Below are positions 1 through 64,000 of a stretch of 64,000 nt of DNA, piece by piece. The position numbers and the translations under genes were made by a program. Origin of the DNA: Candidatus Nanoarchaeia archaeon (GTDB taxonomy: Archaea; Nanobdellota; Nanobdellia; Pacearchaeales; GW2011-AR1); the NCBI GenBank assembly GCA_041501125.1, contig JBGQNO010000003.1, forward strand, positions 2,399 to 66,398, written 5' to 3'. The notes beneath the pieces were generated by a model. It was given only the letters and a program-made list of their open reading frames with translations. It did no database searches and was not told the origin of the DNA. Positions within the stretch are counted from its first letter, which is position 1. Every line of letters begins with the position of its first letter.

Positions 1-2
1 GG

Positions 3-3000
3 AATAAGTTTACAGCCAATGATGTTGATGTTTTAATGAACGAGCCTGGAAAACCTACAAATCATGTTGCAAACAATAATACCTTGAGCACTGGCAAAGA
101 CTTTGTCTACACAAGCAATCTTAACAATGTGGTAATAGGAGATGGAATTGGAATGTTTGGGTGTGTTAACTGCAGTAATTTTACTGTGCAGAACATAAAT
201 TCAGCAAACACGAGCTTTGCGGCATACATTGAAGGCGATAATATTACATTCAAAGGCATCAACGGCAGCAGACTGCTTAATGGATTATGGGTTATTGGAG
301 CAGCGCATGTAAACATTACAGATGTAAGACTTGTGAATGGAAACAGCATAGCCCAGCCGCCTGCTGAAATGGGACCGTATCCAGGTCCATATTCGACTTC
401 AAGTGCGTATGGCATTGCAATATATTTGTATAATTCAAATGCCATTATAGTCGGCGACTCATTCAATGTAAGGAATTTGACGCTTCAAGGAGGATTCAAT
501 TACGGACTGGTTGCATTTGGAGGAACGTCATTAGCAGACCAGGGTTTTAGTACAACATTAAATGTTTATAACTCTCTATTCAATGGGAATGGAATAGACA
601 CAAATACAAACTACAGCAACATATCAAACAGTGTATTTATCAGCACCGGTATAAAAATTAACAATGGAACTGGAATTATAGCGGGCAACAATTTCACCAA
701 TAGTGGAATTGAGGTTTATGATTACGCTGTAATCAAAAACAATTTTATGCAGGGAAGTTCTTCATTGACTCTTAACAAGAACAACAGCATTTACAATAAC
801 CTGTTCAATACATCTCTTATTATAAGTTCTGGCGCAGGAAATGACTTGAACAATTGGAATACTACAAAGACTCTTGGAACAAACATAATTAACGGACCGT
901 ATATCGGAGGAAACTACTGGAGAAATTACACTGGAGTTGATTTGACAGGAGATGGAATTGGAGATACCTTATTGCCATATAACTCAACATCTATCAAGAA
1001 CAATGGTGACTGGCTGCCACTTGTTTATCCATTGGGCGCTGCACCAACAATAACAATAATCTCGCCTGAAAATAAGACATATACAAATGCCACAATACTT
1101 GTGAGCATCGCAGCCAATGGAGCAAGTTCAACATGGTTCTTCAATGGAACTGCTAATGAAACATATATCTCGTCAGTTTACAGGAATTTCCCAGAGGACT
1201 CAACAAGATTGATAGCATATGCAAATAATTCAGCTGGACTTTTGAACTATACTAATGTTACATTCTCGGTTGATACGATTGCGCCAACAATCAATATAAC
1301 ATCTCCTCTTAACCAGACATACAATGTAAGCCAGATGTTAATTAATATTTCAAGCAATGGTGCTTATATCTGGTGGAACAATGGCACTGCTAATTCGACA
1401 TACTTAGGCATAGTTTATCAGAATTTCAGCGATGGAAGCCATATGATTTATGCATGGGCAAATGACAGTGCTGGAAATTTGAATTCGACGAGCGTGGTGT
1501 TTAATATTAACACAACAATTTCTCTGCCTGCGCAAATCAATGTCACTCTTATAGCCCCTGAAGATGGATTTTCACAGATAGTAGCTCAAGGAGGGTCAAT
1601 TGCAGTAGACTTTGTGTTTAATGTAACTTCTGCAGGTCAAGTTTCAAACTGCAGCCTGTTGCTGAATAATGTGTTTGCAGCAGCAAACACAAGTATAACT
1701 CAAGGTGGCATCAATAACACAATCTTATTCAACCTTGGCGCAGGAAGCTATGCATGGAAAATCTATTGTACAAATACTTCTGGTGCTCATGGAACATCAA
1801 GCGAGAGAAGTATGTCTATTACATCTAGTGGAGGACCAGGCGGATGTACGCCTCTCTGGAACTGTTCAGACTGGAATACCTGCAGCAATGGCGCGCAAAA
1901 TAGGACATGTGATGATTTGAGAAACTGTCACAATGCAGTTCACTTGCCTCTCAATTGTGTGTATGACAGTGTAAGTAAAACAAGCTGCGTAATCAGCAAG
2001 CCATGTTATGAAAACTGCACTGAAATTTCCAGAGTAAATGAAAACTGGAGCAAATGCATTAATGGCACGCAAGAAAGAATCGCAAATGTAACCTATGAAT
2101 GCGAAGACAATTATCTTTGGAATACTACAACTGATAAATTTACATGCAAAGTTGGCAGTCTGACTGTAAATTATCTTCCAGAGACATTAAAATTAGTTGT
2201 TCCACATAATTCAACGATTGATTTCAGCGTCGATGTGCTTGATGATTCTATACTTGCAGAACCTGACTTGTTGAAGGTTCAGTGGTATGTCAATGGTGTT
2301 AAGGAGAAAGAAGATTCTGCAAGAAGCTTTGCAATAAGTTCAGAGTTTACAAGAGAATTTAATTCAGAGTACACTGTAGTGGCTGAAGTTTCAAACAGTT
2401 ACCTTACACAGATTGTCCAGTGGAATGTTTCAACAATTTATTCAAACTGCACAGAGGTGTGGGAATGCACATGGACTGAGTGTGTAAACAAGGATTACAG
2501 AAGTCCAATGAACTGCAGAGAAGAAAATAATTGCTCAACTAATTTGTATTATCCAAGGCCGGTAAAATGCTATTGCAAGATTACTCCAAATTGTTCTGAT
2601 TGGAGTGTGTGCGGAGCTGAATACACTTACAGTGATTTGGTAGAAGGAAAGTTTAAGTTCCAGGGCTTCCAGGAAAGAGATTGCAATGACAGTGCCCAGT
2701 GCATTAAACATCCGTTCAAGGAGAAGCAATACTGTAATGTAACAACAAACCTCACTGCCAAACCTGCTGAAAAATGCGGCGAGAAATATCTTGAGCTTTA
2801 TGAACAGCCGACTAATGAGCTTGTGGCAAGAATCAGAGAGCAGACTTTGACTAACACTACAAAAGTGTTCATCTCATTTACGCAGGCGAATTTCTCGCAG
2901 TATTGCGCATATTGCTTCAATGGCATAAAAGACCGTGATGAGACAGGCATAGACTGCGGTGGAAGCTGTCCGCCATGCTCCCCATTCACGGACTGGCTAT

Positions 3001-3161
3001 GGCTGATAAGAATCATTGTAGGACTTGGGGCAGCTTATGCTATTGGCAGGCTTGGACCTCAAATCTGGTCTTCAAAGCATCATCGTGAGGGGCTTAAAGC
3101 CAAGCCCGACGAGGAGCTTGAGAGGATATATAGAAAGCTTTTTAAACAGAGAAAGGTTTAA
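3..3161 (+). CDS. Large cell-surface protein, 5' end outside window: NosD-like beta-helix repeats, Ig-like modules, Cys-rich modules, C-terminal TM anchor
   Basis: Frame is open from nt 3 (no stop before Met36) and Met36 is not followed by a signal peptide, so the gene probably starts upstream. GGNYWRNYTGVDLTGDGIGDTLLPYN motif typical of NosD-type beta-helix proteins; very many N-x-S/T sequons; repeated D-T-I-A-P-T-I-N-I-T-SP-like module starts; C-terminal hydrophobic WLWLIRIIVGLGAAYAIG plus basic tail. Confidence 0.6.
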   Translation, partial: NKFTANDVDVLMNEPGKPTNHVANNNTLSTGKDFVYTSNLNNVVIGDGIGMFGCVNCSNFTVQNINSANTSFAAYIEGDNITFKGINGSRLLNGLWVIGAAHVNITDVRLVNGNSIAQPPAEMGPYPGPYSTSSAYGIAIYLYNSNAIIVGDSFNVRNLTLQGGFNYGLVAFGGTSLADQGFSTTLNVYNSLFNGNGIDTNTNYSNISNSVFISTGIKINNGTGIIAGNNFTNSGIEVYDYAVIKNNFMQGSSSLTLNKNNSIYNNLFNTSLIISSGAGNDLNNWNTTKTLGTNIINGPYIGGNYWRNYTGVDLTGDGIGDTLLPYNSTSIKNNGDWLPLVYPLGAAPTITIISPENKTYTNATILVSIAANGASSTWFFNGTANETYISSVYRNFPEDSTRLIAYANNSAGLLNYTNVTFSVDTIAPTINITSPLNQTYNVSQMLINISSNGAYIWWNNGTANSTYLGIVYQNFSDGSHMIYAWANDSAGNLNSTSVVFNINTTISLPAQINVTLIAPEDGFSQIVAQGGSIAVDFVFNVTSAGQVSNCSLLLNNVFAAANTSITQGGINNTILFNLGAGSYAWKIYCTNTSGAHGTSSERSMSITSSGGPGGCTPLWNCSDWNTCSNGAQNRTCDDLRNCHNAVHLPLNCVYDSVSKTSCVISKPCYENCTEISRVNENWSKCINGTQERIANVTYECEDNYLWNTTTDKFTCKVGSLTVNYLPETLKLVVPHNSTIDFSVDVLDDSILAEPDLLKVQWYVNGVKEKEDSARSFAISSEFTREFNSEYTVVAEVSNSYLTQIVQWNVSTIYSNCTEVWECTWTECVNKDYRSPMNCREENNCSTNLYYPRPVKCYCKITPNCSDWSVCGAEYTYSDLVEGKFKFQGFQERDCNDSAQCIKHPFKEKQYCNVTTNLTAKPAEKCGEKYLELYEQPTNELVARIREQTLTNTTKVFISFTQANFSQYCAYCFNGIKDRDETGIDCGGSCPPCSPFTDWLWLIRIIVGLGAAYAIGRLGPQIWSSKHHREGLKAKPDEELERIYRKLFKQRKV

Positions 3162-3172
3162 AAAGTTACCTT

Positions 3173-3736
3173 TTGAAAATGGCTAAATCTTCTTTAAAAG
3201 TACAGAATATTGTCGCGACTACCTCACTTAATGTTTCAGTTCCTCTTACAAAGCTTGCAAGGAGCCACGGCAATACAGAGTATAATCCAGAGCAATTTCC
3301 AGGACTTGTTTTAAGGATTCCAAAGCCCAAGTCAGCAGTTCTTGTATTTAGTTCAGGAAATCTTGTATGCACTGGAACAAAGAGCATTGGACAGGTGAAA
3401 CAAGTGATTAAGGCTGTTATAAGACAGCTGGGTAAGATTGGCATAAGGGTCAAGGACAAGCCAAAAATCAAAGTGCAGAATATAGTTGCAAGCGGCAATA
3501 TTGACATGCGCTTGAACCTGAATCTTCTTGCACTTGAGCTTGAAAATACAGAATATGAGCCAGAGCAATTTCCAGGGCTTGTCTATAAGCTGACAGATCC
3601 TACAGCGACATTCCTTCTCTTTACGAATGGAAAACTTGTCTGCACTGGAACAAAGAACAGGCCGCAATTAGAAGATTCAATGAAAAAGCTTATACACAAC
3701 ATAAAAGAAGCGATTAAGAGAATCAAGCAGCGTTAA
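3173..3736 (+). CDS. tbp: TATA-box binding protein
   Basis: Two TBP repeats: QNIVATTSLN..EQFPGLVLRIPKPKSAVLVFSSGNLVCTGTKS and QNIVASGNID..EQFPGLVYKLTDPTATFLLFTNGKLVCTGTKN. Confidence 0.95.
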   Translation: MKMAKSSLKVQNIVATTSLNVSVPLTKLARSHGNTEYNPEQFPGLVLRIPKPKSAVLVFSSGNLVCTGTKSIGQVKQVIKAVIRQLGKIGIRVKDKPKIKVQNIVASGNIDMRLNLNLLALELENTEYEPEQFPGLVYKLTDPTATFLLFTNGKLVCTGTKNRPQLEDSMKKLIHNIKEAIKRIKQR

Positions 3737-3927
3737 GCGTTCTAATTTATTAATGTTTATTAATGGGAGAATACTCTTTTACATGCGGGAATGTCAACAC
3801 ATTAAGATTTAACGCTGATAAAACGTCGACGGCAAATTTAATGAGCTTTTCATCTTGATAGTATCTTTTGCTATTGTTATTTTAATCAATAGAAATCCAT
3901 TTAAACATCCAGCTTCTTTGTTTTGAT

Positions 3928-5937
3928 ATGGAAGAAAAGAGGACAGAAGAGATTGTTCAGGATGCGCGGCGTTTCTTTGATACTTACAAGAAGGAGATTG
4001 GGCAGAATGTCAAGGATGGAAATATAGTATTCTTGAGTTTCAGCGACCTTGCTTCTGACTCGCCGAATCTTTCTGAGCTTTTGTCTGTTAATCCAGAGGA
4101 AACGCTTTCGATTTTAGAGGTCGCTATGCATGAATTCGGGCTTGTTACAAATCCAAGGATAAGGCTGACAAATATTCCTGACACATTTACAGAAAAAATC
4201 AGGAACCTCAGGGCAAAACACCTGGCAAAATTAGTGCAGGTTGACGGAATAGTAAGGCAGGCAAGTGAAGTTCGTCCGCAGGTGATTAATGCAAAGTTTG
4301 AATGTCCAAGTTGCGGGACTACTATTTCTGTTTTACAAGTTGGCTCTACGTTTAAAGAACCTTCAAGATGTTCATGTGGAAGAAGGAGGGATTTTAAGCT
4401 TGTTGGAAAAAGTATGGTTGATGTTCAAAGGCTTGTTATTGAGGAAAGCCCAGAAGCTTTGATTGGCGGAGAACAGCCAAGAAGAATCTCGGTTTTTCTT
4501 AAGGAAGATTTGGTTGAACCTAGAATGGAGGAGAAGAGCACACCTGGAAGCAAGATACGGGTTATAGGAATTCTTAAAGAAATTCCAAAAACAAACAAGA
4601 CAGGAGGCATTCTGACAAGGTATGACATTGCGATTGAGGCAAATAATGTTATTGCATTAGAGGAAACATTTGAGGAGCTAAATATTTCAGAAGAAGATGA
4701 GAGGCAGATTCATGAGCTGGCTGCTGACCCGAATGTTCTTGAAAAACTTGCATTAAGCATTGCGCCTTCGATTTATGGTTATGAAGAAGTCAAGAAAGCG
4801 CTTGTTTTGCAATTGTTTGGAGGCGTGAAAAAGATAAAAAACGATGGCACCAGGACAAGAGGGGACTTTCATTTGCTTCTTGTGGGAGATCCAGGAGTTG
4901 CAAAGTCAGTCATACTTAAATTTATCTCAGGAATTGCTCCAAAAGGAAGATATGTTGTCGGAAAGTCAGCCAGCGGTGCAGGAATCACTGCAACTGTTGT
5001 CAGGGATGAGTTCATGCGGGGCTGGAGCCTGGAAGCAGGCGCTATGGTACTGGCAAACAAGGGAATTGTCTGCATAGATGAGATGGACAAGATGGACCCT
5101 CAGGACAGAAGTGCAATGCACGAGGCAATGGAACAGCAAACAGTAACAATCAGCAAAGCAAATGTGCAAGCGACATTGAGGGCTGAAACAAGTGTGCTTG
5201 CAGCTGCAAATCCAAAACTTGGAAGATTTAATCCGTATGACACTGTTGCCAACCAGATAGACATGCCTCCTACACTTATCAACAGGTTTGATGTTATTTT
5301 TATTTTGAAAGATTTGCCTGACAGAACACGGGACGAGGCAATTGCTAACCACGTACTGATTGAGCATAAGGAATTTGGCTCGAAACTTAACATGGACTTT
5401 AACTTGTTCAGGAAGTATATTGCATATGCCAAGCAAAAGGTACAGCCGTTTTTGACTGAGGAATCTATTGCTGAGATAAAGAAATTCTATGTGGACTTGA
5501 GAAATATGCCAGTTTCAGGAGATCAGGTAATGAGACCACTGCCAATTTCTGCAAGACAGCTTGAAGCGCTGATAAGATTAAGCGAGGCAAGCGCCAGAGC
5601 AAGATTAAGCGGCCAAGTATCGAGGGAGGATGCAAAACGCGCTATTGACCTGATGAAATATTATCTGACTCAGGTTGGATATGATTATGAGACAAAAACT
5701 TTTGACATTGACAGGATATCAACTGGAATATCGTCAAGCCAACGCGGCAAGATTCTGCTTGTCAAGGACACGATTACAAGACTTGAAACAAGGCTGGGAA
5801 AACTGATTCCTGTGGAAGAGCTTTACAATGAACTTCAGGGAAAGATTGAGGCAAAGGAAGTTGACGAAACCCTTGAAAAGCTTTACATATCAGGGGATAT
5901 ATTCCATCCCAAGAAAGGGTTTGTACAGAGGATGTAA
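3928..5937 (+). CDS. mcm: MCM replicative helicase
   Basis: Zn-finger CPSCG..CSCG, Walker A GDPGVAKS, Walker B CIDEMDKM, NRFDVIF arginine-finger region, C-terminal winged-helix-like tail; 669 aa. Confidence 0.95.
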   Translation: MEEKRTEEIVQDARRFFDTYKKEIGQNVKDGNIVFLSFSDLASDSPNLSELLSVNPEETLSILEVAMHEFGLVTNPRIRLTNIPDTFTEKIRNLRAKHLAKLVQVDGIVRQASEVRPQVINAKFECPSCGTTISVLQVGSTFKEPSRCSCGRRRDFKLVGKSMVDVQRLVIEESPEALIGGEQPRRISVFLKEDLVEPRMEEKSTPGSKIRVIGILKEIPKTNKTGGILTRYDIAIEANNVIALEETFEELNISEEDERQIHELAADPNVLEKLALSIAPSIYGYEEVKKALVLQLFGGVKKIKNDGTRTRGDFHLLLVGDPGVAKSVILKFISGIAPKGRYVVGKSASGAGITATVVRDEFMRGWSLEAGAMVLANKGIVCIDEMDKMDPQDRSAMHEAMEQQTVTISKANVQATLRAETSVLAAANPKLGRFNPYDTVANQIDMPPTLINRFDVIFILKDLPDRTRDEAIANHVLIEHKEFGSKLNMDFNLFRKYIAYAKQKVQPFLTEESIAEIKKFYVDLRNMPVSGDQVMRPLPISARQLEALIRLSEASARARLSGQVSREDAKRAIDLMKYYLTQVGYDYETKTFDIDRISTGISSSQRGKILLVKDTITRLETRLGKLIPVEELYNELQGKIEAKEVDETLEKLYISGDIFHPKKGFVQRM

Positions 5938-5957
5938 TTTGTCTGTACAAATCAAGG

Positions 5958-6060
5958 GAGAATTAATAGTAAAACGCTTTTACCCTGATGGGTGTAAGTA
6001 GCAGCATTCATCAAGCAAAAAATGATTGATTGAGCGTTTGAAGATTTTTGTTATTAATGG
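5958..6060. repeat. Conserved intergenic element, copy A
   Basis: GAGAATTAAT..AAAACGCTTTTACCCTGATGGGTGTAAGTAGCAGCAT (core 5971-6007)..TTTTGTTATTAATGG. AAACGCT (5972-5978) can pair with AGCGTTT (6033-6039). Confidence 0.65.
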
Positions 6061-6123
6061 ACAAATGGTTATATAACAAAAAACTATAATTAAATTAATA
6101 AACCAAAAACACAAGTTACAAAC

Positions 6124-6732
6124 ATGTTAAACCCGCGAGCGACTGCATACAAACTGAAAATAGGCGATATTCTGGTAGGAAAGCCTGTTCTGGATGGCGA
6201 AAGATTCAGTTTTCTTGAACTTGGTGACAAGCAGGTTGTAAGGGTTAATATTGTTGCGAATGTAATTGAGAAATATGTTTCTGAAGGCGAGAAACGATTT
6301 GCTTCTTACACTTTAGATGATGCCTCTGGACAGATTAAGGCGAGGATTTTTGGCGATGACATCAATTCATTTCAGGGAATTGAGCAAGGACATACTGTTC
6401 TTGTTATTGGCTTGTTGAGAATGTTCAACAATGAATTGTACCTGCTGCCGGACATAATGAGAACTCTTGACCCAAGATATCTGCTGATAAGGAAACTTGA
6501 GTTTGAAAATGGAGTGCCAAAGCCAGTTGACAAGGCTGAAGTAAAGGCATTGAAAGACAATATTATTGATGCAATAAAGAATGCAGAACAAAGCAATGGA
6601 ATTGAGTGCGAGGAATTGATAATGACATTAAAGACATTCACGCCAGACATGATAAACCAGGAAATTCACAAGCTTCTTGAAGAAGGTTTGATATACGAGC
6701 CGCGTCCGGGCAAATTAAGGTTCTTGGGCTGA
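6124..6732 (+). CDS. RPA32-like OB-fold plus C-terminal winged-helix protein (putative ssDNA-binding subunit)
   Basis: OB-fold pattern VRVNIVANVIEKY..YTLDDASGQIKARIFGDD..GHTVLVIGLLRMFNNELYL, C-terminal wH-like ELIMTLK..IHKLLEEGLIYEPRPGKLRF; directly downstream of mcm. Confidence 0.5.
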   Translation: MLNPRATAYKLKIGDILVGKPVLDGERFSFLELGDKQVVRVNIVANVIEKYVSEGEKRFASYTLDDASGQIKARIFGDDINSFQGIEQGHTVLVIGLLRMFNNELYLLPDIMRTLDPRYLLIRKLEFENGVPKPVDKAEVKALKDNIIDAIKNAEQSNGIECEELIMTLKTFTPDMINQEIHKLLEEGLIYEPRPGKLRFLG

Positions 6733-6760
6733 TGAAAACAAATCTTTATAAATAAGTTTA

Positions 6761-7420
6761 TTGTATTTATTGTACATGGATACAGAAGAAAAAAAAGATT
6801 CTAATGACTCTGATGGGAATTTGACATTAAGAGACATGAAAAGAAAACCCATATTTAAAGATATATTCTTAGAAACAGGGCATCCAGAGCATGCTATTAA
6901 CAATATAAAGGAACAATTAGAAGATATCGGTTTTGATATTGAAGATGAAGATTCTTCTGTTTCTAATGATGACGTTGCAGAAGGAGTTAAAACTTACTCT
7001 GCAAATATTGATTCTGAAAGAACAGAAAAAGAATATAGAGACAATGCTAAAACCTATAAAACCTATTTTTGGATAGGTCTTGGTGTTTCTATCGTTTTAA
7101 CTCTCTTAGTCTTTGCCGAAACCTTTTTTATTGGCTTGGCTTTAATAGCTTGGATATCAACATTTATCTTAAAATGGCTATCTACTCCAAAAATAAAAAA
7201 AGATTATATCTGGTTAAAAATTAAAGGAAAAATTTATTCTGGGACTAAAGCAAGAGAAACTAGAGATTCTGGTAAAAATAACGCAGGAGTAACGAGAACT
7301 GCTTCAACTGTTTATGTTTATTCTGAATTAACTATTTCTATTGCGGGGGATTCAGATATAGATATTAAAAGAGTTAGGGATGATGTAACTACTTTATCAA
7401 AATATATTCAGAAATTATAA
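6761..7420 (+). CDS. Hypothetical membrane protein (acidic N-terminus, two TM helices)
   Basis: Track ORF; hydrophobic stretches YFWIGLGVSIVLTLLVFAETFFIGLALIAWISTFIL; no recognisable family; locally very AT-rich. Confidence 0.35.
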   Translation: MYLLYMDTEEKKDSNDSDGNLTLRDMKRKPIFKDIFLETGHPEHAINNIKEQLEDIGFDIEDEDSSVSNDDVAEGVKTYSANIDSERTEKEYRDNAKTYKTYFWIGLGVSIVLTLLVFAETFFIGLALIAWISTFILKWLSTPKIKKDYIWLKIKGKIYSGTKARETRDSGKNNAGVTRTASTVYVYSELTISIAGDSDIDIKRVRDDVTTLSKYIQKL

Positions 7421-7531
7421 AGAAAATAAAATATATCTAATTATGGACAGAAAATTTTTTAGCATTCTTTTATTCTCCAATCAATTTTACCTGTTTGATT
7501 AACTTTAAAAATCATCTAAATATGTATAGAC

Positions 7532-7945
7532 ATGGAAGATTATGAAAAACTGCTTGAGAGCGCGTACCAGCAGGTAAAGCCGATAACCAGCACTGGAATA
7601 AGGTTTGACGTGCCGAAGGCCAAGAGTGTTATTGAAGGTTATAAAACAATATTCGTGAATTTTGGTGAAATCTGCAGTTATCTTAAAAGGCCGAAAGCCC
7701 ATGTTGAAAAGTTCCTGGAGAAAGAGGTTGCAATTCCAGGCAAGATTGATGGCGACAGGCTGATTTTTGCAGGAAAAGTTTCTGGTGTAAAGCTTGATGA
7801 TAAAATCAAGGAATACATCAAGGAATTTATAATCTGCAAGGAATGCGGGAAGTATGATACAGAACTTGTAAAAGAAGGAGGACATTTCTATTTTGTGCAC
7901 TGCCTGGCATGCGGTGCGAAGCACGCTGTTTCTTATAAAGCGTAA
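7532..7945 (+). CDS. eif2b: Translation initiation factor aIF2 beta subunit
   Basis: 137 aa, eIF2-beta/eIF5 layout with C-terminal zinc ribbon CKECGKYDTEL..VHCLACGA. Confidence 0.85.
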   Translation: MEDYEKLLESAYQQVKPITSTGIRFDVPKAKSVIEGYKTIFVNFGEICSYLKRPKAHVEKFLEKEVAIPGKIDGDRLIFAGKVSGVKLDDKIKEYIKEFIICKECGKYDTELVKEGGHFYFVHCLACGAKHAVSYKA

Positions 7946-8000
7946 AGGCTTTTATGATAACTTTAAATATTGACGAGCCTTATTGTTATTAAGATTTAAA

Positions 8001-8573
8001 ATGAAAAACGCAATTTTGATTTTAGTGACTGGCTTGATTTTAGCCAGTTTTGTGGCAATTGCTGAAAATGCCGATAACATGCAGTCCGGTGACATAACTG
8101 GGCTGGCATCTGCAAAAATTGCAGCAGGGCATTATTTGAGCGACAATGGAAAGAGTTTTGAAATTAGCAGCACAGGAGACAGGATACAGCTTAAGATAAA
8201 AAATCTAACAGCAGAAACTGACCTGAATATAACTGCTGAAGAGACAGATAATGAAACAACATTGAAAGTTAAGCTTTCGAATGGAAAGGGTGCAGAGATA
8301 AAAGTTATGCCAGATACAGCTTCTGAAACAGCCCTGGCAAGACTTAGAATAAAGGTTTGCAATGAGTCAAACAACTGTACAATTGTTCTGAAGGAGACAG
8401 GAACAGGCAACCAGACAAGATTGACATATGAAATGTCAGCACAGCAGTCTGCAAAAGTTCTGGGTTTATTCAAAACAAAGATGTCAGTAGAGGCTCAGGT
8501 AGATGCAGAAACCGGCGAAGTTATCCAGTCTAAAAGGCCATGGTGGTCATTTTTAGCAGTACAAAGCCAGTAA
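8001..8573 (+). CDS. Secreted hypothetical protein (PepSY-like C-terminus?)
   Basis: ATG at 8001 gives signal-like MKNAILILVTGLILASFVAIA (track start at 7983 is TTG); C-terminal ..KMSVEAQVDAETGEVIQ resembles PepSY-type motif; weak. Confidence 0.4.
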   Translation: MKNAILILVTGLILASFVAIAENADNMQSGDITGLASAKIAAGHYLSDNGKSFEISSTGDRIQLKIKNLTAETDLNITAEETDNETTLKVKLSNGKGAEIKVMPDTASETALARLRIKVCNESNNCTIVLKETGTGNQTRLTYEMSAQQSAKVLGLFKTKMSVEAQVDAETGEVIQSKRPWWSFLAVQSQ

Positions 8574-8575
8574 AC

Positions 8576-8596
8576 TTTTTCTTTTTTTCTTTTTTT
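8576..8596 (+). terminator. Oligo-T tract after secreted-protein gene
   Basis: TTTTTCTTTTTTTCTTTTTT immediately after stop at 8573; archaeal terminators are oligo-T runs. Confidence 0.4.
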
Positions 8597-8600
8597 AATG

Positions 8601-8658
8601 TCAGAAATTAAACCACAGCATTTATGCTGTGGAACTATCTTGCATATTTAATTTCTGA
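8601..8658. repeat. Palindromic hairpin element, TCAGAAATT family copy 1 (12-bp outer stem with nested 8-bp hairpin)
   Basis: TCAGAAATTAAA (8601-8612) pairs with TTTAATTTCTGA (8647-8658); inner CCACAGCA-TTTA-TGCTGTGG at 8613-8632. Confidence 0.6.
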
Positions 8659-8685
8659 GCATCCAAAAAACAAGGGCTTTACAAA

Positions 8686-8705
8686 CCACACCTTTTAAGG
8701 TGTGG
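8686..8705. repeat. 7-bp stem hairpin CCACACC-TTTTAA-GGTGTGG
   Basis: Read directly; starts with the same CCACA as the inner hairpin at 8613. Confidence 0.5.
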
Positions 8706-8757
8706 TGCCCATTGTTTTTTTGATAAGCTTTAAAAACAGATTTCTCTTCTATGAAAC

Positions 8758-10053
8758 ATGCTTGACATTAAACTTCTGCGAGAGAAACCCGAGCTTGTAA
8801 AGAAAAACTGCAAACATAGGCTTTATGATGAAAATCTTGTGGATGATATTGTTGGGCTTGATAAGATTTGGAGAGATTTGAAGGCAGAGGATGACCAGTT
8901 GCGAGCAGAGAGGAATAAGGTTTCTATACAAGTGAATGAGGCAAAAAAACAAAGGCAAAGCCCTGACAAATTGATTAAAAGAGCGCGGGAAATTGGCGAG
9001 AAACTTGAGAAGAATGAGCATGAAGAACGAGAAATGCGGCAGAAGATTGATGATTTGATGGCTATCTTGCCAAATATACAGAAAGATGATGTTCCAGTTG
9101 GAGATGCTTCCAAGAACAAGGTTGTTCATACAATAGGAAAGCCTGTAAAGCTTAAAGGTGCAAAGTCTCACATTGAACTTGGAGAGAAGTTTGATATAAT
9201 TGACATTAAACGCGCAGTGAAAATTGCAGGCGCTGGATTTTATATTCTAAAAGGCAAGGGTGCGCAATTACAAAGAGCGCTTGTGCAATTCATGCTTGAC
9301 TTTCACAACAAGAACGGATTTACAGAAATAAATCCGCCGCAGCTTGTCAATAAAAGAAGTGCTTTTGGCACTGGAAATTTGCCAAAGTTTGAAGAGCAGC
9401 TTTACAAGACAAATGATGAAATGCTGCTGGTGCCGACAGCAGAAGTTCCTGTAACAAATATTTATTCTGGAGAGAATCTTACTGAAAAAGAACTTCCGAA
9501 GAAGTTCTGCGCATTTACTGAATGCTATAGAACAGAGGCAGGAAGACATACTGGCGAGGAAGGATTATTCAGACTGCATCAGTTTGAAAAAGTTGAGATG
9601 GTTTACATCTGCAACCAAGAAAGTTCGTGGAAATATCTTGAGGAGATGACTGAATATGCAGAAAAAATTTTGAAAGAACTTGGAATTCCATTCAGAAGAG
9701 TTTTGCTTGCCACAGGAGATGCTGGATTTGCATCAGCAAAAACTTATGACTTAGAGGTATGGAGTCCTTCAATGAACAGATATATTGAGGCTTCTTCATG
9801 CTCGAATTGCACTGACTTTCAGGCAAGAAGAATGAATATAAAGTATCAAAGCAAGGATGGAATGAAATTTGTGCATACTCTAAATGGCTCGGGACTTGCT
9901 CTACCTAGGGTTGTGATTGCATTGCTTGAAAACAACCAGCAAAAAGATGGCAGCATCAAAATACCAAAATGCTTATGGAAATATACTGGATTCAAGTCAA
10001 TTGAGCCTGCAAAAATTTCAAAGCAAAAGATTAAAAAAGCGAAAAAGAAGTAA
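8758..10053 (+). CDS. serS: Seryl-tRNA synthetase
   Basis: N-terminal MLDIKLLREKPELV coiled-coil arm, class II motif 2 region YRTEAGRHTGEEGLFRLHQFEKVEM, motif 3 GSGLALPRVVIALLENNQ. Confidence 0.9.
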   Translation: MLDIKLLREKPELVKKNCKHRLYDENLVDDIVGLDKIWRDLKAEDDQLRAERNKVSIQVNEAKKQRQSPDKLIKRAREIGEKLEKNEHEEREMRQKIDDLMAILPNIQKDDVPVGDASKNKVVHTIGKPVKLKGAKSHIELGEKFDIIDIKRAVKIAGAGFYILKGKGAQLQRALVQFMLDFHNKNGFTEINPPQLVNKRSAFGTGNLPKFEEQLYKTNDEMLLVPTAEVPVTNIYSGENLTEKELPKKFCAFTECYRTEAGRHTGEEGLFRLHQFEKVEMVYICNQESSWKYLEEMTEYAEKILKELGIPFRRVLLATGDAGFASAKTYDLEVWSPSMNRYIEASSCSNCTDFQARRMNIKYQSKDGMKFVHTLNGSGLALPRVVIALLENNQQKDGSIKIPKCLWKYTGFKSIEPAKISKQKIKKAKKK

Positions 10054-10059
10054 AAACTA

Positions 10060-10728
10060 ATGGTTAAACACGTTGCGATAATTCTTGATGGCAATAGGAG
10101 ATATGCCAAAGCCCGCGGGCTTGCAGCTTGGAAAGGGCATGAGGAAGGTGCTAAAAATGTTGATAGGTTGATGGACTGGTGTCAAGAGCTCGGAATAAAA
10201 GAAATTACTTTATATGCATTATCAACTGAAAATTTGAAAAGAGATGCCAAGGAACTGAAATATCTGTTCAAACTGTTTAAAGAGTGGTTCAAGAAATTCA
10301 AGAAAGACAAAAGAATTCATGAAAACAAGATTAAGATGAGGTTTATTGGTGATTTGTCTCTTGTTCCGGAAGATGTTAGAAAACTTGCCAGTGAGATTGA
10401 ACAGGACACCAAGAATTATGAAAATTATATTATCAATTTTTGTTTTGCATATGGCGGCAGGCTTGAATTGCTTAATGCTTTCAATAAATTGAATGGCAAA
10501 AATGGAAAGATAACTGAAGAGGATGTTGCTGGTGCTTTGTGGCTGAAAGATGAGCCAGAGTTGATAATAAGAACTGGCGGAATGCAAAGAACAAGTAATT
10601 TTCTGCCGTGGCAAAGCGTTTACTCGGAGTGGATTTTCACCAAAAAGCTTTGGCCTGAGTTTTCCAAGGAAGATTTGCAAGAATGCCTGAAAGAGTTTGA
10701 TACAAGAAAAAGGAATTTCGGGAAATAA
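10060..10728 (+). CDS. uppS: Undecaprenyl-diphosphate synthase family cis-prenyltransferase
   Basis: HVAIILDGNRRYA and RTGGMQRTSNFLPWQSVYSEW signature motifs. Confidence 0.9.
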   Translation: MVKHVAIILDGNRRYAKARGLAAWKGHEEGAKNVDRLMDWCQELGIKEITLYALSTENLKRDAKELKYLFKLFKEWFKKFKKDKRIHENKIKMRFIGDLSLVPEDVRKLASEIEQDTKNYENYIINFCFAYGGRLELLNAFNKLNGKNGKITEEDVAGALWLKDEPELIIRTGGMQRTSNFLPWQSVYSEWIFTKKLWPEFSKEDLQECLKEFDTRKRNFGK

Positions 10729-11280
10729 TTAAATTATTATGATATTAGAGTTTCTTAAACTCTTTTCCCCTTCTCTTAATGCTTTTAACCTATCAATCAT
10801 AATTTCCTGTTCTGGAGTGTTGACATCATCTGCAAAACTGATTGCAAGTCCCACTCCTTTTTTCCAATCTGCTTTCCTTTTCTTCTCTAAATTCCGGACT
10901 CTTGTTAATAGGTTTCTTTGTCTGACTTCTATTATGATTTCGGTGTATGATTCTGAATACATCAATTCTTTTGATAATCTTCCTGATGCAACGTGATGGC
11001 ACATTCCACATGGCTTGCCCCATTGTTCTTCATAGAGCTTGAAAAATAAACCATCAATACAATACTCTCCCATGATTTTTTGAGGAATTATCATTTTTCT
11101 TGGCTTGTGCAAGCCTGTTTTAATAACATAATCTGTCAGAGCTTGGTCGCCAATTCTTTCAAGATTAATGGCAGCATGATAACCAAGCCATTGTCTTTTG
11201 CCTTCAAATCTGACAACCTGTTCATCAGAATAATCATCAAGATACCGACTTCTTGGAATTTTCACACTTGTTTTCGCCAT
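10729..11280 (-). CDS. Hypothetical protein
   Basis: Track ORF, 183 aa, no family recognised; stop abuts uppS stop (convergent, zero spacer). Confidence 0.35.
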   Translation of the reverse strand: MAKTSVKIPRSRYLDDYSDEQVVRFEGKRQWLGYHAAINLERIGDQALTDYVIKTGLHKPRKMIIPQKIMGEYCIDGLFFKLYEEQWGKPCGMCHHVASGRLSKELMYSESYTEIIIEVRQRNLLTRVRNLEKKRKADWKKGVGLAISFADDVNTPEQEIMIDRLKALREGEKSLRNSNIIII

Positions 11281-11329
11281 GTTTCCTTAAACACCAAAGC
11301 ATTTTTAAGTATTTAGGTAATAAATATAT

Positions 11330-11929
11330 ATGGATAAAAAACTCAAAATCCTCGCAGCAGGCGATATTCATGGAAGTTCCAGCCTGACGAAGAAACTTGC
11401 CTTGAAGGCTGAGAGAGAGCATGTAGACTTGGTTATATTATGCGGTGATATAACCTCTCCTCTGGAAACAAAAAATTTGCTTAAACCTTTTAAGGATAAA
11501 AACCAGAAAGTCCTGCTTATTCCTGGAAATCATGATTCTTTCGCGACAATTGATTTTCTGGCAGAGCTTTATGGCATGAAAAATATTCATGGATACTCTG
11601 TTAAGTACAAGGATGTTGGAATTTTTGGAGCGGGTGGTGCCACAGGCTTTGACACCTCAGATAAAGAATTGTTTGATACACTGAAGAAAGGGCACGATGC
11701 TCTTAAGGGAACTGAAAAGAAGATTATGGTTACACATATGCATGCAAAAGATACAAAATCAGAATTCTCAGGAATTCACGGAAGCCAGGGAATAAGGATG
11801 GCTGTTGAAAAGTTCAAGCCAGAATTTCTTATACACTCGCATATTCATGAGGCTTCTGGCCTGGAAGAAAGAATTGGAAAAACCAAAGTTATTAATGTCG
11901 GAAGCGATGGGATTATTTTAGAAGTTTAA
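11330..11929 (+). CDS. Calcineurin-like metallophosphoesterase
   Basis: ILAAGDIHGS, LVILCGDI, LLIPGNHDS, THMH, SHIHE metal-ligand motif series. Confidence 0.7.
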   Translation: MDKKLKILAAGDIHGSSSLTKKLALKAEREHVDLVILCGDITSPLETKNLLKPFKDKNQKVLLIPGNHDSFATIDFLAELYGMKNIHGYSVKYKDVGIFGAGGATGFDTSDKELFDTLKKGHDALKGTEKKIMVTHMHAKDTKSEFSGIHGSQGIRMAVEKFKPEFLIHSHIHEASGLEERIGKTKVINVGSDGIILEV

Positions 11930-11933
11930 ATTA

Positions 11934-12737
11934 TTACTTTTTCTCGCAGATATTCTTGTGCACAATCCTATTGCGTCCTTGTGCTTTTGCCTGATATAAG
12001 AAGTCATCTGCCATTTTTATCATCCTTTCTTCATCATAATTGTCGCAGAATGTAACCAAGCCGATGCTTACTGTCATATTCTGGGTTGGAATTTTTTCCT
12101 CGCCTGGGAACTTGCTTGTCTCTACCAGTTTCCTGATTCTTTCGCATACTTGCAGTGCATTGTTATGCCCGGTTTCAGGGAAGACTATTATGAATTCCTC
12201 TCCGCCGTATCTTCCTACAAAATCAATGTCTCTTGTGTTTTCTTTAAACACCTTGGCGACAGCTTTCAGGAGCCAGTCTCCTCTTAAATGTCCATTAGTA
12301 TCATTGTAAATCTTGAACCTGTCCAGGTCTAACATAGCGACACTAAGCGGATGATTGAATCTTCTGGCCCTGTCTGTTTCTTTTTTCAGCCATAATGTCA
12401 TTGCTTTTCTGTTGTACAGCTCTGTAAGTTCATCAATCAGAGCGTTTCTTTTTTCAAGATAATACCAGTTAAGAAGATAGTTTATCACTATTATTGCGCT
12501 GGCAAAGAAGATTGTAACTCCAATTGTTTCTGTTAATAAAGTTGAGGATATGTGTGAAAGACTTTCAAGAATGCTGGAAGCTCCTTGCTGCAGCATACTC
12601 ACAGCCTGTCTAATTATGGATACATTTGACTGGATTAATATGTAAGCATAGATTAACAGAGCAAGGATTACTAATGCAAAAAAGAACAGCAATACCTTAT
12701 ACCATCTTTTATACTTAAGCTGCAACGGCATATACAA
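11934..12737 (-). CDS. Membrane-anchored GGDEF-domain diguanylate cyclase
   Basis: Two N-terminal TM helices then LTELYNRKAM..VAMLDLDRFKIYNDTNGHLRGD..TRDIDFVGRYGGEEFIIVF..VSIGL; GGEEF active site and RxxD (RDID) exactly 5 residues upstream. Confidence 0.85.
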   Translation of the reverse strand: MYMPLQLKYKRWYKVLLFFFALVILALLIYAYILIQSNVSIIRQAVSMLQQGASSILESLSHISSTLLTETIGVTIFFASAIIVINYLLNWYYLEKRNALIDELTELYNRKAMTLWLKKETDRARRFNHPLSVAMLDLDRFKIYNDTNGHLRGDWLLKAVAKVFKENTRDIDFVGRYGGEEFIIVFPETGHNNALQVCERIRKLVETSKFPGEEKIPTQNMTVSIGLVTFCDNYDEERMIKMADDFLYQAKAQGRNRIVHKNICEKK

Positions 12738-12908
12738 TTAAATCCTCTGGGTTTTATAAATCTTTAATCCTAAAAAAATCTGCGACTTTTAGGTTACAGT
12801 TAATACTATGCATATTTTTTGGGAATCTCAAAACAGAAGGTTTTGTGATTTTGAAGCTAAGCGAATTATTTATAAAATGCGTGTCTCTAGCATTAGAGTC
12901 ATGTTAAA

Positions 12909-15206
12909 ATGAGAAGAAAGAAGCAAATTGGAGATATTCCGATAAATCCTGAGGATGTGAAGAGATTTGTGGAAGTGCCTGTTCATAATATTCCAAAGGA
13001 CAAGATTGTAACAATAGAGAGGCCAGCAGAGCCATTCAAGCCCGAGAATCCAGAAAAGCCAAAGAAAACAAGGAAGCCAAGGACAAGGAAGAAAAAAGAA
13101 AATCTTGAATCTGAATCTGAGACAAGAGAGATGAAGTCTGACAGGCCTGTTGAGAAGATTGAGAAGCACATAGCAGGCGAATATACTTTAATTCTGACAG
13201 AGAAACCACAGGCTGCTGCGAAAATTGCTGATGCGCTTGGAAAAGCCAAAAGACTTGGGGATACTGGTGTTCCGTATTATGAGGTCACAAGAGATGGTGA
13301 AAAGATAGTGGTGGCTGCAGCTGCAGGACATTTATTTACATTGTCACAGAAAACAAGAGGCCCTTTGCCTATTTTTGATTTGGAATGGGTTCCGAGTTAC
13401 GAGAAGAAAGCAGCATTCACAAAGAAATTTTACCAGACATTAGCAAGGCTTGGCAGAAGCGCAAAGAATTTTGTTGTAGCTACAGATTATGATATTGAGG
13501 GAGAGGTAATAGGATTGAACATAATAAGATATATTTTTCATCAGAAGGATGCAAAGCGAATGAAGTATTCTACACTGACTGCTCCTGAATTAAATTATGC
13601 TTACAGTCATCTGATGCCGACAATTGACTGGGGACAGGCGATTGCAGGCGAGACAAGACATTATTTGGACTGGATGTATGGAATAAATCTTTCTCGCGCG
13701 CTGATGGAAGCGATAAGGAAAACTGGAAGCTTTAAGATAATGTCAATCGGAAGAGTTCAAGGTCCTGCCTTAAGAATGGTGGTTGACAAGGAGCTTGAAA
13801 TCCAAAGTTTCAAATCCAGCGCATTTTGGCAGATTTATATTACAATACTTGGAACAAGACTGAAGTATCATAAAGACATTACCAATAAGCAGGAACTGAA
13901 GAAGTTTGAGGGCTTAAAAGGCAAAACTGCAAGTGTAAAAACAGATACTAAAGAAGAGAGCATAATGCCCCCTGCTCCTTTTGATTTAACGACCTTGCAG
14001 ATTGAGGCATACAAACATTTTAAGATAAATCCAGCGCGGACATTGCAGATTTGCCAGCATCTTTATCTTTCTGGACTTATTTCTTATCCAAGAACAAGCA
14101 GCCAGAAAATTCCAGAGTCAATATCTCCTGGAAAAATACTCAATAAACTCGCTCAAGAGTTCAAATTTGTCGAGCTTGTAACAAGGAAAAAGCCTGTTGA
14201 AGGCAGCAAGTCAGACCCAGCACACCCTTCAATCTATCCTACTGGAGATATAGCGCGACTTGCTGGCGAGGAAAAGAATATTTACGAGCTGATTGTGAAA
14301 AGATTTGTTTCATGCTTCTGCAGCGATGCAAAAATTTCCAACAAGGTTATAACTGCTGAAGTTGAAGGATTAAAGTTTGTTGCGCGCGGCTTGGAAATCT
14401 TGGAAGAAGGATGGATGAAAGTTTATCCTGCACGCATGCAGGAAAAAATGCTAAAAGATATTAATGGAGATTATCCTATACAGAAAGTTGATGTTGAGGA
14501 AAAAGAGACTCAGCCACCGCATCGTTACACGCCGGCTTCACTTGTTTCAGAGCTGGCAAGAAGGAATCTTGGAACCAAGGCAACACGGGCTGCGATTGTT
14601 GAAACTCTTTATGAACGGGAGTATATTAAAGAGCAGTCAATCAAGGCGACTCCTCTTGGAATAAAGCTTATAGACACATTAAAAGTTTATTCTCCTGTCA
14701 TAATTGATGACAAGCTAACAAGAAGTTTTGAAAAAGAGATGGACAGCATAATTTCTGCAAAGAAAGATTTGGACAAGAAAGAGGCAAAGATAATTGATGA
14801 TGCCAAGACTACAATCACAAAAATAGTTGAGGATTTCAAGAAACATGAGACAAAGATTGGTGAGAAGCTTGCTGATATGATAAAAGAGCAGCGCGAGCAG
14901 ACTTACAAGGAGAACATACTGATGAAATGTCCGAAATGCCAAAAAGGTGATTTGAGAATGTTGTTCAATCGCGCATGGAGAAGATATTTTGTTGCGTGCT
15001 CAGGTTATCCTGAATGCAAAACAACTTTCAGCCTGCCGCCAAATGCGCTGATTAAAAAAACTGATAAAGTATGCGAACTGTGCGGATGGCCTATGATGAT
15101 GTCGCTCAAGAAAGGCAAGCGTCCGTGGATATTCTGCTTTAATCCTGCATGCAAAAGCAGGGCAGACAGAGAAGCAAAGAAACCGGTTGAAGGTTCTGAA
15201 GAGTGA
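12909..15206 (+). CDS. topA: Type IA DNA topoisomerase (TopA) with Lys-rich N-terminal extension and C-terminal zinc ribbons
   Basis: Toprim YTLILTEKPQAA and DYDIEGE, catalytic-Tyr region GLISYPRTSSQ, zinc ribbons CPKCQ..CSGYPEC and CELCG..CFNPAC. Alternative start Met75 at 13131 would remove the basic extension. Confidence 0.85.
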   Translation: MRRKKQIGDIPINPEDVKRFVEVPVHNIPKDKIVTIERPAEPFKPENPEKPKKTRKPRTRKKKENLESESETREMKSDRPVEKIEKHIAGEYTLILTEKPQAAAKIADALGKAKRLGDTGVPYYEVTRDGEKIVVAAAAGHLFTLSQKTRGPLPIFDLEWVPSYEKKAAFTKKFYQTLARLGRSAKNFVVATDYDIEGEVIGLNIIRYIFHQKDAKRMKYSTLTAPELNYAYSHLMPTIDWGQAIAGETRHYLDWMYGINLSRALMEAIRKTGSFKIMSIGRVQGPALRMVVDKELEIQSFKSSAFWQIYITILGTRLKYHKDITNKQELKKFEGLKGKTASVKTDTKEESIMPPAPFDLTTLQIEAYKHFKINPARTLQICQHLYLSGLISYPRTSSQKIPESISPGKILNKLAQEFKFVELVTRKKPVEGSKSDPAHPSIYPTGDIARLAGEEKNIYELIVKRFVSCFCSDAKISNKVITAEVEGLKFVARGLEILEEGWMKVYPARMQEKMLKDINGDYPIQKVDVEEKETQPPHRYTPASLVSELARRNLGTKATRAAIVETLYEREYIKEQSIKATPLGIKLIDTLKVYSPVIIDDKLTRSFEKEMDSIISAKKDLDKKEAKIIDDAKTTITKIVEDFKKHETKIGEKLADMIKEQREQTYKENILMKCPKCQKGDLRMLFNRAWRRYFVACSGYPECKTTFSLPPNALIKKTDKVCELCGWPMMMSLKKGKRPWIFCFNPACKSRADREAKKPVEGSEE

Positions 15207-15214
15207 ACAGAATA

Positions 15215-15943
15215 CTACCCGAACCATCCACTTTTATGTATTCCTGAGTTTGTTATATAGAAATTAAGCTCTTTTTCTTCGAGGCTGCGATGCTTTTTCA
15301 GAATTGCTTTGCGCTTACCTCTTTCGCTTTGCAACTCGATTAAACATTTGCTCCAGTACCTTAAGATATCTCCGCCAACCATATTAACTTCCTTGGTTTT
15401 GCCTGCCTGCATATCGTGGTCTGAAAGAAAACTGGAGTAAACCTGATTAGTAATAATGACTGGAATATCATGCTTTCTTGCTATCTCTGCAAGCATTCGC
15501 ATCTGCCTCGCGAGCCTTGAATTGATTTCATGCACCTTCTTGATGTCATCATGGCATTCTGCGAGTTCTAACCGATAGAGCATTGTCATGCCATCAACTA
15601 TAATCAGTGAGATTGATTTGTTTGCCTTAAGTTCTTTCAGAAGTTTGCCAAATGCATCCCACTGTTCTTGAAATGTTGTCGGCTTCATTAGCATAATGTT
15701 TTCCAATGCTTTTTTCCAGTCATCTGGAAGAATTTGTTTGAACCTGTCTATTGAAAATCCACCTTCTGTGTCTATGTAAATGACCTTGTTGCCTTTTTTT
15801 GCCTGGCTTGCTGTTACTAGAATGCAGAAATTTGTTTTTCCAGAACCTGCAGGGCCGTAAAGTGTTGTAATAATATCTTTTTCATAGCCGCCAAAAAGCC
15901 ACTTGTTTAAGTCGTAGCTTCCTGCAGAGATTTTTGTTTCCAT
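15215..15943 (-). CDS. radB: RadB/KaiC-like RecA-superfamily ATPase
   Basis: LFGGYEKDIITTLYGPAGSGKTNFC Walker A, LIIVDG Walker B, about 240 aa without a RadA N-terminal domain. Confidence 0.65.
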   Translation of the reverse strand: METKISAGSYDLNKWLFGGYEKDIITTLYGPAGSGKTNFCILVTASQAKKGNKVIYIDTEGGFSIDRFKQILPDDWKKALENIMLMKPTTFQEQWDAFGKLLKELKANKSISLIIVDGMTMLYRLELAECHDDIKKVHEINSRLARQMRMLAEIARKHDIPVIITNQVYSSFLSDHDMQAGKTKEVNMVGGDILRYWSKCLIELQSERGKRKAILKKHRSLEEKELNFYITNSGIHKSGWFG

Positions 15944-15995
15944 TATATTTTAAGGAAACAGAGGGTTATAAGAATTGTTGTAAATTAAAAGATAT

Positions 15996-16538
15996 TTACT
16001 CTGAGAAAATCTGGCACTGAAACTTGTAGAGCTTGAAATTCTTGTTCTGCCATGTGTCTCTTGGCAAACCTGCTTTATCACATAATGCCTCTAGAAATTC
16101 AATTCTTGACATTTTGTGCTCTGTAGCTACCTGCGGAAGAAGAAGTCCAGAGAAACCAAGATATTCACAAATTAATCCATCTTTTCCTATTTCAATGTCT
16201 TTTGCATTCTTTACAAGACTTGGCTGGGTGAGAATAGAAATTTCTATTTTTATTTTGCTGACTTCACCTTCTTTCAATGGAGAGAATCTTGGGTCTTCGA
16301 ATGCCGCTGATTTTGCTGCTTCACTTACAGCTTGAGAAATTGATTGTGTAGCATACGGAAAACCAATGCATCCTCTTAATCTACAATTTTCTGTCAAAGT
16401 AACGAAAACGCCTCTTGCCTGTTTGAATTGCCTGCCTTCTGGAGCCTCTGGCTTGATAGCTATAAATTTTGATTCAATGCTCTGGCGTGCAAGCTTCAAA
16501 AGTTTCTCGCCATCTGATTTTGTGTATTCAGCAATCAT
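15996..16538 (-). CDS. AMMECR1-domain protein (AmmeMemoRadiSam system protein A family)
   Basis: RGVFVTLTENCRLRGCIGFPYA and FEDPRFSPL motifs. Confidence 0.8.
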   Translation of the reverse strand: MIAEYTKSDGEKLLKLARQSIESKFIAIKPEAPEGRQFKQARGVFVTLTENCRLRGCIGFPYATQSISQAVSEAAKSAAFEDPRFSPLKEGEVSKIKIEISILTQPSLVKNAKDIEIGKDGLICEYLGFSGLLLPQVATEHKMSRIEFLEALCDKAGLPRDTWQNKNFKLYKFQCQIFSE

Positions 16539-16577
16539 AACTTATCAAATGAATACAGAATTAATAAAACTAACTGA

Positions 16578-16710
16578 GAGAATTACGGCTCGCTGATGCT
16601 CGCCTTCTTTGCTTGTACTGTTTTGTTATTAATATTAAAACGGTTTTACCCTGATGGGGGTAGGGGCAGCATGTTTTATAGAGTAGCAGTCATAGATTGT
16701 AGTAATTAAT
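16578..16710. repeat. Conserved intergenic element, copy B (two adjoining units)
   Basis: Unit 1 is GAGAATTA..CTGATG..TTTTGTTATTAAT (16578-16633). Unit 2 core is AAAACGGTTTTACCCTGATGGGGGTAGGGGCAGCAT (16637-16672), ending at ATTAAT 16705-16710. Confidence 0.65.
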
Positions 16711-16739
16711 AATATCTCTTATTAACAAATTCTAAAGAA

Positions 16740-17003
16740 TTACTTCGCTTTCTTAAACTCGCTTACAAGCTTATCAAGCTCTTTTTCTATTTTTTCTGAT
16801 GCATCAGCAATTGCTTTCTTGACAGTCTTGCCAGACGTCTTTACTTTTAAAACGAGGTTTTTGAAAGGATGCTCTCTTCTCCAGGCAACGAATTCAACAG
16901 CGCTGTCCTGGCTCAAGTAGACTCGAAGAATTTCGGCTATTGTCAAGTTGTCTATCTCGATTTCAGCCTCATTCTTTTCATCTTTAATGTACTTGAATTG
17001 CAT
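16740..17003 (-). CDS. rpoL: DNA-directed RNA polymerase subunit L (Rpo11)
   Basis: 87 aa; EIDNLTIAEILRVYL..VEFVAWRREHPF pattern typical of RpoL/Rpb11. Confidence 0.75.
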   Translation of the reverse strand: MQFKYIKDEKNEAEIEIDNLTIAEILRVYLSQDSAVEFVAWRREHPFKNLVLKVKTSGKTVKKAIADASEKIEKELDKLVSEFKKAK

Positions 17004-17156
17004 TTTAGAAAGAAATTTGGGATGTTTTTAAACCTTGCCCTTTTTTGAGCTGTTAAGTAAACGTCACCTAAATAGAAGATTTGTTTGGTTTTAGCTTCAA
17101 ACTAAACTAAAGTCATCAATACTTTTATAAGGAGTCTGGTATATTACATTACAAGT

Positions 17157-18419
17157 ATGAACAAAAACTTTTTGACTATCGGAATAGTATTGCTTATAGT
17201 TGCTGGTGTAATAGCTACAGCAGTATTGTTTCTTTTTCCTTATAAACCAAACCAACCTGCTCAAGCAAATGATACTGGTTCAACACAGCAAGGAATTCAA
17301 GAAGTAGTGAATGCCAATAACAAATTTGCATTCGAACTTTATTCTGAGTTAAACAAAGCTAGCGATAGTAATATTTTCTATTCCCCCTATAGCATTTCTT
17401 CTGCAATAGCAATGACTTATGAAGGTGCAAAAGGACAAACGGCAGATGAAATGAAATCTGTTTTTCATTTTCCAATAAGAGATATATTAAGGTCAAATTT
17501 TGCTGCAATTTATAATGATATTAACAAAGGAAATAGTGCTTATGAATTGAGAACAGGAAATGCATTGTGGGTTCAAGAAGATTATCCTTTCCTCCAAGAC
17601 TACACAAGTAGCGTGGAAAAATATTATGGTGGAAAGGCAGCAAATTTAGATTTTATCAAAGAAACAGAGAAATCAAGACAAACCATTAATAGTTTTATCG
17701 AAGAACAGACAAATAATAAAATTAAAGATTTAATTCCTTCTGGATTTCTAAATTCATTGACAAGATTAGTTCTTACAAATGCCATCTATTTTAAGGGAAC
17801 ATGGGAATGGGAATTTGATAAATCTGATACTCATGAACAAGATTTTAAAATTACTCCTACTAATGTTGTAAAAACTCCAATGATGTACTTTGACAATGAT
17901 AAAGCAAAATTCAATTACGCCGATGTGGATGGCCTTCAGATTTTAGAGCTTCCTTACAAAGGCGAAAAAATTTCAATGCTGATATTATTGCCAACAGAAA
18001 ATCTTGATGCCATAGAATCTTCTTTAACAGCAGAGAAACTAGAAGAATGGAAAAGCCAAATGAAAGAATTTAAATTAGATGCTATTTATTTGCCTAAATT
18101 TGAATTTGATGCCAAATATTTTATGAAAGATACTTTAAGTGCTATGGGAATGCCAATGGCATTTACATGGCCAGGTGCAAATTTTTCAGGTATGGATGGA
18201 ACTAATAATTTGTATATTAGCAGTGTAATTCACCAAGCTTTTATTAAAGTTGATGAAGAAGGTACAGAAGCAGCAGCCGCAGCCGCAATTGTGACGACTT
18301 TTGGTTCTGCTGGTCCTAGTAATATCTTTAGAGCAGACCACCCATTTATCTTCATAATTCAAGAAAAAGAAACAGGAAATATTTTGTTTTTAGGTAGAGT
18401 TATTGATCCTAGAGGATAA
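17157..18419 (+). CDS. Serpin with N-terminal membrane anchor
   Basis: NIFYSPYSISSAIAMTYEGAKGQTADEM, inhibitory-type hinge EEGTEAAAAAAIV, C-terminal ADHPFIFIIQE..ILFLGRV; N-terminal TM LTIGIVLLIVAGVIATAVLFLF. Confidence 0.85.
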   Translation: MNKNFLTIGIVLLIVAGVIATAVLFLFPYKPNQPAQANDTGSTQQGIQEVVNANNKFAFELYSELNKASDSNIFYSPYSISSAIAMTYEGAKGQTADEMKSVFHFPIRDILRSNFAAIYNDINKGNSAYELRTGNALWVQEDYPFLQDYTSSVEKYYGGKAANLDFIKETEKSRQTINSFIEEQTNNKIKDLIPSGFLNSLTRLVLTNAIYFKGTWEWEFDKSDTHEQDFKITPTNVVKTPMMYFDNDKAKFNYADVDGLQILELPYKGEKISMLILLPTENLDAIESSLTAEKLEEWKSQMKEFKLDAIYLPKFEFDAKYFMKDTLSAMGMPMAFTWPGANFSGMDGTNNLYISSVIHQAFIKVDEEGTEAAAAAAIVTTFGSAGPSNIFRADHPFIFIIQEKETGNILFLGRVIDPRG

Positions 18420-18432
18420 ACAGCCCACCCTT

Positions 18433-18852
18433 TTATACAGGCTCTATCTCATCACCAAGAAGATTATGGTCTTTGTGCAGGTTTATCCTGAAGAAATTCT
18501 CGATTTTCTTTATTACATCTGGATTTTCAGGCTCTTTGCCAGATTCTATTTTTGCTACATCCTGTTCTGATATACCAATTTCCTCGGCAAGCTGTTTTTG
18601 GCTTAGTCTTGTCCTTCTTCTTGACATCATTACCTGCCAGTGGAAATTATCAATAAGACTGCTTGAAATAGATTTTTTTGCTTTTTGCGCAAGAGCATAT
18701 TTTATTGCATTTTCTTCAGAAGGACGCCTTATTATTGGCAAGCCTTCGTGTTTTGCGCATTCATCACACATTAATACCAAACCATTGTTAGCCAGAACCT
18801 GACATAACAACGCCTCGTTTTCTGCTTTGCCGCATATCTTGCAGTTTTTCAT
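18433..18852 (-). CDS. MBF1-like transcription cofactor (zinc ribbon plus XRE-type HTH)
   Basis: N-terminal CKICG..CDEC ribbon, C-terminal RLSQKQLAEEIGISEQDVAKIESGK HTH. Confidence 0.6.
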   Translation of the reverse strand: MKNCKICGKAENEALLCQVLANNGLVLMCDECAKHEGLPIIRRPSEENAIKYALAQKAKKSISSSLIDNFHWQVMMSRRRTRLSQKQLAEEIGISEQDVAKIESGKEPENPDVIKKIENFFRINLHKDHNLLGDEIEPV

Positions 18853-18932
18853 GCTTATCTCAGAGTTTTGTGATTTTTATACTTTATGCTTGTCTAAGTG
18901 ATATTTAAAAATATACAAGTCTTATAGAAATA

Positions 18933-19562
18933 ATGGCAGAAGCCAGTTTAAAAGAGAAATTTAATGCATTTTGGAAAAGATTTTGGTTTATTATCTGGAA
19001 AGATGAGAGCTTGCTGGGTTGGATTGTCTCGCTATTGTTCGCGTTCCTTATCATAAAATTTATTTTCTTTCCAGGATTGGCGCTGATATTCGGCGCAAGC
19101 ACTCCTTTAGTTGTAGTAGAATCGAGCAGCATGCATCATTCAGGAAACTTTTTGCTCAATTATCTTGGTGCAGAGTCGATGTTTAAGCAATGGTGGCAGC
19201 AGTCTGGTGAATGGTATGAAAACGTAGGGATCAGTGAGCAGGATGCTGAGAAATGGCAATTGAGAACTGGGCTGGAAATAGGAGATGTTGCAGTAGTCTG
19301 GCGCGCAGGCAACTTGCATATAGGAGATGTAATTGTTTTTAATGCAGATCAAAAGTATCCGATTATCCACAGGATAATAAATATCTCAGAAGTAAATGGC
19401 AGAACTGTTTATTCAACAAAAGGAGATAATAACATGGGACAATTGTTCGTTGAACAGAGAATTCCAGAAGATGCAATAATTGGCAAGGCAGTTTTCAGGA
19501 TTCCGGTTATCGGCTGGGTAAAACTTGTTTTCGTGAAGCTTGCAGGTTTAGTTACTGGCTGA
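18933..19562 (+). CDS. Signal peptidase I, archaeal/Sec11 type
   Basis: TM anchor then VVVESSSMHH (catalytic Ser), GDVIVF, IIHRII (His), TKGDNN. Confidence 0.7.
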   Translation: MAEASLKEKFNAFWKRFWFIIWKDESLLGWIVSLLFAFLIIKFIFFPGLALIFGASTPLVVVESSSMHHSGNFLLNYLGAESMFKQWWQQSGEWYENVGISEQDAEKWQLRTGLEIGDVAVVWRAGNLHIGDVIVFNADQKYPIIHRIINISEVNGRTVYSTKGDNNMGQLFVEQRIPEDAIIGKAVFRIPVIGWVKLVFVKLAGLVTG

Positions 19563-19767
19563 CGTATTGTGCTATCTTTGCTTCAAGTGCTTCTTTTAAG
19601 AATGGATTTTCTACTTTTGGAAGCAATCTTTTTGCCTCTCTGATATAAAACTCTCTAATATTCTGTCCTGTAGTCGGTTCTACACATGGTTCATCAATAT
19701 GTTTTATTAGAAGTATTGCTGCTTCTGTATATGCTATTTGTGTATCCAAGCTTGTTTCGTTTGTCAT
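19552..19767 (-). CDS. Hypothetical small protein
   Basis: Track ORF 71 aa; overlaps signal peptidase 3' end by 11 nt (convergent); no family recognised. Confidence 0.3.
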   Translation of the reverse strand: MTNETSLDTQIAYTEAAILLIKHIDEPCVEPTTGQNIREFYIREAKRLLPKVENPFLKEALEAKIAQYVSQ

Positions 19768-19834
19768 AGTTTACTATATACACTGGAGTATATAAACCCT
19801 TGTATTGTTGTATCTTAGGAGTAGTGACTTTATA

Positions 19835-21463
19835 CTACTGTAGGCTTTTTAGAATGCTGTCCAAGTCAAGCTGCAGTATAGAGACTGGAAGTTTCATATG
19901 CCACTTTTTCAAGATTGATGGATGGACTTCGCCTATTACACCGAGTATTTGTTTCTTGTGGCTTAGGATTGCTGTCCTGCCGGAAATTGTGCTTGAATGC
20001 TCTCCAGCTTCCAGCTCGAATTTAATTGCCAGCATTCTTTCCAGATATTCCAAAACTTGCTTGGCTTCTGTGAAATTTCCTGGTGCAATGGCAAGGCACA
20101 ATTGTTCCTTTTCAGCAATGCCTGTCTCCTGCTCCTTGTCAATTGAAAAGACAGTGCCAAGCTCAAATATTTTTTGAGGATACTCTTTGGCAATGTTTTC
20201 CGCGAGTGTCTTCAGACACGAACATAGCAAATCTGGCCTTAGAACTGTATAATCTGTCTTGCTTCGTTCAACTTCTATCTCTGACTTGCTGCCTGATTTT
20301 TTAACATCATCTTTAGTGAGCAAGTGATAAGAGGATATTTCAAGCATTCCTAGTCCTATTAGCAAATCTGAAATCTTTTTCTTCAATTGTTCCTTGTGGT
20401 CAGACTCGCCTATTGTTGCAATCTTCGGTAGTTCTGGCTTGAAATTGTCCATGCCATATGCAATTGCAATATCTTCAATAATATCAACCTCATGCATAAT
20501 ATCAGTCCTGTATGCAGGAATCTCAACTGTTTTATTTTTGTATCCATAGCCCATTCTTTCAAGTAGTTTTTTCACTTCCTGTTCTTTTAGCTCAAGCCCA
20601 AGCAGATTGTTTACATTCTCAATCTCAATCTTCATTTTCTCTGGCGCAAGATTAGGAGTTACTTCAGGCTTGTCATATAAAAGTTTCATTTGATATACTG
20701 TCCCTTGTATGTCAGCGAACATTGTAACGAGTATGTTCAAGGTTTTCTTTAAAATATCAAGATTAAACCCAGAACATTCAATGAAGATATCCTGTGTTGA
20801 CTGGGTGATTTTGCCTGTTTCACTGCTGTTTATAATTGGAGGCATGCTTAATATTTTTCCATCAGCGTCTACAAATACTGGAAATAATGGTTTGCCTTCA
20901 AGTAAGTGAGCGTACTCTCTGCCTGTTGGATGCTGCTGCAGAATCTGCAAGCCATTCATTTCCTTGTCAGACTCGAGTGGAATGAATCTAATGTCATCTG
21001 GCTTTCTGGCTTCAAATCTTATCGGCAGCTTGATTTTCTCAAGCGGATAGATTCCAATTGCAATCTTTTTCCTATTTCGTCCGAGGGTTGTATGAATCTT
21101 CTCTTGAATATCTATGACTTCCTTAATCTTCTCGTCATCAAACTTTAAGCCCTTGACAATTGCGCAGGCTGTATATGGTCTGATGTCTTTTACTGACTTG
21201 TCTATCTTGACTTCAAAATCTTTTGCAGGCTTATTTACTTTGTATTCTTTTAATCCGGTTTTCTTGCCAATAAATGCAAGAAAACCTCGCATAAAACCGG
21301 GCAGAGAATAAAGGTCAGGGCGGTTAGGCATAATCTCTATCTCAACCTCTTCTTTGTTCAGAGATTCAAGATTAGTCCCAAACATGCTGATTTTGTCTTC
21401 AATCTCAGGAGTAAGCTTGATATATTTTTCAAATTCTTTTCTTGAAAATTTTATATTTGCCAT
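19835..21463 (-). CDS. pheT: Phenylalanyl-tRNA synthetase beta subunit (archaeal type)
   Basis: 542 aa; MANIKFSRKEFEKYI..IEIMPNRPDLYS B3/4 and B5 layout typical of archaeal PheT. Confidence 0.9.
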   Translation of the reverse strand: MANIKFSRKEFEKYIKLTPEIEDKISMFGTNLESLNKEEVEIEIMPNRPDLYSLPGFMRGFLAFIGKKTGLKEYKVNKPAKDFEVKIDKSVKDIRPYTACAIVKGLKFDDEKIKEVIDIQEKIHTTLGRNRKKIAIGIYPLEKIKLPIRFEARKPDDIRFIPLESDKEMNGLQILQQHPTGREYAHLLEGKPLFPVFVDADGKILSMPPIINSSETGKITQSTQDIFIECSGFNLDILKKTLNILVTMFADIQGTVYQMKLLYDKPEVTPNLAPEKMKIEIENVNNLLGLELKEQEVKKLLERMGYGYKNKTVEIPAYRTDIMHEVDIIEDIAIAYGMDNFKPELPKIATIGESDHKEQLKKKISDLLIGLGMLEISSYHLLTKDDVKKSGSKSEIEVERSKTDYTVLRPDLLCSCLKTLAENIAKEYPQKIFELGTVFSIDKEQETGIAEKEQLCLAIAPGNFTEAKQVLEYLERMLAIKFELEAGEHSSTISGRTAILSHKKQILGVIGEVHPSILKKWHMKLPVSILQLDLDSILKSLQ

Positions 21464-21464
21464 A

Positions 21465-21725
21465 TCATTCTAGCTCGATGAGCCAAACTCCTTTTTCTTT
21501 TATCTGTTCTGGACTCCAGAACTCGTTTAAGTTTATTTTGTTAAGATTCTTGACTTGTTTTTTCATGCTCCTGCCTGTATACTGCTTTGTTTGAGGATTG
21601 TATTCTTCCAGGACAAGTATATCTCCTAGTTTCAAGTCAAAGTCAGCAAGCCTTATGTCTGCTTTCTTCTCGCCTTTGAGTATTTTCTCAAACAATTCAG
21701 GCCAGCATTTCTTTTTTATTTCCAT
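21465..21725 (-). CDS. DUF3850/ASCH-like (PUA-fold) small protein
   Basis: KKCWPELFEKILKGEKKADIRLADFDLKLGDILVLEEY matches the W-P-E-x-F..G-x-K-x-x-E/D-I-R..GD-x-L-x-L-x-E pattern of DUF3850. Confidence 0.55.
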   Translation of the reverse strand: MEIKKKCWPELFEKILKGEKKADIRLADFDLKLGDILVLEEYNPQTKQYTGRSMKKQVKNLNKINLNEFWSPEQIKEKGVWLIELE

Positions 21726-21726
21726 T

Positions 21727-23247
21727 TTATTTCAACCACGGTTTAATTTTTCTTAATTGAGCCAGATTATTTGAATAAAGTTCTCTTAAGTCCTTGATTG
21801 CATAATAATCCATCAGTGCCCTGTCAAAGCCAGGGCCCCATGCAAGCACTGGAATATACTCTCCAAGCAGCGCAATTACAACTTCTGGCCTGAACATGCC
21901 TGCACCGCCAAGCTCGAGCCATGTTTTTCTTTCAGAATGCCAGACATAAATTGAAATGGATGGCTCTGTGTACGGGAAGTATGATGGAACGAATTTTACT
22001 TTCTCAAATCCCATTTTTTTGTAGAACTCCTGTAAGTATCCAAGGAGATGTCCAAAATTAGCATTTTTGTCAATGACAATACCTTCTGTCTGGTTGAATT
22101 CAAATCCGTGGCTCCAGTCAACTGTCTCGTTTCTGAAGCATTTTCCGATTGCAAAGTATTTTCCTGTTTTGTCCTTCAGATTTTTTAATGATGCAAGAGT
22201 ATGCGCTGAAAGACATGTTGTATGTGTCCTTAAAACAACTCGCTTAGGCTCTTCTTCGCTCCATTTATATCTCCAGCCCTTGCTGCCAAGAACACCTTGT
22301 TCATGCGCTTTTTTTACAGCATCAAGAAGTTCTTTGTCTGGAAGTTTGCCTTTCACATCTTTGATGTAGAATGTATCGTGAATTTCTCGGACAGGATGGT
22401 CTTGTGCTGTGAACAAAGCATCAAAGTTCCAGAATCCTGTCTGCGTCAAGGTACCTGTCATTTCTTTAAAACCAAGTTCTGTCCAGAGTTTTCTTGCATA
22501 GTCTATTGATTGGTTTACAAAATGGCGTTTGCCGCCTGATATTTCCGGCACTTTGCTTGTGATATCATATTTCCTGAACTTCCTACCTTTCCATGTTTCA
22601 TTCATAATCATGTCAGGAGTAAGAGCTTCAATCATATCTTTGAATTTGCTGATATCTTCCTTGACAAGTTCTTTTCCTAATTGAGTGAGCTCGATGTTTA
22701 CAGTTCTCTGGTCTTTCACTAGAATAATCTCTTTTCTTGACCTTAGGCTATCAAGAGCATAGAGTTGTTCTGGAGTCAGCTTTGGTTCGTCTATTGGAAG
22801 CAGCTCAAGAAATTGTTCTTCAAGAGATTTTTTCATTATCTCTTCCTTGCTGGCTTTCAGGATAATTTTTCCATCTTTCAGCTCTATCAATGCTTTGCTC
22901 TTCAGAGTTCCAAGCGCGACCTTAAATTCATTATCGCTCAGCTTTGATTTTGATTTTGCCTTTTCAAGCTCAATTTCCGGGACTTCTGTGACTGTATTAA
23001 GAAGCCTTCGTTCTGGCAAACCGTGCTTCAGGTAGACGACTCCGTTCTTGTCCAGATCTATAATCTTCTTGGTCTCGGATTTCAGTTTGACTATGCCTTT
23101 ATTCTCAAGGTATTGCAGGCTTCTGAGTATCTTTGTCTCATCAAGCTTTGACTTTTCCTTGATTCTTTCAAGCGTGCCTGCTTCAAGATACTCAAGTAGC
23201 GTGCGCTCGTCAGGGCTTAGTGATTCGAGAACTTCCTGGTTTTCCAT
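21727..23247 (-). CDS. pheS: Phenylalanyl-tRNA synthetase alpha subunit (archaeal type)
   Basis: N-terminal wH repeats, class II core with FRNETVDWSHGFEFNQTEG (motif 2) and GAGMFRPEV. Confidence 0.9.
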   Translation of the reverse strand: MENQEVLESLSPDERTLLEYLEAGTLERIKEKSKLDETKILRSLQYLENKGIVKLKSETKKIIDLDKNGVVYLKHGLPERRLLNTVTEVPEIELEKAKSKSKLSDNEFKVALGTLKSKALIELKDGKIILKASKEEIMKKSLEEQFLELLPIDEPKLTPEQLYALDSLRSRKEIILVKDQRTVNIELTQLGKELVKEDISKFKDMIEALTPDMIMNETWKGRKFRKYDITSKVPEISGGKRHFVNQSIDYARKLWTELGFKEMTGTLTQTGFWNFDALFTAQDHPVREIHDTFYIKDVKGKLPDKELLDAVKKAHEQGVLGSKGWRYKWSEEEPKRVVLRTHTTCLSAHTLASLKNLKDKTGKYFAIGKCFRNETVDWSHGFEFNQTEGIVIDKNANFGHLLGYLQEFYKKMGFEKVKFVPSYFPYTEPSISIYVWHSERKTWLELGGAGMFRPEVVIALLGEYIPVLAWGPGFDRALMDYYAIKDLRELYSNNLAQLRKIKPWLK

Positions 23248-23291
23248 CTTTGAGACAAGGTAAAATATTTTATAAAGCTTACCTATCTATT

Positions 23292-24122
23292 ATGAGAATG
23301 AGGCATGCAAGTTTTGCTGGACAATTCTATCCTGCTGACAAAAACGAATTGGAAAAGACAGTGAAAAGCCTGCTGATTTCTGAGAAAAAGGAAAATGTCA
23401 AGGCAGTTATTGTGCCTCATGCTGGCTATATGTTCTCAGGCAGGATTGCAGGCGAGACATTCAGCCTTATACCCAAGAAAAAGGATTTTATCATGCTTGG
23501 AGTGAATCATACTGGACTTGGCAAGAAGATATGCTTCTCTCTTGAAGACTGGGAAACTCCTCTAGGAATAGTAAAAATAAACAAAGACCTTGCTGAAAAG
23601 ATTATGCATAAACTGAAGAAAGAAGGCTTGGATGTCGAGGTTAATGAACTGGCGCATGCTGAAGAGCATAGTATTGAAGTGCAGTTGCCATTCTTGCAGA
23701 TGACTCAGAAGAAGTTTGAGATTGTGCCGATAATGTTTGCTGAACTTGATTATGATGAATGCAAGAAAATTGCTGAGGCATTAAAAGAGTTTGTCAATGA
23801 CAAGGAAGCGATAGTTGCTTCATCAGATTTCACGCACTACGGCTCCAGTTATAATTTTGTTCCGTTTGATTCGAATGTCAGGGAAAACTTGTACAAGCTG
23901 GATGATGAAATCATTCTGCAAATCCTGAAGAAGCAGAGCAAGGCATTCTATCATATGGCAAGCAAAAGCACAGTCTGCGGAGTTTATGGAATAACTATCT
24001 TGACTGAACTTGCCAAGCTGAAAAGCTGGAAATCAAAACTTGTCAAGTATACTACCTCGGGTGATATAACAAAAATCTGGGATAATGTAGTTGGTTATGC
24101 TGGAATTGTGTTTGAAGGCTGA
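23292..24122 (+). CDS. MEMO1-family protein (AmmeMemoRadiSam system protein B family)
   Basis: MRMRHASFAGQFYP..VIVPHAGYMFSG..EHSIEVQLPFLQ; start moved to Met at 23292 because the track start at 23220 overlaps the pheS start. Confidence 0.75.
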   Translation: MRMRHASFAGQFYPADKNELEKTVKSLLISEKKENVKAVIVPHAGYMFSGRIAGETFSLIPKKKDFIMLGVNHTGLGKKICFSLEDWETPLGIVKINKDLAEKIMHKLKKEGLDVEVNELAHAEEHSIEVQLPFLQMTQKKFEIVPIMFAELDYDECKKIAEALKEFVNDKEAIVASSDFTHYGSSYNFVPFDSNVRENLYKLDDEIILQILKKQSKAFYHMASKSTVCGVYGITILTELAKLKSWKSKLVKYTTSGDITKIWDNVVGYAGIVFEG

Positions 24123-24132
24123 TTAATTCTCG

Positions 24133-24207
24133 GAATTAATGTTGATAACGTTTTACCCATCGGGGTGAACAGGTGTGGCATGTTTGTCTGGCATCGCAAA
24201 TTAATGG
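24133..24207. repeat. Conserved intergenic element, copy C
   Basis: GAATTAAT..ATAACGTTTTACCCATCGGGGTGAAC..GGCAT..ATTAATGG; shares both flanks and the TTTTACCC-N4-GGGTG hairpin with copy A. Confidence 0.6.
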
Positions 24208-24252
24208 TTGCTTAAGCGTCTCCTAATTTTTACTTTAATTCTTTTCTGCTAT

Positions 24253-24711
24253 CTATTCGTATTTTGTGAACGCAGTTATCTTCGCAAACTTTGTGTTTGC
24301 GCCAAGAGTCAATAGAAATGAGAATAAGTCATAGTTATCCCTGCCTGATTTGTTGATTATGCCTGTTTTTACATTGTATTTCTGCAAAAGCATGATATTC
24401 TGCATCAGCCTGCCAAGAATTTTTGCTTTTTCAATGCCTTCTGTTTCAATTATTTCTTTGAAATCAATGAAAATTATCTTGCCAGAGTCTCGGCATATTT
24501 TTGCTAAAACTTGGTTTAATCCGCTTCCTCGTTCTTTCAAACTGTCTTTCTGCCCTTTGTGCATTAAAACCAGAGCTTTGACTTTCTTGTTTTCAAGTAT
24601 CTTGCGGTTAAAGTCAATTTTATTTCCTTGTACAACTGGAAAATGCTTGCCAGCAAGTTTGTCGATTTCTCTTCTGACTTTGTCTGGATTGAGCTCTGTA
24701 ATGATATTCAT
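24253..24711 (-). CDS. RNase P protein subunit Rpp30-like, short
   Basis: SGLNQVLAKICRDSGKIIFIDFKEII..ILGRLMQNIMLLQKYNVKTGI..LLTLG resembles the C-terminal two-thirds of archaeal Rpp30 (about 210 aa); recalled similarity only. Confidence 0.45.
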   Translation of the reverse strand: MNIITELNPDKVRREIDKLAGKHFPVVQGNKIDFNRKILENKKVKALVLMHKGQKDSLKERGSGLNQVLAKICRDSGKIIFIDFKEIIETEGIEKAKILGRLMQNIMLLQKYNVKTGIINKSGRDNYDLFSFLLTLGANTKFAKITAFTKYE

Positions 24712-24755
24712 AATATAATCAAGAAAATAGGATTTTTATATTTAACAGCCAGGTT

Positions 24756-25340
24756 TTAATCGCATTCGAGCTCTTCAATAAGAAGCCTCTTAGATTCAAC
24801 ATTTTCAAATCTCATGAATGTTAACAATTCTTTAGCTTGCTGATTTCTTGTCCAAATTCTTTGAGCATCTGGCAAATACAAACTTGAAGTTACTAACTGG
24901 ACTGAATGAGGCGTTTTCTCTGCCTTCTTTAACCATCTTGATTTAGTCCAAGATGGCTTGAAAATTAATCTTTTTTCATGATCTGTCATTTGATAATTTT
25001 TATCGCCTGCACTCAAAACAAGATGCCAAGAGTCATAGTCCATAAAAACTCCATTAATATCTTCAAATGAAAAAAGAACATTGTTTGGAGACTCTTCTTT
25101 TTTTCTATACTCTTTTCCGCTTGGACCCCATGACAAAAGTCTTCTCCACTGATTTTGATAACCGGTCATGCGAATATCTTCTTCAGTTGAGCCAACTGCT
25201 AGAAATACTGGATAAAACCTAACTTCCTTTTCTAACCATAAATAAGCATCTTTAAAATCTGCATCAAAATATTTAGGATTAGCTATTATTTCTCCGTAAA
25301 CTGTAGAATCCAAGCTTCTGCAATGAGGGTATATTAACAT
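24756..25340 (-). CDS. Hypothetical protein
   Basis: Track ORF 194 aa; no family recognised. Confidence 0.35.
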   Translation of the reverse strand: MLIYPHCRSLDSTVYGEIIANPKYFDADFKDAYLWLEKEVRFYPVFLAVGSTEEDIRMTGYQNQWRRLLSWGPSGKEYRKKEESPNNVLFSFEDINGVFMDYDSWHLVLSAGDKNYQMTDHEKRLIFKPSWTKSRWLKKAEKTPHSVQLVTSSLYLPDAQRIWTRNQQAKELLTFMRFENVESKRLLIEELECD

Positions 25341-25393
25341 AACTACAGGTAATTAACAAATATTTAAAAACTGGTTCCTCTTATTCAATAAGA

Positions 25394-26344
25394 ATGGCAG
25401 AACATAAAGTTCCAAAACTTTGGTATAAACAATGGTGGGCTATTGTTGCTTTTGTTATTGCTGGAATATTTCTTATTTACTTACTATCTTCAAAGTCATC
25501 TTCTAATAATCCTTCTACCTCACAGCTTCCAGACTCTCAACCAAGTCTAAGAAGTTCTGATGCTCATTGGATAGGCAATTTTATGGAGCTTTCAAAAGAT
25601 AATAGTTTAGAATTTAGATTTAGTTTATATGATAGTTCAAAAAAATATACCGCAGGAGACGGAGCAGGAACTTTGAAAATTATTAGTTCTGATGGAGAAA
25701 CTGTCTATCAGGGCAATATTAATGTTAAGAAGGAAGACTTTGGCACATATACCCTTACTCTTACACAAGAAGATTTCTTAGCTTATGTTTGGGAAATTCC
25801 AATAAGTGCGATTAACAAATCTAGTTCTTCAAGTGGAACTGCTTACTTGAGTTTTTCAACTAAAGAGTCTCAATTTGAAACTTTAGATACTTCTATTTGG
25901 GGCTTGCCTACTTATACCCAAGAGGAACTTAAACAATTAAATGAAGAAAGTTTTGTTGGAGTACCTGTAAATCAAACAAAATCTTATGGAGCTTTTCAAA
26001 TTACAATACAGAAAGCAGGATTCTTTACGCCAATGGTTTCTTATGGAGATAAGAAAGGGTACTTTAGAGTTGACTTAGAGGTTAAAAATATAGGCAGTGA
26101 AGCAGAGTATTTCTCTCCTTCTGGAATGGTTATACTCGATAATCAAGGTAATCAATATGAAATGGAATATGGCGGTAGTTTAGATACATTCTCACAAATA
26201 TACCCTGGTGTAAAGAAAAGTGGATATATTTTATTTAATAAAATACCTTCTGATTCTCAAAATATAAAATTGGTATTTCAGTTAGGATATGACTCAGATT
26301 ATAAACAGTACACTTATCAGTATAACATTCCTTTAGCAAAATAA
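25394..26344 (+). CDS. Membrane-anchored DUF4352-like (Ig-fold) protein
   Basis: N-terminal anchor KLWYKQWWAIVAFVIAGIFLIYLL; C-terminal FRVDLEVKNIGSEAEYFSPSGMVILDNQGNQYE..PGVKKSGYILF pattern typical of DUF4352. Confidence 0.5.
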   Translation: MAEHKVPKLWYKQWWAIVAFVIAGIFLIYLLSSKSSSNNPSTSQLPDSQPSLRSSDAHWIGNFMELSKDNSLEFRFSLYDSSKKYTAGDGAGTLKIISSDGETVYQGNINVKKEDFGTYTLTLTQEDFLAYVWEIPISAINKSSSSSGTAYLSFSTKESQFETLDTSIWGLPTYTQEELKQLNEESFVGVPVNQTKSYGAFQITIQKAGFFTPMVSYGDKKGYFRVDLEVKNIGSEAEYFSPSGMVILDNQGNQYEMEYGGSLDTFSQIYPGVKKSGYILFNKIPSDSQNIKLVFQLGYDSDYKQYTYQYNIPLAK

Positions 26345-26450
26345 AAACTAACTGCCTCATCTCCGACTTCTTTTTAGAAAAAAGACGGAAAGTTTTCTTA
26401 GTCTTCAATGAAAAGGAGCATTAATAAAGCTAGCAATTATCTATTGTTAC

Positions 26451-27035
26451 ATGCCGGAAAAATTAAAAAAAGCTTGGTATAAAAGATGGTGGGCAATAGT
26501 TCTGTTTATCTTTATTGGTTTTGGAATTATTGTAAGTTTTATTCCAAATGAGTCCGACAAAGGCGTAGTTACTACGGAAAAAAGTAATGAATTAATCACA
26601 AAAACACCTAGTGAGATGCTTCCAATACGAACAGAAATACCAACCGAATTTACAATGGATAATAACAAAGAAGTAATAATCAATTTCAGCGGTTTTGAGT
26701 TAGGTAACACTCTTTCAACATCGAAACTTGAAGGAGGTGTTGGACTTATATCTATTGATTATACAATCTATAAGTTCTCTAGAGTAGAAGATGCTAAATC
26801 ATGGTACGACAAAAGAATTAATGAAATCAAAGAAATTGGCGGTTATAAAGAGATAGATATTCCTGGTTGTTTTGCTTACAAGGAAGATTTTGGAGTACAA
26901 GGTGAAGATGGAGCAAGTATATGCTTAAAGAACAATATTGTTTACATAATTGGTGGTAATGCTGCTCAAACATTAAAATCTATAGATGGTTTTATGAAAG
27001 ATGCAGTTTCACTTCTTAGAGAAAAGATAAACTGA
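26451..27035 (+). CDS. Membrane-anchored hypothetical protein
   Basis: N-terminal anchor KAWYKRWWAIVLFIFIGFGIIV, nearly the same as the preceding gene; ectodomain unrecognised. Confidence 0.4.
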   Translation: MPEKLKKAWYKRWWAIVLFIFIGFGIIVSFIPNESDKGVVTTEKSNELITKTPSEMLPIRTEIPTEFTMDNNKEVIINFSGFELGNTLSTSKLEGGVGLISIDYTIYKFSRVEDAKSWYDKRINEIKEIGGYKEIDIPGCFAYKEDFGVQGEDGASICLKNNIVYIIGGNAAQTLKSIDGFMKDAVSLLREKIN

Positions 27036-27062
27036 TATAACTTTTTTGGATGTTGCATTAAA

Positions 27063-27749
27063 CTAACCTTCAATCGTTGTTCCCTTGAATGACTTGCCTG
27101 AAAGCAAGTTGTCAAGATTCTTCAAATTCTGTCCAAGAATATAGGTTTTTATCTTGTGCTCCATAATAATGTCTGCGGCATGCTGGTCCAGGACAAAGTG
27201 CTGTCCGGGTTTGTATTTTATTGCATTAGCCCGTTTCCAAAACATTTTCCATGAAATCTCAGGAATGAATTTTGCATCCTTGAATTCTTTTGGATTCTTT
27301 GTATACAATCCTGGAACATTAGTAAGGTTTATGAAACTGCTTTTGAGATGCTTGGCAATCTGCGCAGCAGTGCTGTCTGATGTCTGGTCTGGCGCATATC
27401 TCAATGCGCCGCAGAAAACAATGTCGTTTTTCTTCAGCAGTCCCTGAACCTGCTTGATATCATGCGGAATTCCTTTGTTTGCATCCTTGCCGAAGAAGTA
27501 TGTCATGAATCTTGCATTTAATCTTGTTACTGCAATTCCAGCCATGCTCTGCAAATACTCTGACTTGCCAATCTCTTTCAATGCCCTGATGTATTTTCTT
27601 GCGACACTTCCGCCGCCGCAAACCACCACAAATTTCCAGTTATTCTTATGCTTGTCAAGCACTTTTTTGAATTTCAGCAGAAATTTAATGTCTATCTCAT
27701 CAGGCACAATCAAGCTGCCTCCAAGACTTATAACAACCTCTTTTTTCAT
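27063..27749 (-). CDS. pyrH: UMP kinase, archaeal type
   Basis: VVISLGGSLIVP..VVVCGGGSVARKYI..TSDSTAAQIA..; 228 aa, amino-acid-kinase fold pattern like archaeal PyrH. Confidence 0.85.
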   Translation of the reverse strand: MKKEVVISLGGSLIVPDEIDIKFLLKFKKVLDKHKNNWKFVVVCGGGSVARKYIRALKEIGKSEYLQSMAGIAVTRLNARFMTYFFGKDANKGIPHDIKQVQGLLKKNDIVFCGALRYAPDQTSDSTAAQIAKHLKSSFINLTNVPGLYTKNPKEFKDAKFIPEISWKMFWKRANAIKYKPGQHFVLDQHAADIIMEHKIKTYILGQNLKNLDNLLSGKSFKGTTIEG

Positions 27750-27830
27750 TAATGTACAAGACAGTTGCTGTTTTTAAATTTTATACTTCAGTATATAAAT
27801 GGTTAAAAATAAGAGTTTTGTTGTAGATTT

Positions 27831-28262
27831 ATGATAGACAATAATATTCTGCAGAGCACATTAAGGGTTTTGCTTGATAGCATGTTTGGACAAAATAATA
27901 TAAAATACAAGTTTGCAGTTAGCGCGAACAAAGATTATTGCTATGCTGAATTATTCGGAGTTAAATACTCTTTTACATCGATTCAAGACAGCCACAGTAC
28001 AAGAATTGTAATTGAGATAGAGAATGCAGGTGTAGATTTGGAATGCAGACTAAAGCAGAATCTTCCAAGCAACAATAAAATGGATGAGATCTCACTGTTC
28101 TTCGCAGATGGAAAGTACGAAAAGAAGGACAGTTCACTTAACATCTCTTACAGAATCAAGAAAAGAGTTGAACCCGGAGACAGAGAAGTCATGTTCAGGA
28201 GCGAATTCTGGGGCAACATACTTCAGCCTGTTTTAAAGGCAGTTAGAGAACCTAAACAGTAA
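27831..28262 (+). CDS. Hypothetical protein
   Basis: Track ORF 143 aa, no family recognised. Confidence 0.3.
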   Translation: MIDNNILQSTLRVLLDSMFGQNNIKYKFAVSANKDYCYAELFGVKYSFTSIQDSHSTRIVIEIENAGVDLECRLKQNLPSNNKMDEISLFFADGKYEKKDSSLNISYRIKKRVEPGDREVMFRSEFWGNILQPVLKAVREPKQ

Positions 28263-28530
28263 ATAACTTTCTATCCTTGACATTGAAAATGCCAAGCCTT
28301 GCGCCGCAGTCAATCCATCCATAGGCGTAGCTTAAACTGGCTAAACAATTGACATAATCGTTTTTTTCCTTGAAGAACTTTGCGTCTGAGATATAGCATG
28401 AAACCATCTCTATTATTTCCTTTGCTTCTTTGTCCCTGCCTTTGTTGATATTGGCTTTTATTGTTTCAAGGGCTTTTTCCGAGATTTCAAAATAAGATTT
28501 TAGCTTTTGTTCAGTTACCTTGTTTTCCAT
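28252..28530 (-). CDS. DUF357-family archaeal protein
   Basis: From Met50 of the track ORF: ..CYISDAKFFKEKNDYVNCLASLSYAYGWIDCGARLGIF matches the DUF357 pattern. The longer track start (28677) would overlap the next gene. Confidence 0.5.
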   Translation of the reverse strand: MENKVTEQKLKSYFEISEKALETIKANINKGRDKEAKEIIEMVSCYISDAKFFKEKNDYVNCLASLSYAYGWIDCGARLGIFNVKDRKLFTV

Positions 28531-28581
28531 GTTTAGAGGAGAAAACGCGGTATTTAAAAAGTTTCTATCCGTAGTTTTGGG

Positions 28582-29181
28582 ATGAATAAATTCTGGGTGC
28601 TGCTGGCAGTAGTTCTTGGCGCAGTTATTGCAAATGCTGCGCAGCTTCACATGGATTTTGACACCTCGCCGCCGCAAATAGCGTTGCTGTTTCCGAAAGC
28701 AGGATTACTTGAGATTAGTTCAGATACTTCGCAGATTGGATTCAGCTTCAGCATAAAGAATTACACTGCCTTGGCAAACTGCACGCTTTTCCTGAAAAAT
28801 AATGATAATTTTGATGCTGTTGCTAGCAAGTTTGATTTTGAAAATCCAGAGGCATATTCAATGGATGCTGAAGTTAGCCTGGGAAAATATGCATGGAAAG
28901 TCTTGTGCTATGATATTGCAGGACGTTCTGTAGAGTCAGAAGCCAGAGACCTGGAGACGTTTAAGCAAACAACACCTGTTGAAGGAAGTGGCAACAATAT
29001 ATTCCTCGTCATTTCTATTGTGACACTAGTATTCTTGATATTCTATGTGATTTTCACGAGCAAAAGCTTCAAAGTGTATTCAATAGACAGAAAGAAAGAT
29101 GATGCCAGAGAAAGACTGCGGGAAAAACTTAGCCAGCTTGAAGCTAAGCAAAATGAGGATAAATCACTTTCTGAATTATAA
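28582..29181 (+). CDS. Small surface protein (signal peptide, one Ig-like module, C-terminal TM)
   Basis: MNKFWVLLAVVLGAVIANA signal; D-T-S-P-P-Q-I-A-L-L-F-P module start and YAWKVLCYDIAGRSVESE module end as in the large surface proteins; TM IFLVISIVTLVFLIFYVIF. Confidence 0.45.
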   Translation: MNKFWVLLAVVLGAVIANAAQLHMDFDTSPPQIALLFPKAGLLEISSDTSQIGFSFSIKNYTALANCTLFLKNNDNFDAVASKFDFENPEAYSMDAEVSLGKYAWKVLCYDIAGRSVESEARDLETFKQTTPVEGSGNNIFLVISIVTLVFLIFYVIFTSKSFKVYSIDRKKDDARERLREKLSQLEAKQNEDKSLSEL

Positions 29182-29716
29182 AATTCTCAACCTTGTTATT
29201 CATGACGGTCGCAGATAACATGAATTTATCTATCCAGGCCCGCATCAACCCATTTATCATCGGAACCTTTGCTTTTTTGGCGAATTGCTCGACTATTTTC
29301 TGCATTTCTTCTCCAGAAAGTGCAATTGGATAGGGCTTTCTCAAATTGAATGTTCTTATTATCACATTCTTGTCAGGTCCTGAGCATTCAATAACATTTA
29401 TTGAAGGATTAAGAATAATTGGTGCGAGCTTGCCAAAATTAATTCCAGCTACTTCGCTTGAAATCTGCGCGCCTGGCATTTTTTCCATAGCCACTGGCCT
29501 GGTTGGAATCTGAGCTCCTCTCAGCGGAAGGAATTCTGGTGGCAGACCTGCAGACGGACCGTGAATTATTGAAGGTTCAAAACCTGAAGTTCCGCCAGTT
29601 TCTTCAACCATTTTTTTAGGCGCAAATTTCAGCCTAAGCCTTTGCTTCAAGCCTGGAACTGAATTAAGAATTAATTCTTTTGTGAATACTTTTAGAATAA
29701 CTGATTTGCTGGGCAT
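29144..29716 (-). CDS. Orphan N-terminal domain of a FlaI/PilB/VirB11-type secretion ATPase (no ATPase core)
   Basis: LAPIILNPSINVIECSGPDKNVIIRT..ALSGEEMQKIVEQFAKKAKVPMING..LSATVMNNKVENFIIQK parallels the region of T2SS-E-family ATPases just before Walker A. The ORF stops there and no ATPase-core ORF follows. Confidence 0.45.
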   Translation of the reverse strand: MPSKSVILKVFTKELILNSVPGLKQRLRLKFAPKKMVEETGGTSGFEPSIIHGPSAGLPPEFLPLRGAQIPTRPVAMEKMPGAQISSEVAGINFGKLAPIILNPSINVIECSGPDKNVIIRTFNLRKPYPIALSGEEMQKIVEQFAKKAKVPMINGLMRAWIDKFMLSATVMNNKVENFIIQKVIYPHFA

Positions 29717-29717
29717 C

Positions 29718-30197
29718 TTAAACCTGCGGCAAAGGCCGCGGCTTTCTCTCTGGAGCGAAAGAACTTTGAGTGTATTCTTCAGGCACTGGCATCATTCCAG
29801 CTGGCTGAGCTGGCTGTGGCATTGTTCTCTGAGGCATTGCAGGCATTGGTCTTTGCTGCGGGGCATATTGCATCTGGATAGGCTGCATAGGTGCAGGTTG
29901 TCTTGTTCGTTCCTCAATTATTGATATTGCCTTGGCAATGACTTTGTTTTGGTCAAGAAGGGCATTTAATTTGTTAGTAAAGTCTTTTTCAAATCCAAGC
30001 TCTGGCTTTTCTGCTATGTTCTTTGCAGATATTTCAAACAATCGCAGAAGTGCTGAAATCTGTCCAGCAAGATTGTCGAATCTTTGTGTCAATTGCGCAA
30101 ACGATCTCTGCAGATTAACGAAATTCTCAGTAAGAAGCGAAATCACAAGTTTATTGGCATCTTGTTTAGCGGTCATATCACCTTTCTTTTTTGGCAT
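29718..30197 (-). CDS. Coiled-coil protein with Pro/Gln/Met-rich C-terminus
   Basis: Heptad-like N-terminal half, C-terminal QPAPMQPIQMQYAPQQRPMPAMPQRTMPQPAQPAGMMP; 1-nt spacer to the downstream gene. Confidence 0.4.
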   Translation of the reverse strand: MPKKKGDMTAKQDANKLVISLLTENFVNLQRSFAQLTQRFDNLAGQISALLRLFEISAKNIAEKPELGFEKDFTNKLNALLDQNKVIAKAISIIEERTRQPAPMQPIQMQYAPQQRPMPAMPQRTMPQPAQPAGMMPVPEEYTQSSFAPERKPRPLPQV

Positions 30198-30248
30198 GTT
30201 TTAACAAGTGAAAATGAATTTATAAAGTTTTTTAACTTCAACCTTTTG

Positions 30249-32288
30249 TTATATTGAATCTACTTTTTCTGCTGATTTTGAAGTTATCCAGGATACTCCT
30301 TCTTTTCCGCCTGTCTTGGCAGGCTCGGGCTTCAAAGACTTTGTACGTATCCTACTGACTACAAAATATGAAGCTACTCCAAGGATTGCGATGAGTGTTG
30401 CTGCTGTTGATGCTGGATGCGCTGTAATAAAGCCGGTTATGCCTGTGCCTCCTTGTGGCTGGGTTACAGGCTGTTCAGGTGCTTGCTGTATTTGAGTAGT
30501 ATTCACAGATTTCTGCTCTATGCATGATTGTTTCTCTGCTGGCTTGTCAGTATAGGTATTGCAGAATAGTTTTACCTTTGTGCATGTTCTAATTTGTACA
30601 TTTCCAAAGCATGTGCTCCATGCAGTGCAGGTCCAGTTTGTTTTGCATGAACTGCTACCGCCTGACACTCCATAACTAGGAAGAAGTGTTTCACGTGTTT
30701 CATAAGTCGAGAAACTGGTGACATTAAACATGTATGAGACATTAGCTACGTAGCTGCCGAGGAGCTCGGTGCAGATATCAGAACTACATATTTCGCTGTC
30801 TCTTAATATCTGTGGAGAATTCCATGATATATTGTAGAGTGTTATATTTGCTTTTTTGTCTTTGAACTCATAGGCTCCTATTGTAGTTGTATCCACCTTT
30901 GCTTTGTTAAATTCAAGAGTAATGTAATCTGACCACTTTGCCCCTCGTGACATATCAATTGGGTCTGTCCAGTAAATACTGCCGTTTCCATTTCTAATCC
31001 AAAAATAAACACTTGAAATGTCTGTTTCATTTGTCAGGTTTGTGTATTCTGTTCCATTTGGAAATGTCAGGTCAGAAAGGACTGTGAATGTGTTTGACTC
31101 AGGTGCTGTGTTACTGTTACCTACCGAATCTATGCATTGAATGTTCCATGTATACTGATTACCTGAAGGAAGAGACAAGGTATCTCCATTACTGAAATTA
31201 GTTTGATATATATTTCCGTTAAGTATCAAGTCACAGGTATATGGGTTTGCTTCATTAACATTAAAGTTGAATGTAATGTTCTGGTCAAATGCAAATGGCT
31301 GATTATCGTAAGGAGATATTAATGTAACCACTGGGGCTGTTGTGTCAAGCATGATTGTCCTTGTTTCAGTTTGGTTCATATGTCCTATAGCATCATTAAC
31401 TGTCGCATTAAGATAATATGTTCCATCACCAAGGCCTGTGAAATTTCGGAATAATGGTGAGATTGTGCCTGATTGAGAAGCGACAAGGCCTGTTGAATCA
31501 TACAAATTGATTATTATATTCTGTAAGTTAGTATCGCTTGCAGTAACAGTTGCCCATATTGAATTCTGTGAATAGTTTCCTGATGCTGTTGTTGGCTCGG
31601 TAAATTCAATTAAAGGAGTAATGCTGTCAACCCAGAATGTAACTGTATCACAGGTTTCGTGACCAACAATATCTTTTGCACAAATTGTCCAGTTGTTATT
31701 GCCTTCATGATTCTCAAACACAAACGTTTGAGGTACTCCATTTACACATGGGATGGAGTAATCATTTATTGAACCATTTGTAAACCAGCATGATTGAAGG
31801 TTTGTTTCTATTATCACATAATCAATCTGGGTTACAGGAATTCCGTTGTTTGAATTATCTGCAGGAGAAGTTATACTGATTTGTGGAGGAAGAGTGTCGA
31901 TTAAAAATTGAGAGTTTCCCATTAAATTATTGCCTGCAGGACCATCACTATCATTATAATTTGCATATAACTTTAATGAATAATTTCCATCAAGCAATTC
32001 AGATAACAAAAGAACGTTGTAATTTATACAATTCATGTTATTTGCTTCAACTAATACAGAATTCCTTTTTATCGTATAAGAACAATTATTAAACACTACT
32101 CCTGCACCACTTCCAGATACAAGTTCCCATTCAAAGTTTGTTATTTTGCTTTCATTCATAGATGAATCATGCGGAAAAATTATGTTAGCTGATGGTGCAG
32201 AACTCATAACACTCATATCCGGACCTTTGGCATATGCGAAAGTTACAAATGCTAATAATATCACCAAACACAAAAAGTATTTTCTCAT
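30249..32288 (-). CDS. Large secreted surface protein (Ig-like repeats, Cys-rich module, C-terminal TM anchor)
   Basis: Signal MRKYFLCLVILLAFVTFAYA; repeated DTLPPQISITSP / DSITPLIEFTEP / DTTAPVVTLISP module starts; CKTNWTCTAWSTCFGNVQIRTC module; TM AATLIAILGVASYFVV; many N-x-S/T sequons. Confidence 0.6.
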   Translation of the reverse strand: MRKYFLCLVILLAFVTFAYAKGPDMSVMSSAPSANIIFPHDSSMNESKITNFEWELVSGSGAGVVFNNCSYTIKRNSVLVEANNMNCINYNVLLLSELLDGNYSLKLYANYNDSDGPAGNNLMGNSQFLIDTLPPQISITSPADNSNNGIPVTQIDYVIIETNLQSCWFTNGSINDYSIPCVNGVPQTFVFENHEGNNNWTICAKDIVGHETCDTVTFWVDSITPLIEFTEPTTASGNYSQNSIWATVTASDTNLQNIIINLYDSTGLVASQSGTISPLFRNFTGLGDGTYYLNATVNDAIGHMNQTETRTIMLDTTAPVVTLISPYDNQPFAFDQNITFNFNVNEANPYTCDLILNGNIYQTNFSNGDTLSLPSGNQYTWNIQCIDSVGNSNTAPESNTFTVLSDLTFPNGTEYTNLTNETDISSVYFWIRNGNGSIYWTDPIDMSRGAKWSDYITLEFNKAKVDTTTIGAYEFKDKKANITLYNISWNSPQILRDSEICSSDICTELLGSYVANVSYMFNVTSFSTYETRETLLPSYGVSGGSSSCKTNWTCTAWSTCFGNVQIRTCTKVKLFCNTYTDKPAEKQSCIEQKSVNTTQIQQAPEQPVTQPQGGTGITGFITAHPASTAATLIAILGVASYFVVSRIRTKSLKPEPAKTGGKEGVSWITSKSAEKVDSI

Positions 32289-32399
32289 TATCCCTCTCTT
32301 TTATAGTATTATTACGCCTTTTTATCTTTATAAAGATTTTTCTTGTTGAGGAAATATGCGTTTTCTGACATAAAATCTTATAAACTTTGTATACAAAGA

Positions 32400-33176
32400 A
32401 TGTTGATGCCACTTGATGATTTCATTATTCCGACTATTACTGAACTTAACCATCCGATTGCGAAAGCTTTCAAAAAGGCAGCAAGTCTTGCAAAAATAAA
32501 ATCTTATGAACTTGAATCTGCACTCGGGGCTCATTTACGCCAGAAAAGTCCGACATTTTCTGCTGTTGAGAAGTATAATGTGCAAATAATAAGATGCTAT
32601 AGCAGAGGGTATTCTTTAACATCTGCTCAGGATACACTAGCCTATATGCTTCCCAGCCATGAACTTAAAATTGATTCTTTAGTAAGCGAGAATAAAAAAT
32701 TAGTTAAAAAATTCAGAGGATTATTTGACCAGGCACTTTTACAGACAGCTGTAATGGATACTTATAAGGAAGAGCCACATTTTGTTTTTATTGAGGTTAT
32801 GCAAGATGCGACTGATTTTGGAGAAGAGCCACTTTTCAGAAGACTTACAAAAGAAGAACGTGATGAGATAATTACATACCGAAATGCGATGTTTACCAAA
32901 GACATGCCCAATATAGACGGATTAAGATACACTGCGACACGTCTTAAGGGCGATTCTGGATTTCAAAATAAACTTTTTGTCTCGACATTCTGCAGGAATT
33001 ATGATGAACTTGAAGCAATGCTGGAAATGAGAAGCGAATTTTGTCCGGATGATTTCTTAAAAACGTCCGCACTTTTGGACACTCTGGATATAATGCGAAA
33101 TATCTACTGCAATTGTTCAGGAATAGGAAGAAAAGGAAGAAACGTCAGGGAAGATGATGATTCTGCGGTTTGTTGA
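32400..33176 (+). CDS. Hypothetical protein
   Basis: Track ORF starts at TTG 32343; first ATG at 32400. No family recognised. Confidence 0.35.
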   Translation: MLMPLDDFIIPTITELNHPIAKAFKKAASLAKIKSYELESALGAHLRQKSPTFSAVEKYNVQIIRCYSRGYSLTSAQDTLAYMLPSHELKIDSLVSENKKLVKKFRGLFDQALLQTAVMDTYKEEPHFVFIEVMQDATDFGEEPLFRRLTKEERDEIITYRNAMFTKDMPNIDGLRYTATRLKGDSGFQNKLFVSTFCRNYDELEAMLEMRSEFCPDDFLKTSALLDTLDIMRNIYCNCSGIGRKGRNVREDDDSAVC

Positions 33177-33312
33177 ACTCGCTGCGGAGATTCTTGCTTA
33201 CTAACTTCGATTCACCTTTGCTGCGAAGCTCCTCATTGATACTGCGGGCAACTAATTCTGACTTGCTCTTGTTGCGGATGCCTGATGACATTCCTCACTG
33301 CGGCAAGCAGAA

Positions 33313-33385
33313 TGGACCCACGAGGTACTCATAGAATGAGTTCTCTGGTAACTTGTATTCTTGCGAATCCAAGTGATCGAACCTC
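33313..33385 (-). repeat. Interrupted duplicate of tRNA-Val 3' portion (T-arm 5' strand plus T-loop, 49-nt insert, T-arm 3' strand plus acceptor)
   Basis: GATCGAACCTC at 33375-33385 repeats 33420-33430. TGGACCCACGAGG at 33313-33325 repeats 33407-33419. Both are in the same orientation as the intact gene. Confidence 0.65.
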
Positions 33386-33406
33386 TTTCTCGGTTCGATT
33401 CAGAAG

Positions 33407-33479
33407 TGGACCCACGAGGGATCGAACCTCGGATCTTCTCCGTGTAAGGGAGACGTCTTAACCGCTGGACTATGGGTCC
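33407..33479 (-). tRNA. tRNA-Val (anticodon UAC)
   Basis: Reverse complement GGACCCATAGTCCAGCGGTTAAGACGTCTCCCTTACACGGAGAAGATCCGAGGTTCGATCCCTCGTGGGTCCA folds as a cloverleaf; anticodon loop CT-TAC-AC. Confidence 0.9.
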
Positions 33480-33500
33480 TGATATAGGCAGAAAAATGTG

Positions 33501-33509
33501 TTATTTAAG
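33501..33509 (-). promoter_or_regulatory. TATA-like box for tRNA-Val
   Basis: Minus strand reads CTTAAATAA, 22-30 nt upstream of the tRNA 5' end. Confidence 0.4.
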
Positions 33510-33520
33510 TTTTATTGCTC

Positions 33521-34456
33521 TTACTCCAAAGGACAAGAACCTTTTGTTATATACTCGTAAGCATTGTATGCTGCTATGGTGCCTTCTGCCACGCCAACAA
33601 TTGCCTGTTTGAATGTGCTGTTGGTTACATCGCCTGCTGCATAAACTCCGGGTACATTTGTTTTTGCAGTCTTGTCTGTTATAATTTCTTGTTCTTTGTT
33701 CAGCTTGACTCCAAGTTGTTTCGCAAGATGACTCAAAGGCAGACGTCCTATTGCAATAAATATTCCATTAAGATTTAATTCCTTTTTGCCTTTATACGGC
33801 CTGTCAAGGATGACTGTCTTAAGAATAGTTTTACCTTTTAATGCTCTGATATTTGTTCTGTTGATAATTTCTATCTTTCCTTTAGCAATTTTGTCTTCAA
33901 CTTTTTTCATACAGGCGTGCTCTGGATGAATTTTCTCGCCACGATAAATGATGAAAACTTTCTTGGCATATTGTGTCAGCAACAAGGCTTCTTTTGCTGC
34001 AGTATCGCTGCCGCCTACAACTGCAACAATCTTGTTCTTGAATAATGGACCGTCGCATATTGCGCAGTAGCTTATTCCCTTGCCTTCAAACTTTTTAGAA
34101 TCCGGAATATTAAGTTTTCTCCACTTCGAGCCTGTTGCGAAAATTACTGTTGTTGCAAGATACTGGTTGTTTTTTGTTTTGATAACAAACAATTTATCAT
34201 TCCTTCCCACGCTTGCAACTTCCTGGTTTATCAATTCTGGCTTGTAGCAAAGAGCATGCTCTCTGATTTTGTCTGCTATCTCCTGTCCGCTAACGCATTC
34301 AAAACCAGGATAATTTTCAACAATATCAGTCTTGGTTATTGCACCTCCTGATTCAGTATAAAAAACAGCTGTTTTCAGGCCCAGGCGCCTTGAGTATATT
34401 GCTGCTCCTAAGCCTGCAACGCCACCGCCAATTATTGCAACATCAAACTGTTTCAT
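33521..34456 (-). CDS. trxB: Thioredoxin reductase
   Basis: From MKQFDVAIIGGGVAGLGAA (FAD GxGxxG), redox-active CAICDG, second Rossmann VVGGSDTAAKEA, GVYAAGDV. Track start 34513 is probably too long. Confidence 0.85.
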   Translation of the reverse strand: MKQFDVAIIGGGVAGLGAAIYSRRLGLKTAVFYTESGGAITKTDIVENYPGFECVSGQEIADKIREHALCYKPELINQEVASVGRNDKLFVIKTKNNQYLATTVIFATGSKWRKLNIPDSKKFEGKGISYCAICDGPLFKNKIVAVVGGSDTAAKEALLLTQYAKKVFIIYRGEKIHPEHACMKKVEDKIAKGKIEIINRTNIRALKGKTILKTVILDRPYKGKKELNLNGIFIAIGRLPLSHLAKQLGVKLNKEQEIITDKTAKTNVPGVYAAGDVTNSTFKQAIVGVAEGTIAAYNAYEYITKGSCPLE

Positions 34457-34502
34457 CTTGCCTCTTTTTTCTGTAATGATTAGTAATAGCGTATATTTAA
34501 AA

Positions 34503-34883
34503 TTAACCGACAATCTCGAGTTTCTTGCGCTTCGTGATAATAAGGGTTTTGAATTTGCCCTCCAGCATGCTTTTCAACTGCCTGTCAAGTGTTGCTATTA
34601 TCAGCTCTCCTGGCTCTTTCACCCTGAGCAGGCCTGCATCAACAAACTTCTTCTCAAGCTCAATTATCCTGAATTTTGACTTGTTATGCTCGATGATTGC
34701 CAAGGATAATTTTGCAAGTTCGCGCTCAGCAACTCTCTTTTTTCTGTCAACAGATATTTTTTCTATCTCTTTGATTACTTGTTCTGGCAAAAGCAACTGA
34801 TAGCCTTCCAGCTCTGAAATAAAGTCTATTTTTTCCTTCACACATGTAAGTATGAAATTCGTGTCAAAGATTATCTTTTCCAT
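34503..34883 (-). CDS. PIN-domain protein (Fcf1/Utp24-like)
   Basis: MEKIIFDTNFIL (first acidic residue), VIKEIEK, VDAGLL, IIATLDRQLK pattern as in Fcf1-type PIN domains. Confidence 0.6.
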   Translation of the reverse strand: MEKIIFDTNFILTCVKEKIDFISELEGYQLLLPEQVIKEIEKISVDRKKRVAERELAKLSLAIIEHNKSKFRIIELEKKFVDAGLLRVKEPGELIIATLDRQLKSMLEGKFKTLIITKRKKLEIVG

Positions 34884-34933
34884 GCATTATTGAGTCCGCA
34901 AACTTTTAAATATTCTTCTAACCATTTTAAAGT

Positions 34934-35491
34934 ATGGAAAGAGGGCATATTCTTGAATTGTTAAAAGAGGCAAAGCAGGCTTTCAAGGACAAGGATGTCA
35001 TTAAGCTGAAAGACTTGAGCAACGAGACAATTCATTCAGCTTCTGTAGAGCAGGACGAAATAAGCATAGCACTGGCAGTTGTTATATATTCTTTAAGCAA
35101 GATTATGGAGAGAACTAATTATCAGGAATATCCTTCATGGAGCAAGTTTCTCAGAAAATCAGAAATGTACCTTGAAGATGCAATAGAGTATCTTGACAGG
35201 AACAAAGAGAAGCAATTCAAGAAGAGCATACTAAATATCGAGAAATTAATTAATCAATTGACTGGAAATTTTAAGACACATGTCCAGCAGGTTTTTGAAA
35301 GGGCAAGGATAAACAAGGCATCAAGGATATATGAGCATGGAATCAGCATGGAGAAAACTGCAAGGCTTCTTGGCATCACAATTTTTGACCTTGCAGAGTA
35401 TGCAGGAAAAACAGGCATTTCTGACATCAACCTGAGCAAGACACTTCCTGTTGACGAGAGAATCCAGTATGCAATGGAGATGTTCAAATGA
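34934..35491 (+). CDS. Helical protein with C-terminal UPF0175-like HTH (antitoxin-like)
   Basis: C-terminal RIYEHGISMEKTARLLGITIFDLAEYAGKTGISD resembles UPF0175 antitoxin-type HTH; 4-nt ATGA overlap with the next gene. Confidence 0.4.
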   Translation: MERGHILELLKEAKQAFKDKDVIKLKDLSNETIHSASVEQDEISIALAVVIYSLSKIMERTNYQEYPSWSKFLRKSEMYLEDAIEYLDRNKEKQFKKSILNIEKLINQLTGNFKTHVQQVFERARINKASRIYEHGISMEKTARLLGITIFDLAEYAGKTGISDINLSKTLPVDERIQYAMEMFK

Positions 35492-36156
35492 AAGCGATTG
35501 TGTTTGATTCTGGAACAATAATCAACTTTGCCATTAATGGCATGACAGAGATTCTTCGGGAATTAAAAGAGAAATTTGACGGCAAGTTTTTCATAACAGA
35601 AGATGTAAAATATGAAATCATGGACAGGCCCCTGAAGATAAAAAGATTTGAGCTTGAGTCAATGATGATACGCAAGCTGTTTGATGACAAGGTGATTGAA
35701 CTTCCAAATAGCGTTGTTGACAAGAAACAGCTGGAAGAAAAAACAAATGAATTGAATGACAAGCTAAACCATACTTTTTTTGCACGAGGTGAATTTGTGA
35801 AGATTATGGACAAGGGAGAGTTAAGTGCCATGGCTTTGTGCCTGCTGCTTGATGAAAAGGGCATCAAGAATGTTCTGGCTGTTGATGAAAGAACTACAAG
35901 AGTGTTGTGCGAGATGCCCCAGAACCTTCAAAAGATTTTACAAGACAAGCTCCATACAAAAGTAGAGACCAAGCGCGAGAATCTTTCTCTGACAAATATA
36001 AAAGTTATACGTTCATCTGAACTGATGTATGTTGCTTATAAAAAAGGACTGGTAAAACTGAAGGATGGCAATGTGCTCGAGGCTTTGCTGTATGCTGTCA
36101 AGTTTCACGGATGCTCAATTTCGTTTGATGAGATAGACCAGATGAAAAATTTATAA
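35488..36156 (+). CDS. PIN-like nuclease-fold protein (DUF3368-like) with C-terminal extension
   Basis: KAIVFDSGTIINFAINGMTEILRELKEKFDGKFFITEDVKYEI and DKGELSAMALCLLLDEKGIKNVLAVDERTTRVL fit PIN acidic-residue spacing. Confidence 0.45.
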   Translation: MKAIVFDSGTIINFAINGMTEILRELKEKFDGKFFITEDVKYEIMDRPLKIKRFELESMMIRKLFDDKVIELPNSVVDKKQLEEKTNELNDKLNHTFFARGEFVKIMDKGELSAMALCLLLDEKGIKNVLAVDERTTRVLCEMPQNLQKILQDKLHTKVETKRENLSLTNIKVIRSSELMYVAYKKGLVKLKDGNVLEALLYAVKFHGCSISFDEIDQMKNL

Positions 36157-36157
36157 C

Positions 36158-36655
36158 ATGAAAATTCTTATTATCGGTTCATGGAAAAAAGAAGAATGCA
36201 AAGTTTGTAATAATGAAGCAAAGCAAGTCGGACAAATTCTAGCAGAGAAAGGGCATGTTTTGATATCGGGTGCTGGTACAGGCATGTCAGAAATTGTTGT
36301 TAATTCATACAAACAAAACAAAGGCAAAAAATATATTGCTTATTTGCCATCAAAGAAAGAAAGGGAGAAGGCTGGAGAAAAACTAGGACCACAACCAGAT
36401 GAGATCATTGAGACAAATGTTGATTATCCTGAAAAAAATATTATCATGGTTAAGAGCTGTGATGCTGTAATTGCCTTGCATGGCGGGCTTGGTACATTAA
36501 CAGAGATAATTCATGCAGTTAAAGACTATAATAAGAAAGTTTCTGTTATAGACAAAGGCAGGTTGCCTGAGATAATCAGGCTAATTCCGGAATTAAAGAA
36601 AAAAGTTTTCTTGACATCAGATGTAAATAAGGCAATTGAATATCTTGAGAAATAA
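36158..36655 (+). CDS. TIGR00725/LOG-like (SLOG superfamily) Rossmann protein
   Basis: ISGAGTGMSE and ALHGGLGTLTEI correspond to the GGGxGxM and PGGxGTxxE motifs of LOG-like proteins. Confidence 0.7.
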   Translation: MKILIIGSWKKEECKVCNNEAKQVGQILAEKGHVLISGAGTGMSEIVVNSYKQNKGKKYIAYLPSKKEREKAGEKLGPQPDEIIETNVDYPEKNIIMVKSCDAVIALHGGLGTLTEIIHAVKDYNKKVSVIDKGRLPEIIRLIPELKKKVFLTSDVNKAIEYLEK

Positions 36656-36658
36656 AGG

Positions 36659-36666
36659 TTTAAAAA
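36659..36666 (+). promoter_or_regulatory. TATA box TTTAAAAA for tRNA-Trp
   Basis: Centred about 28 nt upstream of the tRNA 5' end; the same octamer precedes tRNA-Gly and tRNA-Glu. Confidence 0.5.
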
Positions 36667-36690
36667 CAAAATCTCTTTCGTTTTATCATG

Positions 36691-36761
36691 GGGGGCGTAG
36701 TTCAATGGCAAAATGGACGGCTCCAGACCGTCAGTTAAGGGTTCGATCCCCTTCGTCCCCA
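36691..36761 (+). tRNA. tRNA-Trp (anticodon CCA), no intron
   Basis: GGGGGCGTAGTTCAATGGCAAAATGGACGGCTCCAGACCGTCAGTTAAGGGTTCGATCCCCTTCGTCCCCA; anticodon loop CT-CCA-GA. Confidence 0.9.
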
Positions 36762-36836
36762 CTTCACTTTATTTTAATGTCATTAAAGAATAGTTACAAA
36801 GACAAGGTTTAAATAAACATACTTCTGTCCTGTTTT

Positions 36837-37415
36837 ATGGGCGCATTAACTGACACATTCCGGCAGCAGCCAAACAGAGATATCGGTATGCTTGAGCTTA
36901 CACTGGAACCTTCTGAGAATGAAGGACAGCACATTTACCTTGAACCAGCATACAATTTCTCTTCAGTTGCAAACGGACAGGATAACATAATTATAGGCAG
37001 AATTGATATTGACAATCTTCGCGAAGAATTAGAGATTCGTAACAAATTATTTATTCCGAGTCCTAAATATCTGGTTGAGGATCCTGAGAAAACAGCCACG
37101 CCCAATGAAATTCAAGCCAGGTACAATAGGCTTTGTGACGAAAACAATTATATGAAAATTTCAAGAAGACATGTCAGAATTACAAAGAGAGAGTCGGGAT
37201 ATTATATTTCAAGCATGTCGGCCAAGGGCTTTGGTATTCGCACAAAAGACGGAAATGAATGGATTGATATTTCTGAAGGTGAACTTTCTTTGGAAGACGG
37301 AATGACTATCGGATTTGGAAGGGTAATAGATGTCAGCAAAGCATCCTGCTATTATTTTTCATTAAAACTAAAAGTCAGCTTAAAAAACATTTGTGTCAAT
37401 CCGAAAGATAAGTGA
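36837..37415 (+). CDS. Possible FHA-domain protein
   Basis: IIIGR..ISRRHVRITKRESGYYISSMSAKGFGIRTKDG..LEDGMTIGFG follows the G-R..S-R-x-H..N-G..G-D spacing of FHA domains, with an insertion. Confidence 0.4.
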   Translation: MGALTDTFRQQPNRDIGMLELTLEPSENEGQHIYLEPAYNFSSVANGQDNIIIGRIDIDNLREELEIRNKLFIPSPKYLVEDPEKTATPNEIQARYNRLCDENNYMKISRRHVRITKRESGYYISSMSAKGFGIRTKDGNEWIDISEGELSLEDGMTIGFGRVIDVSKASCYYFSLKLKVSLKNICVNPKDK

Positions 37416-37468
37416 AGTATATACCAAATTAACTAAATCTTTTTATATTTACCTTAAGGGTGCTTGAT

Positions 37469-37963
37469 ATGGCAAAAATAACTGTCAAGTTTAAGAAAGA
37501 CGAAGGCGCCAAAGCGCCGAGTTATGCATACAAGGGAGATGCAGGAATTGACTTATTTTCCAATGAAAATATCACTTTACCGCCGATGCACAGAGCTCCT
37601 GTGAAAACCGGAATTTATCCTGAAATTCCCAAGGGATATGTTGGATTGATTTGGGATAAGAGCGGGTTGTCATTGAAGCAAGGCTTGAAGACAATGGCGG
37701 GCGTGATTGATTCCAATTATCGGGGAGAGATTAAGGTCGTTCTCTTGAATTTGAGCAGCAAGCCTTTTGGAATTGAGCGAGGAGACAAAGTTTGCCAACT
37801 ACTGGTGCAGAAAGTTGAAGAGGCAAAGCTTGTTGAGGTTTCTGAAATAAAGACAAGTGAAAGAGGCGAGAAAGGGTTTGGCAGTTCTGGTGTCAAGGCA
37901 AGAAAATCGATACGGAATGATGCAGGGCTTGCAAATATTAAGAAAGCTGTAAATGAGAATTGA
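37469..37963 (+). CDS. dut: dUTP diphosphatase (trimeric dUTPase)
   Basis: GDAGIDL, GLIWDKSGL, IDSNYRGEI, RGEKGFGSSG motifs; ATG at 37469 (track start 37460 is GTG). Confidence 0.85.
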   Translation: MAKITVKFKKDEGAKAPSYAYKGDAGIDLFSNENITLPPMHRAPVKTGIYPEIPKGYVGLIWDKSGLSLKQGLKTMAGVIDSNYRGEIKVVLLNLSSKPFGIERGDKVCQLLVQKVEEAKLVEVSEIKTSERGEKGFGSSGVKARKSIRNDAGLANIKKAVNEN

Positions 37964-37979
37964 TTTGACATAAAAAACC

Positions 37980-37987
37980 TTTAAAAA
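37980..37987 (+). promoter_or_regulatory. TATA box TTTAAAAA for tRNA-Gly
   Basis: About 31 nt upstream of the tRNA 5' end. Confidence 0.45.
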
Positions 37988-38014
37988 CATTACAAATCTT
38001 GAATTTCAATACCA

Positions 38015-38086
38015 GCGCTGGTAGTATAGTGGTTAGTACATCTCGTTGCCAACGAGGTAACCCGGGTCCGACCCCCGGCTAGCGCA
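38015..38086 (+). tRNA. tRNA-Gly (anticodon GCC)
   Basis: GCGCTGGTAGTATAGTGGTTAGTACATCTCGTTGCCAACGAGGTAACCCGGGTCCGACCCCCGGCTAGCGCA; anticodon loop TT-GCC-AA; T-loop reads TCCGACC (C at position 55, atypical). Confidence 0.85.
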
Positions 38087-38106
38087 TGTTTGTTCGCCGA
38101 TGCTGA

Positions 38107-38160
38107 GAAAACCTTTGGTTTTCGAGGTGCTCAGAAATTCAGCATAAAGGGAATTTCTGA
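38107..38160. repeat. Two adjacent hairpins after tRNA-Gly; the second is TCAGAAATT family copy 2
   Basis: GAAAACC-TTT-GGTTTTC (38107-38123). TCAGAAATTC (38131-38140) pairs with GAATTTCTGA (38151-38160). Confidence 0.6.
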
Positions 38161-38168
38161 CACGAGGA

Positions 38169-38834
38169 ATGCTCTCAAGCGTCCGCAGCGAGAGCGAGTC
38201 AAACATTAATACTACAATGAAAAATTACTGGTTATGGCTTTCACTTGCTTGTTTTGTAATTTTTATTTTGCAACTTATTGTTCCGGGATTGACAGATGCT
38301 TTTACCTTGACGCAGGCATCTTTTCATGAGCCCTGGAGATTCCTGACAGCAATATTTTGCCATGCTTCTCTGCCTCATCTGCTTTACAATCTTTTTGCAC
38401 TGATTTTATTCGGCTTGATACTTGAGAATCTGATTGGTTCTAAAAGATTCTTAATTTTGTTTTTAGGAGCTGGGATTTTAGCTAACTTGATTGCTGTTAA
38501 TTTTTATTCCGCGAGCCTTGGGGCGAGCGGTGCAATATTCGGAATAATCGGATGCCTGGCTGTTTTGCGTCCAGGGTTGATGGTTTGGGCTTTTTCATTG
38601 CCTATGCCGATGGTTGTAGCATCGATATTGTGGGCTGCTGGAGATTTGCTGAATGTTGTTGTGCCATACAGCAATACAGGAAGTCTTGCTCATCTTGCAG
38701 GACTTGCAGTTGGTTTGATAGCAGGAGTTTTTCTTAGACTTTCAAGAGAAAAACAATCAGCTCGCGTGGAATGGAAAATCCAGATTCCAGAAAGCTACAT
38801 GAACCAGTGGGAAAGAAGTTATCTAGGAAAGTAG
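38169..38834 (+). CDS. Rhomboid-family intramembrane serine protease
   Basis: GASGAIFGIIG catalytic Ser motif, HLAGLAVG catalytic His, 6 TM pattern. Alternative start ATG 38217 (MKNYWLWL). Confidence 0.8.
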   Translation: MLSSVRSESESNINTTMKNYWLWLSLACFVIFILQLIVPGLTDAFTLTQASFHEPWRFLTAIFCHASLPHLLYNLFALILFGLILENLIGSKRFLILFLGAGILANLIAVNFYSASLGASGAIFGIIGCLAVLRPGLMVWAFSLPMPMVVASILWAAGDLLNVVVPYSNTGSLAHLAGLAVGLIAGVFLRLSREKQSARVEWKIQIPESYMNQWERSYLGK

Positions 38835-40673
38835 GCTTGAGTTCCAGAAAACTCGTATGTCTGGAGACAGAATTGTTACTTTATCTTCCTTGAATCTTAC
38901 GCCTCTGTAGATTCTTTGCAAAAACTCACGCTTTGCCTTGTCAAGGTAAAACTCGTTGTAAATCTCAGGCTTTTCCTTCTTTAAAACTTTCCAGAAAACA
39001 GAACCAATATCTGGATACGGATATTTTGTAAGAATGATGCTCTTGCACATGTCTCCAGGAAAATCTACGCCCCGATTGCATTTGGTTGTGAATAACACGC
39101 TTGTTTCTTTGTCCTTGAATTTTTTAACAAGTTCTCCTGTCTTGTACTTGTTTTGCAGTTCTGAAAGTTTTTCCCGCGTCATAAGATTGCAGATACTGTA
39201 TTTCTCTGCTTCCTTTTCATTTGGAAGATCATAGAAGCTTGTAACATTGACAAGCACGGGTTTTTCTGCAATGTCGAGACAGCATGACAGGGCTTTTAGG
39301 TATTTTTCCCTGCTGGTATTATCGTTCTTGAGATTCTTGTAACTGCAATTTATCTCTTTTCCTGTGAGCTGTTTTTTAACAGTGCCTGGCAGTTTTGCCT
39401 CTGCTTCGATTATCCTGAAATCTTTAAGTCCAAAGACATCTTTCAGGACTTTTTCTGAATGCACTGTTCCAGACATAAGCACAAAAGCTTTATTCCTGTC
39501 AAGAAGCTCACTGAAAATATTAGCAAGATTAAGGGTAGTAAGTTTGACAAGAATCTTTCCATTGTATTCAAGGAATGAGAAGTATGCTTCATTGAGGAAG
39601 TTTTCAAACATTTTTGCAATTTCAAAGACCCTGAAGATGTAGTTCTCTTCGTCAACCAATTCGTCCACGTTTATGTTAAGGATTTCTGAAATAAGAGCAT
39701 GCATGTTAGTCTTTTCAAGATTGAAGACTTCTTCTGTCTGGGCAAGATTGCTGGTTTCATCTGTCTCTAGGATTTCATCCAGAATGTTTGATAGGCGCTC
39801 AAATTTCTTTCCAGTATACTCATCAAGATTTTCAAGGCATGTTTTCAGGAATGTAAGGTCAATCTTCTTTTCATTGGAGAAGCTGTCAAGGAATTCATCG
39901 CATTCATCAATAATTTCCACATCAGTCTCGGGCTTCCTGTTCAAGAAGTTTTCAATGACATATTTCTTGCTATTGAATATCAGCACATCAGCATCAGCGT
40001 ATGAGTCAAACTGCTCGCAATAAGAACAGCCTGGCTGTCTCTTGTAAATTGTATATTTTGTGTTTTTCAGCCCAGTGTATTTAATCTTCCTGCTGTTGCG
40101 GAAAATTTCAAGTTCTTTATATGCAGGCAGTATTGGCGACCAATGCGGGCATACAGAAGCTATTGACGTTCTTCTTACGTCATGGATGTCATTAAAATCC
40201 TCAAGACTTACAAAAGGATTCTCTTCAAGATATTCTTTTATGCGTGGAAAGTTTTTTCTCTTAATCTCGATTGTGCATGGAAGCTCCTTGTCATCAGCCT
40301 GGCAGTTTGCAAACGGGCATGTATGGTTCTGTCGTCCAGTTATGACCTTGATTTTCAATTTTCTTTTATCTTTGTTTAAAATATACTTGTTGTTTGTATA
40401 ATCCTCTTCATACTGTTTTTGCAGGCTTTTTATCGGCACGACAATGCTTGCTTTTCCAAGTTCCTTGGCAATGTTTAAAGCTATGGCGGACTTTCCTGTT
40501 CCGCAAACTCCTCTGATGAAAACTATCCTGCAGCCCGAGTTTACTGCACTGACGACTTCCTGGACAATGTCTTCCTGACTTTTGCCATTTGAGAATACCA
40601 TAGGTTTGAGATACTCGCCTGAGAACTCGTCAAGAAAATCTCCTGATGATTTTTGTTTGTATAGTCCCCACAT
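38823..40673 (-). CDS. Rad3/XPD/DinG-family helicase, divergent
   Basis: Walker A GVCGTGKS, DECDEF box, four Cys (CPFANC..C..CPHW) where XPD carries its Fe-S cluster, C-terminal RGVDFPGDMCKSIILTKYPYP like the helicase C2 motif. Confidence 0.6.
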   Translation of the reverse strand: MWGLYKQKSSGDFLDEFSGEYLKPMVFSNGKSQEDIVQEVVSAVNSGCRIVFIRGVCGTGKSAIALNIAKELGKASIVVPIKSLQKQYEEDYTNNKYILNKDKRKLKIKVITGRQNHTCPFANCQADDKELPCTIEIKRKNFPRIKEYLEENPFVSLEDFNDIHDVRRTSIASVCPHWSPILPAYKELEIFRNSRKIKYTGLKNTKYTIYKRQPGCSYCEQFDSYADADVLIFNSKKYVIENFLNRKPETDVEIIDECDEFLDSFSNEKKIDLTFLKTCLENLDEYTGKKFERLSNILDEILETDETSNLAQTEEVFNLEKTNMHALISEILNINVDELVDEENYIFRVFEIAKMFENFLNEAYFSFLEYNGKILVKLTTLNLANIFSELLDRNKAFVLMSGTVHSEKVLKDVFGLKDFRIIEAEAKLPGTVKKQLTGKEINCSYKNLKNDNTSREKYLKALSCCLDIAEKPVLVNVTSFYDLPNEKEAEKYSICNLMTREKLSELQNKYKTGELVKKFKDKETSVLFTTKCNRGVDFPGDMCKSIILTKYPYPDIGSVFWKVLKKEKPEIYNEFYLDKAKREFLQRIYRGVRFKEDKVTILSPDIRVFWNSSLLS

Positions 40674-40738
40674 GTTTCCTCTTTTTACAAATTGAAAAAT
40701 AGTCTGCGGCTTTTTATAGATTTAGGTTTGAGAAAGAA

Positions 40739-40811
40739 TGCCCCCACCGGGATTTGAACCCGGGTCTCAGCCTCGAAAGGGCCGGATCCTTGGCCACTAG
40801 ACTATAGGGGC
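40739..40811 (-). tRNA. tRNA-Glu (anticodon UUC)
   Basis: Reverse complement GCCCCTATAGTCTAGTGGCCAAGGATCCGGCCCTTTCGAGGCTGAGACCCGGGTTCAAATCCCGGTGGGGGCA; anticodon loop CT-TTC-GA. Confidence 0.9.
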
Positions 40812-40834
40812 ATATGTTGGAAAGATGAAAATCG

Positions 40835-40843
40835 TTTTTAAAA
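40835..40843 (-). promoter_or_regulatory. TATA box (TTTTAAAAA on minus strand) for tRNA-Glu
   Basis: 24-32 nt upstream of the tRNA 5' end. Confidence 0.45.
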
Positions 40844-40921
40844 CTATCCTTCTATTGTCTTTTTTACTACTCCTTTACCAATCAAAAGTATTAAAAAGTC
40901 TGTTTTTTTAGAGATTTTAGG

Positions 40922-41869
40922 ATGAAGAAGTCGAAAATAAGCGATCTGATTTTTAAGGAACTTATCAAGCGTGGTTATGCTCTTGAGGGCAAGACACGAA
41001 TATGGAACATTGCAGATTCTAAATTATGGTATTTGACGCCTGAACAGTCCCAGGCTTTTCTCGATCTGGAGCAATCAAAAGATTATCAGCACGAGATTAT
41101 ACAGAAAGAAGTTGATTTGATAAACGGAAACATGGACGAAATTCTTGAAAAGGTAGGCTCCGGGCCATTGAACATAATTGACCTTGGCTGCGGCGACGGC
41201 AAGAAAGCAGTTCTTTTCATAAATCACCTAAGGGGAAAAGTCATACTAAGATACTGCCCAATTGATATCAGCAGCTACATGGTTGAAAAGGCAATCGACA
41301 GGATATCAAAGCTTAATGCAGGCGAGATTGTCAAATTTCAGTGGAATATTTCTGATTTTGAAAATCTGGAAAATATCTCTTCATTGCTCAGGCAGGGCGA
41401 ATTCAAGAAAAATTTTATTCTGCTTCTTGGCAACACGCTTGGAAACTTCGAGATTAATGAACTTTTATATTTGATTAGAACGAGCATGAGGGAAGGGGAC
41501 ATGGTACTGATTGGAAATGGGCTTAGCACAAAAAATACAGGGGATATTCTAAAGTCATACAACAATAAGTTCCTTGACAATTTGCTGATAAAAACGCTTA
41601 CGCAGATAGGATTAAACAAAGAGGACTTGGAATATTCTGCAAGGTTCAGGAATTCAAGAGTTGAGATGTATTACACAATAAAAAAAGACTGCAGCATATC
41701 TTTTCTTGGCAAAAAAGTTAATTTCAACAAAGGCGACCAGATTCTAGTTGCAGTCTCATACAAGTATGACAAGTATGATTACATGAGCTTTCTGAAGATG
41801 TATTTTGATGACGTGAAGGTATTCACGCCAAAAGAAGGTTCTTATGCACTAGCATTGTGCAAAAAATAA
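40922..41869 (+). CDS. SAM-dependent methyltransferase, EgtD-like (Methyltransf_33-type) fold
   Basis: IIDLGCGDGKKAVLFI (motif I), YCPIDISSYMV, LLGNTLGNFE resemble histidine-N-methyltransferase-family motifs; substrate unknown. Confidence 0.5.
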   Translation: MKKSKISDLIFKELIKRGYALEGKTRIWNIADSKLWYLTPEQSQAFLDLEQSKDYQHEIIQKEVDLINGNMDEILEKVGSGPLNIIDLGCGDGKKAVLFINHLRGKVILRYCPIDISSYMVEKAIDRISKLNAGEIVKFQWNISDFENLENISSLLRQGEFKKNFILLLGNTLGNFEINELLYLIRTSMREGDMVLIGNGLSTKNTGDILKSYNNKFLDNLLIKTLTQIGLNKEDLEYSARFRNSRVEMYYTIKKDCSISFLGKKVNFNKGDQILVAVSYKYDKYDYMSFLKMYFDDVKVFTPKEGSYALALCKK

Positions 41870-41870
41870 A

Positions 41871-41990
41871 TGAGCCCGCGCGGATTTGAACCGCGGACCC
41901 CCGGCTTTCTTAGCATTAAGCTACAAGTTTTAGTTCTAGCGAACTAGTGTCATATAAGACCGGTGCTCTACCGAACTAAGCTACGGGCTC
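41871..41990 (-). tRNA. tRNA-Ile (anticodon UAU) with 46-nt intron at canonical 37/38 position
   Basis: Reverse complement GAGCCCG TA GCTT AGTTCGGTA GAGC A CCGGT CTTATA [46 nt] A GCCGG GGGTC CGCGG TTCAAAT CCGCG CGGGCTC A. A CTTA/TAAG 4-bp helix flanked by 3-nt bulges fits a relaxed bulge-helix-bulge. Confidence 0.8.
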
Positions 41991-42106
41991 TTATAAGCAG
42001 AACAATGTGAAGATATTTAAAGTTTTCTTGCAAAAAATTTGACTTCTCTTTGCAGGAACAACTAATTTCCAGAAAGGTTTTTAAAGCCGAACATAAATTA
42101 AAAGGC

Positions 42107-42196
42107 ATGGCACGCAAATTGGAAGAGGAAGAATCAGACGAATTCGAAGAGGAAGAGGAAATGGAAGAGGAAGCTGCAGGCGACGAAGAGTGGTAA
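42107..42196 (+). CDS. Candidate 29-aa hyper-acidic micro-protein
   Basis: ATG..TAA encodes MARKLEEEESDEFEEEEEMEEEAAGDEEW. TTTTTAAAG box lies about 25 nt upstream of the ATG (leaderless geometry) and an oligo-T tract lies downstream. Below the track length cutoff. Confidence 0.3.
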   Translation: MARKLEEEESDEFEEEEEMEEEAAGDEEW

Positions 42197-42247
42197 TGCT
42201 TGCCAGGAGAAAACTCAACCATCAATATTTACGGCCTTAAATTAAAC

Positions 42248-42280
42248 TTTTTCTTTTTTATTTTTTTATATTTTATTTTC
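42248..42280 (+). terminator. Long oligo-T tract
   Basis: TTTTTCTTTTTTATTTTTTTATATTTTATTTTC downstream of the acidic micro-ORF. Confidence 0.4.
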
Positions 42281-42353
42281 TAAGACACTAAAAATGCTCT
42301 TTTTGCACCATACTTGTTTTAACTTGTAGAAAGAACAGGCATTTTTAGGGTGC

Positions 42354-42397
42354 TCAAGAATTATAACATGCTATGTGCTTTAACGCATAATTCTTGA
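42354..42397. repeat. Palindromic hairpin, TCAGAAATT family copy 3 (11-bp stem)
   Basis: TCAAGAATTAT (42354-42364) pairs with ATAATTCTTGA (42387-42397). Preceded by GGGTGCTCA, as copy 2 is by AGGTGCTCA. Confidence 0.55.
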
Positions 42398-42442
42398 CAT
42401 GCAAAGAGGCAATTTTATAAATGCAAGTTATATCTTTCTGGC

Positions 42443-43630
42443 ATGTTAATCGGACTTGTGGGAAAGCCAAATGTCGGGAAAAGCACGTTCTTTAAAGCAG
42501 CGACTCTAGCAGATGTGCTCATAGCCCCTTATCCCTTTTCGACAATAAAGCCTAATCATGGCATGGGCTATGTGAAGATAGACTGCATTGACAAGGATTT
42601 TAATACGCAATGCATGCCCAGAACAGGCTACTGCATTAATCATAAAAGATTTGTGCCTGTCGAGCTTATGGATGTTGCAGGGCTTGTAGAAGGTGCAAGC
42701 AAAGGAAGAGGACTCGGAAACCAGTTCCTCGATGACCTGAGGCAGGCTGACGCGTTTATACAGATTGTTGATGCTTCTGGAGAGACAGATGCTGAAGGCA
42801 AGATAACCAAAGGATATAATCCTGTCAATGATGTAAGAATGCTTGAGAATGAAATTGATTTGTGGTATGTGGGAATCTTGAACAAGGTTTGGAGAACTTT
42901 TGCACGGCAGATTCAGAATACAAAAGAGAATTTTGCAAAAGCTGTCGCAAAACAATTTTCAGGCTTGAAAGTAACGGAAGATGATGTGAAACAAGTGATT
43001 TTAAAATTGAATTATGATGTTACAAGGCCTGCTGACTGGACAGAGGAGCAATTGTATAAGTTTGCAAGTTCGCTCAGAGTTTTGACAAAGCCAATGATAA
43101 TTGCTGCGAACAAGATTGACAAGTCCAATGCTGCTGAAAACATCAAGCGCTTGAAAGAGGAGCATGCTGATGCTTTAATAATTCCGTGTTCTGCAGATTC
43201 TGAGCTTGCCTTGCGCGAAGCAAGCAGAGCAGGGTTAATAGAGTATATTCCTGGAGACAAGGATTTTAAGATAAATGAAGAAAAAACGAATGAGAAGCAA
43301 AAGCAAGCTTTGCTGTCAATCAAGAAAAATGTGCTTGACATTTATGGAAGCACTGGATTTCAGGATGTTTTGAACAAAGCTGTTTTTGATTTGCTCCATT
43401 ACATTGCAGTATTTCCTGCTGGTGTTTCAAAACTTGCTGATTCAAAGGGAAATATCCTTCCAGATTGTTTCCTTGTTCCAAAGGGAACTACTGCTCTGGA
43501 CTTTGCATTCAAGCTTCATACTGACATTGGAAATAACTTTGTCAAGGCAATGGATGCCAAAACAAAGCAGGCAGTCGGCAAGGACTATATTCTGAAACAC
43601 AGGGATGGAATTGAGATAATAACGAGATAG
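42443..43630 (+). CDS. YchF/OLA1-related Obg-family GTPase
   Basis: G1 GLVGKPNVGKST, G3 DVAGLV, G4 NKID, C-terminal TGS-like domain. Confidence 0.8.
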   Translation: MLIGLVGKPNVGKSTFFKAATLADVLIAPYPFSTIKPNHGMGYVKIDCIDKDFNTQCMPRTGYCINHKRFVPVELMDVAGLVEGASKGRGLGNQFLDDLRQADAFIQIVDASGETDAEGKITKGYNPVNDVRMLENEIDLWYVGILNKVWRTFARQIQNTKENFAKAVAKQFSGLKVTEDDVKQVILKLNYDVTRPADWTEEQLYKFASSLRVLTKPMIIAANKIDKSNAAENIKRLKEEHADALIIPCSADSELALREASRAGLIEYIPGDKDFKINEEKTNEKQKQALLSIKKNVLDIYGSTGFQDVLNKAVFDLLHYIAVFPAGVSKLADSKGNILPDCFLVPKGTTALDFAFKLHTDIGNNFVKAMDAKTKQAVGKDYILKHRDGIEIITR

Positions 43631-43685
43631 TATGTATATACTTTGCTAAATAAAAATTTAAAAGCAGTTATTCTGTAATAAAGAA

Positions 43686-45116
43686 ATGCATAAGAAAGGA
43701 ATTTTTAAGTCATTAAAAAATTATTTTACAGCAGGAGTTTTAAGCTCATCGCTGATTTTAGGAAATGGATGCGTTGGTGATATTCATGTAACCGGGACTG
43801 AAGTCAGAAAACTCGACTATATAGCAAGTGCAGATACAGGAAACAAAAGAGAAAAGGATGCGAACAGTTACAAATCTGTGTATTCATTAGTAGTTTCTCA
43901 GGATTCTGATAGTATTGTAGCTAATGTGAAAGAAACAAGAGACAAGTCTGTTAATATAGAACAAGAAAAGGAAATCAAAGAAGTTTATGACACTTATGAC
44001 ATTGGCACTCAAGAGTCATTAACTACTGAGCCAAATAAAAAAGCTATTGGCGGGGGATTGTTAGCACTCATTGTTGGTGGACTATTATGCTCTATCCGAG
44101 GAGACAAAAACATTTATGGCGAAGAAAGCAGTCCGTATGCTGGCCTTGGCACAGTTGCAATATGCGGCGGACTTATTGCAATTGGAGTCGGATGTTGTCA
44201 GGGCAAGCCTGAGCCATACTTTAAAGCCCATAATGAGTTTACATATAAACCACTTCGTACTGAATATAAATTTGATTCTACTTGTGTTAAACAAGATCTT
44301 AAAGACTGTCCTGCGCCGCTTGTTCCAGTGAATATATCGGGAAATGGTGGAGTGTTATTTGATGATAAAAATCCTGCGAAATTATTTACTGATGCTAATG
44401 GAAACATATCCTCAAAGATGACAGAAAATATCAGATACTGGAATTTTACAAGAGAGGGGCTTGAAAGCGAATTGAAAACAGAACTGTCATTAGATGTTAC
44501 AGCAGGTTATATTGATGCATTTGTCAAAGAAGTGGCGGGATATGGTAAAGAATCAAATATTCCAGTGAGCCTTGAGACTGCAGTTTCTGAATCTGATGGT
44601 AAAATAGGTGTTTATAATCTCGCTGAAACAGTTAAACGAGAGATAATTAATGACAAGAAGAAAATTGACGTAAAAGGATTTTGTGTAGAACAGTCTGACA
44701 TTAATACAGTTATTGAGAAATGGGTTGATAAGTATGTCAATATTAATGTTTATCCAGCAAGCATAATTGCAAGAGACAAGCTCTCTCATGCCAGAGTTGA
44801 AAATGCCCTTGTTGAAATTGATGCAAGTGCAGTTTCTCCTGACAAACTTGTAGGTGTATATTTTGATGGTGACTTGAAGAATATTGCGCTGACAAAAGTC
44901 AGGAAATACCTTAGCGGAAGGTCAGAGGTTTTGACTGATGTAAGAGGAACTGCCAGATTTGACATTTATCTTGGAACTAAGACAGAGTTTGAGATAACGC
45001 GAGAAGGATATCAATTTTTTGTAGGAAGCAATGAATTTGCCGCAGGCAAGCTTGAGTATACTGTAAATATGATAGACAAGGGCGGCAAGGTAAGAGTAAA
45101 ACCCGTTAACGAGTAA
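43686..45116 (+). CDS. Hypothetical membrane protein
   Basis: N-terminal signal/lipobox-like LILGNGC, two Gly/Cys-rich TM segments around residue 125-165; C-terminus vaguely carboxypeptidase-regulatory-like. Confidence 0.35.
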   Translation: MHKKGIFKSLKNYFTAGVLSSSLILGNGCVGDIHVTGTEVRKLDYIASADTGNKREKDANSYKSVYSLVVSQDSDSIVANVKETRDKSVNIEQEKEIKEVYDTYDIGTQESLTTEPNKKAIGGGLLALIVGGLLCSIRGDKNIYGEESSPYAGLGTVAICGGLIAIGVGCCQGKPEPYFKAHNEFTYKPLRTEYKFDSTCVKQDLKDCPAPLVPVNISGNGGVLFDDKNPAKLFTDANGNISSKMTENIRYWNFTREGLESELKTELSLDVTAGYIDAFVKEVAGYGKESNIPVSLETAVSESDGKIGVYNLAETVKREIINDKKKIDVKGFCVEQSDINTVIEKWVDKYVNINVYPASIIARDKLSHARVENALVEIDASAVSPDKLVGVYFDGDLKNIALTKVRKYLSGRSEVLTDVRGTARFDIYLGTKTEFEITREGYQFFVGSNEFAAGKLEYTVNMIDKGGKVRVKPVNE

Positions 45117-45120
45117 TTTT

Positions 45121-45555
45121 TTACTTGAAGTGTTCTTTTATGAATTTGTAGGCAGCAGTCAGCATGTCTCTGTTATTCTTGATTCTCATTTTCTTTATTG
45201 CTTCTTCAAAATTGTTCCATTCAAATGCTTCATGCTCATAGCTTAGCTTAATTGTCTCTTTTACATTGGAATCTACTTTTGCAAGAAGGAAAGTTGCTTT
45301 TTTCTTAATGAGCTTGCCGTCAAACCTGTAGAACCATTCCTGATTGAAACTGAATCCCGGAATTATGTCTATGTGTTTCAGACTGGTTTCTTCCTCTACT
45401 TCGCGTCTTGTTGTTGTTTCAATGTTCTCGCCTTTCTCGATAATACCCTTGGCGAAGCCCCAGTAACTTGGATATTTCAATAAAAGAAAGACAGGTTCAT
45501 TGTTTTCAATGTAGAATATAATTGCTCCTGCTGACTCTTCGTATCTGTCGGCCAT
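45121..45555 (-). CDS. NUDIX hydrolase
   Basis: Nudix box GFAKGIIEKGENIETTTRREVEEETSL. Confidence 0.8.
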   Translation of the reverse strand: MADRYEESAGAIIFYIENNEPVFLLLKYPSYWGFAKGIIEKGENIETTTRREVEEETSLKHIDIIPGFSFNQEWFYRFDGKLIKKKATFLLAKVDSNVKETIKLSYEHEAFEWNNFEEAIKKMRIKNNRDMLTAAYKFIKEHFK

Positions 45556-45612
45556 TGTTCATAGCACCCAAAATCATAGGAATATCGAGGTTTAAAAATA
45601 TCGCTATTATCT

Positions 45613-46518
45613 TTATTTTTTGAATTTGCTTGCAAGAATACTAATTCCAAGCATCCAAATGTGATGTAAGATTCTCCATAGCGGAACAGGGCTGAATTTG
45701 GTTGCGAATTTCTTTTCAATTACTTTCTGTTTTATTGAGTTTCTGAATTCTTCTTCGCTTTCATAATTCAAGTCTGCTGGATTAAAAATATTATATGCGT
45801 TGCCTATGTCTTTGATATGATGCCCATCAGCATTGGCAACAAACGGCTTGTTGTATGTCTTTGCTGCGCGTTCTGTTCTGATGTTAGAGAGTGAAAAAGG
45901 AAAGTATGTATTGCCGTTTCTTTCAAGTGCATCAAATTTAGTTATATATCTTAACCCGTCTTCTGATTTCAATATGCCTTTGGCAGCACTCCAACTTTTA
46001 GCAGCATATGGATGGTCTGCTATCACTAGTTCATCTTCGACATATTCAAGCGTTTCATCAAGTGATTTATGAAGTGGAATACGCTTGTTTCTTTCTATTC
46101 CTGCAACAAGCAAATGCCCTTGGTGGGTTGGAATTTCCTGGCTTTTACCCAATGCAACAACTTTGCCATCCTTCATAGCAAATACAAAGTATCTACTAAC
46201 TGCAAGATCATATCCGTTTTTTTCAGCATCTTTTATTTGTTCATTGGAGGTAAAATCTTCGTATCTTACATCCTCAAAATTAGTGACGTAAAGAGCATCC
46301 AAGCCAGATGCAATGGTTTTGTCTAAAATTTCTGTTAAACTTAAAGAACATTCTTCTGTGAGCAATGCTTTAATCCTATTCCAAAGCCCTTTTGGCTTTT
46401 GTCTCAACTGGCCGCCTATATACAGGTGATAATGAACGTGATTATGAAAATCTGCCCGCAATCCATTTTTGCTTTCAGCTTGCGTTTTTAGTGCTGTAAG
46501 ATAGTCTGTAATGTTCAT
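45613..46518 (-). CDS. Possible PHP-family metal-dependent phosphoesterase
   Basis: ADFHNHVHYH, ADHPYA, NADGHH His-rich motifs; weak. Confidence 0.35.
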   Translation of the reverse strand: MNITDYLTALKTQAESKNGLRADFHNHVHYHLYIGGQLRQKPKGLWNRIKALLTEECSLSLTEILDKTIASGLDALYVTNFEDVRYEDFTSNEQIKDAEKNGYDLAVSRYFVFAMKDGKVVALGKSQEIPTHQGHLLVAGIERNKRIPLHKSLDETLEYVEDELVIADHPYAAKSWSAAKGILKSEDGLRYITKFDALERNGNTYFPFSLSNIRTERAAKTYNKPFVANADGHHIKDIGNAYNIFNPADLNYESEEEFRNSIKQKVIEKKFATKFSPVPLWRILHHIWMLGISILASKFKK

Positions 46519-46602
46519 AGCAACCCTATTTTGTGATGCTTTATAAATTTTGCTAATTGTTACTATTTAATAGTTGCATAAATTGTTAAGAGAATTATTA
46601 AA

Positions 46603-46845
46603 ATGAGAGGGTTAGTGATTTTAATGATAATCAAAGTAAAAGCCAGGCCAAACTCGAATGAGCAGACTGTCGAAGAGAAAGAAGGGGTTTTGCACGTTTC
46701 TTTGAAAGAATTCTCAGAGCGTAACAAGGCAAATATTGAACTTATCAATCTACTAGCTAAATATTTTAATACCTCTGTAACAAATATAAGAATATTAAGA
46801 GGCAAGACTTCAAGGAATAAAATATTGGAGATAAAAGACAAATGA
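46603..46845 (+). CDS. DUF167 (YggU) family protein
   Basis: IKVKARPNSNEQTV..LHVSLKEFSERNKANIELINLLAKYF..IRILRGKTSRNKILEI fits the DUF167 pattern. Confidence 0.6.
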   Translation: MRGLVILMIIKVKARPNSNEQTVEEKEGVLHVSLKEFSERNKANIELINLLAKYFNTSVTNIRILRGKTSRNKILEIKDK

Positions 46846-47060
46846 AAATAACTGTCAAGGCAAGATTCAATGCGACCCAGCAAAGACTTGAGAAATTCAG
46901 CCCTGGAAATTATCTGATGTATCTTGGAATTCCCGAGGGAGAGAATGCTGTTTCTGTAATCGCTTATGTGATGTCAAAGCAGCTTGGCGTGCCATTGAAC
47001 AAAATTGCTCCAAATGGAAGGGATGTTCACGGAAATTACATTTTTGAGGTTCTTGCATGA
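46842..47060 (+). CDS. Small protein, possibly a second divergent DUF167 paralogue
   Basis: MKITVKARFNATQQRLEKF..; 4-nt overlap at both ends with its neighbours. Confidence 0.3.
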   Translation: MKITVKARFNATQQRLEKFSPGNYLMYLGIPEGENAVSVIAYVMSKQLGVPLNKIAPNGRDVHGNYIFEVLA

Positions 47061-47428
47061 AGTATGAACTTGCTCCTGATTTGAAGGAAAAGGCTTTTGA
47101 CATCATTGAAAAACTGGGCATGTCGCATGTGAGAAAAGATGATATTGAATGCATACGAAGCCACGGCACTTCAACGAGCAGGATTATTGCGCGATGCCAC
47201 GGATTGAACAAGGTCATGCAGAAAGCACTTCAAAGAAAAGCGTTCTATGTTCTTGAATTCTTGTCAGAAAGGTTTGATAAAATGTCTTCCGAAGAGCAGA
47301 TAAAAGTCATAATCCATGAATTGATGCATATTCCGAATGCATTTGGCGGCGGCTTTCGCCATCATGATTTTGTGACTGACAGGAATGTTGAGTCCTTATA
47401 TAAAAAGCTGAAAAACCTCCAATTCTGA
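47057..47428 (+). CDS. Small putative zinc metallopeptidase (HExxH)
   Basis: VIIHELMHIP motif in a 123-aa protein. Confidence 0.45.
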   Translation: MKYELAPDLKEKAFDIIEKLGMSHVRKDDIECIRSHGTSTSRIIARCHGLNKVMQKALQRKAFYVLEFLSERFDKMSSEEQIKVIIHELMHIPNAFGGGFRHHDFVTDRNVESLYKKLKNLQF

Positions 47429-47520
47429 TGTAGTCATTTTCTCGTCGGGAAATTAAAAGAAAAGGTTTATAAACTTTATCGACATTAAATGATTAGATTT
47501 AACTTAAAGGGAGGTAAAAA

Positions 47521-47643
47521 ATGGGTTCAATAATCGCTAAAGGCATTGTAAGAAGAAAGCCAGGGTATCTTTACTATGTTGACGGCAAAGGCAATGTTTG
47601 TGAAGCAAAGATGGCTCGCGGTGGAAAGAAGAAGAGAAAGTAA
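47521..47643 (+). CDS. 40-aa basic micro-protein
   Basis: MGSIIAKGIVRRKPGYLYYVDGKGNVCEAKMARGGKKKRK. Strong SD AGGGAGGT 5 nt upstream, TATA-like GGTTTATAAAC at about 47464, oligo-T tract after the stop. Below the track cutoff. Confidence 0.45.
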   Translation: MGSIIAKGIVRRKPGYLYYVDGKGNVCEAKMARGGKKKRK

Positions 47644-47690
47644 TTTTCTTCACTTTTCTTATTTTTTTCTATTTTTAATTTTTTATGTTT
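47644..47690 (+). terminator. Oligo-T tract
   Basis: TTTTCTTCACTTTTCTTATTTTTTTCTATTTTTAATTTTTT after the micro-ORF. Confidence 0.4.
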
Positions 47691-47707
47691 CTGGTTAAGC
47701 TTTTAAA

Positions 47708-48214
47708 TTGAGCGTTCTTTTGAATTCTATGATATCTCAAGAGAGATGCGAGAAACTTTTGAAAAAAGTCAGAAAGGATTTTCCCATACTTAATAACAGT
47801 AGAATAATCATAAAAATAGAAAAAATGAAAACTGGCTCTATGGGAGCTTACAAAAAGCTTTTTCATTATCTTTTAATTATAGACCCTATCAAGTACAATG
47901 ATGCCACTAATCAACAGATTTCAGGAGCATTAGCACATGAACTAATGCATTTTGAAACTTACGAGAAATATGGCTGGAAAAGATACATTTTGGAATATTT
48001 TGCTTATCTTTTTTTTAAAAGATTGATGACTCAGTATGAGAAAGAGAATGATAGACAAGTCATACAAAGAGGATATGCGAGAGAATTATATGCTAACCGG
48101 GCTTACAGAATTAAGAAAATATCTGCATCAGAATTTAAAAAGATTGGAGCTTGTTATTTGCTGCCTAATGAAATTAAGGCCTATGCAAAGAGAATAGGAA
48201 AATGGAGAGTATAG
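47708..48214 (+). CDS. Hypothetical protein with HExxH motif
   Basis: GALAHELMHFETYEKYGW; second HELMH-containing ORF within 1 kb. Confidence 0.4.
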   Translation: MSVLLNSMISQERCEKLLKKVRKDFPILNNSRIIIKIEKMKTGSMGAYKKLFHYLLIIDPIKYNDATNQQISGALAHELMHFETYEKYGWKRYILEYFAYLFFKRLMTQYEKENDRQVIQRGYARELYANRAYRIKKISASEFKKIGACYLLPNEIKAYAKRIGKWRV

Positions 48215-48215
48215 A

Positions 48216-49196
48216 ATGATACTCGGAATTGAATCAACTGCGCATACATTTGGTGTTGGCATTATTGAGAAAGGCAAGATACTTGCGAATGTCAAGGATA
48301 CTTATACAACTGAGAAAGGCGGCATAATTCCTGTCCAGGCTGCAAAGCATCATAAAGAGAAAGCTGAACAAATTTATCAGAAAGCGCTTGAATTTGCTGA
48401 TGTAGACGAGAAAGAAATTAAAGCAATTGCATACTCGCACGGACCTGGGCTTGCGCCTTGCTTGGCTGAAGGTGTCAGATTTGTAAAGAAACTTGCTGAG
48501 AGGCTGCAAGTACCGCTGGTGCCTGTTAATCATTGTGTTGCTCATTTGGAAATTGGCAGAATGACTGGGTGCAAAAATCCTGTCTTGCTTTATGTTTCTG
48601 GCGCTAATACTCAGATAATTTCCTATGAAGCAGGAAAGTTCAGGATTTTTGGCGAGACTCTGGATGTTGGAGTTGGAAATTTTATTGATACATTCGCGCG
48701 TTACTTGGGACTCGGATTTCCAGGAGGACCTAAGATTGCACAACTTGCCGAGAAAGGCAAGAAGTATATTGAACTTCCGTATTCTATAAAAGGAATGGAT
48801 GTTGCATTTTCAGGTATGTTGACTAATCTGAAACAAAAAATTGGTAAATATTCTACAGAAGATTTGGCTTATAGCATGCAAGAGACTGCTTTTGCAATGC
48901 TTGTTGAAGCAAGTGAGCGGGCAATGGCTCATATAGGCAAAACTGAATTGTTGCTCGGTGGCGGAGTTGCATGCAATACTAGACTGCAGGAAATGTGCAG
49001 GATTATGTGCAAGGAGCGGGCAGCAAAATTCTTTGTTCCTGATTGTTCCTTGCTGGTTGATAATGGCGCGATGATTGCTTATCTTGGAGAAATAATGTTT
49101 CATGCAGGAATTCATGAAAACTGGGATAAAGCAGATTTCAATCCAAGAGAAAGGACTGATGACATTGATGTTAAATGGCGTTCTCTGGTGCGTTAA
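48216..49196 (+). CDS. kae1: Kae1 (tRNA t6A37 threonylcarbamoyltransferase), not fused to Bud32
   Basis: MILGIESTAHTFGVGI, HCVAHLE, GGGVACN motifs. The last 4 codons plus stop are supplied by the left terminal repeat of the inserted element. Confidence 0.9.
   Translation: MILGIESTAHTFGVGIIEKGKILANVKDTYTTEKGGIIPVQAAKHHKEKAEQIYQKALEFADVDEKEIKAIAYSHGPGLAPCLAEGVRFVKKLAERLQVPLVPVNHCVAHLEIGRMTGCKNPVLLYVSGANTQIISYEAGKFRIFGETLDVGVGNFIDTFARYLGLGFPGGPKIAQLAEKGKKYIELPYSIKGMDVAFSGMLTNLKQKIGKYSTEDLAYSMQETAFAMLVEASERAMAHIGKTELLLGGGVACNTRLQEMCRIMCKERAAKFFVPDCSLLVDNGAMIAYLGEIMFHAGIHENWDKADFNPRERTDDIDVKWRSLVR
49173..49180. repeat. Putative 8-bp target-site duplication, left copy (AAATGGCG)
   Basis: Identical direct copy at 53965-53972, both just outside the inverted repeats. 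Confidence 0.6.
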
Positions 49197-49199
49197 GTG
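49181..49199. repeat. Left terminal inverted repeat
   Basis: TTCTCTGGTGCGTTAAGTG; the reverse complement of the right end is ATACTCTGGTGCGTTAAGTG. Confidence 0.7.
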
Positions 49200-49243
49200 G
49201 GCTTTTTAGTAAGGATTAAAAAGTTAAGTTTTCTTTATCCTTT

Positions 49244-49408
49244 ATGGCAGTTCCAACAAGAAAACAAGTAGATAGAAATATGAGATTGAGACAAATGTGG
49301 AAAGAACTAAATAAAAAAGAAAAATCAGAGTCACAACAACTTACAGAAGAAGAACATAAAAAAAGGCTTGAAATGTTAAAAAATATAGGTATCATAAAGC
49401 AACAATAA
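49244..49408 (+). CDS. 54-aa hypothetical protein (first gene inside the element)
   Basis: MAVPTRKQVDRNMRLRQMWKELNKKEKSESQQLTEEEHKKRLEMLKNIGIIKQQ; stop is 2 nt before the endonuclease-candidate start. Controller-protein role is speculation. Confidence 0.3.
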   Translation: MAVPTRKQVDRNMRLRQMWKELNKKEKSESQQLTEEEHKKRLEMLKNIGIIKQQ

Positions 49409-49410
49409 AA

Positions 49411-50235
49411 ATGACAGACAATCCAGAAGAAATAAAACAAAAGATAAAAGAGCAGTTTAAAAAACTACTATCTGAAAAACCTACTTTGATTAAAGGATTA
49501 GATAATCCTGAAGCTTATGGACATGCTGCAGGAACTCCTTTAGAAGAATGGGTTAAACAAGAACTTAAAATTCATAAATGGAGAGTATACTTTCCTAATG
49601 AATTTTTAGCTGAGATTTTTAATAAAATAAAGGACATTCCGAAGATATTAATTTTCTTAAAATCATGTTGGTGGAATAGACTAATATTCACGCCAAAACA
49701 ACTTCTTGCTTTCAGGGAAGGGAAAGAAATACAAAGATGGCAACAAGAAGGGGCAGATTTGGTTTTATTTTATGGAGAAGATATTATAAAAGAGCCAAAT
49801 AAAATCATTCTTCTGAATGTTAAGTCGCATGAGTCATCAAGAGATAGCAGACCTCCAAATATCATGTCGGCACAAAGATTACTTGAATTTTTCTCTAATT
49901 TATCAGATATGAAGAATAGTGAGGAAATGCTTAAATTATCTGAGTTATGGTTTTTGGGTGGAGTTTATAGTGCTACTTCTGGTGGTGGAAAATTAGAAAG
50001 TATTACAATCAAAGATTTATTTAGATTAGATGTTTCTAAAATCCCTCAAATTAACTTTGATGCTGCTATTCAAATTCAATGGCATGTAACAGATATGATA
50101 GAAATATCTCAGACTAAGAAAAAGTTTGTAAATAGTTTAGCTGATGATTTCTTAAAAAGATGGAATCATCATTCATGCTCAAAACAAAAGAAATATGAGT
50201 CTTTGGTTAAAAAAATAAAGTCAATTACTAAATAA
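49411..50235 (+). CDS. Putative Type II restriction endonuclease
   Basis: Convergent with, and overlapping by 8 nt, an N6-adenine MTase. GADLVLFYGED..IILLNVKSHE resembles a PD..(D/E/N)xK core. No family recognised. Confidence 0.5.
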   Translation: MTDNPEEIKQKIKEQFKKLLSEKPTLIKGLDNPEAYGHAAGTPLEEWVKQELKIHKWRVYFPNEFLAEIFNKIKDIPKILIFLKSCWWNRLIFTPKQLLAFREGKEIQRWQQEGADLVLFYGEDIIKEPNKIILLNVKSHESSRDSRPPNIMSAQRLLEFFSNLSDMKNSEEMLKLSELWFLGGVYSATSGGGKLESITIKDLFRLDVSKIPQINFDAAIQIQWHVTDMIEISQTKKKFVNSLADDFLKRWNHHSCSKQKKYESLVKKIKSITK

Positions 50236-51793
50236 CTTTATATAACTTTTTTACTAATGAATTGACAATTTGTTCTTGTTTGTTATCATTTCTTATTAAG
50301 TCAGTCCTTTCTATTATCTCATTATAAAGTTTTACTTCTTCTTGGTTGTTCCAATTTATACTTCTTATTGGTATCACTGACAAAGGTTTCTCTGAGAACT
50401 CTAAAACTCCGCCACGCCTAAGACCCCGATATTTAAGCCAACTGAATATCAAATCTGAGTTTAGTATAGCCAAAAAGTATCTTAAATCCTCTTTAACATT
50501 ATTTTTCTTTACGAGCACTGTTACATCTTGGGTTATGTAGTAATCTCCTTCTACCAAAGAAAATCTGACATATTGCCGTTTATCAAATCTTTCTTTGCAT
50601 GGAACAACTATCTTATATTGGTTCTCTATAAGTTTCTTATTTCTAAGAAATACCCAGTGCCACCATGGAATATCTTTATTATAACTATATCTTTGCGTTA
50701 GTTTATCTTTATATTTTAAAAGATGCTTTTTTATATTAGGCAAAGTGTTTAAATCTTCTTCTGAGAATATGCCATCGTTTAAGTAAGCATAATAATAGAA
50801 TCCATCAGAAAAATATTTTTTAAGATTCTTAGCTTTTACAACCTCTATTAAAAAGTTTTTTTCTCTTTCTGTAAAGTTCTGAGTATCATTAATTTGAAAC
50901 GCTTTATCTAATCCACTGACCATTCCATTACCTATGTCTACAAAATCACCTAAAGTAGAATTAGCGGAACTTTCAATCTGCTTAATTAATGGCTCTATTT
51001 TAGGTGGCAGTGGTTTCCAAGGTTCTCCATCAATAAATTGTTGATGCAAGTATGACTCATAGTCGTCATTATCTACTCCTATACCCTGTTTTAATCCATT
51101 AAGCATATTGCAAATGTCATTTATTACTTTTTGGGTTATACCTTTTTTGCTCTTAACATTAATTACTTTTATTTTGTTATTTTGTTTAGTTTTAACAAAT
51201 CTAAATATTAAGATATTAGATGAAACTTTATCAAAGACTTTCATTTCCCCGAAATTAATCATGTGGGTTATTTCCCCCTCATTTGCTAATTTGTCTCTAA
51301 TTATTTTGGCATGTAAAGTTGAAGTCCAAAATGTAGGAGTGATAAATATTAATTCTCCACCATTTTCTAATAAATCAATTGAGAGCAGAATAAATGGATA
51401 GAGCAAGTCATTTAAACCATTTATTTTTGTTTTCCAATAATCATCTTCTTTCAATTTCTTTTGAGTGTCAGAATCTATATTTTTCCATCTTACATATGGC
51501 GGATTACCAATTATTACTTGAAATTTCCTGTCTGGTCTTTCAAATAAAGTGTCTTTATAACTTATTTTTACATCCGAGTTATTTTTTAAAGTATTATCTA
51601 TTTCAAAAGCAGTAATATCATCAAACTTCTTTTCTTTTAAAGATTGCAGAAAAATACCTTCCCCCGCACATGGTTCAAATATAGAAGGTTTTTTAGATTC
51701 TATTAACTCAACCATAAAATCTGTTACCTCTTTTGGAGTAAAGTATTGTCCTTTAATCTTTTTCTTTGCCATGATATATTCTAGTTTCTTCAT
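50228..51793 (-). CDS. N6-adenine DNA methyltransferase (gamma class, TaqI/Eco57I-like)
   Basis: GQYFTPKEV, motif I FEPCAGEGIF, motif IV IIGNPPYV, large C-terminal target-recognition domain. Confidence 0.85.
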   Translation of the reverse strand: MKKLEYIMAKKKIKGQYFTPKEVTDFMVELIESKKPSIFEPCAGEGIFLQSLKEKKFDDITAFEIDNTLKNNSDVKISYKDTLFERPDRKFQVIIGNPPYVRWKNIDSDTQKKLKEDDYWKTKINGLNDLLYPFILLSIDLLENGGELIFITPTFWTSTLHAKIIRDKLANEGEITHMINFGEMKVFDKVSSNILIFRFVKTKQNNKIKVINVKSKKGITQKVINDICNMLNGLKQGIGVDNDDYESYLHQQFIDGEPWKPLPPKIEPLIKQIESSANSTLGDFVDIGNGMVSGLDKAFQINDTQNFTEREKNFLIEVVKAKNLKKYFSDGFYYYAYLNDGIFSEEDLNTLPNIKKHLLKYKDKLTQRYSYNKDIPWWHWVFLRNKKLIENQYKIVVPCKERFDKRQYVRFSLVEGDYYITQDVTVLVKKNNVKEDLRYFLAILNSDLIFSWLKYRGLRRGGVLEFSEKPLSVIPIRSINWNNQEEVKLYNEIIERTDLIRNDNKQEQIVNSLVKKLYKVI

Positions 51794-51797
51794 CTTT

Positions 51798-52727
51798 TTA
51801 ATTATTTATACTGCTCAATTTAATTAATTCAAGCCATCTATTCGGAGTCTGAAATTGTAAAGAAGGTATGGCTAACTCGCTTGGAGTTTTGCCATTCAGA
51901 GATTCATGCTTTCTTATGAAATTGTAATAAACTTCCAAGCATTTCATAACTGCATAAGCACTTTCAACCGAGCCGTGCATACCTCTGAAGCCAGTTGTTC
52001 TTTGTCTGATAGAATTATGCAATCTCTCAACCCAGATGTTAAAACCCTCACCTTTGCTTTGAGTAACTATTTTATGCTGAACATTATATTTTCCAGTGTG
52101 CCTGTCATATCCAAAAGTCTTTTTTACAATATTTGTATAAGCAGGAAAGCCGTCTGTTGTAACTATCTTAATCCCATCTGCTTTGTTTTTGATGTTGGAC
52201 AATAACCTCTTTAGATTAGCTTGGCTTCTATTCTTTACATAAGCTGAATTAATCATAAATCTTGATTTAACATCTATCCCATCAATAAACCAATTCTTAT
52301 CTATTCCTCGCCTTTGCTTATGACTCTTTCGCCTGTGAAACTCCATCTCATCTACTTCTATATAACTGCCTGTCTGAAGTTTCAATTTGTCTGTAAAAGA
52401 AGCCATCTTTAAGCTAAACTTTCTAATCCATCTCAAAATAGTGCTATGGTCTGAATTATGTGGGAAGAACGCCTTAAAGTGTTCCTGAACTCCTCTTGTG
52501 CTTAATCCTCTGCAAAACAAGTCTAAGGCACAGGTTATCTTTTGAGGGCTATTTCTCATTCTAAAGAATGAGTCTTGAGGTATAAACCTTTTAGAACAGG
52601 ACTTACAAAAGTATCTTTGCCTCTTTCCATGTGCTTCTGTCTGCTTGAATCCTCGTTTAACTATCTCTTTACTTTTGCAGTGAGGACATTCTATACTCTG
52701 TATCATAATATATTCAGGTACCACCAC
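51798..52727 (-). CDS. DDE transposase with N-terminal zinc finger (IS6/IS1-like)
   Basis: CPHCKSKEIVKRG..QRYFCKSCSKRF zinc finger (as in IS1 InsA). VDEM.., TTDGFPAY, ERLHNSIRQRTTGFRGM..AYAVMKCLEVYYNFIRKHESLNGKTP resemble IS6/IS240 and IS1 catalytic regions. Confidence 0.8.
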   Translation of the reverse strand: MVVPEYIMIQSIECPHCKSKEIVKRGFKQTEAHGKRQRYFCKSCSKRFIPQDSFFRMRNSPQKITCALDLFCRGLSTRGVQEHFKAFFPHNSDHSTILRWIRKFSLKMASFTDKLKLQTGSYIEVDEMEFHRRKSHKQRRGIDKNWFIDGIDVKSRFMINSAYVKNRSQANLKRLLSNIKNKADGIKIVTTDGFPAYTNIVKKTFGYDRHTGKYNVQHKIVTQSKGEGFNIWVERLHNSIRQRTTGFRGMHGSVESAYAVMKCLEVYYNFIRKHESLNGKTPSELAIPSLQFQTPNRWLELIKLSSINN

Positions 52728-52866
52728 TATTTAAGTCTTTCTACATACATAAAAATGAAGAATGAATATAATGAGATTATTCAATACAGATTTTAACTCA
52801 TTTTAATATATCTTCATTTTTTTAAGAACCAAAAGATTTAAAAGCAAGGTTTCCCATCAAATTACT

Positions 52867-53607
52867 ATGGCAGACAAGATATTATCGAGACCCCCATATC
52901 CGAGTACAGGACAGGCAGACGCAATCTTAGATATTTTTAGAAGAGTTAGTCCAAAAAAGATAGACTCCAAATTTGTAGCCGAGAATGAAATAGCCACAGC
53001 ACCCAATGCCTCAAACGTAGTCAATTTCTTAAAATACTTGGGTATAATTGACTCTGAAAATAATGTAAAAGACGAAGTTGCAAATAAACTTAGATTAATT
53101 GGAGCAGAAAGGGATAAATATATTGCTGAACTTATTAAAAAAGCATATAAGGATATATTTGAGGGAGTAAATTTACAACAGGCTAGGAGAGAGGACTTAA
53201 TTAACTTCTTTATCCATGCTTATAACTATGGTACTGCTCCAGCAAAGAACTCCTCATTATTATTCTTACATTTATGTGAAAAGTATGGTATTCCAATTTC
53301 AGATGAACTTAGAAAGAAGACGCATACAGGAGTAACTGGAACAAACAGAATTGAAAAAAAGACAGTTCAGTCAAGGTCAAAAATTGAGAAAAGTTTCTCG
53401 GTTAAACCTGAACAAGATAATGAACAGAAAGTAGGAGTTATAATTTTGAGTATTAGGGGGAACGGATTAAATAAGCAGGTAGAAGCAAAAAATGCCAACG
53501 AACTTCAGAAATTGTATGAGGGAAAATTTAAAGAATTTATAGAAGCAGGAAAGCATTTATTTGATGACGAAGAACTTACAACTGAAGAAAAGACAGAGGA
53601 TTTATAA
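52867..53607 (+). CDS. Hypothetical cargo protein
   Basis: Track ORF 246 aa. The N-terminal half faintly recalls DUF5343, which I cannot verify. Acidic C-terminus. Confidence 0.35.
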   Translation: MADKILSRPPYPSTGQADAILDIFRRVSPKKIDSKFVAENEIATAPNASNVVNFLKYLGIIDSENNVKDEVANKLRLIGAERDKYIAELIKKAYKDIFEGVNLQQARREDLINFFIHAYNYGTAPAKNSSLLFLHLCEKYGIPISDELRKKTHTGVTGTNRIEKKTVQSRSKIEKSFSVKPEQDNEQKVGVIILSIRGNGLNKQVEAKNANELQKLYEGKFKEFIEAGKHLFDDEELTTEEKTEDL

Positions 53608-53698
53608 ATTATAGTCAGACGTGACACATAAGGGGACACACCGAGGGAAAGCGTACATTCCAAGTATGTTAGTACCTCAATGTCTTATGTTTTTAATG

Positions 53699-53875
53699 CT
53701 AGTCTTTTGTTTCTTTTAAATCTTTCTCAATAACAATCTTTTCTTTTTCAATTTTAGCTTTCAAATCCTTGCCTAAAAGATTAGAATCCTCTACTACTTT
53801 TTTAGGTAGATTAAGAACATACTTATCATATTTTGTGTCTCCAACTTTTTTTGAAAAAACTTTTAGGATTTTCAT
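53699..53875 (-). CDS. AbrB/SpoVT-like small DNA-binding protein (58 aa)
   Basis: MKILKVFSKKVGDTKYDKYVLNLPKKVVEDSNLLGKDLKAKIEKEKIVIEKDL fits the looped-hinge-helix pattern (x-I/L-P-K-x-x-x-x-x-L-G..G-x-x-L..I-x-I-E-K). Below the track cutoff. Confidence 0.5.
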   Translation of the reverse strand: MKILKVFSKKVGDTKYDKYVLNLPKKVVEDSNLLGKDLKAKIEKEKIVIEKDLKETKD

Positions 53876-53944
53876 AAATCTTTAAGGTACTGATTGTTTT
53901 TAAGTTTTATGGTACCATAATAAAAAATAAGGATTATTTATGGA

Positions 53945-53964
53945 CACTTAACGCACCAGAGTAT
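53945..53964. repeat. Right terminal inverted repeat
   Basis: CACTTAACGCACCAGAGTAT. Confidence 0.7.
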
Positions 53965-53972
53965 AAATGGCG
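53965..53972. repeat. Putative 8-bp target-site duplication, right copy (AAATGGCG)
   Basis: Followed by ATAG, which completes CGA TAG (Arg-stop) when joined to the left flank. Confidence 0.6.
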
Positions 53973-54124
53973 ATAGGCTTTTAAACCGCGAATTTCTCGC
54001 TTTAACATGACAGCTCAAAACCTTTGGAGGTTAGTTCATCTCGCGAAGAGATAATTGCAGCTGCAGCTTTCTAAGTTCTGACAATGTTTTTATACCTAAA
54101 TTCGGTAATTATAAATATAGATAT

Positions 54125-54196
54125 GGCGGATGTAGTACATTGGTAGTACGCTCGGCTGTGGCCCGGGCGAAGAGGGTCCGATTCCCTCCTTCCGCT
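54125..54196 (+). tRNA. tRNA-His (anticodon GUG) with genome-encoded G-1
   Basis: G GCGGATG TA GTAC ATTGGTA GTAC G CTCGG CTGTGGC CCGGG CGAA GAGGG TCCGATT CCCTC CTTCCGC T. It has one U6-U67 mismatch, T at position 73 and a T-loop with C55. Confidence 0.8.
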
Positions 54197-54216
54197 TATT
54201 TAATTGAGGTGAAATA

Positions 54217-55368
54217 ATGGAAAGTGTCAAAGGATTCAAGGATTTTACAGGCCAGGAGGCCTTGAAAAGAGAGAAAATTAAAAGTGTTTTAGTTGGAATC
54301 TTCAAGAGTTACGGCTTTGAGCCATCTGAGACACCTGTTATTGAATATGAGGAGTTTGTCAAAAGTCAGGGTGCTGGTGATGAAGCAATCTCTGATGTTT
54401 TTAAGCTTGAGGACAGAGGTAAAAGAAAACTTGCATTGAGATATGAATTTACCTTTCAATTAAAAAGAATCTCGCAGAATAAAAAACTTCCTTACAAACG
54501 GTATGAGATTGGAGAAGTTTTCCGGGATGAGCCTTCAACTGGAAACAGGTTCAGGCAGTTTACACAATGCGATGCTGATATTGTTGGTGCAAGTATAAAG
54601 GATGAAGCAGAAGTTCTTGCAATGGCAGGCAAGATATTAAAACAACTTGGAATCAAGGCTGAGATTTATGTTAACAACCGCAAGCTGTTGAATGAAATTC
54701 TTGAAAAAGAAAATGTTAAGGAGAGGGCAGAAGTCATAAGAGAGATTGACAAACTTGACAAGCTGCCAGAGCAAGTTGTCAAAGAAAACCTGAAAAAGTA
54801 TAATGCTGGAAAGATTCTTGATATTTTCAAAAAACCAGAAAGTTATTTTAAAAAATATAAGGCATATTCTGAAATTCTGGAACTGAAAAAATGCTGCAAG
54901 AACTATGGTGTTGAAGTTAAATTTCAAGCTTCATTATCAAGAGGACTTTCTTATTACAATGGAACAATTTTTGAAATAAAAACAAAAGAGATTAAAGAAA
55001 CCATATGCGCTGGCGGAAGCTACCTTGTAAATGGAAACCAAGCAACTGGAATAAGTTTTGGATTGGAAAGAATTTCTTCACTTGCAAAACTTGCAGTTAA
55101 GGAAGAAAGGATTGTGATTATATCGATTGCCGAGGATAAAAAAGCTATAAACCTCGCTGAAAATTTGAGGCAAAAAGGAAAAGAGGTTGTTGTGATGTAT
55201 GGAAAGCCGACAAAAGCGCTTGAATTTGCCAATTCTTATTCAATCAGATATGTTATTTTCTTAGGCAGTGAAGAAGTCAAGAAGAAGAAAGTCAAGCTAA
55301 GAGACATGAAAACAGGCATTGAGAGACTGGTTTCTGAGAAAGAGCTTGACAGCAAGTTTGATAAGTAA
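54217..55368 (+). CDS. hisS: Histidyl-tRNA synthetase
   Basis: VKGFKDF, motif 2 FRDEPSTGNRFRQFTQCD, motif 3 region CAGGSYLV..GISFGLERI, C-terminal anticodon-binding domain. SD GAGGTGA upstream. Confidence 0.85.
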   Translation: MESVKGFKDFTGQEALKREKIKSVLVGIFKSYGFEPSETPVIEYEEFVKSQGAGDEAISDVFKLEDRGKRKLALRYEFTFQLKRISQNKKLPYKRYEIGEVFRDEPSTGNRFRQFTQCDADIVGASIKDEAEVLAMAGKILKQLGIKAEIYVNNRKLLNEILEKENVKERAEVIREIDKLDKLPEQVVKENLKKYNAGKILDIFKKPESYFKKYKAYSEILELKKCCKNYGVEVKFQASLSRGLSYYNGTIFEIKTKEIKETICAGGSYLVNGNQATGISFGLERISSLAKLAVKEERIVIISIAEDKKAINLAENLRQKGKEVVVMYGKPTKALEFANSYSIRYVIFLGSEEVKKKKVKLRDMKTGIERLVSEKELDSKFDK

Positions 55369-55428
55369 TACCACAAACTTTATAAACGAAATTTTCAAGG
55401 TTTAGATATCCAATGATAGGAGGATACA

Positions 55429-55722
55429 ATGTCTTCTCTATACGAAGTAGTCGAAAAAGCAAGAAAAACCGGAAAAGTAGAAAAAGGAATAAACGAAGTT
55501 ACAAAATCTATCGAGAGAGGGGATGCCAAATTTGTTGTTTATGCTTCTGATACAAATCCAAAGGAGATAATCCAGCACGTGCCTATTCTATGCAAGGAGA
55601 AAAAAATACCTTGCGGAGCAGTCGACAGCAGGCAGAAATTAGGAATTGCGGTCGGCATTGCTGTTTCTTGTTCTGCAGTAGCTATTACAGATCCAGGTGA
55701 AGCAAAACTGCCTAAGGAGTAA
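55429..55722 (+). CDS. rpl7ae: Ribosomal protein L7Ae
   Basis: [54 protein letters not shown]. Confidence 0.85.
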
Positions 55723-55724
55723 AC

Positions 55725-56021
55725 ATGGGCAGCAAAAAGCAGCAGGTTAAAGAAGGAAAGACCGAGTCTAATATTAAGATTTCTGAAAAAGGAGTAAGAC
55801 AGCCTATTCCAGCAGTTGTTGAGGAAATTATCGGCAGGACTGGATTCAGGGGAGAAATTACACAAGTAAGGGCAAGGTTGCTTGAAGGCCGCGATAAGGA
55901 TAAAACAATGAGAAGGAATGTAAAGGGCACTATCAAACCAGGTGATATTTTAATGATGAGAGAAACCGAGATTGAAGCAAGAAAGATAAAGAGTAAAGTC
56001 ACAAAAGGAGCGTTCACTTAA
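55725..56021 (+). CDS. rps28e: Ribosomal protein S28e with about 25-aa N-terminal extension
   Basis: [60 protein letters not shown]. Confidence 0.8.
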
Positions 56022-56029
56022 AACTTAAC

Positions 56030-56197
56030 ATGCCTAAATGCACATACTGCGGACAAAACTACGAATTTCCTATGGGAACTACTGTAGTTGAAAGCATTTC
56101 TGGAAAGCTAAGATACTTCTGTTCAAGCAAATGCAGGAAGAATTCTGAACGAGGACGAAAGAAGAAAAAGTGGGCAAATCCCGCAAAAATCATATAA
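56030..56197 (+). CDS. rpl24e: Ribosomal protein L24e
   Basis: MPKCTYCGQNYEFPMGTTVVESISGKLRYFCSSKCRKN; 55 aa, below the track cutoff; completes the conserved L7Ae-S28e-L24e operon. Confidence 0.8.
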   Translation: MPKCTYCGQNYEFPMGTTVVESISGKLRYFCSSKCRKNSERGRKKKKWANPAKII

Positions 56198-56248
56198 TTC
56201 TATTGCAAGTTTTACTGACTTAAAATCCTTCAAAAAACACGCTAAAAT

Positions 56249-56271
56249 ACGTTTTATCGACGATAAAACGT
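56249..56271. promoter_or_regulatory. Perfect 11-1-11 palindrome upstream of the gyrB promoter
   Basis: ACGTTTTATCG A CGATAAAACGT, read directly. Confidence 0.6.
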
Positions 56272-56298
56272 GGGAAAGCTTTTTAAATACCCTTTCCC
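56272..56298 (+). promoter_or_regulatory. gyrB TATA-like box bracketed by a 7-bp inverted repeat
   Basis: GGGAAAG (56272-56278) .. TTTTTAAATA (56280-56289) .. CTTTCCC (56292-56298), about 45 nt upstream of the gyrB ATG. Confidence 0.5.
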
Positions 56299-56337
56299 TT
56301 TTTGATTAGTAAAGGAGACAAAACAAAGGATAAAATT

Positions 56338-58230
56338 ATGGCTGAGGACAAGAAAAAGTATTCTGCTGAAGAAATCAAGATTTTGGAAGGGCTTGAAGGC
56401 GTCAGGAAAAGGCCCGCGATGTACATAGGCAGCACTGGCAAGGAAGGCCTGCACCATCTTGTATATGAAGTTGTTGATAATTCTGTAGATGAAGCTATGG
56501 CTGGCTACTGCACGAAAGTTACTGTCATAATAAGGAAGGATGGCGCTGTTTCTGTTGAGGACAATGGCAGGGGTATTCCTGTAGAAATGCATCCTGTTTA
56601 CAAAAAGCCTGCCCTGGAGATTGTAATAACAAAACTTCATGCAGGAGGCAAGTTTGAACACAAGGCATATGCTGTATCTGGAGGATTACACGGAGTAGGA
56701 TTGAGCGTTGTTGCTGCACTTTCCAAGAAATTGATTGCTGAAATTGAAAGAGATGGAAAAGTATGGCAGCAGGAATATGAGATTGGAAATCCTGTGACAA
56801 AGATAAAAGCTATTGGAAACACAGAAACAACAGGCACAAAGATTACATTCTGGCCGGATACCAAAATTTTCTCTACAACTGAATTTGACTTTTTGACGAT
56901 ATCGACCAGATTAAGAGAGATAGCATTCCTGAATCCAGGACTCAGCATAGAACTGATTGATGAGAAGAAAGACAAGAAAGAGACATTTTCATATACAGGT
57001 GGACTGATTGAATTTGTCAAGTGGCTTAACAGAACTAAAGAGGCTCTGCACAAGCCTGTCTATTTCAAGAAAACTGCAGACCATACAATAGTTGATGTTG
57101 CTATCCAGTATAATAACAGCTATCAGGAGAACATATACGGATTTGTGAATACTATCAATACTGTGGAAGGAGGAACTCACATAGTTGGTTTCAAGACTGC
57201 TTTGACACGGGTTATTAATGATTATGCAAAGAAACAAGGCATCCTTAAAGAGAAGGACGAGCCTTTGACAGGTGATGACACGAGAGAAGGACTGACTGCG
57301 ATTGTAAGCATAAGAATTCCTGAGCCGCAGTTTGAAGGACAGACAAAGACAAAGCTTGGAAATTCTGAAGTCAAAGGATATGTTGATTCTGTTGTTACCA
57401 GCTCGCTGGCGGAATTCTTTGAAGAAAATCCTCCGATTGCAAGGAGAATTGTGCAGAAAATAACAGAAGCTGCGAAAGCAAGACTTGCTGCAAAGAAAGC
57501 AAAGGAGCTTGTCAGAAGAAAATCAGCTTTTGGTGTTGGAGGATTGCCTGGCAAGTTAGCAGATTGTTCAAGCAACAAAACTGAGGATACCGAATTGTTT
57601 ATAGTTGAAGGCGAGTCAGCAGGCGGAAGTGCAAAACAAGCGAGAAACAAAGAGTATCAGGCAATACTGCCATTGAAGGGAAAAATCATGAATGTTGAAA
57701 AGGCAAATCCTACAAAAGTTTTGTCGAGTGAAGAGATTTCCAATTTGATAACTGCGATTGGAACAGGTGTAACTGAAAGCTTTGACATTGAGAAGCTAAG
57801 GTATGGAAGAATTGTGATAATGACAGATGCAGATGTTGACGGCCAGCACATCAAGACCCTGCTTTTGACATTTTTCTACAGATATATGCCAAAGCTTATT
57901 GAGAATGGAAATGTCTATGTTGCGGTTTCGCCGCTTTACAGAGTGAGGAAAAAGGAAGACTTCTATGTTTACTCTGATGAAGAACTCAAGATTATTTTGA
58001 AGAAAGTTGGCGAGAATTCTGATGTTCAAAGGTTCAAAGGTCTTGGAGAAATGAATCCACAGCAGTTATGGGACACTACAATGAATCCAAGAACAAGAAT
58101 TATGAAGCGAGTTGCAATAGAAGACGCTGTTGAGGCTGACACTATATTTTCAATACTTATGGGCGAGGAAGTCGCGCCAAGAAAGAAGTTCATAATCGAG
58201 CATGCCCACGAGGCATTCTTAGACATATAA
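56338..58230 (+). CDS. gyrB: DNA gyrase subunit B
   Basis: LEGLEGVRKRPAMYIGS, GHKL ATPase motifs, Toprim ELFIVEGESAGGSA, PLKGKIMNVEKA, IMTDADVDGQHI. Start set at ATG 56338 (track TTG 56302). Confidence 0.95.
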   Translation: MAEDKKKYSAEEIKILEGLEGVRKRPAMYIGSTGKEGLHHLVYEVVDNSVDEAMAGYCTKVTVIIRKDGAVSVEDNGRGIPVEMHPVYKKPALEIVITKLHAGGKFEHKAYAVSGGLHGVGLSVVAALSKKLIAEIERDGKVWQQEYEIGNPVTKIKAIGNTETTGTKITFWPDTKIFSTTEFDFLTISTRLREIAFLNPGLSIELIDEKKDKKETFSYTGGLIEFVKWLNRTKEALHKPVYFKKTADHTIVDVAIQYNNSYQENIYGFVNTINTVEGGTHIVGFKTALTRVINDYAKKQGILKEKDEPLTGDDTREGLTAIVSIRIPEPQFEGQTKTKLGNSEVKGYVDSVVTSSLAEFFEENPPIARRIVQKITEAAKARLAAKKAKELVRRKSAFGVGGLPGKLADCSSNKTEDTELFIVEGESAGGSAKQARNKEYQAILPLKGKIMNVEKANPTKVLSSEEISNLITAIGTGVTESFDIEKLRYGRIVIMTDADVDGQHIKTLLLTFFYRYMPKLIENGNVYVAVSPLYRVRKKEDFYVYSDEELKIILKKVGENSDVQRFKGLGEMNPQQLWDTTMNPRTRIMKRVAIEDAVEADTIFSILMGEEVAPRKKFIIEHAHEAFLDI

Positions 58231-58231
58231 A

Positions 58232-58873
58232 ATGAATGACAATTTTTTTAGTGAATTGAAAGAGAAGATACAGCCAAACTATGAACAAGGCGGAAGCCAC
58301 GCTTTTGACCATACCCAAAGAGTTTATAATTTATCACTCAAACTTGCCAAAGGCCAAGTTGTTGACATGGATATTTTGAAGGCTGCTGCATTATTGCATG
58401 ATATCGCAAGAATGAAGGAAGATTGCAAAGAGGTTCAGTGCCATGCAGAGCATGGTGCAGAAATGGCAAAGAGAATACTTGAAAAAACTAATTTTCCAAG
58501 AGAAAAAATAGAGAAAGTTTGTTATGCAATAAAAGTGCACAGGCATCGCAAGGAGATAAAAGCTGAAACAAAAGAGGCAGAAATATTGCAAGATGCTGAC
58601 AGGCTAGATGCATTGGGAGCAATAACAATAGCAAGGATGTTTTCAACTGGCGGAAAGATGAACATGCCGATTTATGACCCGACAAAACCTTTTGGCAAAG
58701 CTCATCCAGGATATGAAGCTGAATCCACCATTCATGCATTTTATTTAAAAATATTAAAATTAACTCCAGAAACATTCAAGACAGAAAAAGCAAAAAAAAT
58801 TGCAAAGAAGAGATATGCTTTTGTTGAGAAATTTTTAAAACAATTCAAGTTAGAATGGGAAGGAAAACTTTAA
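58232..58873 (+). CDS. HD-domain phosphohydrolase
   Basis: H..AALLHDIAR..HAEHG..DADRLDALG HD-superfamily motifs; 1-nt spacers on both sides. Confidence 0.75.
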   Translation: MNDNFFSELKEKIQPNYEQGGSHAFDHTQRVYNLSLKLAKGQVVDMDILKAAALLHDIARMKEDCKEVQCHAEHGAEMAKRILEKTNFPREKIEKVCYAIKVHRHRKEIKAETKEAEILQDADRLDALGAITIARMFSTGGKMNMPIYDPTKPFGKAHPGYEAESTIHAFYLKILKLTPETFKTEKAKKIAKKRYAFVEKFLKQFKLEWEGKL

Positions 58874-58874
58874 A

Positions 58875-59033
58875 ATGGAAAAGAAAACAAAAACAAAAGT
58901 TGCAGATTGGGGAGCAGATAAGATAACTGAGAAGTACTGTCCAAAATGCCATGATAAACTTGTGCTAAGGACAAATGAAGGCGCTGAAGAATTCATCTGC
59001 GACAAATGCAAATTCAAGCTCAAGAAGAAGTAA
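58875..59033 (+). CDS. 52-aa zinc-ribbon protein
   Basis: MEKKTKTKVADWGADKITEKYCPKCHDKLVLRTNEGAEEFICDKCKFKLKKK; CPKC..CDKC; below the track cutoff. Confidence 0.45.
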   Translation: MEKKTKTKVADWGADKITEKYCPKCHDKLVLRTNEGAEEFICDKCKFKLKKK

Positions 59034-59039
59034 AACAAA

Positions 59040-62000
59040 ATGGCTGAAGAAAATAAAGACAAAGAAATAGAGAACTCTGTTGAAAAAGAAAAAATGAAAG
59101 AAGCAGAGAAAGACGTAATTGAAAATTCAGGCAAGCATATTGTTCGCGCAGAAATTTGTGAGGAAATGGAGAAAGCTTACATTGACTATGCAATGTCAGT
59201 CATTGTTTCCAGGGCAATTCCTTCTGTTGAAGATGGCTTGAAACCTGTCCAGAGAAGAATATTATACTCAATGTCAGAAATGGGTTTGCAACCTAACAAG
59301 CTGACAAAGAAGTCTGCAAGAATCGTTGGAGATGTTCTGGGCAAGTTCCATCCTCACGGAGATATGGCTGTCTATGACGCAATGGTAAGGATGGCACAGG
59401 ACTTCTCAATGAGATACATGCTTGTTGATGGCCAGGGAAACTTTGGATGTTTTACAGCAGATACAAAGGTGAAACTTGCAGATGGAAGAAATTTATCATT
59501 TGCAGAGTTAATAGAAGAGCATAAACAAGGAAAAAGAAACTTTACATTCACAATTGATGAAAATAACGAGTTTAAAATAGCTGAAATAAAAAATCCAAGA
59601 AAGACAAAGGAAAATGCAGAAATTATGAAAGTTATCTTAGACAATGGAGAGGAAATTAAATGCACTTTAAACCACAAATTTATGCTTAAACAGGGAAATT
59701 ACAAAGAAGCGAAGGATTTGATTTCAGGGGATTCTTTAATGCCTGCTTATTTCAGACTTTCCACAAAAGAAGACGATAAAAATGCAGTCGGATATAGCAT
59801 GATTTTCCAATCAAACTCAAACTCATGGAGTTTTGTGCATACGCTTTCTGATAAATGGAATTTAGAAAATGGAATCTACCAAAGAAATGCAGGACGAGTA
59901 AGACATCATACTGACTTTAATAAACTTAACAACAATCCTGATAACATAAGAAGAATGCCTTGGAAAGAACACTGGAAAACCCATTATGATTTTACTTCTA
60001 AGAGGCATAAAACTGATTCTGAATACAGAGAGAAATTAGCAGAAGGAAGAGAGAGATTCTGGGATAATAAACAAAATAGAAAAGATTATTCAGAAAGATT
60101 AAGTGAAAGAAATTTCCAAAACTGGAAAAAGGAAGATTACAGAACACAGATGAAAGTAACTTTAAGTGAAGTTAATAAAAAATACTTAAAAGAACATCCA
60201 AAAGTTATTGAAGAAATAAGAAAGACAGCTTCAATAACAATGAAAAGATTGTGGAAAATTCTAGAATACAAGCAACTTTATCATGAAAAAATTGTTGCTT
60301 CAAATAAAAGAAGAGAGCATAATCTAACAGGAAAAATAAAATTTTTGAATATTTGCAATTATCTTAAACAAAATAATTTGCCTTTAAACAAAGAGAACTA
60401 CGAAAAAGCAAGAAAAGAAGTATTTGGAACAAAAAGTTTTACAAAATGGAATTTGGGGCTTAAGAAGTATTATGATAATGATAACAATCTTTTATTATGC
60501 GCAATGAATCAAAATCATAAAGTAGTCAGAACAGAATTTTTGAATGAATCTGCTGATGTCTACGATTTGACAATAGACAAGACACATAATTTTGCTCTTG
60601 CATCTGGAATTTTTGTGCACAATTCACTTGATGGAGATCCTCCAGCTGCAATGAGGTACACTGAAGCAAGACTTTCTGGAATCTCTACAGAGATACTGGG
60701 AGATATTGACAAGGATACTGTCGAATTTATGCCTAATTTTGATAATAGCATGAAAGAGCCAGCGACTCTGCCTTCTAAATTGCCGAACCTGCTGATTAAT
60801 GGGGCAAGTGGAATAGCAGTTGGCATGGCGACAAATATTCCGCCACATAATCTTACTGAAGTTTGTGATGCAATAGTTGCTTACATTAATAATCCAAGCA
60901 TCGAAATAGACAAGTTAAGTGATATTGTTACAGGTCCTGACTTTCCAACAGGTGGAACTATTTCTGGAGACATAAAAGAGATTTACAGGACTGGAAATGG
61001 CCGCGTGACAATGCGTGGCAAGCTGGCTATTGAGGAAGCAAGAGGAAAAGAAAGCATAATAATTACTGAAATTCCATACATGGTCAATAAGGCAGATTTA
61101 GTCACACAGATTGCCAGACTTGTCCAGGAAAAGAAACTTCCAGAAGTTTCTGACATAAAAGATGAAAGTTCAAAGGGAAGAGTTAGGATTGTAATTGAAC
61201 TGAGAAGAGGCGCGGATTCCAAGTTTACTATTAACCGCTTGTATAAATTCACAAGACTGCAGGAAAACTTTGACATTAATACTCTGGCTCTTGTGAAAAA
61301 CAAGCCGCAAATTTTGAATCTGAAACAGTTGATTGAGAATTATGTTTCTTACAGAAAGATAATCATAACAAGGAGAACTGGATTTGAGCTGAAAAAAGCA
61401 GAAGACAGGCTTGAGATTGTTATTGGATTGATTACTGCATTGAAGGACATTGATGCTGTTGTTGAACTTATCAAGAGAGCTGAACATACAACTGATGCCA
61501 AGGAAAAGTTGATGAAGAAATACTCGCTTTCCTTGAGGCAGGCTGAAGCAATACTTGAAACAAGGCTTTCTGCATTAACTCACCTGGAGCAGGATAAGTT
61601 GAAGAAGGAAGAGTCAGACCTGAAGGTTGAAATTAAAGAACTGAAGCAGATTCTTTCGAGCGACAAAGAGATACTTGATGTTATTAAAAAGGACATTTTT
61701 GAATTGAAGAGAAAATACGGAGACAACAGGAAAACCCAGGTTATGGCAAGGCAAGTCAAGGAGATTACAGAGGCAGAGCTTGTCCAAAAGAAAGAAGTTG
61801 TTGTCACAATCACTGAGAAAGGATATGCAAAGAGAATGGATCTTAAAACATATAAGGAACAGAAACGCGGAGGAAAAGGAGTTATTGGCTCGGACTTGTC
61901 AACAGGCGATTTTGTGAGGCAATTGATTGTATGCTCTACTCATAATTATTTATTGTTCTTTACTGACAAGGGAAAATGTTACTGGCTTAAAACATACGAG

Positions 62001-62720
62001 GTTCCAGAAGCAGAAAGATATGCAAAAGGAAAAGCTCTCATTAATCTGCTGAACATCAAAGATGAGAGAGTAATGAGTGTTCTACCTGTTTCAGAATTCA
62101 AGGACTCAATCATTATGGTTACTGCAAACGGCATTGTGAAGAAAATGAATCTTTCAGTGTTAAGCAATCCAAGAAGTAACGGAATACGCGCAATTAATCT
62201 GCCTGCTGATGGAAGTGATATTGTTGTTGATGTCAAGCCGATTATGGACAAGCAGGAAATGTTGCTTGTGACAAAGAAAGGACAGGCAATAAGATTTGAC
62301 GGAAGCGAGATAAGGCCAATGGGCAGGGCAAGCTACGGTGTTACTGGAATTAAAATGGATAAGGATGACAAAGTTGTAAGCTTGGAAGTCTTGCCTTTGC
62401 AGAAAGATAATACAACTATCCTGACTATAACTGAGAAGGGTTATGGAAAGAGAAGTGCAATTGGAGATTATAGGATAACTGGCAGGGCTGGCAAGGGTGT
62501 TATTAATTTGAAAGTCAGCGACAAGACAGGTACAGTTATAACAACTGTTTCTGTCAGCGACACAGACAGCATCATAGTAACAACTGCCAAGGGGATGGTT
62601 ATCAGAACTCCGGTCAAGGAGATGAGGGTAATGGGACGAGTAACACAGGGTGTGAGAATAGTGAAGCTTCATCCAGAAGACAAAGTCGTTGATTTAGTTA
62701 AGGTGGAAGAGGCGGAGTAA
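59040..62720 (+). CDS. gyrA: DNA gyrase subunit A, interrupted by a 392-aa intein
   Basis: [38 protein letters not shown] | intein | [17 protein letters not shown] (catalytic Tyr), C-terminal beta-pinwheel repeats. Confidence 0.95.
59448..60623 (+). mobile_element. GyrA intein (class 1, Cys1..His-Asn, +1 Ser) with HNH-type nuclease insert
   Basis: Starts [13 protein letters not shown] (block A), has TLNHKF (block B), ends [21 protein letters not shown] followed by S. The central [29 protein letters not shown] is an HNH motif. No LAGLIDADG motifs seen. Confidence 0.85.
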
Positions 62721-63035
62721 TCAATTCAATTCAAATTTTCTTTTGCACAACCCCGAGTTTATTACATCTTTAATATCCTTATAGCAGGAATTATCAAGAT
62801 AATAGTAAACTGTAGATTCACACTCATCATCTGATGCTGTATCTTCTTTGTATTCCAACAGCCACATTTTTCCATTTATTGGCTTACCACAAAGGTTGCA
62901 GAAATGTTTACATGCAGATGTTGAGACATCTGCCTCGATAATTCCAGTTAAGCCTTCTGAAAGTTCCCGAATTAAGTCTTCTCTTGCCTTGTTGTCAGAT
63001 GCACTCTCCGGATTTTCAGATGCTTCTTTTGTCAT
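62721..63035 (-). CDS. Hypothetical small Cys-containing protein
   Basis: Track ORF 104 aa; stop abuts the gyrA stop. Confidence 0.3.
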   Translation of the reverse strand: MTKEASENPESASDNKAREDLIRELSEGLTGIIEADVSTSACKHFCNLCGKPINGKMWLLEYKEDTASDDECESTVYYYLDNSCYKDIKDVINSGLCKRKFELN

Positions 63036-63092
63036 GCATCAGCATTGGAGATGCACTATATAAATTTTACCACTTTCAAGTTAATATAACAA

Positions 63093-63515
63093 TCAACCTT
63101 TCTCCACGCCGACACCAAAGAACTTTTTTCTCCAGCGGTGACTGTGTATAAAGTGGTTGGTTACCAAGAAAATCACTACAACTACAACCAGAAGGTATGC
63201 CCTTAATTTGTACAGGATTGGAGCGATGATATAGTTTGTGATTATCACTGCACCGAAATAGAAATACAATATGAAAATAAGCGTCGCAATCCATTCTGCA
63301 ATCCATGTCCGCATTCTTGGTATTTTCCTGCCTGTTTTTGTCTCACCTATTTTTTCTGCTGTTTTGTTTCTGATAAAATCAGTAAGCGGAAAGACAATAT
63401 GATGGTTGGTTTTTTCTTCAAGTATAACAAGAATCATCACACCCAAAACTAAAGATATAAAATAAATATTATTTACAAGAAAACTTGGAGCCAGGATTGC
63501 ACTTAGGATACTCAT
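63093..63515 (-). CDS. Hypothetical membrane protein (about 4 TM)
   Basis: Track ORF 140 aa, strongly hydrophobic. Confidence 0.35.
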   Translation of the reverse strand: MSILSAILAPSFLVNNIYFISLVLGVMILVILEEKTNHHIVFPLTDFIRNKTAEKIGETKTGRKIPRMRTWIAEWIATLIFILYFYFGAVIITNYIIAPILYKLRAYLLVVVVVIFLVTNHFIHSHRWRKKFFGVGVEKG

Positions 63516-63539
63516 TTCTTATTCAATGAAAACTGATTT

Positions 63540-63815
63540 TTAAGCCTTTTCTTGGACTTCTTTCTTGCCTTCGCCAAGCTCTTTTTCCTGCTGCTTGTCA
63601 ATTTCAAGCAACAAAGCCTGGAATTCACCCATGTGTGTTTTCTCTTCTTTTGCTATGTCCAGCAGCATGTTCTTTATCCTGCTGCTCTTTGTGATTGCTG
63701 CAAGCTGCTCATACAAACTTGTGGCATCAAGCTCTGCAATTATGCCAACACGGCAGATTTGCTTTTCAACGTCTTTTGGGTCTTTGTTGAAGTCTATTGG
63801 TATCTGAGACATCAT
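63540..63815 (-). CDS. Small ferritin-like/rubrerythrin-like (half-ferritin) protein
   Basis: IIAELDATSLYEQLA..LLDIAKEEKTHMGEFQALLLEID has the E..Y and EExxH spacing of a two-helix ferritin-like unit. Strong SD AAGGAGG upstream. Confidence 0.45.
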   Translation of the reverse strand: MMSQIPIDFNKDPKDVEKQICRVGIIAELDATSLYEQLAAITKSSRIKNMLLDIAKEEKTHMGEFQALLLEIDKQQEKELGEGKKEVQEKA

Positions 63816-63931
63816 TTTGTTCGCCTCCTTTTAATTTAAACTAAATGTTTTTCGGAGAATATAAAGTATTTGTAACCACTTACAGATAGTTAATAAGAAA
63901 GCTTTTTAAACACCTTGAATGTTGAAATTGC

Positions 63932-64000
63932 ATGATAACAGGATTTACTGTAAAAAACTGGCTGAATTTGAAGCCAAATGAAGACAGCTATCTTTTTTGT
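63932..64000 (+). CDS. Start of a possible PP2C-type phosphatase (3' end outside window)
   Basis: MITGFTVKNWLNLKPNEDSYLFC; G-x-T-x-x-G..NEDS is the usual PP2C N-terminal motif. Only 23 codons are visible. Confidence 0.3.
   Translation, partial: MITGFTVKNWLNLKPNEDSYLFC

Follow-up and report, generated by a model that had tools for sequence, protein, structure and literature searches.

The locus studied here raises the question of whether an archaeon with a very small genome encodes a working diguanylate cyclase of its own, and whether the gene belongs to the genome in which it was found. It lies in a window of 64,000 nucleotides (the whole stretch of DNA analysed) of contig JBGQNO010000003.1 from a Candidatus Nanoarchaeia archaeon. 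In 2018, Methanocella arvoryzae was the one archaeon for which a GGDEF protein had been accepted (PMC5847659), and to date c-di-GMP has not been detected in any archaeon (PMC13725321; 2023 review PMC10249747). Sidorov et al. (Mol Microbiol, September 2026; PMC13725321) then described GGDEF proteins in archaeal isolates and 20 further proteins from MAGs, mainly of DPANN. Three of the seven MAG proteins that were cloned gave evidence of cyclase activity in a riboswitch assay, positive in that one assay only and with inconsistent behaviour, while the origin, receptors and phosphodiesterases of archaeal GGDEFs were left open (PMC13725321). The use of c-di-GMP by archaea is thus unsettled, and the evidence for cyclase activity comes so far from a small number of archaeal GGDEF proteins assayed in heterologous systems (PMC13725321).

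Our analysis leads us to regard the product as probably a membrane-anchored diguanylate cyclase, encoded by a native and long-resident gene of a Pacearchaeota-like archaeon (DPANN, class Nanoarchaeia). The case is solid, but it no longer comes as a surprise: archaeal cyclase genes have been in print since 2026, and the class has many of them. The kind of protein is already known, both from that publication and because GenBank labels members of the clade as GGDEF domain-containing proteins; none of the members, including five with GenBank accessions, is named in the main text of PMC13725321. What is new is a further archaeal GGDEF protein with a predicted, clade-specific architecture of two transmembrane helices (2TM).

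Gene limits, promoter and selection

The initial annotation had placed the open reading frame at positions 11934-12737. The frame exists, but its start moves from the TTG at 12737, which we dropped, to the ATG at 12731. The latter is almost certainly the start codon, because the N-termini of all orthologues, close and distant, read MPLQLKYKR or similar, and because the homologue of 93% identity (P0001) is exactly 265 aa long. The position of the TATA-like TTTATAAAA (Table 1) suggests a leaderless or short-leader archaeal transcript. When the closest relative (L172; 91.7% nucleotide identity, dS 0.32) was used as the reference, dN/dS was 0.12 for the whole gene, 0.085 for the catalytic domain and 0.20 for the membrane part; the gene is kept under purifying selection.

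Table 1. Coordinates, in the window, of the predicted cyclase gene, its parts and the flanking genes discussed in the text
Feature	Position	Strand	Basis and remarks
Predicted 2TM-GGDEF diguanylate cyclase gene	11934..12731	(-)	265 aa + stop codon 11934-11936; ORF listing, orthologue N-termini and lengths, Pfam and NCBIfam matches
TATA-like box TTTATAAAA	12752..12760	(-)	29 nt upstream of ATG; read from sequence
TM helix 1, residues 13-35	12627..12695	(-)	Kyte-Doolittle up to 2.96; model helix 5-45
Extracytoplasmic short helical loop, residues 36-64 (29 residues)	12540..12626	(-)	Alignment and model (hairpin turn 46-50)
TM helix 2, residues 65-89	12465..12539	(-)	Hydropathy, alignment; single unbroken helix 51-97 in model
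Helical linker YYLEKRN, 7 residues, from TM2 straight into GGDEF domain	12444..12464	(-)	Alignment and model
GGDEF catalytic domain, residues 97-255	11967..12443	(-)	PF00990; PDB phmmer; Foldseek
Metal/substrate block DLDRFKIYNDTNGHLRGD	12276..12329	(-)	Alignment to PleD; invariant in 48 orthologues
Primary inhibitory site R167-D-I-D170 (RxxD)	12222..12233	(-)	5 residues upstream of GGEEF; PleD alignment
Active-site hairpin G176-G-E-E-F180	12192..12206	(-)	PleD alignment, orthologue alignment
Metallophosphoesterase (calcineurin-like), 199 aa, convergent neighbour	11330..11929	(+)	Pfam Metallophos 59.6 bits, all motifs intact
MCM helicase	3928-5937		Pfam; 6 kb to one side of GGDEF gene, same contig
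RadB	15215-15943		Pfam; 2.5 kb to other side of GGDEF gene, same contig

The catalytic domain

The presence of a complete GGDEF domain, claimed at the outset, is confirmed. PF00990 matched over its entire length (profile positions 1-161 of 161) with 154 bits (cut-off 23.8) and TIGR00254 with 169.9 bits (cut-off 37.4), and a phmmer search of the PDB retrieved DosC (2e-34) and PleD (2.4e-30). In the alignment to PleD, the block DLDRFKIYNDTNGHLRGD contains D135 and K140, equivalent to D327 (metal) and K332, as well as the guanine-specificity residues N143 and D152 (PleD N335 and D344); PleD K442 and R446, which like K332 bind phosphate, have their counterparts in K249 and R253, and the hairpin G176GEEF180 aligns with that of PleD, in which E370 lies. 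The spacing of exactly five residues between RxxD and GGEEF is that of PleD (R359xxD362...G368GEEF), and the arginines of the secondary I-site, equivalent to PleD R390 and R313, are both present. The cyclase thus possesses what an I-site requires, namely RxxD five residues before GG(D/E)EF and the R390 equivalent. All motifs were as the initial annotation described them, and no key residue was lost on alignment with PleD or across 48 orthologues, in which all catalytic residues and R167 and D170 of the I-site are invariant at identities down to 38%.

AlphaFold2, run on the alignment of orthologues, gave a model with a mean pLDDT of 89.2 and a pTM of 0.72. The model has a long hairpin made up of helices 5-45 and 51-97, the second of which extends without a break from the outer loop across TM2 and the 7-residue linker to the GGDEF fold. 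When the model was compared with the PDB by Foldseek, the best 50 of 136 matches (E <= 0.001) were all GGDEF structures, led by active diguanylate cyclases; among the best were WspR (3bre, E 4e-18), PleD, DosC (TMt 0.88, rmsd 2.3 Å) and SiaD, and the stalk and GGDEF domain of DgcB gave TMt 0.90. Residue conservation and the model together make the protein look like a catalytically competent cyclase regulated through its I-site, in keeping with the earlier wording 'apparently functional'.

Among the closest known parallels are PleD of Caulobacter (1w25, 2v0n, 2wb4) and WspR of Pseudomonas (3bre, 3i5a), with which the archaeal protein has in common the GGDEF fold, 33-40% domain identity and all catalytic, guanine-binding, primary (RxxD) and secondary I-site residues. 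The input differs, being phosphorylatable REC domains in PleD and WspR and a 2TM helical hairpin, with no two-component partner and in an archaeal host, in the present case. A single helix leading straight into the first GGDEF motif (DxLT) is also found in DgcB (6ttr), which gave the best structural overlap with the helix included, in GCN4-WspR (3i5c) and in SiaD (7e6g); these proteins are soluble, whereas the archaeal helix continues a transmembrane segment and has only about 7 cytoplasmic linker residues.

The membrane hairpin and a proposed mode of action

Two transmembrane helices had been claimed, and hydropathy peaks agree with them (Table 1). The Lys/Arg-rich N-terminus (KYKRWYK) that precedes TM helix 1 points to an N-in topology, with the catalytic domain in the cytoplasm. 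In the alignment of 48 orthologues the outer loop shows little conservation and differs in both sequence and length, which makes a specific sensory input doubtful. The best-conserved residues outside the GGDEF domain lie at the cytoplasmic end of TM2 (Y85, Y90, L98), where the junction INYLLNWY is conserved and Y85 and Y90 are nearly invariant. We read the hairpin as a probable anchor, dimerisation module and coupling helix rather than as a specific ligand sensor. An N-terminal membrane anchor followed by a cytoplasmic GGDEF domain is also the arrangement of the bacterial 2TM cyclases DgcN/YfiN (NF007423) and GdpS (NF047872), and the NCBIfam models of both gave partial alignments with the archaeal protein (GdpS over residues 15-264, YfiN over the domain). 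The scores remained far under the equivalog cut-offs, however (105 versus 400 bits for GdpS and 97 versus 325 for YfiN), and, unlike these enzymes, the archaeal cyclase has no periplasmic PAS-like sensor or HAMP domain and an outer loop of only about 29 residues.

A mechanism in agreement with these features may be proposed. With the N-terminus in the cytoplasm, the hairpin of TM1, short outer helical loop and TM2 would anchor the protein and probably dimerise it. TM2 would pass as one helix through the linker into GGDEF and, given this continuity, the activity could be set by how the two catalytic domains are placed relative to each other at the membrane surface. As the full conservation of residues suggests, two GTP-loaded GGDEF domains would convert 2 GTP into c-di-GMP and 2 PPi. 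Binding of c-di-GMP to the invariant RxxD I-site and to the R390 and R313 equivalents would then switch the enzyme off, and such product inhibition could cap the c-di-GMP level even without a phosphodiesterase.

The gene is native to the archaeal genome

Since the GGDEF domain is overwhelmingly bacterial, the nearest non-DPANN relatives of the gene are bacterial GAF-, REC- and PilZ-GGDEFs (45-52% domain identity), and the genome was binned from a metagenome (16 contigs), one may ask whether the gene is a bacterial contaminant, the product of a chimeric assembly or a transfer so recent that it is not yet domesticated. The bin (625 kb, 88% complete) holds full-length archaeal SSU and LSU rRNA, and its estimated contamination is 0.11%. 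The gene lies in the middle of its contig between MCM and RadB, with uppS, topA and AMMECR1 as further archaeal flanks, so that the original impression of archaeal neighbours and no obvious contaminant contig was correct. Its composition is indistinguishable from that of the genome, as the tetranucleotide check advised earlier revealed: 5-kb windows with the gene correlated with the genome signature at r = 0.97-0.98, in the 80th-100th percentile of windows.

Independent assemblies of different genera display the same neighbourhood. In metagenome contigs whose GGDEF proteins are 53-68% identical to ours, the gene order is AMMECR1-radB-topA, a divergent GGDEF gene, 0-5 variable genes and metallophosphoesterase-uppS-serS; in another five genera, at about 40% identity, serS and the orthologue lie tail-to-tail. 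The full-length homologues come from sources named Candidatus Pacearchaeota, Woesearchaeota or Nanoarchaeia archaeon, the clade to which the gene belongs is made up solely of sequences of this archaeal class, and the dN/dS of 0.12 likewise speaks against a foreign or undomesticated gene. We therefore leave next to no probability to contamination, chimerism or very recent transfer; a contaminant or chimera is excluded by composition, archaeal flanks, synteny and clade membership. The gene is native to the archaeal genome.

Distribution and origin of GGDEF genes in the lineage

The view that GGDEF domains are very rare in Archaea, on which the interest of the locus had been based, does not hold for this lineage, as archaeal cyclases have been published (PMC13725321) and the domain proved widespread. 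Matches above the Pfam cut-off were obtained in 68 of 201 genomes of the same GTDB family (34%), in 64 of its 191 genera and in 16 of its 41 high-quality genomes. In a sample of the phylum comprising 401 genomes at least 90% complete, searched at E <= 1e-10, all matches fell in one class, with GGDEF in 184 of the 401 genomes (46%), in 149 of 281 genera and in dozens of families. Up to four copies occur per genome of the class, and many of the ORFs are multidomain (300-700 aa); the source genome has one GGDEF gene.

The proteins of Sidorov et al. resemble the present one in having an intact GG(D/E)EF and genes flanked by unambiguously archaeal ones, for the most part in MAGs of DPANN; many are short, with little beyond the GGDEF domain, none carries the Hypr serine, as here, and modelling gave folds that match those of PleD, 3IGN and similar structures (PMC13725321). 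The difference is that archaeal GGDEFs were called sporadic and not multi-copy in that work, whereas we find them in 46% of the class genomes and in up to four copies.

Two other arrangements of GGDEF genes were seen in the family. In some close relatives (L045 6842-7615 and L047 6852-7628) a tandem second GGDEF paralogue of 257-271 aa directly follows the 2TM orthologue; this paralogue (e.g. P0018) retains TM2 and the same TM2-GGDEF junction, and the source genome is single-copy. A distinct short GGDEF of about 190-230 aa, which is essentially the domain alone (L007, L016, L019, L030, L035, L036, L038, L039), is the commonest type in the family; it is usually found at other loci and is absent from the source genome.

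Whether the gene came from a bacterial donor or represents an archaeal clade had been posed as a question for phylogeny. Two trees of the GGDEF domain, one of 261 rows and one of 107 rows under LG+C20 (PMSF), agree; the bacterial reference set came from a wide scan for related loci, which gave at least 600 loci, all of them bacterial among the matches listed. The 2TM subclade, composed of our protein, family members and metagenome homologues, has support of 100/94, and its sister group consists of multidomain GGDEFs (340-520 aa) that belong to five or more other families of the class. The two unite in an all-archaeal clade (98/98) of at least seven GTDB families, which sits inside a bacterial group of GAF-, REC- and PilZ-linked GGDEFs (92/87). 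Nesting among bacterial sequences, one half of what had been named as counting against a native gene, is thus real, but it takes the form of an old, all-archaeal clade, and the other half, a chimera, has left no sign. The short type of the family (~200 aa) forms its own clade (100/99), and the remaining copies of the class fall in further clades, some of them sister to single bacterial sequences (L049 and a sequence of Bdellovibrionia, 99/90).

A common archaeal origin of all these proteins, a possibility raised in PMC13725321, would be in line with the wide occurrence of GGDEF in the class and with the span of at least seven GTDB families in the query clade; an ancestor shared by the 2TM and short types is also possible, as a tree that unites the 2TM-containing clade and the short type was not rejected (AU p = 0.11). 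Against it stand the scattering of archaeal GGDEFs among bacterial ones, of which the Bdellovibrionia pairing is an example, and the position of the query clade within the bacterial GAF/REC/PilZ-GGDEF group. A single clade for all 59 archaeal rows was rejected (AU p = 0.018, dlnL 88), in a tree whose deep nodes are weak because the domain is short (alignment of ~165 columns). We consider a common archaeal origin very improbable. The simplest reading of the trees would be that GGDEF passed from bacteria to archaea several times and that on at least one occasion, long ago, a bacterial-type GGDEF entered Nanoarchaeia; thereafter the genes would have been inherited vertically, with domains shuffled and copies often lost. 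The significance of these results extends beyond one gene: GGDEF is common, not sporadic, in Nanoarchaeia, and the archaeal copies appear to be of more than one origin.

Canonical partners of c-di-GMP signalling

A search of the genome for EAL, HD-GYP and PilZ domains, suggested with the first description of the gene, was run and found none. In the source genome (88% complete), profile searches returned no EAL and no HD_5 match, and an HD-GYP profile made from the class's own sequences had no match at E <= 10; PilZ was absent from the source genome and from all 201 family genomes, and Rfam scans for c-di-GMP riboswitches (GEMM-I/II) found none on any of the 16 contigs. The receptor search covered PilZ and riboswitches; the ComFB family, another candidate receptor, has been reported in just two archaea, neither of them DPANN. 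The cyclase is an orphan in the sense that its genome yielded no EAL, HD-GYP, PilZ or c-di-GMP riboswitch; a partner could still be encoded in the 12% of the genome that the bin lacks.

At the level of the family, HD_5/HD-GYP was found in 16 of 201 genomes, none of which is among the eight with a 2TM-type orthologue, and its association with GGDEF was borderline (9/16 versus 59/185 genomes GGDEF-positive, p=0.057). EAL was assessed in about 10 family genomes that formed part of the class sample. In this sample of 251 genomes the canonical partners were far less frequent than GGDEF, with HD-GYP in 44, EAL in 7 and PilZ in 4. Other families of the class encode fusions of GGDEF with HD-GYP (632 aa, G240:C3:44413-45384, L082) and with EAL (725 aa, G313:C58:7007-8227, L077), which indicates that bona fide architectures for c-di-GMP turnover do occur in DPANN archaea.

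The adjacent metallophosphoesterase

The calcineurin-like phosphoesterase that had been reported to end 4 nt away on the opposite strand does so: the ORF listing places its end 4 nt from the stop codon of the GGDEF gene. Some enzymes of the metallophosphoesterase superfamily hydrolyse cyclic nucleotides, and the speculation that this one might be such a hydrolase could be extended to a make-and-break pair, in which it would degrade the c-di-GMP or pGpG stemming from the cyclase. The narrow gap, the same arrangement in the closest relative (L172), the intact motifs and the lack of EAL and HD-GYP matches in the genome would all fit such a pair. Nevertheless, the two genes are convergent and hence not co-transcribed. 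Homologues of the phosphoesterase (48-79% identity) are present as a single copy in 181 of the 201 family genomes, irrespective of the cyclase (62 of 68 genomes with GGDEF versus 119 of 133 without it; Fisher p=0.81). In relatives, moreover, it keeps its place beside uppS-serS, with 0-5 unrelated genes (e.g. AAA_28) between it and GGDEF; the two genes abut here because these intervening genes are absent. A sequence search of the PDB with the phosphoesterase gave no match. Co-occurrence and synteny led us to reject it as a partner, leaving only a slight chance for a cognate hydrolase; the phosphoesterase is a family-wide, near-core gene and no specific partner of the cyclase.

An ORF of 183 aa (10729-11280, (-)) without a Pfam or NCBIfam match separates uppS from the phosphoesterase in the window, and one relative (L041) has an unannotated ORF of 193 aa at the matching position.

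Possible function of the protein

A separate problem is whether the protein makes c-di-GMP in vivo at all. It might synthesise another nucleotide, as cGAMP-type 'Hypr' enzymes do, or be a silent scaffold or a c-di-GMP sensor acting through its I-site, for example one that detects c-di-GMP of bacterial neighbours or hosts. The absence of the canonical receptor and phosphodiesterase from the PilZ, EAL and HD-GYP searches would be understandable in that case, and some archaeal GGDEFs were found to cause catalysis-independent phenotypes in Salmonella (PMC13725321). The clade also has an unusual Arg in its GHLRGD motif, where most GGDEFs have Ala. On the other hand, the guanine-specificity Asp D152 (PleD D344) is kept in 48 of 48 orthologues, with no Ser of the Hypr kind, and a full catalytic set that stays invariant over deep divergence would not be needed by a pure scaffold or sensor. 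We consider a protein that is no c-di-GMP synthase unlikely, and return to the diguanylate cyclase as the probable reading.

If c-di-GMP is made, its output would most likely pass through a non-canonical receptor controlling surface or attachment functions, which is a speculative proposal. In the Pacearchaeota-like family the putative synthase is kept, and those canonical readers and erasers that were searched for are lacking or rare: PilZ was found in 0 of 201 genomes and HD-GYP in almost none, and neither EAL nor the riboswitch was found in searches that covered about ten family genomes for EAL and the source genome for the riboswitch. A possible, if on balance doubtful, view of the whole family is that it keeps a product-inhibited synthase whose c-di-GMP is read by a novel archaeal receptor and removed without a canonical phosphodiesterase, or whose c-di-GMP acts in trans on the bacterial network of a partner. 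Delivery to, or sensing by, a partner cell is conceivable, as such cells live attached to other microbes. Either case, a novel receptor or action in trans, would constitute a new mode of c-di-GMP signalling. The cyclase is a clean and small object for testing whether an archaeon uses c-di-GMP, with 265 aa, all catalytic and allosteric residues, a native and selected gene and a host genome of about 0.6-0.7 Mb. As a screen would need to cover only about 650 genes, the lineage is also a good one in which to look for a non-canonical c-di-GMP receptor.

Other features of the window and genome

Several further features were encountered. At 17157-18419 (+), 4.4 kb from the GGDEF gene, lies the gene of a full-length serpin, a serine protease inhibitor with a Pfam match of 407 bits, which is an unusual cargo for an archaeal genome of 0.6 Mb. 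On another contig of the same genome (C8; L201 8510-8866 (-)), a group I catalytic intron (RF00028) was detected inside the archaeal 23S rRNA gene, with a match of 51 bits, just above the gathering score. A tRNA match at 41871-41990 (-) of the window spans 120 nt, versus about 72 nt expected, and probably contains an intron; similarly long tRNA matches are present on other contigs (L185 19248-19375, L201 6280-6415). Finally, at 50001-52000 of the window the GC content dips to 0.29, versus about 0.37 in the rest, and the GC skew is reversed.

Follow-up and report, generated by a model that had tools for sequence, protein, structure and literature searches.

The question raised by this locus is why the kae1 gene of a DPANN archaeon has a new end, and what kind of DNA now separates it from its native neighbours. 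In the window, i.e. the whole 64-kb stretch of DNA that was analysed, the last codons of kae1 now read TCT CTG GTG CGT TAA (49182-49196, SLVR-stop) in place of a native end that would read ..AAA TGG CGA TAG. The new codons are encoded by the left end of a transposon. The DNA from 49181 to 53963 (4,783 bp, window coordinates) is considered, with a probability of about 90%, to be an autonomous, insertion-sequence-like DDE transposon with passenger genes. Its features and those of the flanks are listed in Table 1.

Table 1. Features of the transposon and of its insertion site, in window coordinates
Feature	Position	Strand	Remarks
kae1, target gene	48216-49196	+	TIGR03722 arch_KAE1 2e-130
Left target-site duplication copy	49172-49180	.	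TAAATGGCG; single-copy in empty-site loci L133, L001, L002
Terminal inverted repeat, R-M side	49181-49204	+	TTCTCTGGTGCGTTAAGTGGGCTT, 24 bp; contains perfect 17-mer 49183-49199
54-aa ORF, no assigned function	49244-49408	+	2 nt upstream of endonuclease gene
HincII-family type II restriction endonuclease, 274 aa	49411-50235	+	PF09226 6.5e-10, 39.2 bits vs cut-off 23.7
Gamma-class N6-adenine DNA methyltransferase, 521 aa	50228-51793	-	PF07669 1.7e-20, PF02384 1.5e-18, PF12950 2.4e-07
Zinc-ribbon DDE transposase	51798-52727	-	309-aa ORF; NCBIfam IS6 5.3e-18, IS1 2.3e-17
Imperfect 25-nt palindrome	52751-52821 (arms 52751-52775, 52797-52821)	.	80% complementary
DUF5343 protein, 246 aa, passenger	52867-53607	+	PF17278 5.8e-08
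AbrB/MazE-like small DNA-binding protein (putative), 58 aa	53699-53875	-	adjoins transposase-side end
Terminal inverted repeat, transposase side	53940-53963	-	reverse complement = TACTCTGGTGCGTTAAGTGTCCAT, 24 bp
Right target-site duplication copy	53964-53972	.	TAAATGGCG, then ATAG, which contains the native kae1 stop
tRNA-His (GTG)	54125-54197	+	ARAGORN; Rfam tRNA 55.9 bits
hisS	54217-55368		after tRNA-His

The insertion lies in the final codons of kae1 and has duplicated 9 bp of the target. Three close relatives (Kae1 ~97, 95 and 89% identical) contain the empty site, kae1..GTTAAATGGCGATAG..tRNA-His-hisS, in the same gene order and with the native kae1 stop. Excision in silico gives ..GAT GTT AAA TGG CGA TAG, the natural sequence of these empty sites, and the window without 49181-53972 aligns to the closest relative (L133) as one 2,355-bp match of 95.2% identity. 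An earlier note on this DNA had predicted that kae1 would close as ..DVKWR-stop and that SLVR-stop comes from the left inverted repeat. Both statements hold, and close relatives, which by the note's own test could have refuted it, end in ..VKWR-stop and continue directly into the tRNA-His region. In the 44 other Kae1 homologues inspected, the protein ends without exception at the conserved W-[RK] or, in four cases, a single residue beyond it. The occupied site recurs in an independent assembly (L004, 99.67% identity over 9.2 kb), in another which is identical over an internal 2.2 kb (L005) and in a third contig (P0241), the Kae1 of which likewise has the SLVR tail; the insertion is therefore not an assembly artefact. 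The kae1 gene is essential, and the only effect of the insertion on Kae1 is the addition of four residues.

The ends are marked by a perfect inverted 17-mer, CTCTGGTGCGTTAAGTG, at 49183-49199 (+) and 53945-53961 (-). It has two matches in the whole 64 kb and no more even at up to 3 mismatches, against 0.05 expected, and none of 100 shuffled sequences gave two. The direct 8-mer AAATGGCG (49173-49180 and 53965-53972) is part of a longer repeat of 9 bp, TAAATGGCG, both copies of which are identical. With a duplication of 9 bp the spacer to the 17-mer is exactly 2 nt at both ends, which brings the inverted repeats into register. The terminal inverted repeats, TTCTCTGGTGCGTTAAGTGGGCTT and TACTCTGGTGCGTTAAGTGTCCAT, match at 20 of 24 positions including the 17-mer, their length of 24 bp being set by the conservation of ends across the transposon family. 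The GC content of the element is 0.310 compared with 0.378 in the rest of the window; among 218 equal-sized control segments elsewhere the minimum was 0.349 and none was as low. A 7-mer, GGCTTTT, is present twice, immediately inside the left end and immediately right of the target.

The earlier note had described a 4.8-kb cargo transposon with a single transposase, inverted repeats, a target duplication and a restriction-modification (R-M) system in a DPANN host, and this description stands, together with its impression of an AT-richer interior. Exact alignment of the ends upheld the 17-mer and the direct repeat as read. Its 8-bp target-site duplication was wrong, the actual length being 9 bp both here and in 56/56 family elements, and its inverted repeats, correctly placed, are longer than the ~19-20 bp it had given.

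The R-M genes are convergent with an overlap of 8 nt. The endonuclease, previously a candidate PD-(D/E)xK enzyme, can be assigned specifically to the HincII family, aligning with HincII PDB chains over 228 residues (E 1e-8). An N (LLNVK) occupies the position of the catalytic D127 of HincII, with equivalents of D114 and K129 present. The resulting D..N-V-K motif is conserved in the subfamily, across ~25 homologues in which the N is kept, the D column is nearly invariant and the K column is invariant, and activity of the enzyme despite the substitution is plausible on this conservation. The gamma-class m6A methyltransferase was recognised correctly at the outset, as were its overlap with the endonuclease gene and its distance from the transposase. 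It scores 74.2 bits against a cut-off of 25.3 (PF07669) and 67.6 against 20.4 (PF02384), with an NPPY motif from residue 97 and a TaqI-like C-terminal target-recognition domain. PDB matches are to adenine methyltransferases (7e-18) and M.TaqI (1e-12). Adjacent and both above their family cut-offs, the two genes constitute a HincII-like type II R-M pair. GTYRAC sites in the window (25 vs 34.9 +/- 6.3 expected) were not significantly depleted.

Upstream of the methyltransferase ATG (51793), across a 4-nt gap, lies the end of the transposase stop (51798). The transposase is encoded by a full-length ORF, which probably starts at the ATG at 52706 (302 aa). All family-invariant residues are kept, including D126, D192 and E234, the DDE residues being invariant among relatives; more than 900 homologues were found. 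The zinc finger noted earlier is confirmed by the IS1/IS1595 zinc-binding domain model NF050000 (32 bits, above the 28-bit cut-off), which is matched by 34/34 transposase relatives. In a fold search DDE transposases rank first; the query model was of low quality, poor across the catalytic region and with a mean pLDDT of 64.9. The NCBIfam profile search left the transposase below the curated cut-off of every IS family model, including IS6 (NF033587, 65.5 bits against 125) and IS1 (NF033558, 63.6 bits against 100). PF13610 (DDE_Tnp_IS240), which the earlier note had proposed searching, has no match in the window transposase at E <= 0.1; most relatives at 60-85% identity have a precomputed match.

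Members of IS1 produce duplications of 8-9 bp, typically 9 bp, and have ends of ~23 bp with TG at positions 6-7. The 9-bp duplication, an IS1 model score nearly equal to that of IS6, and an N-terminal zinc ribbon which passes its domain model are IS1-like. In a comparison which leaves out the ISMhu11 subgroup, the element differs from IS1 in its single unframeshifted transposase ORF, its low score against the IS1 cut-off and its ends without GG tips. The transposase and the end core are IS6/IS1-like, yet fall outside the formal definitions of the two families.

A survey of 79 genome and 46 metagenome loci delimited 56 elements, the window element and 55 others, in Pace-, Woese- and Nanoarchaeota. 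Every one has an exact 9-bp duplication and all 56 9-mers are different; a 10th base matches in 32%, the level of chance. A 24-bp end consensus is common to all, conserved through position 24, with a core TCTG(G/T)TGC at positions 4-11, an invariant G7 and T-n-C tips. Sizes range from 2,070 to 8,342 bp, and no bare insertion sequence was present among the 56. Surviving insertions sit between genes or at stop codons, as does that in kae1: 38/47 lie outside genes or no more than 6 codons from a stop, compared with 22% of random same-flank positions (p = 3e-17).

The cargo was recorded for the first 50 elements. At least 20 carry a DNA methyltransferase, and one has a whole Cas12f CRISPR locus. 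Not all cargo serves defence: an aminoacyl-tRNA synthetase, redox enzymes, a glycosyltransferase and lectin-like proteins are encoded as well. Where the transposases are closely related (80-84% identical), the R-M systems differ completely: one element has an EcoRI-type methylase with a GmrSD/HNH protein (L006/L032, 80%), and another has two ORFs together with an N4/N6 methylase that contains a RAMA domain (L007, 83%). The same cargo is also found at different sites (L037/L046; L007/L039/L081/L017). At the DNA level, the window element and its relatives match nowhere but in the transposase gene and at the AbrB end; the DNA common to family elements is the transposase gene only, joined in the closest relatives by the AbrB-like gene and the ends. 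A small DNA-binding protein gene is present in 34 of the 50 elements. The 58-aa protein belongs to an 18-member cluster, 14 of which match PF04014 (best 3.2e-07). Its earlier description as AbrB-like is supported at the level of the family, although a Pfam search gave no PF04014 match for the window copy itself; its top six PDB profile matches are all MazE/AbrB and weak (E 0.07-0.2). The AbrB/MazE-like gene class is a conserved companion of the transposase across the family, and the protein is probably a transcriptional regulator of the element.

In the proposed mechanism, the zinc-ribbon/HTH/DDE transposase would bind both 24-bp ends, cut the target with a 9-bp stagger and then join the element to it, and gap repair would create the duplication. 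Two passenger slots are envisaged, one on either side of the transposase gene, reaching to the small regulator gene in one direction and to the far end in the other, and passengers would swap freely among related elements. The downstream slot of the window element would hold the HincII-family R-M system. The methyltransferase is probably co-transcribed with the transposase, and methylation would then be established whenever the element is expressed. The endonuclease would make loss of the element costly through post-segregational killing, and would guard against foreign DNA.

The step of movement itself has a rival. As in IS26/IS6, the element could form replicative cointegrates alone, to be resolved by homologous recombination, with no cut-and-paste or copy-out-paste-in. 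The best NCBIfam/Pfam-type similarity is indeed to IS6, this model being the best profile match in 34/34 transposase relatives (best 1.5e-23) and PF13610 occurring in many of them. As in IS6/IS26 elements, the only transposase is a DDE enzyme in which a basic residue follows the catalytic E at a distance of 7 positions (here E234..R241). Within IS6/IS26, the archaeal branches and those with zinc fingers, which Harmer & Hall 2019 and Varani et al. 2021 discuss, come closest. The IS6 end consensus reported by Harmer & Hall 2019 (PMC6807381) is GGTTCTGTTGCAAA, ~14 bp, with a GG start and a conserved G7. The core at positions 4-11, TCTGGTGC, matches it at 7/8 positions. The same study lists archaeal ‘IS6’ elements with longer ends, often without GG, and ISPfu5 with a 9-bp duplication. 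Against such movement, the duplication is 9 bp throughout the family compared with 8 bp in IS6, the ends are 24 bp with T-n-C instead of GG tips, and the IS6 model score is little over half its cut-off; nor did the loci examined contain directly repeated copies or arrangements resembling a cointegrate. A further difference from IS6 is the zinc ribbon of IS1/IS1595 type in the transposase. The elements are of 2.1-8.3 kb with passengers essentially always, whereas IS6 elements are of ~0.7-1.8 kb and a single passenger-gene element is recorded in the IS6 family (Varani et al. 2021, PMC7986276). IS6-like movement is less likely than not.

It is a good deal less probable that the element is an immobile, domesticated relic, which arrived by transposition and was kept by the host for its R-M system while the transposase no longer moves it. 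Every assembly with the element has a single copy, always at this one position in kae1, searches of the window, the genome collection and the metagenome collection found no second copy of the exact element, and its ends differ at 4/24 positions. These mismatches, however, are at positions where the two ends of other bounded elements differ as well, and the transposase is intact and the duplication perfect. The insertion is also missing from strains with flanks of ~95-97% identity, which indicates that it is recent. A genomic island formed by site-specific or homologous recombination, with the repeats as attachment sites, or an assembly chimera, is effectively refuted: despite the tRNA gene ~150 bp downstream, a classic integration hotspot, and the GGCTTTT repeats, no integrase or recombinase is encoded in the element (Pfam, NCBIfam), tRNA-His is untouched, related elements occupy 56 unrelated 9-mers and the same junctions occur in three independent assemblies.

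The autonomous transposon with passengers also resembles other known systems. Unit transposons or transporter insertion sequences with passenger genes include the IS1595-family groups ISNha5 and ISNwi1. The window element and its 55 relatives are built in the same way: a single transposase gene and other genes without a role in transposition lie between inverted-repeat ends, and the duplication is short. Here, however, passengers are the rule (0/56 bare), there are two slots, methyltransferases and R-M systems dominate, a small DNA-binding protein gene is usual and the hosts are DPANN archaea. The term transporter insertion sequence (tIS) is used in PMC7986276. A study by Furuta, Abe & Kobayashi 2010 (PMC2853133) described R-M units with imperfect inverted repeats, an 8-bp duplication and an empty site in a related genome. 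These were few, isolated bacterial cases, most without a transposase and one with a transposase-like gene (COG3677); no archaeal case passed the filter. R-M genes between imperfect repeats with a short duplication are common to both, but here the transposase is intact and one vehicle serves for many different R-M systems. In Tn7-like transposons, too, the cargo is variable and defence systems, R-M and CRISPR-Cas among them, are abundant in it (Benler et al. 2021, PMC8649781). They are large, with several transposition proteins and specific sites, in contrast to the one small transposase and arbitrary 9-mers found here.

No description of the family was found in the searchable literature, and this large family of archaeal transposons, whose members almost always carry passenger genes and often defence genes, is apparently undescribed. 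The earlier view of an undescribed layout agrees with this, although the layout is not a one-off: 11 of the 50 elements with recorded cargo have a methyltransferase gene adjoining the transposase stop, with at least three Pfam methyltransferase families involved. A bolder reading would make this a distinct DPANN-wide family, neither IS6 nor IS1, built for gene shuttling, having two slots for cargo and its own small regulator, serving as a main route of R-M and Cas12f CRISPR exchange, with a functional methyltransferase-transposase abutment. This is rather unlikely as a whole. If true, R-M systems, and even Cas12f CRISPR loci in their entirety, would pass between archaea with tiny genomes with these elements as one of the main routes. 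Recurrent fusion of methyltransferases to the end of the transposase gene would couple self-methylation to element expression, and an R-M system could settle safely after each jump.

The remaining genes belong to the interior of the window element. The 246-aa protein, at first listed as unknown, is present as described and can be assigned to DUF5343. Its gene occupies the slot upstream of the transposase, is absent from the closest related elements and encodes a protein with no similarity to those of the same-position genes in L032 and L009. The 54-aa ORF, which has no match in Pfam or NCBIfam, is among the genes called in L004, the second assembly, and may encode a small regulator. The imperfect palindrome is placed between the divergent transposase and DUF5343 genes and is a candidate operator or promoter region.

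The main value of the window element (49181-53963; 4,783 bp) is that it opens up a widespread, cargo-obligate transposon family in DPANN archaea. The observation itself is confirmed and the reading as a cargo transposon is supported, with two corrections: a target duplication of 9 bp and ends of 24 bp. The perfect 17-bp inverted repeat claimed in the earlier note around 4.7 kb is present: CTCTGGTGCGTTAAGTG occupies 49183-49199, and 53945-53961 is its reverse complement. At up to 3 mismatches, the 64-kb window contains no match to the 17-mer besides these two (chance expectation 0.05), and two matches were found in 0 of 100 dinucleotide-preserving shuffles. Further end copies within the window were absent, both for the 17-mer at 3 mismatches and for a 22-mer at 7 mismatches. 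The exact alignment of the ends that had been proposed as a check recovered both repeats. The 8-mer AAATGGCG does flank both copies, but the full duplication is one base longer: the 9-bp direct repeat TAAATGGCG, at 49172-49180 and 53964-53972. As this leaves 2 bases between the duplication and the 17-mer at both ends (TT left, TA right), the inverted repeats are in register and the earlier asymmetry of 2 versus 3 nt vanishes. The AT-rich interior, previously judged by eye, is borne out by a GC of 0.310 against 0.378 for the rest of the window, below all 218 of 218 equal-sized control windows. The 7-mer GGCTTTT occurs just inside the left end (49200-49206) and a few bases right of the target duplication (53976-53982); its reading as a meaningful repeat was rejected and it was judged a coincidence.

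The insertion lies in the last codons of kae1, and its effect on the protein is the replacement of the stop by four extra residues, giving a C-terminus of ..DVKWRSLVR. A conserved W-[RK] terminates 44 of 44 other Kae1 homologues inspected, with one extra residue in four. The native end, previously restored by excising 49181-53972 in silico, exists naturally: the proposed search of relatives for the empty site located an unoccupied locus in three (P0242/L133, P0002/L001 and P0003/L002, with Kae1 identities of about 97%, 95% and 89%). In each, kae1 ends in ..GTTAAATGGCGATAGGCTTTTAAACC.., followed by tRNA-His and then hisS, and the duplicated 9-mer is present in single copy. The window without 49181-53972 matches L133 in a single uninterrupted stretch of 2,355 bp at 95.2% identity, which spans the junction. 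An assembly artefact as the source of the occupied site is rejected by agreement of three contigs. Over 9.2 kb that include both junctions, a second assembly (L004, GCA_041480385.1) has 99.67% identity to the window; a Logan contig (L005) matches an internal 2.2 kb at 100%; and the Kae1 of a third contig (P0241) differs by one residue and carries the same SLVR tail. All matches at or near 100% to the element are this same locus in other assemblies. No second copy of this exact element was found elsewhere in the window or in the genome and metagenome collections, the best metagenome relative being 83% identical at the protein level. An Rfam scan of 48000-55500 returned tRNA-His alone. Upstream of kae1, the window has one 168-aa ORF (47708-48214) where relatives have two to three tandem paralogues of about 150-160 aa (L133 3052-4007; L002 6603-8007), a copy-number variation beside the insertion site.

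The gene layout agrees with that read from the sequence in the earlier note, the 246-aa protein of then unassigned family being a DUF5343 protein.

Ends and genes of the window element (window coordinates)
Feature	Coordinates	Remarks
24-bp end, transposase side	53963-53940	read in transposase orientation
24-bp end, R-M side	49204-49181	read in transposase orientation
AbrB/MazE-like 58-aa gene	53875-53699	transposase strand
DUF5343 gene	52867-53607	strand opposite to transposase
Transposase	52727-51798	zinc ribbon, DDE
Methyltransferase	51793-50228	start 4 nt past transposase stop
Endonuclease	49411-50235	convergent with methyltransferase, 8-nt overlap
54-aa ORF	49244-49408	just upstream of endonuclease

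The transposase contains a four-cysteine zinc ribbon that scores above the cut-off of the IS1/IS1595 domain model, and it keeps D126, D192 and E234, all three of which are invariant in an alignment of 34 relatives. Its AlphaFold model is poor (mean pLDDT 64.9, catalytic region below 50), and a fold search with this model returned only ‘DDE transposase’, with ISCth4 first at a TM of about 0.3. A PDB sequence search with the transposase profile found ISCth4 alone (E 8e-4). The methyltransferase is a gamma-class N6-adenine enzyme with an NPPY motif and a TaqI-type recognition domain. DUF5343 was rejected as a conserved family gene, since the genes found in its place in L032 and L009 show no similarity to it. 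Between the divergent genes for the transposase and DUF5343 lies an imperfect 25-nt palindrome (52751-52821; 80% complementary, 21-nt spacer), which may be a regulator binding site.

The endonuclease scores 39.2 bits against the Pfam HincII model (cut-off 23.7), and its alignment to HincII structures covers 228 residues. At the position of the HincII catalytic D127 it has an asparagine (LLNVK). A scan of 1.84 billion representative proteins yielded 63 homologues, of which the 25 or so closest have the motif (L/I)(I/L)N(V/A)K, with the equivalent of D114 nearly invariant and that of K129 invariant. As the asparagine is kept across the subfamily, the substitution is a conserved subfamily trait of a putative nuclease rather than decay. 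The motif L-I-N-V-K-S-H, with asparagine at the second catalytic acid (D127), is an unusual variant of the PD-(D/E)xK site. GTYRAC sites number 25 in the window against an expected 34.9 +/- 6.3, with none within the element; this is no significant depletion in the window as a sign of HincII-like specificity.

Homologues of the transposase number more than 900, and those named belong to Pacearchaeota and Nanoarchaeota. The close relatives L006/L032 (transposase 80% identical) and L007 (83%) have the same ends and 9-bp duplications of their own, CCTATCAGA and GCCCCACCA. Loci were fetched from species-representative genomes (79) and metagenomes (46), and elements were delimited by an exact 9-mer on both sides of the transposase gene, directly abutting the inverted repeat. 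This gave 56 non-redundant elements; the loci without one are mostly cut by contig ends. All 56 duplications are distinct, with a GC of 0.37. The tenth base agrees in just 32% on either side, and the duplication is therefore exactly 9 bp. The two ends of each element agree well to position 24 and at only about 0.3 beyond, which replaces the earlier estimate of 19-20 bp; positions T1, C3, T6, G7, T9, T13, A15, G19 and T24 are invariant or nearly so. Sizes range from 2,070 to 8,342 bp (median 3,636 bp), and a bare insertion sequence of about 1.2 kb was found in none of the 56.

At the DNA level, the window element has only the transposase gene in common with its relatives, the closest ones also sharing the end and the AbrB-like gene. 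The cargo of L006/L032 is an EcoRI-type methylase with a GmrSD/HNH protein, and that of L007 an N4/N6 methylase with a RAMA domain plus two ORFs. The same combinations of cargo and transposase recur at different sites in different genomes (L037/L046; L007/L039/L081/L017), and so whole elements move with their cargo. The first 50 elements contain 133 passenger ORFs with lengths of 100 aa or more, and DNA methyltransferases are the most frequent Pfam families among them (N6_N4_Mtase 14, N6_Mtase 8, Eco57I 3, D12 2), with RAMA, HNH, MvaI/BcnI, specificity-subunit, Fic/DOC (4) and other domains. A strict two-motif regular expression undercounted the methyltransferases (12 elements) and was replaced by motif IV alone, (D/N/S)PP(Y/F/W), cross-checked against Pfam and PADLOC counts; by this measure 20 of the 50 carry one. 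In 11 of the 50, the methyltransferase gene points the same way as the transposase gene and begins at -20 to +24 nt relative to the transposase stop, and these abutting enzymes come from at least three Pfam families (N6_N4_Mtase, Eco57I/N6_Mtase and EcoRI_methylase).

Non-defence cargo includes a TrpRS/TyrRS-like class I aminoacyl-tRNA synthetase (L063), a flavoprotein/aldolase fusion plus a thioredoxin-reductase-like enzyme (L051) and a PMT-type glycosyltransferase (L055). A common three-gene module in L037, L046 and L061 encodes a 700-800-aa concanavalin-like lectin protein and a PRC-barrel protein. Its reading as Type I R-M was rejected, as methyltransferase motifs are absent and the Pfam matches are lectin-like and PRC-barrel. 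A small DNA-binding protein gene lies beside one end or just upstream of the transposase in 34 of the 50 elements: AbrB/MazE-like in 18, a CPKCKS zinc ribbon in 15 and ribbon-helix-helix in three, with the first two kinds together in two elements. In L066 (7294-7893, minus strand) and L085 (7297-7890, minus strand) the CPKCKS zinc ribbon is fused to a Fic/DOC domain; both also carry an AbrB/MazE-like gene, resembling a toxin-antitoxin pair. One 7,341-bp member (L011 2975-10315; JBFMDT010000003.1, Nanoarchaeota MAG226; duplication AAATAATGG) contains a complete CRISPR-Cas locus, with at least nine copies of a 37-nt repeat (3225-3916) and genes for a 579-aa Cas12f1-like protein, Cas4, Cas2 and Cas1. 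The neighbours of this locus are the transposase gene, an N4/N6 methyltransferase gene and an ORF of 188 aa.

The kae1 insertion is typical of the sites used by the family. Of 47 elements with enough flank, 29 lie between mechanically called ORFs and nine within six codons of a stop codon, compared to 20% and 3% for random positions in the same flanks (combined, 81% observed versus 22% random; binomial p = 3e-17). The bias may reflect target choice or the survival of harmless insertions, and either fits.

The best profile matches of the transposase, IS6 and IS1, are almost tied and both far below curated cut-offs. Seven of the eight bases in the core of the family ends, TCTGGTGC (positions 4-11), agree with the IS6 consensus GGTTCTGTTGCAAA, and G7, a hallmark of IS6 ends, is invariant. 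IS6 elements start with GG, have 8-bp duplications and measure 0.7-1.8 kb, with one recorded as carrying a passenger gene (PMC7986276, PMC6807381), whereas in the DPANN elements the transposase has a zinc ribbon, the duplication is always 9 bp and cargo is obligatory. Harmer and Hall argued that archaeal ‘IS6’ elements deserve their own family (PMC6807381). Insertion sequences with passengers are already known; R-M units resembling transposons have been described in bacteria (PMC2853133), and Tn7-like elements are known to carry defence cargo (PMC8649781). The earlier view that no described family has this layout is otherwise consistent with the literature searched (ISMhu11, DPANN insertion sequences with R-M, tIS and Cas14 in transposons; ISfinder outside the scope), in which no description of this family or of DPANN transposons with R-M was found.

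Members of the family insert at arbitrary sequences with a 9-bp duplication; their 24-bp ends are conserved, the DDE protein is intact and the cargo is modular. Judging by how DDE transposases work, end binding would take place via the zinc ribbon and helix-turn-helix region of the protein, which would attach the 3′ ends to the target strands at positions separated by 9 bp; the duplication would then arise by repair. The element may move by cut-and-paste, by copy-out or through IS26-style cointegrates. The close spacing of the transposase and methyltransferase genes suggests a single transcript, which would provide methylation whenever the element is expressed; losing the element would then be penalised by the putative endonuclease. 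For a regulator of the element, the AbrB-like protein is the obvious candidate.

Arguments on how R-M systems pass from one genome to another have long relied on indirect signs; in this case the transposon that transports them can be seen directly, together with its ends, the duplication and the empty site. Elements of this one kind carry many different R-M systems, along with toxin-like genes and, in one case, an entire Cas12f CRISPR locus. In DPANN archaea, which are host-dependent and whose genomes are very small, the turnover of accessory genomes would be easier to explain with a compact shuttle that uses a single transposase to transport defence and surface genes. For IS classification the family is a clean test case, as it joins ends and a catalytic core like those of IS6 to a zinc ribbon of IS1 type, with a duplication of 9 bp. 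It also provides a small archaeal transposase whose 24-bp ends are defined and which can accommodate 7 kb of cargo or more.

At six loci (L009, L010, L038, L054, L074 and L092) the contig breaks off about 55 nt beyond the end of the transposon, and two of these have no duplication common to both flanks. Such breaks fit assembler behaviour at polymorphic or multi-site repeats and hint at ongoing mobility there. Two members with different cargo occur in single genomes: L069 and L078 (both on CAVZZS010000011.1), L011 and L020 (MAG226), and L022 and L114, on a 565-kb contig listed as both JBAZNI010000001.1 and Ga0265297_10000040. In one of these genomes the two members lie about 22 kb apart on the same contig.

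Follow-up and report, generated by a model that had tools for sequence, protein, structure and literature searches.

The window analysed here is a stretch of 64,000 nucleotides from a Candidatus Nanoarchaeia archaeon (GCA_041501125.1, contig JBGQNO010000003.1). Near its end lies a gyrA gene whose reading frame is extended by an in-frame insert. The features are listed below in window positions, a caret marking a splice junction or insertion point.

59040..62720, plus strand: gyrA precursor, a single open reading frame of 1226 aa including the intein
59040..59447, plus strand: N-extein, GyrA aa 1-136, its final residue corresponding to E. coli G110
59448..60623, plus strand: intein, 392 aa (GyrA residues 137-528), from Cys1 to His391-Asn392
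59448..59759, plus strand: N-terminal Hint lobe, aa 1-104 (TIGR01445 intein_Nterm, 6.8e-11; beta strands at pLDDT 92-96; Foldseek)
59448..59486, plus strand: block A, inside the N-terminal Hint lobe
59661..59681, plus strand: block B, CTLNHKF (Thr73-x-x-His76)
59892..59984, plus strand: HNH core, intein aa 149-179, beta-beta-alpha (strands 151-154 and 167-170, helix 172-189)
59985..60512, plus strand: helical array 3' of the HNH core, aa 180-355, about nine helices
60021, 60084, 60135 and 60264, plus strand: [DE]-Y-[RS]-x-x-[LM] motifs, intein aa 192, 213, 230 and 273 (the last one looser)
60513..60623, plus strand: C-terminal Hint lobe, aa 356-392 (TIGR01443 intein_Cterm, 1e-7)
60555..60599, plus strand: block F
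60606..60623, plus strand: block G, GIFVHN
60624..60626, plus strand: codon of the +1 Ser, the C-extein nucleophile (E. coli S111)
60657..60659, plus strand: codon of the GyrA catalytic Tyr (AAMRY, E. coli Y122), 12 residues past the splice junction
Joined flanks of the empty gyrA site: ...GGCCAGGGAAACTTTGGA^TCACTTGATGGAGAT...

The open reading frame is matched by the Pfam families DNA_topoisoIV (4e-152) and DNA_gyraseA_C (3e-70). After removal of the insert, the predicted mature GyrA counts 835 aa with its start Met (834 without it), and its alignment with solved GyrA structures is gap-free over the junction. The insert starts with CFTADTKV directly after DGQGNFG and ends with GIFVHN directly before SLDGD of the C-extein; the boundaries of the 392-aa in-frame element proposed in an earlier note on this DNA are thus exact. 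The insertion site corresponds to G110^S111 in E. coli numbering, within the GyrA active-site loop. The same note had described the intein as more AT-rich than its exteins, and this holds both for GC (29.7% vs 39.9%) and for GC3 (0.24 vs 0.38), the intein GC3 lying just 1.3 SD under the mean of the long open reading frames in the window. Part of the GC deficit is accounted for by a Lys/Asn-rich composition. The unusual GC of the insert and the nature of the host assembly (metagenome-type, 16 contigs, 88% complete) could be taken as signs of an assembly chimera, or of an in-frame insertion other than an intein. The chance of this is negligible, considering that the junctions are codon-exact, that no splicing block is missing and the Hint fold is there, and that over 100 independent assemblies of several sources, as well as GTDB genomes, have an identical junction.

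The splicing residues that had been recognized by eye (Cys1, the TxxH of block B, the terminal His-Asn and the +1 Ser) are all present. They are invariant, together with D373/H380, in an alignment of 43 homologues comprising GyrA-site and GyrB-site inteins. In block B, C72, T73 and H76 show no variation, and the invariant positions of the C-terminal lobe are N356, H357, V371, Y372, D373, H380, N381, F382, H391 and N392. The Pfam family Intein_splicing (PF14890) is retrieved at 8e-24, with 84.6 bits (cut-off 35.8), and the NCBIfam models TIGR01445 and TIGR01443 are both over their cut-offs. An AlphaFold (AF2) model of the intein has a mean pLDDT of 86, and its top Foldseek matches are all solved inteins (Npu DnaE at 2.6e-5, probability 1.0). 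By these sequence and structural criteria, the insert is a class-1-type intein with a full set of splicing blocks.

The central domain, assigned to the HNH type in the earlier note, is located at intein aa 149-179, and its motif reads RHH(153-154)...N161 N162...N166...H175...H179. The residues H153, H154, N161, N162, N166, H175 and H179 are each at least 90% conserved between the GyrA-site and GyrB-site inteins of the 43-sequence alignment. Pfam HNH_3 scores 13-14 bits on the window's intein, below its gathering score of 24.8, and matches nine of ten family members, at E 5.6e-5 in the best case. Among the PHROG families, the HNH endonuclease phrog_7545 is found at 2.3e-4 in the window's intein and at 5e-7 in a GyrB homologue, and two GyrB-site homologues have a precomputed PF13392 match. 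A structural model, which had been suggested as a check, displays a Hint fold with confidence, as well as a beta-beta-alpha HNH core with a helical array after it; the beta-beta-alpha element, with pLDDT values of about 86-92 over its three segments, coincides with the HNH motif. The absence of a LAGLIDADG motif was also borne out, as no LAGLIDADG family is found in the window's intein by a Pfam search with E up to 1, the same search system finding PF14528 in homologues that hold a second intein. Judged on its motif and modelled topology, the nuclease is of the HNH type and not LAGLIDADG, and the insert in gyrA is a genuine intein equipped with it. Structure comparison of the whole intein model with the PDB by Foldseek gives Hint matches only; the Hint domain dominates the whole-model search. 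The insert modelled by itself, from an alignment of 10 sequences, reaches a pLDDT of 51, too poor for a structure search, and an HMM of the insert has no match among PDB sequences.

The helical array is presumed to be the DNA-binding and target-recognition module. The three E/D-Y-R-x-x-L/M repeats noticed previously in it are recovered in the slightly broader form E/D-Y-R/S-x-x-L/M, followed by the fourth, looser copy. No Pfam family matches the array, and NUMOD3 is absent, with E up to 1, from the array of the window's intein, from that of a GyrB homologue and from the much longer array of the GyrA copy P0137. A GerD match on a longer homologue did not reach the cut-off, being probably an artefact of repeats. 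The length of the array varies: to its nine or so helices in the window's intein, GyrB copies add two more repeats, and some GyrA copies (P0137) many more.

The insertion at G110^S111, for which we use the label GyrA-b, is at another position than Y122^T123, the GyrA-a site of mycobacteria. The classical site, immediately after the catalytic Tyr, is unoccupied in the window's gyrA. The earlier note correctly held the two sites to be different, and relatives of the same order indeed have a LAGLIDADG intein similar to that of Mxe GyrA at AMRY^T; the distance between the sites, given there as 11 residues, is actually 12. A position this close to the catalytic Tyr, in the active-site loop, implies that an unspliced precursor should be inactive, and one could imagine the intein serving, after co-option, as a conditional (e.g., redox-sensitive) splicing switch on gyrase, in which a disulfide between Cys1 and Cys72 would trap the precursor. 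Redox traps are known in other inteins, and C72 is invariant in 43/43 of the aligned GyrA-site and GyrB-site inteins. Nevertheless, most relatives do without the intein, and a selfish-element pattern accounts for its distribution with no need for a host benefit. We regard such a switch as very improbable.

In a search of 5.8 billion proteins, 119 of the best 120 matches to the intein are GyrA proteins sharing the junction GN(F/W/L)G^C...HN^S, and the +1 Ser follows the intein in 119/119 homologues examined. The labelled sources among the matches listed are Pacearchaeota, Nanoarchaeota or Woesearchaeota assemblies, together with one CPR bacterium label, and the labelled public records are called "DNA gyrase subunit A" or "hypothetical protein". 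Some public GyrA proteins hold both inteins, 12 residues apart. The GyrA-site allele is thus common rather than rare in public metagenomes, and the element is in this sense an ordinary one. In a sample of 400 genomes of the phylum its estimated frequency is 3%, with hosts verified in part. A contig search with the single protein, which depends on exact peptide patterns, retrieved four named loci. Among the searchable full-text papers, none names a gyrA intein at GNFG^S.

Among 41 relatives, two more carry a GyrA-site intein at the identical position, four have the different intein at AMRY^T, and in about 34 the gyrA frame is of ~810-905 aa (or cut by the contig end) without any insert. The GNFGS sequence, put forward in the earlier note as the possible target in intein-less gyrA genes, is intact in every empty site read. 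Mini-inteins of 152-164 aa likewise occur at the GyrA G110^S111 site, and the GC of the intein is lower than that of the host gene in all eight hosts checked. In 114/114 comparisons with homologues, the identity of the intein (mean 72%) exceeds that of the exteins (mean 61%), a contrast inflated by a set picked on intein similarity. This better conservation of the intein than of its exteins points to horizontal spread, and the element is probably mobile.

Alternatively, splicing could have been kept while the HNH domain became a dead relic, the intein being inherited only vertically with no homing. Decay does occur in this lineage, given the nuclease-less mini-inteins at both the GyrA-b and GyrB sites, and the HNH_3 score of the window's own intein under the Pfam cut-off is in line with it. 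The HNH residues are nevertheless all intact, at a conservation that persists between alleles of 35-40% overall identity. Moreover, the intein is better conserved than an essential host protein in every comparison, and its presence in close relatives is patchy (3/41). Recent horizontal movement fits these three observations better than vertical decay, which we consider unlikely.

The closest relatives outside gyrA are HNH inteins inserted in the Toprim motif of GyrB, at EGDSAGG^S, which we take to be of the Ssp GyrB type; it is this site that holds the closest paralogous HNH intein in the relatives. The genome's own copy of the site is empty:

57607..57648, plus strand: empty GyrB Toprim site EGESAGG^SAKQ in the genome's own gyrB, junction 57627^57628

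In a phylogenetic tree, the GyrA-site and GyrB-site alleles form one clade with 97% support, apart from 51 of 55 sampled inteins of other host sites. Within it, the GyrB allele is a supported clade, and the GyrA allele forms an unresolved grade with three outliers. GyrB mini-inteins without a nuclease are also found at the GyrB site. A tentative version of the Ssp GyrB N-terminal sequence is 55% identical to the window's intein and 63-70% identical to the DPANN GyrB copies, which serves as a lead only. The best 120 matches to the most Ssp-like GyrB representative include CPR, Omnitrophota and Woesearchaeota, and no named cyanobacterium.

It is conceivable, although we lean against it, that G110^S111 is a gyrA site never described before and that its first occupant was an HNH intein of the GyrB Toprim site, or the ancestor of that intein, which jumped from one subunit gene to the other and was retargeted by remodelling of the helical repeat array. 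If true, the variable-length array would be a modular and evolvable DNA-recognition unit. A homing sequence common to the gyrA and gyrB sites was sought and rejected, as the empty targets coincide just at GGA^AGT and at a GGA six codons upstream, which is too little.

Taken together, our preferred interpretation, to which we assign a probability of roughly 0.88, is that of a bifunctional Hint and HNH intein at a second gyrA site, apparently sister to the GyrB Toprim-site HNH inteins and circulating horizontally among DPANN archaea. The Hint lobes (aa 1-104 and 356-392) would fold together and perform class-1 protein splicing. Cys1, with the help of Thr73 and His76 of block B, would undergo an N-S acyl shift; the resulting thioester would be attacked by Ser+1; and Asn392 would cyclise with the aid of His391 and of the Asp and His in block F, releasing the intein. 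The expected product is the 835-aa GyrA, whose active-site loop GQGNFG-SLDGD...RY would be intact. This chemistry is deduced from the conservation of the residues, and splicing itself is to be expected because gyrA is essential and present as the sole copy. The HNH nuclease and the helical array would recognise and cut intein-less gyrA near GGN-CAR-GGN-AAY-TTY-GGN, followed by AGY/TCN after the insertion point, and repair of the cut allele would copy the intein in (homing). We infer the DNA cleavage and its target, the nuclease domain itself being evident from sequence and modelled topology. In this way, the GyrA-b intein may move among DPANN genomes of the Nanoarchaeota, Pacearchaeota and Woesearchaeota types.

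One consequence is that DPANN GyrA proteins of ~1200 aa should be read as precursors. A study of gyrase phylogeny left out intein-containing sequences (PMC9348778). Current understanding of inteins is unchanged by the GyrA-b intein. The gyrA gene offers two independent insertion sites in one active-site loop; their inteins are unrelated, differ in nuclease family and sometimes occur together in a single protein. The GyrA-b/GyrB pairing is a clean natural case of one intein lineage in two subunits of one enzyme. On the practical side, the window's intein is a close relative of the GyrB intein in use for protein engineering, with which it shares the C-terminus G(I/V)FVHN^S, the native exteins being different.

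Compared with known systems, the classical GyrA-a intein (Mycobacterium xenopi and M. leprae GyrA, PDB 1AM2) shares with the window's intein the host protein, the active-site loop, the class-1-type character, Cys1 and the terminal His-Asn. The archaeon's own order also includes GyrA-a members, with the junction AMRY^C(V/I)(S/T)GD, one of them matching 1AM2 at 2e-21. In contrast, the GyrA-a site lies 12 residues downstream and its +1 residue is Thr instead of Ser, and the archaeal GyrA-a members carry a LAGLIDADG nuclease (PF14528, with matches to PI-PkoII and VMA). The window's intein does not match 1AM2 (Mxe GyrA) with E up to 10 and is unrelated to it beyond the Hint superfamily. More distant are the phage Hint and HNH inteins, such as the Hint protein of Bacillus phage SP-15 and the terminase and polymerase inteins of uncultured phages. 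These give whole-model structural matches with 25-26% identity across ~400 columns (E 4.8e-26 and 2.2e-20) but have other host genes and just distantly related sequences, and they fall outside the GyrA-b/GyrB-a clade. The wider Hint and HNH sequence family comprises 4764 cluster representatives at many insertion sites.

The GyrB-site HNH inteins are by far the most similar. The DPANN copies are 35-38% identical to the window's intein over residues 1-392 (E 1e-64 to 1e-80), and the mini versions 50-60% identical in the Hint part. They have in common Hint-N, a beta linker, the HNH core (K/R)HH...EH...H, a helical array and Hint-C, and the C-terminus G(I/V)FVHN^S is identical in both, the published Ssp GyrB C-intein being GVFVHN followed by Ser (PMC2794532). 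They differ in the host position, the gyrB Toprim motif vs gyrA G110^S111, and in the helical array, which is 39 aa shorter in the window's intein than its equivalent in the GyrB-site homologues. Finally, the GyrB allele extends to CPR, Omnitrophota and other bacteria and archaea (Soucy 2014, PMC4071816), whereas the GyrA-site allele is found almost only in DPANN.

The gyrA gene of the window is a single long reading frame, and the layout of gyrB (ending at 58230), a gene for an HD-domain protein that almost abuts it, and gyrA looks like an operon (58232-59039 lying between the two gyrase genes).

Features of the window
59040-62720, forward strand: gyrA reading frame, 1226 aa
59448-60623, forward strand: intein of 392 aa, from the translation
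58232-58873, strand of gyrB and gyrA: HD-domain protein gene, between gyrB and gyrA
41871-41990, reverse strand: tRNA gene of 120 nt, a length that implies an intron

In the translation, Cys137 of the frame immediately follows DGQGNFG and the insert ends with His-Asn (residues 527-528), directly followed by the C-extein, exactly matching the coordinates at which the earlier note had placed a 392-aa insert. Without it, GyrA has 835 aa and aligns gap-free across the junction with solved GyrA structures. Residues 32-246 of the spliced protein align with chain residues 6-220 of E. coli GyrA (6rks), which places the junction at G110|S111 and makes Y122 the catalytic Tyr (E. coli numbering). The classical site, after this Tyr, is located 12 residues downstream of the insert junction and not 11, as had been counted in the note. 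Its remark that the intein is more AT-rich than the exteins is borne out by the GC content (29.7% vs 39.9%), a contrast kept at third codon positions (0.24 vs 0.38).

The sequence motifs and the predicted fold identify this insert as an intein. The Pfam Intein_splicing model scores 84.6 bits (cut-off 35.8), and the NCBIfam N-terminal and C-terminal intein models are both above their cut-offs. An alignment of 43 homologues shows no variation at the splicing residues, namely C1, block B T73 and H76, block F D373 and H380, and block G H391-N392, and the residue following the intein is Ser in 119 of 119 homologues. An AlphaFold model built on the 43-homologue alignment (mean pLDDT 86.3) predicts a helical insert flanked by lobes rich in beta structure at aa 1-129 and aa 357-391. 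Its top-ranking Foldseek hits in the PDB are without exception solved inteins or Hint domains, among them Npu DnaE (2.6e-5, probability 1.0). By the Pfam model, the insert is the sole intein in this 625-kb, 88%-complete genome. The original finding was correct, and the evidence supports the way it was interpreted.

The nuclease appears to be of the HNH type, as proposed in the earlier note. LAGLIDADG families are absent from the insert in a Pfam search at E up to 1. The HNH motif (31 residues, aa 149-179) coincides with a modelled beta-hairpin and helix (strands 151-154 and 167-170, helix 172-189, pLDDT ~86-92), the predicted topology being that of a beta-beta-alpha-metal finger. H153, H154, N161, N162, N166, H175 and H179 are at least 90% conserved, even against homologues with only 35-40% overall identity. 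Pfam HNH_3 remains under its cut-off on the window's intein (13-14 bits) but matches nine of ten family members (best E 5.6e-5), and the window's insert (2.3e-4), like a GyrB homologue (5e-7), has matches among the “HNH endonuclease” families of PHROG. No solved HNH enzyme was matched in the whole-model Foldseek search of the PDB, where the Hint domain dominates, nor by the insert profile against PDB sequences; modelled alone, the insert reaches a pLDDT of 51.

The HNH core is followed by an array of about nine modelled helices, which match no Pfam family, NUMOD3 included. The three repeats described in the note, [DE]-Y-[RS]-x-x-[LM], were located here at aa 192, 213 and 230, together with a looser fourth copy at 273. 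P0137, a 1183-aa protein from the representative search, carries a GyrA-site HNH intein, followed by an AMRY-site intein, with a much longer array of a dozen or so repeats (~20 aa each, W-x-x-P-E-Y-R-x-x-x-S). Therefore, the number of repeats varies widely within the GyrA-site allele.

The source genome is that of a DPANN archaeon; it is small, and its intron-containing tRNA fits an archaeal genome. Those close relatives of the locus that carry a name come from assemblies of Nanoarchaeia, Nanoarchaeota, Pacearchaeota and Woesearchaeota. The gyrA state was compared in 41 genomes of the same family and order, and further states were found in other genomes and database proteins.

States of the gyrA site in relatives
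Same intein at GNFG|S: G018 and G009, among the 41 genomes compared
Different intein at AMRY|C(V/I)(S/T)GD: G017, G006, G032 and G030, among the 41
Intein-less gyrA: the remaining ~34 of 41, by frame lengths
Mini-intein of 152-164 aa at GNFG|S, nuclease lost: G344, G112 and G069
GyrA with both inteins, 12 residues between them: G279, G052 and seven database proteins

The intein-less relatives keep the GNFG|S target, a point that the note had put forward as a check; it is conserved in protein and DNA at every empty site read. In G017, the intein at the AMRY site matches 1AM2, the structure of the Mxe GyrA intein (2e-21), as well as LAGLIDADG intein nucleases, whereas the window's intein does not retrieve 1AM2 even with E values up to 10. 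Therefore, unrelated inteins use the two gyrA sites, and the insertion point indeed differs from the classical one, whose M. xenopi allele is currently named GyrA-a (PMC5050341). In the double-intein proteins (1634-1694 aa; loci L035 in G279:C26 and L036 in G052:C6, and P0026, P0041, P0063, P0078, P0090, P0114 and P0117), just 12 extein residues lie between the HNH intein at GNFG|S and the second intein at AMRY|C; the latter contains a LAGLIDADG domain in the seven database proteins. Two others of about 1709 aa, P0018 and P0098, combine the HNH intein with a further insert elsewhere.

Searched against 5.8 billion proteins, the intein region gave 2563 matches at E up to 1e-5. The best 120 of these are all GyrA proteins, mostly about 1200-1270 aa, with inteins 67-98% identical to the window's and the junction GN(F/W/L)G|C...HN|S in 119. 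In all 114 full-length homologues, similarity to the window's sequence is higher for the intein than for the GyrA exteins (means 72% vs 61%; widest gap 67% vs 48%), a contrast exaggerated by the selection of this set on intein similarity. For an element housed in an essential protein of high conservation, such a pattern points to horizontal spread once the hosts had diverged. Intein GC is below that of the host gene in eight of eight hosts examined but tracks the host level (49% in a 61% host), suggesting partial amelioration together with a composition effect, and the occurrence of empty sites alongside full inteins and mini-inteins agrees with the usual homing cycle. P0120 (1194 aa), a GyrA labelled Candidatus Staskawiczbacteria (a CPR bacterium), has an intein 67% identical to the window's and exteins only 48% identical; it could reflect genuine cross-domain transfer or a mis-binned contig.

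This gyrA intein is ordinary, and the class to which it belongs is large and well understood. The wider Hint+HNH family comprises 4764 cluster representatives at E up to 1e-3, located at many sites of many host proteins, often several per protein, and phage proteins show the same architecture. In the literature, mention of archaeal GyrA inteins is limited to their exclusion from an analysis (23 GyrA, 61 GyrB; PMC9348778), and a large intein survey lists bacterial GyrA and GyrB inteins, with no sites given in its main text. No name for a GNFG|S gyrA allele was found in the searchable literature, and all that may be new is the site itself, which is common but for which no formal description seems to exist.

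The closest known counterpart is the GyrB Toprim-site allele. The relatives' GyrB inteins at EGxSAGG|SAKQ (431 aa) align across all 392 residues of the window's intein with 35-38% identity (E 1e-64 to 1e-80), and gyrB mini versions (G013, G018, G009) are 50-60% identical to its Hint part. In a tree of 102 Hint+HNH sequences, including 55 inteins sampled at other host sites, the inteins of the GyrA and GyrB sites group together with a support of 97, and 51 of those 55 fall outside the group. The GyrB set is a clade (96) and the GyrA set an unresolved grade, and the tree therefore gives no direction of transfer between gyrA and gyrB. In a sample of 400 high-quality genomes of the phylum, full-length matches were of the GyrA type in about a dozen and of the GyrB type in about 50, as judged from identity and frame length, with some hosts verified. 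The window's own gyrB Toprim site (57627|57628) is empty, and empty gyrA and gyrB sites have little common DNA beyond GGA|AGT at the junction. Two relatives' gyrB genes (L024 in G018, 1357 aa; L023 in G011, 1578 aa) carry, besides the Toprim-site intein, a second insert, unrelated and about 550 aa long, ending ...GGLCCHN|TDADVDG within the RYxKIxIM-TDADVDG motif, where a simple pattern search retrieved no LAGLIDADG or HNH motif.

The Ssp GyrB intein, of this same Toprim site, was reportedly the first intein with a proposed HNH nuclease, a proposal said to be that of Dalgaard et al. in 1997. A putative N-terminal sequence of the Ssp GyrB intein is 55% identical to the window's intein, which is a lead only. 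A database search shows the GyrB allele to be widely distributed among CPR bacteria, Omnitrophota bacteria and Woesearchaeota, and it is known in cyanobacteria and haloarchaea (PMC4071816). At its C-terminus, the window's intein reads GIFVHN|S, compared with GVFVHN followed by Ser in the Ssp GyrB C-intein (PMC2794532).
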